A stretch of DNA of 23,835 bases, from the NCBI GenBank assembly GCA_043825875.1, contig JBDRRF010000026.1, positions 1 to 23,835 on the forward strand, in the 5' to 3' direction. Position numbers and translations under genes: made by a program. The notes under the pieces were generated by a model. It saw only the letters and a list, made by a program, of their open reading frames with translations, did not search any database and was not told where the DNA came from. Position 1 is the stretch's first letter. Every line of letters starts with the position of its first letter. This DNA is from Pseudomonadota bacterium. GTDB lineage: Bacteria; Desulfobacterota; Desulfobacteria; Desulfobacterales; RPRI01. Positions 1 through 23,835 of this stretch are shown here, piece by piece.

Positions 1-207
1 TTACAAGGTGATGAAAAAGAAAAACGAGACTTGCTGATTTATTTACTATGGAAAACCGGCCAATTGTCAAACCAGGAAATCGGTAATCTGATTGGGCTTT
101 CCTATTCTATGGTTAGTCGCAGTGTAAAAGCAACGAATGACAAGATATTGTCTGATAAGGGCTATAGGCGACAGTATCAAGCTGTAAGTTCAGAATTCAA
201 GGTTTGA
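1..207 (+). CDS. 3' end of RAYT-like HUH/Y1 transposase, copy 1 (truncated by window start)
   Basis: Frame 1 reads LQGDEKEKRDLLIYLLWK...SSEFKV*. Matches 5745-5951 with 7 mismatches in 207 nt. Absent from the ORF track. Confidence 0.93.
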   Translation, partial: LQGDEKEKRDLLIYLLWKTGQLSNQEIGNLIGLSYSMVSRSVKATNDKILSDKGYRRQYQAVSSEFKV

Positions 208-252
208 CCCTAAATGTATAAGTTCAGAATTCAAGGTTTGACCCTAAATGTA
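185..252. repeat. Perfect 34-bp tandem duplication of the RAYT right end plus flank
   Basis: TAAGTTCAGAATTCAAGGTTTGACCCTAAATGTA at 185-218 and 219-252. Confidence 0.95.
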
Positions 253-354
253 CACAGCATGATTTTGATACATTTTTAGGGATGGGGGTTTTTAATTTAA
301 AAACTAGTGTGCTTAATAATGGAAAATTTATACAGTATAGAGGCATGCCATAAT

Positions 355-984
355 ATGAAAAACATAAATATTTTCAGAAAAGGTATTTTATTGATGATAT
401 TGCTAATTCTAATATTCTCTGGATGCCACAGCAAAACAGTTTCGACCTCAAATGAATTCAATCTGACCAATGAAGAGATAAAGGAGTTGAAAATAAAAGC
501 AAATCAGGGGGGCATTAATGCGGCAGAAAAATTAGCTAATTATTATATATTTGTAGATTATAATCTTGAAGAGGTTGTTAAATATTTAAGAATTGTTGCC
601 GAAACAGGTGATACCAGTGCCCAATACAATTTAGCATACCATTTGTTGATACCATCAAATGATTCAATCATGCGTAAAGAAGGAGTTTATTGGCTAAGGA
701 TTTCAGCTAATTCAGGTGAGCAATATGCTCAAAAATATTTAGCAAACTTATATGAAACAGGAGATATTGTTGAGAAAAATTATTATAATGCGAAATATTG
801 GTATGAAAAAGCTGCAATATCAGGTAGTAGTTATTCAGTAGAAAAGTTGGCTGAATTCTATTTGGAAGGCATCGGATGTGACCGTAATAAAATTAAAGCC
901 TATGCCATATTATCATTTGTTCAGCAATCAATTGAAAAGACCTCAGCCCATTACAAGGAAATTGAAAATAAGAAAAAAAAATAA
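355..984 (+). CDS. Sel1/TPR-repeat lipoprotein, possibly frameshifted near the C-terminus
   Basis: Signal peptide with lipobox FSGC from ATG 355. Sel1 motifs AQYNLA, AQKYLANLYETG, YWYEKAA, LAEFYLEGIG. Stop falls right after an A9 run (973-981). Confidence 0.85.
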   Translation: MKNINIFRKGILLMILLILIFSGCHSKTVSTSNEFNLTNEEIKELKIKANQGGINAAEKLANYYIFVDYNLEEVVKYLRIVAETGDTSAQYNLAYHLLIPSNDSIMRKEGVYWLRISANSGEQYAQKYLANLYETGDIVEKNYYNAKYWYEKAAISGSSYSVEKLAEFYLEGIGCDRNKIKAYAILSFVQQSIEKTSAHYKEIENKKKK

Positions 985-1097
985 TATTATCAGAATCTGA
1001 AATAATTCAAGTCAAGGCAGAATTAATAAAGATAGAAGAAATATACAGGGGGAAGTATAAATGATATTCTAAACTTCTAAACTTATTTATCATAAAC

Positions 1098-1138
1098 CAG
1101 CGGTTGGAGATTTACTTCTTTAACCGCTGTTGTTTTTT
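1098..1138 (+). terminator. Intrinsic terminator after the Sel1 gene
   Basis: Stem CAGCGGTT (1098-1105)/AACCGCTG (1122-1129) followed by TTGTTTTTT. Confidence 0.65.
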
Positions 1139-1218
1139 GGGTGGGCGGTCGGGAGAATGATGAAATCAGCCCAGCCGCAAACCTTATTATTCAAGCCTTG
1201 CCTGGCGGGCTAAATGCC

Positions 1219-1247
1219 ATTTTACATAATTACGCGTTATCGGATGT
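1219..1247 (-). other. dif-like XerC/XerD site 1 (left arm of long hairpin)
   Basis: Minus strand ACATCCGATAA-CGCGTAA-TTATGTAAAAT: XerC-like arm, 7-nt spacer, XerD-like arm. Confidence 0.55.
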
Positions 1248-1291
1248 GCGCTACCTTTGAGGATTAAGAGTAAGCGTTTAATTAACTACAC

Positions 1292-2878
1292 TCATAGAGC
1301 AAAGTCGATAAGTTTTTTCTGGTCGATTTCCTGGGGCAGCAGCTTTTCATAGTCAGCAGTAGTTTTGGCAAGTGGCAGGTAATTAAATATGTATCGCAAA
1401 TAACTGTACGGCTCCAATCCGTTTGCTTTTGCTGTTTCTATCAGGCTGAAAAATATTGCACTGGCTTTGGCTCCTCTTGGATGGCCTGAAAACAGCCAGT
1501 TCTTTCTGCCGAAAACAAACGGGCGTATCGCGTTTTCAGCAAGATTGTTGTCAGGTTTCAGCCTGCCGTCTTCTATATAAACAATTAGCTTGCTCCATTG
1601 ATTGAGAGTATAACTCATAGCTTGTCCAAGTAAACCTTTTGGCGGGGTTTGAGAAATTCTCTGATCAAGCCATTTTTTAAAATCATTCAGTATGGGCTTT
1701 GATTTTTCCTGGCGGAGATCATAAATCTGTTCAAAAGAAAGATTGTTGGTTTTTGCATGTTTTTCGATTGCATACAATTTGCTGATGAAATTTATAGCCA
1801 CTTCTGCACTGCCGGTCTTTTGTTTTAAATTTTTGTTCTTTTGGCGGGCTTTGATAACTTCTGCAAATTTTCTGCGTGCATGTGACCAGCATCCAACAAG
1901 AATGATACCGACTCTCCGGCCAAGAGCATCATAGCCTGAATACGCATCTGTCTGTACATATCCATTGTAGTTGCCAAGAAAATCGTCCGGGATCTTTCCT
2001 GACCTTGACGGGTGATATTGATACATCAGCACAGGTGCGTCAGGAGGTCCTCCACGAAATACCCACATATATGACTTGCTTGTGTTGCTGCGGCCAGGTT
2101 CATTCAATACCTGTACCGTTGTTTCATCAATATTGATCAAAGGTCCTGATCTGATTTGCTGTTCCAACAGTTCTGCAAGAGGCTGGCATTTCTGGGCTCC
2201 TTGCATTAGCCAGTTAGCCATTGTTGCACGGGATATATCTATGCCTGTTCTGGAAAATATCTTTTCCTGTCTATACAAAGGCAATGCATCGGCAAATTTT
2301 GATATCACAATATGTGAAAGCAACCCTGAAGTTGCAATGGATTTAGGTAAGATCTGTGCCGGAACAGGGGCTGTTTTTACCGCTCCTGTGTCAGACTCAA
2401 TACCTTCACATTTTTTACATGCATATTTAAGCCTGATGTTGCGTATCACTCTGACTTTGGCCGGTATTATATCCAGCTTTTCCGATACTTCCTCTCCGAT
2501 TTTATCCATTTCGCAGCCACAGGTACAGACTTTTTCTTCATCGCTTAAATCATGGATAACATCGACCCGTGGAAGATTTTGGGGTAAAGGCTTGCGGCCA
2601 GTCTTTTTCCTTTTGTGTGAAGGAATAACAATTGTTTCTTCTTCCGCAAGTTCTTGCTCAACAATTTCTTCCAATTCATCGAACAACTGAAGCTGCGTAT
2701 CATCAATATCAATATGTTTTTCTGATTTCCGGCCAAATAGTTTTGATCTGAGATATCGATTTTTTTCTTCAAGAAATTGAATACGAAGCTGAAAAAAATC
2801 GATCGTTTTAGATTTTGAAACAATGATTTCTTTAAGTTCGTCAATACTGTCCGGAAGTTGTTGTGCGCTCAAACTCAT
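1292..2878 (-). CDS. tnpC: IS66 DDE transposase TnpC
   Basis: LFGRKSEK, zinc finger CTCG...CKKC, IDETTVQVL, QTDAYSGY, CWSHARRKF, DNNLAENAIRP, GRKNWLF. Confidence 0.97.
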   Translation of the reverse strand: MSLSAQQLPDSIDELKEIIVSKSKTIDFFQLRIQFLEEKNRYLRSKLFGRKSEKHIDIDDTQLQLFDELEEIVEQELAEEETIVIPSHKRKKTGRKPLPQNLPRVDVIHDLSDEEKVCTCGCEMDKIGEEVSEKLDIIPAKVRVIRNIRLKYACKKCEGIESDTGAVKTAPVPAQILPKSIATSGLLSHIVISKFADALPLYRQEKIFSRTGIDISRATMANWLMQGAQKCQPLAELLEQQIRSGPLINIDETTVQVLNEPGRSNTSKSYMWVFRGGPPDAPVLMYQYHPSRSGKIPDDFLGNYNGYVQTDAYSGYDALGRRVGIILVGCWSHARRKFAEVIKARQKNKNLKQKTGSAEVAINFISKLYAIEKHAKTNNLSFEQIYDLRQEKSKPILNDFKKWLDQRISQTPPKGLLGQAMSYTLNQWSKLIVYIEDGRLKPDNNLAENAIRPFVFGRKNWLFSGHPRGAKASAIFFSLIETAKANGLEPYSYLRYIFNYLPLAKTTADYEKLLPQEIDQKKLIDFAL

Positions 2879-2933
2879 AAAACTTACATACTACAACTGG
2901 AAGACTTTATAAAGTATTTTCTTTAAAAAAATG

Positions 2934-3284
2934 CTATATTAATGTAGAATATGAAAGTTTTTTATGCCCACGAATCTGATGAAATTCTAATCCGTCAAGA
3001 AGCCAGTTTAGTTCTCTTTGACCAATCCTTAAAATTTCATCTTTTACTTCCGGCCATATGAACTTTTGTTTTTCAAGCCGTTTGTACCAAATACAAAAAC
3101 CATTTCTATCCCAGTAGAGTATCTTGATAATATCACGTCTGCGATTACAAAAAACAAACAAGTGTCCTGAAAAAGGATCAAGATCAAGAGAATCCTCAAT
3201 AAGAATGGAAAGCCCGTTAATTGATTTACGCATATCAGTATTGCCAAGAGCAAGATATACCTGAGTATGTGATGGAAACATCAT
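2934..3284 (-). CDS. tnpB: IS66 accessory protein TnpB
   Basis: TDMRKSINGL, LFVFCNRRRDIIKILYWDRNGF, KRLE. Confidence 0.96.
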   Translation of the reverse strand: MMFPSHTQVYLALGNTDMRKSINGLSILIEDSLDLDPFSGHLFVFCNRRRDIIKILYWDRNGFCIWYKRLEKQKFIWPEVKDEILRIGQRELNWLLDGLEFHQIRGHKKLSYSTLI

Positions 3285-3601
3285 CAGGACTCTAAAACCC
3301 GCAGCAGTTTAATAAGAGTAGCGGATTCAAATCCGTTGCAAATCTCTATCCGGTATTTATCATAGACTGTCAGGCATATTGCCGCAGATGGTTTGAAAAT
3401 ATCAGCTTTCAAATTTAAAGGAACAATTGAGACCGGTGCTTTAATATATTTTTTCTTCCAGTAATAAAATGATTTGATAGATAAATTGTGAAGTCTACAA
3501 AAATTTGCCTGAGACAGATCACTCTCCTCCCATGCTTTGATATGCCTGCGCCATTGACTACGCTTTATCTTAATCTGGTCTTTTATAACCTCATCTGCCA
3601 T
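3284..3601 (-). CDS. tnpA: IS66 accessory protein TnpA
   Basis: WRRHIKAWEESDLSQANFCRLHNLSIKSFYYWKKK HTH motif; first gene inside the IS66 ends. Confidence 0.92.
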   Translation of the reverse strand: MADEVIKDQIKIKRSQWRRHIKAWEESDLSQANFCRLHNLSIKSFYYWKKKYIKAPVSIVPLNLKADIFKPSAAICLTVYDKYRIEICNGFESATLIKLLRVLES

Positions 3602-3700
3602 GCTAAATCCTCCTTGTGAATTTTGGAAGCATCATGGCATAGTCTGAATTGTTTGTGAAGATGGGGTTAATTAAGCGCTTACGATTAAGATTGACAGCGC

Positions 3701-3729
3701 ATGTACGATAACGGCCAATTATGTAATGC
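3701..3729 (+). other. dif-like XerC/XerD site 2 (right arm of long hairpin)
   Basis: ATGTACGATAA-CGGCCAA-TTATGTAATGC, inverted relative to 1219-1247. Confidence 0.5.
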
Positions 3730-3806
3730 TGCACTTTGGCATGACAGGCAGGGCGTTAAGATGACAGCGGCTACCTTGTTTATAAATCAGATCAACATCC
3801 TTTATT

Positions 3807-4064
3807 TTATTCATAGTGATACCGGCAACTGATGATTGTAATGATTTCTTTTTCGACTTTATATACCAGCCGGTGTTCTTTGCTGATTCGTCTTGACCAG
3901 TAGCCGGATAATTGAAATCTCAACCTTTCAGGTTTGCCGATACCATTTTCAGGATCACGCAGGATGTCTTTTAAAAGCTGTTTGATCCGTTTTGCCAGGC
4001 GTTTATCCTTATTCAAAAACCATTCAAAATCCTTCCAGGCTTCCTGAGTAAAAAGAATCTTCAT
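3807..4064 (-). CDS. yoeB: Txe/YoeB-family toxin
   Basis: GIGKPERLR...LSGYWSRRISKEHRLVY...SCRYHY. Confidence 0.95.
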   Translation of the reverse strand: MKILFTQEAWKDFEWFLNKDKRLAKRIKQLLKDILRDPENGIGKPERLRFQLSGYWSRRISKEHRLVYKVEKEIITIISCRYHYE

Positions 4065-4318
4065 AAGTCCTCTATAGAAAACTCAACAAATTTACCGTCT
4101 TTTACTTCCTTTAAAGATTTTTCAAGATGCGCCCGGTTAGCCGGTGAACTTAACAGATAGGCTGTTTCTTCCATAGCCTGAAAATCATCCAGAGAAACAA
4201 GAACTGCCTGTTCTTCAGACTGGCTACCGACAATGATTGCCGGTTCCGAGTTTTTGCAGACATCCTGAATCAGCTCACGCAGATTTTTTTTTGCATTGTT
4301 ATATGTTATTGCTCTCAT
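4061..4318 (-). CDS. yefM: Phd/YefM-family antitoxin
   Basis: MRAITYNNAKKNL, AVLVSLDDF, ETAYLLSSPAN. ATG 4318 with AGAGGT RBS. 4-bp overlap with the toxin. Confidence 0.93.
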   Translation of the reverse strand: MRAITYNNAKKNLRELIQDVCKNSEPAIIVGSQSEEQAVLVSLDDFQAMEETAYLLSSPANRAHLEKSLKEVKDGKFVEFSIEDL

Positions 4319-4331
4319 AAATTTACCTCTT

Positions 4332-4706
4332 TTATGCTGCATGCTCGGCAGTATTCTCTTTTGTAACAAGATTCATTATTTTTTTCTTGGTCAGCATGGA
4401 GTCAATCACCCTGATCAATGCTGTCTTATCTTCAACATCAAGTGAATCTATAAGCTTAACCCTTTCCATCAGCTCTTTATTTTCAACCCTTACTTCCTTA
4501 AAATCTTCATCCGTATCACTGATAAGAAAATCGATAGATACATCAAATGCGCTTGCAAGCTTTTGCACAACATCCAACGAAGGATTATACTTGCCGGTCT
4601 CTATCCGGTTGATGTGAGACAGATGAGACCCTATTTGCTCGGCAAGCTGGCTTTGTGACCATCCTCTTTTTTTTCTCAATACTTTTAAGTTTTTTGCAAG
4701 ATTCAT
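4332..4706 (-). CDS. XRE/Cro-C1 HTH repressor, RstR-like
   Basis: HTH LRKKRGWSQSQLA...IETGKYNPS...VSIDFL. C-terminus ENKELMERVKLIDSLDVEDKTALIRVIDSML resembles CTXphi RstR as I recall it. ATG 4706 with GGAGGA RBS. Confidence 0.88.
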   Translation of the reverse strand: MNLAKNLKVLRKKRGWSQSQLAEQIGSHLSHINRIETGKYNPSLDVVQKLASAFDVSIDFLISDTDEDFKEVRVENKELMERVKLIDSLDVEDKTALIRVIDSMLTKKKIMNLVTKENTAEHAA

Positions 4707-4828
4707 CTTTATCGTTCCTCCCTGAATTTTCATTTTTAAATAAAATAACACAATTAGATAAATATAACAACTTTTTTAGCCTTGATGTGGTAATATGGCT
4801 TGACATATTAGGCTAATAAGCTTATGTA

Positions 4829-4995
4829 CTATCGGGGTCAAACCTTGAAATATGAACTAACTTGACAAATTGATATTTTATTTATAAAAACAATTTATGG
4901 CACGACAATATATGCTATCGGGGTCAAACCTTGAAATATGAACTAACTTGACAAATTGATATTTTATTTATAAAAACAATTTATGGCACGACAAT
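4829..4995. repeat. 81-bp direct duplication of the RAYT left end, promoter region and first codons
   Basis: 4829-4909 = 4915-4995 (CTATCGGGGTCAAACC...ATGGCACGACAAT), separated by ATATG. Confidence 0.95.
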
Positions 4996-5953
4996 GGCGC
5001 ATAGAATACCCGGGAGCACTTTATCATGTGATGTCCCGGGGAAATGGCAGTCAGGATATTTTTCAAACAGATGATGACCGGACGCTGTTCCTTGAATTAA
5101 TAGAGGAATTGGCAGAGCGATTCAATATTGAAATCTATGCCTATGTGTTGATGGGCAATCATTATCATCTGCTGTTGAAAACAGTTGAAGCGAACCTATC
5201 CAAGGCCATGCAATGGTTCGGTACGACATATACCCGCAAATTCAATCTGAACAATCACACCAGTGGTCATCTTTTCCAAGGCCGGTTTAAAAGCATCATC
5301 GTGGAAAACGACGCTTATCTCATGCGGTTGTCCTGCTATATCCATCGTAATCCACTTCGAGCAGGAGTTGTGGTTAGATTGGCGGATTATAAATGGAACA
5401 GTTATCTATTTTACGGTTATAAAAAGAAAGGTCCGGACTGGTTAAAAACCTCAATCATACTGGACTATCTTTCAGCATCCGACCCGCACAAGGCTTACCG
5501 CAAGAAAATGCAGGAATATGCTGAAGAAAACCAAAGTGTTTGGGAAGATGTTAAGCATGGGTTGATTTATGGCGGTCAAGAATTTGTAAAAAAGCTAAAA
5601 GACCGATTTTTAGCAAATGAAAAAAATATTGAGTTGCCTCAACATAACAGTCTATTCAGGACATTTGCACCGGAATTGCTATTCGCAAAAGCAACAGAAA
5701 TCCTAAAACTTGATGTGGAAATGGTTCGAAATAACAAGAAAAGATTACAAGGTGATGAAAAAGAAAAACGAGACTTGCTGATTTATTTACTATGGAAAAC
5801 CGGCCAATTGTCAAACCAGGAAATCGGTAATCTGATTGGGCTTTCCTATTCTATGGTTAGTCGCAGTGTAAAATCAACGAATGACAAGATATTGTATGAT
5901 CAGAGCTATAGGCGACAGTATCAAGCCGTCAGTTCAGAATTCAATGTTTGACC
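4921..5953 (+). mobile_element. RAYT-like element bounded by terminal inverted repeats
   Basis: Left GGGTCAAACCTTGAAATATGAACT (4921-4944). Right AGTTCAGAATTCAATGTTTGACC (5931-5953) overlaps the stop codon. The copy-1 right end (187-210) is a 22/24 inverted match to the left end. Confidence 0.75.
4983..5951 (+). CDS. RAYT-like HUH (Y1_Tnp, IS200-related) transposase with C-terminal HTH
   Basis: YHVMSRGN, YVLMGNHYHLL (HUH), GHLFQGRFKS, YIHRNP (catalytic Tyr); C-terminal LSNQEIGNLIGLSYSMVSR HTH. Confidence 0.93.
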   Translation: MARQWRIEYPGALYHVMSRGNGSQDIFQTDDDRTLFLELIEELAERFNIEIYAYVLMGNHYHLLLKTVEANLSKAMQWFGTTYTRKFNLNNHTSGHLFQGRFKSIIVENDAYLMRLSCYIHRNPLRAGVVVRLADYKWNSYLFYGYKKKGPDWLKTSIILDYLSASDPHKAYRKKMQEYAEENQSVWEDVKHGLIYGGQEFVKKLKDRFLANEKNIELPQHNSLFRTFAPELLFAKATEILKLDVEMVRNNKKRLQGDEKEKRDLLIYLLWKTGQLSNQEIGNLIGLSYSMVSRSVKSTNDKILYDQSYRRQYQAVSSEFNV

Positions 5954-6016
5954 ATAGGTGTATCTTTATTGTTATGCGAGAATTTGAACAAATAGAATAC
6001 AGAAGGAAAACCAACA

Positions 6017-6886
6017 ATGTCGGTCGCGACCAAACTCACCCTTACTGATAATCTGCCACTTACCTGTTCACGTTCAGGCACCTGCTGTCATGGCAAAACT
6101 GTCAGGCTGAACCCGTCGGAACTAGCGTGTCTGGCTGAAGCAAAAGGACTGACCCCGAGGGTGTTTCGTGATAGTTACTGTGATTTTGGTGGCATCCAAT
6201 TGCGTTTTGATGGTGCACCCGGTTGGAGACAGCAGCCAGCGTGCAGCCAGTATATACCTGATTTTGGATGCAGCGTGCATTTGGGGCGCCCGTTGGCTTG
6301 CCGGTTATATCCTCTTGGCCGCCAAAGGCAGGGCGAGGAACTGCACTACATCTACCAAGGGAGTGATTTGCCCTGTATGGAAGGGTGTCCGGAAGTTTTA
6401 GATTTACCTCAATTGAGTGTCGCCGCCTACATTGAAGGACAGGCCACAAAGCGCTTCGAAGTTGCTCAGGATGAATATCTCGAACTTATGCAAAATTTAG
6501 CTGATATCGCTTTTGCCCTTCTGCTGGAAAGTGGTTTGGCCGAATCGGGTGACAGGCAGACATTGCGTCTTTGGCGAGAGATGGGTAGTGAAGAGCCCAA
6601 GCAATTGCATGACAGGCTTGCTCCCGAGTGGATCGATCTGCTGATGCTCCCTGAGTTAACGGATGGCTTAAATGATCCCATAGCTTTTTCTCGCCAGCAT
6701 CACGATCTACTTCTATTGAAAGCTCAAGAATCATTTAGCACACTGGACAATCTCACCGATTTCTGCAAGGCATCAGAATTATTAATGGGACTGGCGCTGC
6801 ACCTTGGCCGAGGTCTGGGCGCAAATCCTACCGAACTGGCCGAACACTGGATCAAGACTGCAAAAGAACATGGGGCGCTTGAATAG
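6017..6886 (+). CDS. YkgJ-family cysteine-cluster (CxxxxxCC) protein
   Basis: CSRSGTCC, CSVHLGRPLACRLYP; visibly more GC-rich than its flanks. Confidence 0.85.
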   Translation: MSVATKLTLTDNLPLTCSRSGTCCHGKTVRLNPSELACLAEAKGLTPRVFRDSYCDFGGIQLRFDGAPGWRQQPACSQYIPDFGCSVHLGRPLACRLYPLGRQRQGEELHYIYQGSDLPCMEGCPEVLDLPQLSVAAYIEGQATKRFEVAQDEYLELMQNLADIAFALLLESGLAESGDRQTLRLWREMGSEEPKQLHDRLAPEWIDLLMLPELTDGLNDPIAFSRQHHDLLLLKAQESFSTLDNLTDFCKASELLMGLALHLGRGLGANPTELAEHWIKTAKEHGALE

Positions 6887-7197
6887 CGGCATCAAGATGG
6901 GGAAACAATAGAGGCAGTATTTGGAAGAATTTGTCTCAAACCTTGAATTGTGATTTAGATAAGAATTCTACAACTGATGTATGTTTGTGCTTCTTAATCA
7001 CAATTTAAGATTTGACACATTTTTACTCTTTATTTAAAAAAAGACGTTAATTCTTTTTTCAACCTAATTGCCCAACCACACAGTTTCAGCAGATGAACTG
7101 CTGAACTGGAATGTAAATATAAAGGGTCAAAAATAGACTTGCTCCATCGAAGGCTGCTGTGAGCATCAATCAAATGATTGATAACGAGGAGTATGGC

Positions 7198-7923
7198 ATG
7201 AGCGTGAACTTCGAAGAACTGGATTACCAGCGGACGGCTCTTGGTGAATTGACTCTGCGGCGGCGGTGTGTGTTGGAAATGGGCGGACGTGAGGTATTTG
7301 AGGTGAAACTCAATGATGAATTCCTCATGTCGTCTTTGTTTCATGAAAGCGAAGTGGCGCTGGCTGATCGCGGTTTGTCAGGGCTTGCAGGCGAAAAATG
7401 GGATATTGCGGTTGGAGGATTGGGCTTGGGCTGCACCGCGGCGGCCGTTTTGAAATATAACCAGGTCGCGCGAATGCTTGTGGTTGAGGCGTTGGCGCCG
7501 GTGATTGATTGGCATCAACGAGAGCTTGTTCCCAACGGCGCAGTACTTTCGAAAGATGTTCGATGCCGGTATTACAATGAGGATTTCTTTGCACTCGTGC
7601 GAAGAGATGGTTTTGATCCTGATGACCCGGGGCACTTGTTTGATGCCATACTTCTTGATATTGATCACACACCTGATGCCCTGCTTAATCCAGGTCACGC
7701 AGATCTTTATTCGGAGGAGGGAATGATACGCCTGCGAGCATTTCTCAGGCCGGGGGGCGTGTTCGGATTGTGGTCTAATGACCTCCCTGACAAGGGATTT
7801 CTGGACATTCTGTCCAGTGTGTTCGATCAAGTTGATGGACATGTCGTTGAGTTTGAAAATCCAATTCAGGGCAAAACAGTGGAGAATGGGGTATACATCG
7901 CGAAGGTTGAGAAAAGTATTTAA
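7198..7923 (+). CDS. Spermidine-synthase-like SAM-dependent methyltransferase
   Basis: VGGLGLG, VVE, FDAILLDIDHTP, LRPGGVFGLWS. ATG 7198 after GAGGAG. Confidence 0.85.
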   Translation: MSVNFEELDYQRTALGELTLRRRCVLEMGGREVFEVKLNDEFLMSSLFHESEVALADRGLSGLAGEKWDIAVGGLGLGCTAAAVLKYNQVARMLVVEALAPVIDWHQRELVPNGAVLSKDVRCRYYNEDFFALVRRDGFDPDDPGHLFDAILLDIDHTPDALLNPGHADLYSEEGMIRLRAFLRPGGVFGLWSNDLPDKGFLDILSSVFDQVDGHVVEFENPIQGKTVENGVYIAKVEKSI

Positions 7924-7964
7924 CCGGAACGATTTAGCTAAAGCCCTACCGTTGGACAAGACAA

Positions 7965-8021
7965 ACATAACAAACAAAGACTACGGCCACGTAAACGCGT
8001 CGCAGATTTGAAACGTGATCA
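7965..8021 (+). other. Degenerate attC-like hairpin
   Basis: ACATAAC...CAAA/TTTG, CT/AG, CGGC/GTCG, CGT/ACG pairings. R' reads GTGAT rather than GTT. Confidence 0.35.
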
Positions 8022-8048
8022 TTTTATTCCTTGACTAAATAAGGCGGT

Positions 8049-8516
8049 TTGAAAGTGAAAACTTTACTTACAATTCTCAAAATACTTGCTGGTGTTTTTC
8101 TCTCAATGTCTCTGCTGATAACGCTCTTTGCATTATTTATGGTCATTGAAAAGCGACATAATGCCATTATTATCACCCTGGTGTTTTTTGTGACAGACGC
8201 GCTTGCGCTTATATCTTTCTTGTTCATAAGAAGTAAATTGTTGCGAATTAAAACGGATGAACTTGAAAATATAATATTTAAGATTGCTAATGCTCACGGA
8301 GGTATGATCACTGGAACTGAACTGGCTAAGGATAGTAATTTAACTTTTGAAGAATCAACAGATGAATTGGAAAAATTACACAGGCAGGGCATATGTGAAA
8401 AAAAGGTGACTGACAATAATGTCTATATATATAATTTTACTGGGATGATATCCGATGAAGAAAAGAATAATGCCAAACAGGTTCTTCCCGACAGGGTTAC
8501 CAAAGACTACAAATAG
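8049..8516 (+). CDS. Hypothetical membrane protein (2 TM helices plus winged-helix-like C-terminus)
   Basis: Two hydrophobic segments, then GGMITGTELA...LEKLHRQG...YIYNF. Confidence 0.75.
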   Translation: MKVKTLLTILKILAGVFLSMSLLITLFALFMVIEKRHNAIIITLVFFVTDALALISFLFIRSKLLRIKTDELENIIFKIANAHGGMITGTELAKDSNLTFEESTDELEKLHRQGICEKKVTDNNVYIYNFTGMISDEEKNNAKQVLPDRVTKDYK

Positions 8517-8569
8517 CATAGTATGGAAAGCGGACTTAACTTGGAAACTTGAGAGAGTGGATATCTAAA

Positions 8570-8617
8570 CTCCAACCAAAACATCCAGTGGGCAAGCCGC
8601 ATATGTTAATGTTCGCA
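8570..8617 (+). other. Degenerate attC-like site
   Basis: CTCCAAC-5 nt-CATCCAGT...GCATATG-5 nt-GTTCGCA: canonical R''/L''/L'/R' spacing with imperfect L pairing. Confidence 0.4.
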
Positions 8618-8632
8618 GTCAGAAAAACAGCC

Positions 8633-8670
8633 TTGACATTCGGTCGTTATTTAGTATCATAAAAAGACCG
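8633..8670 (+). promoter_or_regulatory. sigma70 promoter and possible operator of the TA pair
   Basis: TTGACA (8633-8638), 16 nt, TATCAT (8655-8660); inverted CGGTC/GACCG around the -10. Confidence 0.6.
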
Positions 8671-8679
8671 GAGGTGAAA

Positions 8680-8961
8680 ATGCATATTATAGATGATATA
8701 AAACCTGTTACTTATTTAAAATCAAAAGCGGCTGATCTGCTGAATCAAATCAATACAACCCATCGACCTGTCATTATCACGCAAAATGGTGAACCCCGAG
8801 CTGTTCTTCAAGACCCTAAAAGTTATGAAGATATGCGTAATGCGATCGGCATATTAAAGTTAATATCACAAGGTGAAAGTGATATACGAAAGGGTAAGGT
8901 CAAAGCACAGGGAAAAGTGTTCGAAGACATCGAAAAGTCACTGGAAGCTAAGCGTAAATGA
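8680..8961 (+). CDS. Phd/YefM-family antitoxin
   Basis: IKPVTYLK...RPVIITQNGEPRAVLQD; GGAGG RBS before ATG 8680. Confidence 0.92.
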   Translation: MHIIDDIKPVTYLKSKAADLLNQINTTHRPVIITQNGEPRAVLQDPKSYEDMRNAIGILKLISQGESDIRKGKVKAQGKVFEDIEKSLEAKRK

Positions 8962-9287
8962 GTACAAAATACAAAGTAATTTGGGCCAGTGCTGCAGAAA
9001 AAGACTTAGTAAATATTATTGAATATATTGCTGAGGATAGTCCTCAAAATGTCATAAAAATATTAGCTAAAATCAGAACACAATCCTCAGACATATATAC
9101 CATGCCAGAAAGAGGCCGAGTTGTCCCTGAACTTTACGATCAAGGAATTTCATTATATCGGGAATTAATTATTGAACCATGGCGATTAATATACAGGATA
9201 TCTGAGCAAGAAATTTATGTTTTGTCCGTTATAGATTCTCGCAGAAATGTTGAGGATATTCTTCTAAAACGATTTATCGACATATAA
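8958..9287 (+). CDS. RelE/ParE-family toxin
   Basis: AEKDLVNIIEYIAEDSP, PERGRVVPE, YRELI, WRLIYRI, VIDSRR; 4-bp overlap with the antitoxin. Confidence 0.92.
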   Translation: MSTKYKVIWASAAEKDLVNIIEYIAEDSPQNVIKILAKIRTQSSDIYTMPERGRVVPELYDQGISLYRELIIEPWRLIYRISEQEIYVLSVIDSRRNVEDILLKRFIDI

Positions 9288-9529
9288 ATAGGTATATAAT
9301 GGGGACGGGAGGAAATGATAAAAAAGATATCATTTAAATTTCTCTCGGTTATAATAAGTCTGTTTGTTTTCTCTGGGTACTAAGTTGCTTTAACCTGTGG
9401 CTTTCTTCCCGCTTCATACCACCACACCCTACCATTTGAATTCGACTTGGTATTAATAAATAATTAGTTTTTTCACAATTGATCAGGTATTATATAATAC
9501 AAATATATCTCTCAAGGAGTTTGCCTTAT

Positions 9530-10558
9530 ATGGAAATGCATTTTAAAGAAGATAACGGCCCTATTGAGGAAGTTATAAAGCAATTAATGAAATTATCGGG
9601 AGAAATTCGCAGGCCTGCTATTGTCAGGGAGATGATATTGGCGTCATTAAAGGCGGGGCAGGAAGATAATGGAAAAGTGGATTTAAAGCTAATGAATACT
9701 TCCTTAAAAGAAATGCGTTTTACTGCTAAGGTCTTTGGGCCTTACGACCATTTAAAAAAAGTATCCGTATTCGGATCGGCACGAACAAAATCAAATGATC
9801 CTTTATATAAAACAGCATATGACCTTGGAGCTAAACTGGCCGAAACAGGCTATATGGTAATAACAGGAGGTGGTCCGGGTATTATGCAGGCTGTTCATGA
9901 AGGCGCCGGGCCGGATCATTCTTTCGGAGTTAATATTCGCCTACCTTTCGAGCAGGATTCAAACCCCGTTATCAGAGGGAACTCAAAAAATATAATGTAT
10001 AAATATTTTTTTAACAGAAAAGTTGCCTTTCTTAAAGAATCCGATGCAATTGTTATTTTCCCGGGTGGTTACGGTACACTTGATGAAGCCATGGAAACTT
10101 TGGCGCTGGTTCAAACAGGCAAGCACGATCCGCTGCCCATTATACTCGTAGATGAACCAGAGGGCAAATACTGGTTAAATTGGGTAAAATTTATAAAAGA
10201 AGAGCTGTTGGGGAAAAATTACATCAGCAAATCGGATATGAACCTGTTTGATTTTACCGACTCTGCAGATAAAGCAATTAAAATAATAAACAAGTTTTAT
10301 TCCCGTTATCACAGTATTCGCCAGATTGGTGATTGTTATATCATACGTCTTAATGAATCTCTTGAAGAAGAAAAGCTAATAAATATTAAAAACCGATATA
10401 GTGATATTCTGAAAACAGATGGGAATATTTGTGTTTCAGAAGCACTTCCGGAAGAAATTGATGAGCCTGAAATCAGCAATTTGCCAAGAATTATAATAGA
10501 TTTTAACAAAACAGATTATGGGAAATTAAAACAATTAATTGATGAGATAAATTGCTGA
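9530..10558 (+). CDS. LOG-family (long form) nucleotide phosphoribohydrolase-like protein
   Basis: VFGSAR, ITGGGPGIM, FFNRK, FPGGYGTLDE; AAGGAG before ATG 9530. Confidence 0.9.
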   Translation: MEMHFKEDNGPIEEVIKQLMKLSGEIRRPAIVREMILASLKAGQEDNGKVDLKLMNTSLKEMRFTAKVFGPYDHLKKVSVFGSARTKSNDPLYKTAYDLGAKLAETGYMVITGGGPGIMQAVHEGAGPDHSFGVNIRLPFEQDSNPVIRGNSKNIMYKYFFNRKVAFLKESDAIVIFPGGYGTLDEAMETLALVQTGKHDPLPIILVDEPEGKYWLNWVKFIKEELLGKNYISKSDMNLFDFTDSADKAIKIINKFYSRYHSIRQIGDCYIIRLNESLEEEKLINIKNRYSDILKTDGNICVSEALPEEIDEPEISNLPRIIIDFNKTDYGKLKQLIDEINC

Positions 10559-10637
10559 TCGATGTCATAAAAAGCTAATATTCGAATCTGCCGGGAATAT
10601 TAAGTTTTATAAACCAAGAACTTTGTGGAGGCAAAAA

Positions 10638-11264
10638 ATGAAAAAGCAAATAATTAATCTTATGGTTGGGTTTACTTTTTTGGTATTATTTATTTCATGC
10701 GGTAATAAAAAAGCAGACATTCCAATAGATAACAGCAGCGTTGCTCCCGGTAGTCAGGTTACAATGAAAGGCGAGGCACTATCATTGATCGGCAATGCTA
10801 TTGAGGTGGGAAAGCGACTGCCTGATACAAATCTTGTTGATGCCAAAACAATGACAGCTGTTAATCTTAATGATTATAAAGGTTCCGTTCTTTTTCTTAG
10901 CATTGTACCTTCAATTGATACTGTAGTCTGTGAAGCACAAACTCATTATTTAGGAGAACAAGGGGACAAACTTCATGCAACAATTAAGCGAATTACTATA
11001 AGCCGTGATACGCCATTTGCCCAAATCCGTTTTGCAAAAGAAGCCAAGCTAAATGATATTTTGTATCTTTCAGATTATAAAGAAGGCAGCTTCGGTAAAT
11101 CAATCGGACTGCTCATCGATGGGCCGATGTTGCTTGCAAGATCAGTTATACTTGTCGATAAAAAAGGAATTGTACAATATATCCAGGTTGTCCCTGAAGT
11201 CACACATTTGGCAGATATGGAAAAGGCTTTTGAAAAAGCGATAGAACTTGACAATCTTTCTTAG
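10638..11264 (+). CDS. tpx: Tpx-type thiol peroxidase with lipoprotein signal
   Basis: VPSIDTVVC (PxxxTxxC), ISRDTPFAQIRF, LARSV; lipobox FISC; GGAGG before ATG 10638. Confidence 0.82.
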   Translation: MKKQIINLMVGFTFLVLFISCGNKKADIPIDNSSVAPGSQVTMKGEALSLIGNAIEVGKRLPDTNLVDAKTMTAVNLNDYKGSVLFLSIVPSIDTVVCEAQTHYLGEQGDKLHATIKRITISRDTPFAQIRFAKEAKLNDILYLSDYKEGSFGKSIGLLIDGPMLLARSVILVDKKGIVQYIQVVPEVTHLADMEKAFEKAIELDNLS

Positions 11265-11273
11265 GAAAAGGAT

Positions 11274-12392
11274 ATGAAAATGGGGAAACGGCTTTTACTT
11301 GTGGGTGGTGGGCATGCACATATGATGACCCTTGCCGCTATACATAAATTTATTGAAAAAGGATATGAAGTTTCAGTAATTGGTCCTTCGCCGTATCACT
11401 TTTATTCCGGAATGGGTCCCGGAATGCTTGGCAAGATTTACACACCGTATGATATCAGATTTGCTACAAAACATTTGGTGGAAAAGCAAAAGGGTAAATT
11501 TATTCTCGGCAAGGCGGCCAGTATAGATCCCAAAAAGAAAATAGTATATCTGGAAACAGGAGATGAAGTACCATATGATGTTGTTTCTTTCAATTCCGGC
11601 AGCCAGGTGATTAAGCTGGATGTAGAAGGTGACACCAAAAATATTTATACTGTAAAACCTATTGAAAATCTAAAAGAAGCACAGGAGCGTATAGAAGTAC
11701 TCCTTTCGGAAAAGCGCGCACGTGTTGTAGTAGTTGGTGGCGGCCCCTCTGCTACCGAGATTGCGGGTAATGTCTGGAGACTTGGAACCTGTTCCGGGAA
11801 GCATACTCCCGAAATCCTGGTTTTTGCAGGCAGCAAATTTATGGATCGCTTTTCGGAAAAAATCCAAAAAAAAGCTTTTAAGTCTCTTACTGGCAGGGGA
11901 ATTAAAATTATTGAACAAATTTTTGTCAAAAAAATTAAATCCGGGAGTGTGATTTTAGAAACCGGAGAAGAACATACATTTGATTTTTTATTTCTGGCGC
12001 TTGGTATCAAACCCTCTCCTATTTTTGAGACTTCAGGGCTGCCGACAGGGCCTGATGGCGGTTTGCTGGTAAATAAGTATCTCCAGAGTACGGCTTACCC
12101 TAATATCTTCGGAGGCGGTGATTGTATTTATTTTCAGGATCAGCCTCTTACCAAAGTTGGAGTTTATGCTGTAAGGCAAAACCATGTTCTTTTGCATAAT
12201 CTAATGGCACAGCTTGAAGATAAGGCGCTTTTACCTTTTGATCCGGGAGGAGACTATCTCCAGATTTTTAATATGGGTGATGGCACCGGAATTTTTCACA
12301 AAAAGGGAATAACTTTTGGTGGAAGACTTGCGTTTATGATCAAAGATTATATTGACGGAAAGTTTATGGAAAAGTTTCAGGCATACGAGTAA
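11274..12392 (+). CDS. FAD-dependent pyridine nucleotide-disulfide oxidoreductase, similar to the domain fused N-terminally to SelD
   Basis: LVGGGHAH, YSGMGPG, VVGGGPSATE, IFGGGDC, KVGVYAVRQ, KDYID. Confidence 0.85.
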   Translation: MKMGKRLLLVGGGHAHMMTLAAIHKFIEKGYEVSVIGPSPYHFYSGMGPGMLGKIYTPYDIRFATKHLVEKQKGKFILGKAASIDPKKKIVYLETGDEVPYDVVSFNSGSQVIKLDVEGDTKNIYTVKPIENLKEAQERIEVLLSEKRARVVVVGGGPSATEIAGNVWRLGTCSGKHTPEILVFAGSKFMDRFSEKIQKKAFKSLTGRGIKIIEQIFVKKIKSGSVILETGEEHTFDFLFLALGIKPSPIFETSGLPTGPDGGLLVNKYLQSTAYPNIFGGGDCIYFQDQPLTKVGVYAVRQNHVLLHNLMAQLEDKALLPFDPGGDYLQIFNMGDGTGIFHKKGITFGGRLAFMIKDYIDGKFMEKFQAYE

Positions 12393-12441
12393 GTACACAT
12401 AAATACTTTTTGATAACACGCTTAAAACAAAAGGAGGCAAA

Positions 12442-12798
12442 ATGGGAAAATTCTTATTTGTTCTTACACGTGGTATGGAAGATCCAACCCGTGTAACTCG
12501 TACATTCCAGCTTGCTAAGGTTGCAAAAGAAACAGGACATGAAGTGAATATCTTCTTAACGGATGATGCAGTACTACTTGCAAAACATGGCATGATTGAC
12601 AATATAATTGCCCCGACCGGAGATGAGGCCTTTGCTCACTATCAATTTCTGATTCAAAATAAAGTGCCAATTTATCTCTGAATCCCATGTGCAAAGGCTC
12701 GCCAGGTTGGCGAACATGACGTGGAAGCATCTGTCCAGTTTGCCGGGGCGCCAAAGCTTATTGAATTGTCTGAAGATTCAAAAGTTATTTCATTCTGA
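12442..12798 (+). CDS. DsrE/DsrF-like selenoprotein, 118 aa, Sec at codon 80 (TGA 12679-12681)
   Basis: DsrE N-terminus (VNIFLTDDAV). The frame continues after TGA as U-IPC-AKARQV...AGAPKLIELSEDSKVISF*, a typical DsrE C-terminus. SECIS-like hairpin follows. Confidence 0.88.
12686..12718 (+). promoter_or_regulatory. Putative bacterial SECIS element
   Basis: CATGT/ACATG lower stem; TCGCCA-GGT-TGGCGA apical stem with G-containing loop, starting 18 nt after the UGA. Confidence 0.75.
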
Positions 12799-12869
12799 CT
12801 AGAAGATGATAGACAGATAAAGAATAAATCGAAACGCCAAGAGCGGATTAATACCAGCCTGGCTTGAGC

Positions 12870-13697
12870 ATGGAACCACTTAAATGGAATATCGCTTTGA
12901 ATAATACATTTTCTGATATTAATACGCTAAAGACGATTTTTTACTGGGCAGGATTATCTTTATTTCTTATGCTGGAGTTATGGTTTTCCTACCGACAGAA
13001 TAGCGTATCCAAGCTTAGGCGCTGGATGGCAAATCTGCCGTTTTCCATCATTAACGGTTCAATTTATTATCTCATATATTTTTCTGTTCTTATAGGAATT
13101 ATGATGCAAACAAAAAGCCACCAGCTCGGGCTTTTAAATTCCGTATCCATGCCGGACTGGCTGAAAATTGTTTTTGGAATTTTGATACTTGATTTTTTCT
13201 TGTATATCTGGCACCTGCTTAACCATGTTGTACCGCTTTTCTGGCGTTTCCATAGGGTTCATCACTCAGATATGAATATGGATGTATCTACTGCCAGCCG
13301 TTTTCACCTTGGCGAACTTCTTATGTCCGGCCTTTTACGCATGATGGTTGTATATTCATTCGGCATTTCTTTTATTACTTATATGCTTTTCGAAGTACTG
13401 GTAAACTTATCTATACAGTTTCATCACAGCAGTATAAGGATAAATCCTTTTTTTGAAAAAATCTGGGTTTTGTTTTTTATACCGCCCTCAATGCACCGCG
13501 TTCACCATTCTGTAAAAATAAAAGAACGCGACTCCAATTATGGAGTTCTGTTTTCTTTTTGGGATCGGTTTTTCGGCACTTTGACCTGGGGTATAGATCA
13601 GTCTAAAATATTAATCGGCATCGGCTCACACCGTAAATTTGAAAAACTCGGCTTCTGGCATATCTGGCTTATGCCTTTTACCAGAAAAAGCAAATGA
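12870..13697 (+). CDS. Sterol desaturase/fatty-acid hydroxylase family membrane protein
   Basis: His boxes HLLNH, HRVHH, FHH, HRVHH; NYG...WDRFFGT. Confidence 0.92.
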   Translation: MEPLKWNIALNNTFSDINTLKTIFYWAGLSLFLMLELWFSYRQNSVSKLRRWMANLPFSIINGSIYYLIYFSVLIGIMMQTKSHQLGLLNSVSMPDWLKIVFGILILDFFLYIWHLLNHVVPLFWRFHRVHHSDMNMDVSTASRFHLGELLMSGLLRMMVVYSFGISFITYMLFEVLVNLSIQFHHSSIRINPFFEKIWVLFFIPPSMHRVHHSVKIKERDSNYGVLFSFWDRFFGTLTWGIDQSKILIGIGSHRKFEKLGFWHIWLMPFTRKSK

Positions 13698-13719
13698 TAT
13701 CAAATATAGGAGAAAAACT

Positions 13720-14571
13720 ATGAACTGGAAAAATCTATTTACGCCGGTCAAAAATATGAATTCTGATGAAGCCAAGAAATATATGGATACGCATATTTCG
13801 GATTCGTACCAGCTTCTTGATGTCCGCCAACCTGATGAATATGAGAATGAACATATTCCAGGTGCTGCTCTTATTCCATTGCCGAAACTGCCAGACAGAT
13901 TATCCGAGCTTGATAGTAAAAAACCTACACTAGTATACTGTGCCGTTGGAGGCCGCAGCAGAGCTGCCGCACAACTCATATCGGGCAAAGGTTTTGGCGA
14001 GGTTTATAATCTTTCCGGCGGAATTAAAGCATGGAACAACCCAAAGGCAGCAGGTTCTCTTGAAGAAGGGCTTGAAGTTATCAGCGGGTTATTTGGTGGA
14101 GAAGAAGAATACAGCGATGCATTTCATCTTGCCTATGCTATGGAAAAAGGTTTGCAACTTTTCTATCTTAAACTTGCAGACAAAGAGTCTGATGAAAGTC
14201 ACAAAAAATTGTTTAATCGTCTTGCCGATTTTGAAAACAAGCATATGGCCCGCCTGGTAGAAGAATATAGGGCGGATACCGGAAACAAATCCGAAAGTTT
14301 AAAAGAAGATTTTACTACCACCAATATTCCGGAAGGCATCATGGAAGGCGGTTCCATAAGTAAATTCTTGCAAAAAGCCGAGCCGGGTTTTGAAAAAATG
14401 GCTTCAATCATTGATTTTGCAATGTCATTAGAAGCCCAGGCACTCGACCTTTATAGCAGAATAGCTAAGACAAGTGATAAAATTGCGGTGCATGATTTCT
14501 TCCTGCGGATTGCCGATGAAGAAAAGGAGCATCTCAATTACCTGGCAAAAGAGATGGAGCAGTATTTATAG
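13720..14571 (+). CDS. Rhodanese domain fused to rubrerythrin/ferritin-like diiron domain
   Basis: LLDVRQPDEY...HIPGA, active loop YCAVGGRS, LSGGIKAW; then ME...FY...ENKH and LE...LY...DEEKEH. Confidence 0.9.
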   Translation: MNWKNLFTPVKNMNSDEAKKYMDTHISDSYQLLDVRQPDEYENEHIPGAALIPLPKLPDRLSELDSKKPTLVYCAVGGRSRAAAQLISGKGFGEVYNLSGGIKAWNNPKAAGSLEEGLEVISGLFGGEEEYSDAFHLAYAMEKGLQLFYLKLADKESDESHKKLFNRLADFENKHMARLVEEYRADTGNKSESLKEDFTTTNIPEGIMEGGSISKFLQKAEPGFEKMASIIDFAMSLEAQALDLYSRIAKTSDKIAVHDFFLRIADEEKEHLNYLAKEMEQYL

Positions 14572-14577
14572 AGTTTG

Positions 14578-15009
14578 CTACATTTTTATAAAATTAGTTG
14601 AATCAAAACCGGCTATAAGGTATTCCTCAATATCTATTTTGATTAATGCTACATCAGGACTGTTTATAAAAGCTGACAGATGTGGATGTTTTTCTATGTA
14701 AAGAGTTGTCCATATATTTTCTTTTTTAACATCCTGTTCTTTGGCATTACCTTTTGCTGTTACTGCTGCTGCCTGCTTGAAATCCGATTCACGATTTGAC
14801 CTGTTGTCGATCAACATCGCTACACGCGGGTTTGAACAAATATCGGTATACTTTCGAGTCTTTCTGCTTGTTGCAAACAAAAGGTGTTTCAAATCATCGG
14901 AAAACGCAAAGGCGACCAGGCAGCAATGTGGTTGATCTCCACTATGTGTGGCAAGTACAGCAAGAGTTTGTGAAGCAAATAATTGTTTTAAGTCTGAAAG
15001 TTCTTTCAT
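14578..15009 (-). CDS. Pyridoxamine 5'-phosphate oxidase-like FMN-binding protein
   Basis: AVLAT, FATSRKTRKY, NPRVAMLIDNR. Confidence 0.85.
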   Translation of the reverse strand: MKELSDLKQLFASQTLAVLATHSGDQPHCCLVAFAFSDDLKHLLFATSRKTRKYTDICSNPRVAMLIDNRSNRESDFKQAAAVTAKGNAKEQDVKKENIWTTLYIEKHPHLSAFINSPDVALIKIDIEEYLIAGFDSTNFIKM

Positions 15010-15066
15010 ATTTTCCTCAAGTTTTAATCAAATATTAGTGGTAGCTCTTAAGCTGATGTTATTTTA

Positions 15067-15966
15067 TCAAACATTGGAATCGATTACATATCTTAAAGCT
15101 TTTTCCAGATCCGGATAAGCAAATTTTAAATCTGTATTTATAAGCCGTTCGGGTATAGCCTGGTTGCTGAAAAGCAGTTCTTCTTCAGCCATTTGCCCGA
15201 ACAATATTTTTAAAACCGGGCCTGGCAAATTTAATACAGCCGGGCGATTAATTACCTTTCCCAGTATTTTTGCAAATTGATAATTTGTTACAGGATTTGG
15301 TGTGCAAAGATTTACAGCTCCTTTTATAGAATTATTATGCAGTATAAAATCCATGGCATCCATAAGATCGCTCATTACTATCCAGCTTAAGTACTGTGTG
15401 CCGGGTCCCATTGAAGCTCCAAGCCCAAGCTTAAAAAACGGCAACAATCTTTTTATTATACCGCCTTTTAAACTTAAAACCGGAGCTATTCTTAAATGCG
15501 CAACCCTTATACCGGCATCTTCAGCCAGTTGAGTTTCCGCTTCCCATTTTTTACATACATCTGCAAGAAAACCTTTACCGGGAGAAGTTGCCTCGGTAAC
15601 AATTTGTTTGCCCTGATCACCGTAGATGCCTATACCTGAAGAAGACAGCATTACTTGCGGTTTCGGGTCAAGAGAAGCTATGGTTTTGCTTATAAGATGC
15701 GTTCCTTCAATTCTGCTGGATAATATCCGCTCTTTCTTTTTTGCAGTCCAGCGGCTATCGCCCACATTTTCTCCGGCCAAATGAATTACTGCATTAAAAG
15801 ATATTTTATCGGGAAGTTCAATTATATTGTTTTCAATATCCCAGTACAATCCTGATTCAGGCTTTTTTCCGCGTTCCAGTTTAAAAATGCGATGCCCCTT
15901 CGCAGATAGATAAGGTAACAGCGCTGAACCTATAAAACCCGATGCCCCTGTGATCAGAATATCCAT
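15067..15966 (-). CDS. TIGR01777-family NAD-dependent epimerase (YfcH-like)
   Basis: ILITGASGFIG, VIHLAGE, RWT...K..IL.SR, FLADVCKKWE, FKLGLG; natural start ATG 15966. Confidence 0.92.
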   Translation of the reverse strand: MDILITGASGFIGSALLPYLSAKGHRIFKLERGKKPESGLYWDIENNIIELPDKISFNAVIHLAGENVGDSRWTAKKKERILSSRIEGTHLISKTIASLDPKPQVMLSSSGIGIYGDQGKQIVTEATSPGKGFLADVCKKWEAETQLAEDAGIRVAHLRIAPVLSLKGGIIKRLLPFFKLGLGASMGPGTQYLSWIVMSDLMDAMDFILHNNSIKGAVNLCTPNPVTNYQFAKILGKVINRPAVLNLPGPVLKILFGQMAEEELLFSNQAIPERLINTDLKFAYPDLEKALRYVIDSNV

Positions 15967-15967
15967 A

Positions 15968-16109
15968 GAACCAGTTTCAAAACGCCCCATTTTGGCCGAT
16001 CTCTGCGTTGGGCTCAAAATTCAATCCTCGAAATACTAAATGTATTCCTGCGGTTGAAATTTTCTCCCGCCTTGAGCTTGACCAAACTAAAACGTTTTGA
16101 AAGTGGCTC
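15968..16109 (-). mobile_element. 142-bp MITE, copy A
   Basis: Terminal IRs; reverse complement of 20020-20161 with 6 mismatches; TSD CATA at 15964-15967 and 16110-16113. Confidence 0.9.
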
Positions 16110-16122
16110 CATAGTTTACCGT

Positions 16123-16590
16123 TTAAGAGTTAGATTCTTTTAGAAATATCTCTTTAATAGTTTTTAATCTGTAATCGAAAATTCTGTTTAGCTGGCTTCT
16201 CACAATCGGGTACGCTATTTCTCCTATAGGCCATAACGGTAGCCGGTACGAGACGCTGTCTTCTATTGTAGTTTTGCCGTTTTCTTTATAAAACCTGTGC
16301 GTGTGTTCCCAAATTTTGTAAGGCCCTTTTTCCACCTGGGTATCCATAAATTCATAGGGCGGGTTCCATAAACATATTTTTGAGCGCCAGCGAAAAGGTA
16401 TCCTAAAAAGACTCATCTGATAATCGATAATAGTCCCTTTTGCAATTTCAATCGGCAGAGGGCTAAGTATTTTAAAATTAAGCTCCGGCGGTGTAATTTT
16501 TTGCAGATTTTTCACATCGCAAAAAAATTGAAAAACTTTTTCAATATTAAACGGCAATTTCATTGATCTTGTGATAAGATGATTTCTCAT
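16123..16590 (-). CDS. SRPBCC-family protein
   Basis: VFQFF...NLQKITPP, GPYKIWEHTHRF, IFDYR; likely start ATG 16590. Confidence 0.88.
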   Translation of the reverse strand: MRNHLITRSMKLPFNIEKVFQFFCDVKNLQKITPPELNFKILSPLPIEIAKGTIIDYQMSLFRIPFRWRSKICLWNPPYEFMDTQVEKGPYKIWEHTHRFYKENGKTTIEDSVSYRLPLWPIGEIAYPIVRSQLNRIFDYRLKTIKEIFLKESNS

Positions 16591-16612
16591 GTTTATTAAT
16601 ATAATGGCACAC

Positions 16613-16922
16613 TTCGTAAAAGTCAAAAAATCAGCTTTTACGAAACCGTCAAATTGATAATTTCATAAAAAACATAAATGGCTTTTATTCGTTATTCCGG
16701 CGAAGAGCATTTGGTGTAATTAGAATAAATGTAATTCCGAAGGTATGTGAGGAATCTTAATATGCTAAACTTATTGAAACCAAGATTTCTCGCTTCGCTT
16801 CGAAATGACACAATATTGAATTACTAAACAGTCTCGAAAACCGGTATCCTGTAAATTCATTGTGTTCCGGATGCCGGATCGAATTTGGCATGACGTATTT
16901 GGGGTTACTTATAAAGCCGTTA
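16613..16922. repeat. Degenerate nested palindromic repeats (MITE/REP-like)
   Basis: TTCGTAAAAG/CTTTTACGAA (16613-16644); TGTAATTCCGAAG/CTTCGAAATGACA (16730-16810); GAGGAATCTT/AAGATTTCTC; CCGGTATCC/GGATGCCGG. Confidence 0.65.
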
Positions 16923-16969
16923 ATGCTGATTGACCATCTTTGATTAAAAAGGACTATAAAAACAACTAT

Positions 16970-17647
16970 ATGGCCACAGTCAGGATAAATCTACATAATG
17001 TTATATATATTTCCTATCTGGTACCTGCGGATCGCATACGCCCTTTTGTGCCTCATGTCCTGAATCTTGTGCCCGATGAAAATAATAAGGTTTATATCTC
17101 ATTTGTAGCCATGGAATGTAGGCAGACACGACTTTCGGCTTTTCCGTTTATTAAATTTTCTTATCAACAATTAAATTTGCGCACATATGTTTCAGATCCA
17201 AAAACAGGTGATTTGGCAGTTTATTTTTTTAACAGTGGTGTTTCTCTTGGTTTCATATCAGTACTTACAAGATTAATTGGAATTGCCTGGGAAAAGATAA
17301 CTTTTAATTTAAATAAAGGCTATGATGGAAAATACAATGCAACCGGTTACTGGCTGGGAGATTTTAATTTTGAAATCGATACCGCATTATCAAAAGAGTT
17401 AAATAATTCTACCGTTTCACATATAACAAACCCTATGATGGGTTTTATAGGACCTGAAGGAAAAACACGAAGTTTTAAAATATATCATAAGGCGCTTAAA
17501 GTATATTCTGCTGTTTTAAATAAAATTAAATTTCCACTTCCGGAAGAAAAAGGTTTTATTACCTACAAAGAACTTACCAATCCTGACAGCGTGCTTATGG
17601 TGCCCGAAGCAGAATTTATTATATTTCTGCCGCCGTCAAAAGTTTAA
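16970..17647 (+). CDS. DUF2071 (YqjF-like) protein
   Basis: ISYLVPADRIRPFVP, YISFVA, QLNLRTYV, VYFF; start uncertain (16940 or 16970). Confidence 0.75.
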   Translation: MATVRINLHNVIYISYLVPADRIRPFVPHVLNLVPDENNKVYISFVAMECRQTRLSAFPFIKFSYQQLNLRTYVSDPKTGDLAVYFFNSGVSLGFISVLTRLIGIAWEKITFNLNKGYDGKYNATGYWLGDFNFEIDTALSKELNNSTVSHITNPMMGFIGPEGKTRSFKIYHKALKVYSAVLNKIKFPLPEEKGFITYKELTNPDSVLMVPEAEFIIFLPPSKV

Positions 17648-17667
17648 TTTATTCTAAGGAGAATCGT

Positions 17668-18105
17668 ATGATAATTACTGAAATTGTAATTGCAGCTGTT
17701 GTTGCCGGTATTATAATGGGATTAGCTACAGAAATCGGATACCGGCTTGGCTTAATCCAGGCCAATCTTCTTACAGTTGATGGAGAATTTGCGGTTAAAC
17801 TTTCAGGGCTAAAACAAAACACAGGTCTTGTTTATTTTGCCGGGGCTGTTGTACATCTTGCAACCAGCGCGTCCTTTGGGGTGGTATTATATTTTATTAC
17901 TAAAATACTTGAAGTAGATGCATCTTCAATTATAATTATTGCAGCTTATGTTTTTGCTTTATGGCTTTCCATGCTGTTTCTCGCATTGCCGGTAGCAGGA
18001 CATGGAATACTGGGAAGGCGGTTGGGCGGTTCGGTCTGGGTAGAACAATTAATTCTTCATATCATTTTTGCTCTCGGGTTATGGTCAATGCTTTATATTT
18101 TCTAA
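17668..18105 (+). CDS. Hypothetical 4-TM membrane protein
   Basis: Four hydrophobic helices, two with a His; AAGGAG RBS. Confidence 0.8.
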   Translation: MIITEIVIAAVVAGIIMGLATEIGYRLGLIQANLLTVDGEFAVKLSGLKQNTGLVYFAGAVVHLATSASFGVVLYFITKILEVDASSIIIIAAYVFALWLSMLFLALPVAGHGILGRRLGGSVWVEQLILHIIFALGLWSMLYIF

Positions 18106-18130
18106 CAATTAACAATATCGGAGGTATTCT

Positions 18131-18877
18131 ATGAAAAATCTAATAAAAATTTCATGCATGGCTTTGATGATCTTAATTCTCATAATAAGTTGCTCAATTG
18201 CAGGAGATTCATGGTGGGAAAAAGGATTAAATATTTTAACAAATTCCAGCGAAACCGGTACAACGCAAGAACCAGCCACGGCAGATATAGGAAAAGCATT
18301 TAAAGAAGCGCTTAGCATAGGATCACAAAATGTTGTAAAACAGCTCGGAAAAGCAGATGGATTTAATGCCGACCCCGAAATTCATATTCCTTTACCCGCA
18401 GAGTTTAATACAATAAAAAAAATGTTAGGTAAAGTCGGTATGTCATCAATGGTAGATGATCTTGAATTAAAACTTAACAGAGCAGCTGAAGCAGCTACAC
18501 CCAAGGCAAAAGATCTTTTCATGCAGTCAATAAAAGAAATGACATTTGATGATGTACAAGCTATCTATAATGGCCCTCAAGATTCTGCTACAAAATATTT
18601 TAAAAGCAAAATGTCTCCGTCATTGAAAGAAGAATTCAAGCCAATTGTTGAAAAAAGTCTTTCAGAAGTAGGAGCGGTTCAGGCTTATGATAATGTAATG
18701 GGGCAATATAAAACTTTGCCGTTTGTACCTGATGTAAAATCCAATCTTACAAACCATGTTATTGAAAAAGGAACAGACGGCATTTTTTATTATCTTGCAA
18801 AAGAAGAAGCCGCAATCCGTAAAGATCCTGTGAAACAGACAACAGCATTGTTGAAACAAGTATTTGGCGCAAAATAA
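18131..18877 (+). CDS. DUF4197 family exported protein
   Basis: Signal peptide; KEALSIG, LNRAAEAA, DSATKYF, EEAAIRKDPV. Confidence 0.9.
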   Translation: MKNLIKISCMALMILILIISCSIAGDSWWEKGLNILTNSSETGTTQEPATADIGKAFKEALSIGSQNVVKQLGKADGFNADPEIHIPLPAEFNTIKKMLGKVGMSSMVDDLELKLNRAAEAATPKAKDLFMQSIKEMTFDDVQAIYNGPQDSATKYFKSKMSPSLKEEFKPIVEKSLSEVGAVQAYDNVMGQYKTLPFVPDVKSNLTNHVIEKGTDGIFYYLAKEEAAIRKDPVKQTTALLKQVFGAK

Positions 18878-18886
18878 ATCAGCTTG

Positions 18887-19786
18887 ATGGAAAATTTCAT
18901 TGTAATAATAACTTATTTGCTTATAGGCATGGCTTTAAGGCGTATTCCCGTATTTCCCGCTGACACAGGAAATGTATTAAATTTATTTGTAATTTATATA
19001 TCTCTACCGGCTTTGGTTCTGTTAAATATTCCCGAACTTATTTTTTCCAAAGCTTTATTGGTTCCTGCTTTAATGCCGTGGGGAACTTTACTGCTTTCCT
19101 GTGTTGCAGTAATTCTATCATCAAAAATATTTAAATGGGATCGCCCTACTACAGGGTGTCTCCTTCTTTTGATACCTCTCGGAAATACTTCTTTTCTCGG
19201 AATCCCGATGGTTAAAGCATTTTTCGGAGATCAGGGTGTACCATATGCAGTATTATATGATCAACTGGGATCTTTTCCGGCCCTGGTTACCTATGGATCA
19301 TTGATTCTTGCTTTATATGGTACGCAAGGGATTAAACCAACTACAATAAGTGTGCTTAAAAAGGTTATTACGTTTCCACCATTTATCGCGTTGGTAATAG
19401 CATTTGCTTTCAGGCCTTTTTCTTACCCGTCTATATTAGTTAATTTGTTAAAAGTGCTTTCTTCCACTCTTGTGCCGGTTGTGATGATTGCCGTAGGCTT
19501 TCAACTGGTTTTGCGCTTAAACAAAAAAATTACTTCTCAGCTTGGTATCGGACTTTTTTTGAAACTGATTTTAATTCCTTTAGCCGCCATATTAATTTGT
19601 AAGATCGGAGGGCTTGAGGGAAAAGCCGTTCAGGTTTCTATATTTGAAGCCGGAATGCCACCAATGGTTTCAGCCGGAGCTTTGGCAATTTTGGCTGATC
19701 TGTCTCCCGCTTTAACTGCCGCACTGGTAGGGATTGGAATTATCGTGAGTTTTGCTACATTGCCCTTGCTTTATCAATTATTATAG
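18887..19786 (+). CDS. AEC (auxin efflux carrier) family transporter
   Basis: ISLPAL, GNTSFLGIP, VLYDQLG, EAGMPP; multiple TM segments. Confidence 0.9.
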   Translation: MENFIVIITYLLIGMALRRIPVFPADTGNVLNLFVIYISLPALVLLNIPELIFSKALLVPALMPWGTLLLSCVAVILSSKIFKWDRPTTGCLLLLIPLGNTSFLGIPMVKAFFGDQGVPYAVLYDQLGSFPALVTYGSLILALYGTQGIKPTTISVLKKVITFPPFIALVIAFAFRPFSYPSILVNLLKVLSSTLVPVVMIAVGFQLVLRLNKKITSQLGIGLFLKLILIPLAAILICKIGGLEGKAVQVSIFEAGMPPMVSAGALAILADLSPALTAALVGIGIIVSFATLPLLYQLL

Positions 19787-19953
19787 CTTTAATTGAGATG
19801 GATACTTTATATCCGCAATATATTACATGTCCACAAATTATGTATACACGTTATCCATAACCTTTTTATATTTATAACAGGTACCACTATTTTAAACCAG
19901 ATAAAACACTGTCTATTAAATAAGTTATAAACAATTAAAGTGCTGAAAAATAA

Positions 19954-19970
19954 TTGGCATATTGATTGCT
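19954..19970 (+). promoter_or_regulatory. sigma54 (-24/-12) promoter for the efflux operon
   Basis: TTGGCATATTGATTGCT, with GG (19956-57) and GC (19968-69) correctly spaced. Confidence 0.7.
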
Positions 19971-20019
19971 ATATTAAAAGTAAAATTAAGGAAGAATAGA
20001 TAAAAAACATATGACCTTA

Positions 20020-20161
20020 GAGCCACTTTCAAAACGTTTCAGTTTGGTCAAGCTCAAGGCGGGAGAAAATTTCAACCACAGGAATACATTAAGTATTTCG
20101 AGGATTGAAATTTGAGCCCAACGCAGAGATCGGCCAAAATGGGACGTTTTGAAACTGGCTC
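20020..20161 (+). mobile_element. 142-bp MITE, copy B
   Basis: TIR GAGCCACTTTCAAAACGT/ACGTTTTGAAACTGGCTC (17/18); TSD CTTA at 20016-20019 and 20162-20165. Confidence 0.9.
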
Positions 20162-20200
20162 CTTACAATTCAAATTATATTTTCTTATGAGTTTAAAACT

Positions 20201-21556
20201 ATGAAACCTCTGATAAAGCGTAGCATTATTACAGTTTTGGTTTTGGGGCTTGCCATTATTGCTATTGTCATATTTTTCAAAAAAAGCAACGGTCAGCCTG
20301 TTTCATATCGTACCGAAAAAATTAAGCGAGGCGAACTTCTGGTTACCATCAGCGCTACCGGCACGATAGAACCTGAGGAAGTAATAGATGTAGGCGCCCA
20401 GGTAGCCGGTCGAATATTAAAATTCGGTAAAGACAAGAATAATAAAACAATAGATTATGGGTCGGTTATTGAAGAAGGGACAATACTGGCCGAAATCGAT
20501 GACTCTCTTTATGCCTCTGATGTAGTTCAGGCTGAAGCTCAGGTGCAGCAATCCAAGGCTTCTCTTGCACGAGCCAGGGCCGATATCGAGCAGGCAAAAG
20601 CAAAACTTTACCAGGCAAAGCGCGACTGGGAACGGGCGCAAAAACTTGGCCCTTCGGAAGCTTTGGCACAAACCACTTATGATGCGTATAAATCAAATTA
20701 TGAAACAGCAGAGGCAAACCTTGGTGTAGGCCAGGCAACGATTGAACAGGCTGTAGCTGCTGTGGCTCAATCTGAGGCGGCTTTAAAACGCGTTAAACGG
20801 AATCTTGGATATTGCACGATAAAATCTCCGGTTAAAGGTGTTATTATCGACAGGAGAGTTAATATCGGCCAAACTGTTGTCGCAAGCCTGAATGCTCCCA
20901 GCCTTTTTCTGATTGCAAAAGATTTAAAACGCATGCAGGTATGGGTTGCCGTTAATGAGGCAGATATCGGAAAAATTCATCCCGGTCAGAAAGTTAGCTT
21001 TACTGTAGATGCCTTTCCTGGAGAAGTATTTCAAGGAGAAGTCGGCAAAGTGCGTCTTAACGCATCCATGAGCCAGAATGTTGTTACTTATACTGTGGAG
21101 ATTATAACTGATAATTCAAACGGACGACTTCTTCCATATCTAACTGCTAATGTTCAGTTTGTATTAAACCATATCAAAAATGTCATGCTGGTGCCAAACG
21201 CTGCTCTGCGCTGGACGCCAAGCTCCGGGCAGGTTGATCCGAAATTCCGTAATCTTCTTAAAACGCCCTCATCTGATAAAAAAGATCAGGATGAAGCTTT
21301 AAAGAACAGTAATAACAATGGATTAAAGGTTCCAAACGGCAAAAAGAAAGGTACTGTATGGGTCATTTACTCCGAAAACACAGTTGAACCAATACAGATA
21401 AGTGTTGGAACCAGTGATGGTGTTGTAACAGAAATCGAAGGTAATGGCCTTGTGGAAGGACTTGAAGTTGTTTTGGGTCAACAGACTCAAACAAACGACA
21501 ATATTGGAGGAAGTTCTAATCCATTTGTTCCTAATTTTCATAAAAGCAGACGGTAA
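20201..21556 (+). CDS. MacA-like periplasmic adaptor (membrane fusion protein)
   Basis: N-terminal TM, ISATGTIEP, VGAQVAG, coiled coil, IKSPVKGVIIDR, VNEADIG, VPNAALR. Confidence 0.93.
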   Translation: MKPLIKRSIITVLVLGLAIIAIVIFFKKSNGQPVSYRTEKIKRGELLVTISATGTIEPEEVIDVGAQVAGRILKFGKDKNNKTIDYGSVIEEGTILAEIDDSLYASDVVQAEAQVQQSKASLARARADIEQAKAKLYQAKRDWERAQKLGPSEALAQTTYDAYKSNYETAEANLGVGQATIEQAVAAVAQSEAALKRVKRNLGYCTIKSPVKGVIIDRRVNIGQTVVASLNAPSLFLIAKDLKRMQVWVAVNEADIGKIHPGQKVSFTVDAFPGEVFQGEVGKVRLNASMSQNVVTYTVEIITDNSNGRLLPYLTANVQFVLNHIKNVMLVPNAALRWTPSSGQVDPKFRNLLKTPSSDKKDQDEALKNSNNNGLKVPNGKKKGTVWVIYSENTVEPIQISVGTSDGVVTEIEGNGLVEGLEVVLGQQTQTNDNIGGSSNPFVPNFHKSRR

Positions 21557-21564
21557 AAATACAT

Positions 21565-22311
21565 ATGGAACTAATCGAGTTAGAGAACATTTACAAAACC
21601 TACCATATAGGCGAAATTGATGTTGAAGTACTAAAAGGCGTTTCAATGCAGATTAAAACCGGAGAGTTAGTTGCCCTTATGGGGGCATCCGGCTCTGGTA
21701 AAAGCACTTTGATGAATATACTTGGTTGTCTGGATAGACCGACATCAGGAAAATACCTGCTTGAAGGACAAGATGTCGGGAAAATATCTGCTGATGAACG
21801 CGCTCTTATAAGAAACAAAAAAATGGGGTTTGTGTTTCAAAGCTTCAATCTGCTTGCCCGTGCCAGTGCCGTGGAAAATGTCGCTATGCCTCTAACCTAC
21901 ACAACAGATTCGATATCTGATGGAAAGGCGCGTAAAAGAGCAATAGAAATGTTAAGCCGCGTAGGATTGCAGGACAGGCTTGATCATGAGCCGTCAAAGC
22001 TTTCAGGAGGACAGCAGCAGCGTGTGGCAATTGCAAGGGCGTTGATTAACCACCCACCTGTTCTTTTTGCCGATGAACCTACCGGAAATCTGGATTCAAA
22101 TACCAGTACCGAGGTCCTTGAAATGTTTCGCCAACTGAATATAGAAGATAAGATTACTATAGTGCTTGTTACTCATGATGCCGCTGTAGCGAAATATGCC
22201 GATCGGATTATTCGCATAAATGATGGTGTAATAGTAAATGAAATATCGGATCAGGAAGATACTGAACTTTTAACTCCTGTCGATTCTCTGCAAATTAATG
22301 AGGTTGTATGA
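21565..22311 (+). CDS. MacB/LolD-type ABC ATP-binding protein
   Basis: GASGSGKST, FVFQSFNL, LSGGQQQRVAIAR, ADEPTGNLD, VTHD. Confidence 0.95.
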   Translation: MELIELENIYKTYHIGEIDVEVLKGVSMQIKTGELVALMGASGSGKSTLMNILGCLDRPTSGKYLLEGQDVGKISADERALIRNKKMGFVFQSFNLLARASAVENVAMPLTYTTDSISDGKARKRAIEMLSRVGLQDRLDHEPSKLSGGQQQRVAIARALINHPPVLFADEPTGNLDSNTSTEVLEMFRQLNIEDKITIVLVTHDAAVAKYADRIIRINDGVIVNEISDQEDTELLTPVDSLQINEVV

Positions 22312-23675
22312 AAGCCCATCGCACAATAAAGATCGCTCTTCAAGCTCTTTTACGCAATCCAATGCGGGCAATGCTTACAACTCTTGGAATTGTTATAGGT
22401 GTTGGTGCTGTTATTGCCATGATGGAAATAGGAAACGGCTCCTCTTCTGCAATTAAAAAATCAGTTGCCAGTATGGGTGCTAATACTATCCTCGTCCGAC
22501 CCGGAACCGCATCCAGCGGAGGTATAAGTTTCGGTTCCGGTAGCGCTATGACTCTTACGTCTGAAGACAGTGATGCTATAATACGTGAATGCCCTTCCGT
22601 TTTAACTGCTGCTCCTGTGGTGCGTGCCCGGGCTCAGGTGGTTTACGGCAATCGTAACTGGGTTCCCTCATCCATTTATGGAACTACCCCGGAATTTCTT
22701 ACCGTGCGTGATTGGACTACATTTTCGGAAGGAGAAGTATTTGACAATCGTGATGTGCTTAACGCCAATAAAGTTTGCGTTCTTGGCCAAACCATAGTCA
22801 GGGAGTTATTTGAAGGCAAATCACCCATAGGAAAGGAAATCCGCATCAAGAATGTATCATTCAGGGTGGTCGGTGTGCTTTCCGCCAAAGGGGCAAATAT
22901 GATGGGACATGATCAGGATGATACCATTATTGCCCCGTGGACGACAATAAAATACAGAGTTACAGGCTCGACTCTTGGTAATGTCAACCAAAGCAGTTCC
23001 GGTACTGCCTCATCCGTGAATTCGATCAGCAGTCTGTACCCGGGAGATCCTCCCAGTTTATATCCTGAACAATCATCCGTTCAGGTTGCTAATAATCCTA
23101 TGCCAATACGCTTTGCCAATATAGACCAGATTATGATAGCTGCGGCTTCTACAGCTCAAATTCCTGAGGCTATTAGCCAGATGACACAAGTGCTTCGTGA
23201 ACGTCACCGTATAAGGAATGGAGAAGCGGATGACTTTAATATCAGAAACATGAGTGAGATTATCGATACGCTTTCTTCAACAACAAGAATGATGACCAAT
23301 CTGTTGCTAAGTGTGGCACTGATTTCACTAATTGTAGGCGGAGTCGGGATAATGAACATAATGCTGGTATCGGTCACCGAGAGAACCCGTGAGATAGGTT
23401 TGAGAATGGCTGTCGGTGCCAGAGCTCGAGATATTTTAAGACAGTTTCTTGTAGAATCTATCGTACTTTGTCTTGTTGGAGGAGGCTTAGGAATTGCGCT
23501 GGGTCATGGCGGTTCCAAGCTTGTAAATTTTTTTCTTAAATGGCCTGTTGAAAATTCTCCCGGAGCAATTGCTGCAGCTATATTGGTGTCTGCCGCCGTT
23601 GGCATTGTTTTCGGATATTATCCTGCATGGAGGGCATCACGTCTTGATCCTATTGAGGCACTTCGCTATGAATAA
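22308..23675 (+). CDS. MacB/FtsX-type ABC permease
   Basis: LTTLGIVIGV, GGVGIMNIMLVSVTERTREIGLRMAVGA, PAWRASRLDPIEALRYE. Confidence 0.95.
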   Translation: MKAHRTIKIALQALLRNPMRAMLTTLGIVIGVGAVIAMMEIGNGSSSAIKKSVASMGANTILVRPGTASSGGISFGSGSAMTLTSEDSDAIIRECPSVLTAAPVVRARAQVVYGNRNWVPSSIYGTTPEFLTVRDWTTFSEGEVFDNRDVLNANKVCVLGQTIVRELFEGKSPIGKEIRIKNVSFRVVGVLSAKGANMMGHDQDDTIIAPWTTIKYRVTGSTLGNVNQSSSGTASSVNSISSLYPGDPPSLYPEQSSVQVANNPMPIRFANIDQIMIAAASTAQIPEAISQMTQVLRERHRIRNGEADDFNIRNMSEIIDTLSSTTRMMTNLLLSVALISLIVGGVGIMNIMLVSVTERTREIGLRMAVGARARDILRQFLVESIVLCLVGGGLGIALGHGGSKLVNFFLKWPVENSPGAIAAAILVSAAVGIVFGYYPAWRASRLDPIEALRYE

Positions 23676-23810
23676 AAAAAACGCGATTAATATACCCAAG
23701 ATCCGCGATTAGCAGTATTATTCATGAAATAAATATTGAAAAACCTCGTTGATTCAAATAGATATGAGTTAGTAAGACAACATAACAATTTAACCAACGA
23801 GGTTATAAGC

Positions 23811-23835
23811 ATGATAAAACAAACTGTGTTACCGT
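23811..23835 (+). CDS. Start of next CDS (MIKQTVLP...), possibly an IS1380-family transposase
   Basis: GAGG RBS and ATG. The N-terminus resembles IS1380 transposases as I recall them, and CCTCGTTGATTCAAA at 23744 could be an IS end. Only 8 codons visible. Confidence 0.35.

Follow-up and report, generated by a model that had tools for sequence, protein, structure and literature searches.

Integron attC sites, one of which follows each cassette ORF, are imperfect palindromes with R'', L'', L' and R' boxes and extrahelical bases; they recombine in the form of a single folded strand, and replication resolves the product. IMEX of the CTX type are genomes of filamentous ssDNA phages or their satellites. 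They have no recombinase of their own and are integrated by host XerCD at the chromosomal dif, with a new dif formed at one end; only XerC exchanges strands, the product being resolved by replication, and the folded overlap of CTX matches dif on the XerC side. In the attP(+) site of the CTX phage of Vibrio cholerae, as it is described in the relevant parts of two papers, two inverted XerC/XerD site pairs are brought together when one strand folds, leaving the overlap unpaired, and it is one strand that is active (PMC3442271, PMC5357621). One of these texts also describes, in part, the plasmid Xer sites cer and psi, where a replicon borrows host XerCD independently of FtsK, and where the spacer of cer departs from 6 bp (PMC5357621). 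For Rhs toxins, the sections consulted of the tip displacement model propose that an incoming tip shifts the resident tip downstream through a hypothetical episomal circle (Jackson et al. 2009, PMC2935791). In the rAID-1 arrays of Bacteroidales, as described in the passages available, variable genes of interbacterial conflict lie next to a recombinase of the XerD family, and the intergenic sequences are conserved; the XerD-like recombinase is at the 5' end, and behind it low-GC orphan immunity genes run in the same direction (bioRxiv 10.1101/471110).

The window, the whole stretch of 23,835 nucleotides that was analysed, contains a site that shares features with several of these. It is interrupted by an IS66 element (1270..3682, minus strand) with inverted ends, three ORFs, two of which have an IS66 Pfam match, and an 8-bp TSD at 1262-1269 and 3683-3690. 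When IS66 and one TSD are removed, 1173-1269 and 3691-3772 join into an empty site of 179 nt, a single long imperfect stem with every helix that the sequence-only reading had named. The plus strand folds at -41.2 kcal/mol with DNA parameters (z -6.0), equally low in none of 100 dinucleotide shuffles, and the minus strand at -33.3 kcal/mol (z -4.1). The hidden hairpin proposed in that reading was thus recovered, and a genome of the same genus, G011, has it as an uninterrupted, near-identical copy with a loop almost identical to that of the window.

From the outside inwards, the plus strand has the left arm of the outer stem at 1173..1218, the first of the covarying helices in the fold, followed by dif-like site 1 (1219..1247, minus strand), with its D-arm at 1219-1229, a 7-nt spacer at 1230-1236 and its C-arm at 1237-1247. 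The left part of the loop (1248..1269, plus) ends in the first TSD copy, and behind IS66 the second copy and the right part of the loop make up 3683..3700 (plus). Dif-like site 2 (3701..3729, plus) has the C-arm at 3701-3711, a 7-nt spacer at 3712-3718 and the D-arm at 3719-3729, and the right arm of the outer stem, defined by fold and covariation, takes up 3730..3772 (plus). Each arm of the hairpin is in this way a C-arm, a 7-nt spacer and a D-arm. That the two spacers would mismatch on folding had been noticed before, and the computed fold agrees, as they pair at their ends only and leave a 3×3 central bubble. The conserved module begins near 1077 and not at 1173, and this cargo-side flank (1077..1172, plus) includes a small palindrome at 1100-1127, of a type that recurs beside hairpins at both of their positions in the element described below, and also where there is no hairpin.

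The dif of the host was found as a candidate on contig C49, at about 24,010, with a 6-nt spacer and a flip in KOPS polarity; like every dif site used here it is based on pattern. The four arms match this candidate at 10 (D-arm) and 9 (C-arm) of 11 positions for site 1, and at 8 and 8 of 11 for site 2, in line with the earlier claim that the arms are akin to dif. The window itself has no terminus-like switch in GC skew.

In the host genome (4.77 Mb) the hairpin occurs twice in full and once as a half copy. The second full copy (C30:45023-45307) is 86% identical and has lost 4 nt from its right C-arm by deletion, and C106 retains only the left half. This half copy is more simply explained by deletion than as an attL/attR scar, because a closely similar TA toxin is found with a full or near-full hairpin in the genomes G064 and G152. 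Among four copies of the same genus no crossover at the hairpin was seen, and the loop groups together with the right flank. Contigs of sequencing run X1, which may be the source sample, lack exactly the 2421-nt insertion; runs X2 and X3 contain only little of the sequence and X4 almost nothing, and therefore we make no claim on habitat.

The comparison of homologues showed that the fold is conserved. In fifteen homologues of the 7/7 type, 97.8% of the cells were paired, compared to 20–41% in slid controls, and two-sided changes were found at 8 pairs and in 25 cells, as compared to 3.6 and 7.7 in shuffles (0/500), although these counts overstate independence since the copies are related by descent. 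The compensatory changes support the earlier proposal of a structure folding on one strand. An asymmetric class has spacers of 6 nt with 9–11 nt, where 44 of 54 positions are paired between short and long spacer, compared to 31.2 ± 3.0 after swapping of the partners (0/5000), and where only the first base pair is common with dif. The same strand of the module was the better folder in 36 of 36 copies, a count also inflated by common descent, in which the position labels of L127:10467, L152:6054, W01 and G246 were set after the data had been seen, the ambiguous L201 is excluded, and the degenerate hairpin of G152, which matches the HMM and misses the arm pattern, is not included. On this favoured strand the arm mismatches are G·T in 72 cases versus A·C in 19.

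The arms also follow the host. C-arms of the Desulfobacterales type have on average 8.2 of 11 positions in common with the dif of the window's own genome (G000) and 5.0 of 11 with that of E. coli, and for the copies of Enterobacterales the values are 7.3 to the E. coli dif and 6.0 to the G000 dif. In fourteen copies one arm has kept the 6-nt spacing, and this arm could be recombined in double-stranded form. Another arrangement, with a C-arm palindrome and then a D-arm palindrome, was seen in 7 of 120 loci, and it is left unaccounted for by the model that we favour below.

The hairpin is carried by an element of which we found no earlier description in the literature searched. It contains a toxin tip with immunity, HTH and TA genes, a primase of the CHC2-Toprim type, and Xer-like recombinases, one or two in number and intact; it seems to exchange the toxic tips on the Rhs and CdiA weapons of bacteria, and it is likely to be self-replicating. 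In Desulfosarcina alkanivorans the border of a unit of 8006 bp coincides with the first base of a motif in the Rhs core, about 415 bp from the hairpin, and at a second locus of this genome orphan tips start at the same base of the motif. An 11.3-kb circular Lonsdalea record was also observed, which could be a collapsed tandem array. The hairpin occurs either after the recombinase operon (position A) or, inverted relative to this, between the cargo and the TA/HTH genes (position B), and three loci (G094, L127 and L137) have both. Of 15 genomes retrieved through a primase match 7 had the hairpin, as did 5 of 12 plasmid or E. coli records and 14 of 82 metagenome or viral loci, where shuffles gave 0–3; it was not detectable in the other 68 of these 82, many of them short, nor in any of a set of six plasmid records from outside Enterobacterales. 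As no hairpin was detected at the majority of element loci, it is not essential. The element is widespread; in a phylum-wide sample its primase was found in only 3 of 401 genomes.

The window module is a relic at position B, with IS66 in the loop and a Y1 transposase in place of the core. The cargo (immunity) slot is filled by a putative lipoprotein with Sel1 repeats (307..984, plus; Pfam Sel1), for which an immunity role may be assumed from its position; an Rhs fragment and a small ORF are found in this slot on C30 and in G011. On the other side of the hairpin lies a YoeB/YefM toxin-antitoxin pair (3807..4318, minus), 81% and 76% identical to the pair at the same position of the intact G094 element, followed by an XRE-type HTH gene (4332..4706, minus), 79% identical to the one divergent from the primase in the intact G062 element. 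The REP-associated-type Y1 transposase gene (4823..5951, plus), just below the cut-off for NF047646, occupies the place of the primase and recombinases of intact elements; its 86-bp end is duplicated, and positions 1-252 hold the 3' end of another copy. None of the 14 window ORFs scanned was phage-like, two queries did not find the element primase in the host genome, and none of nine tyrosine-recombinase matches there was of the element type, as judged by sequence and partly by HMM.

Who uses the hairpin is less obvious. The sequence-only reading took it for the attachment site of an IMEX-like, Xer-exploiting element, and a true attP of the CTX type would let a free single-stranded circle enter the chromosomal dif by XerC exchange, as a second route beside insertion at the toxin gene. 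The geometry and the mimicry of host dif agree with this, and in nine asymmetric spacer pairs the first base of the long spacer, read on the favoured strand, is T, as in most host dif spacers. However, in all five genomes or records where a single contig holds both dif and hairpin, these were about 60 kb to 2.8 Mb apart, none of the 82 metagenome or viral element loci contained a canonical dif pattern, and the G000 dif is unoccupied, being flanked by xseA and an unrelated short ORF. The window spacers also begin with CG and dif with TG, so that one wobble and one mismatch are expected, and the viral contig collection held only 3 loci encoding the primase and no exact double-site pattern. We consider an attP of this kind improbable. 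An attachment site for integration at dif is not supported, nor is an IMEX-like element, as the carrying element has its own Xer-like recombinases and, where mapped, a border at the toxin-gene motif, about 280–415 bp from the hairpin; the likeness to the CTX phage attP holds for the folded geometry of inverted sites. Of the refuting outcomes named with the sequence-only reading, none that could be computed occurred. The recombinases of the element, an Int1/Int2 heteropair or a single PRK01287-type enzyme, could instead act on the hairpin themselves, and being derived from Xer have kept dif-like arms. At position A it lies 90–480 bp past the last recombinase gene, both enzymes have the full R-K-H-R-H-Y catalytic set, and a pair of unlike enzymes would suit a site with a C- and a D-arm. 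This is nevertheless unlikely, since the arms track host dif and not the recombinase tree (a quick version, with XerC and XerD on long branches), and since hairpin cores differing at 3 of 58 positions (G061 and G062) come with Int1 and Int2 that are only 38 and 42% identical, the segment before the HxxR motif differing widely, while G246, at 57–58% identity to G061 in the recombinase comparison, has a different, 6/11 hairpin. Single-recombinase enterobacterial elements also bear the two-armed, asymmetric site, many elements with intact recombinases lack it, and the mapped unit border lies elsewhere.

It is also conceivable that nothing recombines at the hairpin, and that it is a single-strand origin, a replication barrier or a bidirectional terminator where XerCD may only sit. 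The free position and dispensability of the hairpin would fit, as would its location between convergent genes at position B and an outer stem that is longer than an Xer site needs and also covaries. Such roles would however not need the exact keeping of both 11-bp arms and of a folded overlap of 6–7 bp, and a scan of the window at Rfam gathering thresholds, with IS66 still splitting the site, gave no match; hairpins at position A have their favoured strand antisense to the preceding operon, which argues against an RNA terminator. We regard this, too, as improbable. The genome has integrons, with four integron-integrase-like genes, two of them above the TIGR02249 cut-off, and for this reason a degenerate attC site was considered, together with a MITE. 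The outer left arm is in some copies faintly like what we take to be the R''-L'' box. The matching R' box is absent, however, the attC-like palindromes of the genome's own cassette arrays look different by eye, and the hairpin is consistently linked to the primase element. A MITE would be expected in many dispersed copies with its own TSD, and neither was seen, so that both readings are very unlikely indeed.

On balance, and with little more than even confidence, we favour that in the hairpin two inverted mimics of host dif fold back in a conserved manner, likely to be bound by host XerC and XerD only while one particular strand is single, and that it is an optional module of an element which encodes a primase and recombinases and is likely to swap toxin tips. 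It probably serves host XerCD as a folded site like that of CTX, through which units of the element are likely to be excised or resolved one at a time. The recombinases of the element would insert a circle with a new tip and immunity gene at the toxin-core motif, each insertion pushing the old tip downstream and so building tandem arrays, and the primase-ATPase would replicate the element and expose single strands. With the odd spacers (7/7, or 6 with 9–11 nt), all or one of the two sites would be poor double-stranded substrates, and folding would restore a single Xer site, the overlap of which is bubbled or bulged. A single strand exchange of the XerC type between like hairpins of neighbouring units, completed by replication as in the CTX phage, could then free or resolve a single unit, at a distance from the terminus and independently of FtsK.

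A wider and more tentative possibility is that self-replicating toxin-tip shuttles of this kind drive the C-terminal displacement of Rhs and CdiA across phyla, their own recombinases inserting tips at a fixed base of the toxin core and the dif-mimic hairpin recruiting XerCD to cut units from the arrays as circles. How new polymorphic toxin tips are gained is an old open question; the model of 2009, in the sections consulted, needed an episomal circle and asked for its origin, no integrase being known with Rhs (PMC2935791). Candidates can now be named for the replicase and the recombinases, and also for a fixed junction and a folded site of the Xer type. If the shuttles exist, tip displacement would gain the circular intermediate that it has lacked, and Xer recombination of folded DNA would have a natural use at sites other than dif. 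The data also suggest that single-strand Xer sites in the style of CTX are used off dif, retuned to the host dif in at least two phyla.

The displaced tips are arranged in the element loci as in the displacement model. With rAID-1, as described in the passages available, the element shares an Xer-type recombinase next to variable conflict genes; its cargo consists of toxin tip and immunity pairs behind a primase-recombinase core and not of an orphan immunity array, and those passages mention no primase, toxin tips, tandem arrays of whole elements or dif-mimic hairpin. The hairpin resembles attC in being an imperfect palindrome that folds as a single strand, but its arms are dif half-sites and not R and L boxes, there is not one site per cassette, and the element has no IntI. 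Like attP(+), it has inverted sites in a long stem of one strand, about 150 bp in CTX and about 180 nt here. The loop between the C-arms is however 12–55 nt, compared to about 90 nt between the sites in CTX, and the hairpin lies away from dif, is optional, and occurs in two inverted positions. No filamentous-phage genes were found in the element, which, unlike IMEX of the CTX type, has a primase and, in intact relatives, one or two Xer-like recombinases of its own with the full catalytic set, and a mapped border at a toxin-gene motif. While cer and psi are double-stranded sites governed by accessory proteins, it is the folding of the strand that would exert the control here.

When IS66 (1270-3682, with an 8-bp TSD) is removed and 1173-1269 is joined to 3691-3772, the resulting 179 nt fold into a single imperfect stem. 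With DNA parameters the plus strand of this reconstruction reaches -41.2 kcal/mol (z -6.0, 0 of 100 shuffles as low) and the minus strand -33.3 kcal/mol. Site 1 has its XerD-like arm (D-arm) at 1219-1229, spacer at 1230-1236 and XerC-like arm (C-arm) at 1237-1247; after a 32-nt loop, which contains IS66, site 2 follows with C-arm 3701-3711, spacer 3712-3718 and D-arm 3719-3729. The empty site is real, because the hairpin is uninterrupted in G011, a genome of the same genus, the window's own genome (G000) has a second copy on contig C30 and half a copy on C106, and contigs of sequencing run X1, possibly the source sample, omit exactly the IS66 insertion. The sequence-only reading of two inverted dif-like sites with 7-nt spacers is borne out. 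The spacers were also said to mismatch when folded, which holds for a central 3x3 bubble, but the two bases at each end do pair. The observation is confirmed and its interpretation partly supported. Of 61 genomes searched by pattern, four matched: G000, G008 and G011 carry the hairpin and G016 a lone site.

Searching GTDB for the double site yielded seven loci (Desulfobacterales, Desulfobacteraceae, Desulfosarcina alkanivorans and one unclassified MAG). Recombinase and primase genes, proposed earlier as neighbours to look for, were both found; in four of the seven loci a primase and two tyrosine recombinases (Int1, Int2) immediately precede the hairpin, and an Rhs tip or the contig end comes after it. 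CHC2 and Toprim domains were identified in the primase, along with a Walker-A-like motif. For three of four element recombinases tested the top NCBIfam match is PRK01287, below every Xer cut-off; all have intact catalytic residues and, in a quick tree, branch apart from XerC and XerD of the hosts. At one D. alkanivorans locus a full Rhs gene precedes a unit of 8006 bp, which runs tip, immunity, HTH, primase, Int1, Int2, small ORF, hairpin, linker; after it, tip, immunity and HTH occur once more. The start of the repeat coincides with base 1 of VQNNPVN, an Rhs core motif that lies about 415 bp away from the hairpin, and orphan tips at a second locus start at the same base; in the comparison genome G094 the toxin-core motif is ~280 bp from the hairpin. 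Within the order, 19 of 401 genomes had a primase match, and the hairpin was present in 7 of the 15 with regions fetched on this match, one of the seven being also among the GTDB matches. The hairpin either follows the recombinases (position A) or stands in inverted orientation with cargo on one side and TA/HTH on the other (position B). Both are occupied in G094, L127 and L137. In G014, of the same genus, an intact element of the single-recombinase clade (L080, L081) has a 7-nt-spaced palindrome behind the recombinase, replacing the hairpin. The element is apparently undescribed, no description being found in searches of openly available full texts.

What remains of the module in the window is a relic of the position-B type. 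YoeB (81% identity) and YefM (76%) correspond to the pair at position B in G094, the HTH has 79% identity to that of G062, and a Y1 transposase occupies the place where the element core would be expected. Neither the primase nor element-type recombinases were found in G000, a 99.8%-complete genome. The Sel1-type gene of the window presumably has an immunity role. Y1 (RAYT-like) transposase genes are located at 1-252 and 4823-5963, and also at L030:2149 and in L031/L032; they lie directly upstream of the element HTH in the window and in D. alkanivorans, and beside primase/Rhs pieces in G062, a placement which may reflect a target preference. An inverted repeat at 6932-7019 (28-nt arms, 86%) resembles Y1-transposase ends. 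A small palindrome (1100-1127) that flanks the hairpin on its cargo side, a candidate priming or origin signal, has further copies in G000 (C23:2051, C57:1599, C96:19709); the type occurs at both positions, and in elements and Rhs orphan arrays lacking the hairpin. A 142-nt internally palindromic repeat is present in two inverted copies (15968-16109 and 20020-20161, 96%).

The primase also has matches in 36 plasmid records, and an Enterobacter unit has partial matches in 135 of 5426 E. coli genomes. Twelve records opened show the same gene order with a single recombinase, often in tandem, the annotated neighbours being CdiA, Rhs, M23 or invasin-like genes; among Enterobacterales records the hairpin occurs in 5 of 6, and among the others in none of 6. 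Among metagenome and viral loci (83, one left out) it occurs in 14 of 82, with 16 hairpins against 0-3 in shuffles. L084 (NZ_CP072857.1), an 11.3-kb circular record with element genes only, two tips and one hairpin, is either a free circle or a collapsed tandem array. The first unit of an Enterobacter array (L086:2114-2144) has only a D-arm/9-nt/D-arm junction, a precise loss of the hairpin's inner part via recombination or slippage; later units have the full hairpin. A two-recombinase element at L168:6903 has proteobacterial-type hairpin arms.

The compensatory changes looked for in homologous hairpins are present. In 15 aligned copies with two 7-nt spacers, the outermost four predicted pairs being dropped as poorly aligned, 97.8% of cells are paired (slid controls 20-41%) and 25 cells have changed on both sides, as against 7.7 in shuffles (0/500). 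In nine asymmetric copies a 6-nt spacer faces one of 9-11 nt and pairs with its ends; 44 of 54 positions are paired (swapped partners 31.2 +/- 3.0), and their sequences indicate a 6-bp overlap with a bulge, maintained through many changes. When position is assigned from gene context, with four labels set after the data were seen and L201 and a degenerate G152 copy excluded, it is the same strand of the module that folds better in each of 36 copies; arm mismatches on this strand are G.T in 72 cases versus A.C in 19. These counts are not independent, since the copies are kin.

The arms are related to the host dif, as had been proposed for comparison: those of the window are identical at 8-10 of 11 positions to the G000 candidate on C49, adjoining xseA, the only match in that genome with both arms and a dif-type 6-nt spacer. 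KOPS converge on it (upstream 2 forward/0 reverse, downstream 7 reverse/1 forward), and it is unoccupied by any element. A further dif-like site of G000 with a 6-nt spacer (L004, C36:390) lies on a short contig with ORFs resembling, by eye, phage terminase and portal genes. Desulfobacterales-type C-arms match the G000 dif at 8.2 of 11 positions and the E. coli dif at 5.0, and Enterobacterales C-arms at 6.0 and 7.3; one E. coli hairpin D-arm is identical to the dif arm. On the same contig, hairpins are 1.75 and 1.48 Mb from the dif candidate in D. alkanivorans, 2.8 Mb in G094, 1.35 Mb in G086, 1.7 Mb in the further record W01, and about 60-85 kb in W02 (rhs locus). The canonical dif pattern was absent from all 82 metagenome and viral loci.

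Most likely, we infer, new tips are inserted at the toxin-core motif by the element's recombinases, and the hairpin would be an accessory site for host XerCD, active once the favoured strand is exposed. If the site works as in CTX (PMC3442271, PMC5357621), one strand exchange and replication between two like hairpins in a tandem array might release or resolve a unit. With partners that are identical, a match to dif would not be required, in keeping with a position that is free and not at dif. Against this, the same-genus copies compared show no crossover at the hairpin, and the majority of elements lack it. Also unaccounted for is a second arrangement at the same positions, in which a C-arm palindrome precedes a D-arm palindrome (8 matches, spread over 7 of 120 loci, and none in 10 shuffles; L065:5361-5461, L066:4176-4290, L028:1460 and 3958, L122:7377, L124:6441, L138:2832, L198:6632). 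It has a short spacer hairpin between the palindromes, is found at A or B, and its outer arms are often the same or nearly the same as a host dif arm.

That the hairpin is instead the substrate of Int1/Int2, which it adjoins at position A, appears unlikely: the G061 and G062 hairpins have only 3 differences in 58 core positions while their recombinases are 38% and 42% identical, and G246 recombinases are 57-58% identical to those of G061, yet its hairpin is of the other spacer class. By these comparisons the hairpin does not follow the element recombinases. A structure that never recombines is quite improbable. The view of an attachment site of an IMEX-like element did not hold, the hairpin not being at dif, relatives having their own recombinases and no filamentous-phage genes being found; despite the dif-like arms, a true IMEX attP is decidedly improbable. 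An attC or MITE is very improbable indeed. G000 does have four integron-integrase-like genes (C107, C68, C51, C79; L005-L008; open frames of 331, 331, 453 and 535 aa), three with cassette arrays and palindromes resembling attC.

A circular intermediate was proposed for Rhs tip displacement when no integrase was known with Rhs (Jackson et al. 2009, PMC2935791). Zhang et al. 2012 (PMC3482391) noted XerC/D beside polyimmunity loci; the first 300,000 of the 354,187 characters of that text have no match for primase. The layout of rAID-1, as far as described in 10.1101/471110, differs from that of the element. The hairpin has its geometry in common with CTX attP(+), while location, own recombinases and phage genes separate it from IMEX (background in PMC9226527). 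It appears to be a variant of a known site type, in an apparently undescribed element.
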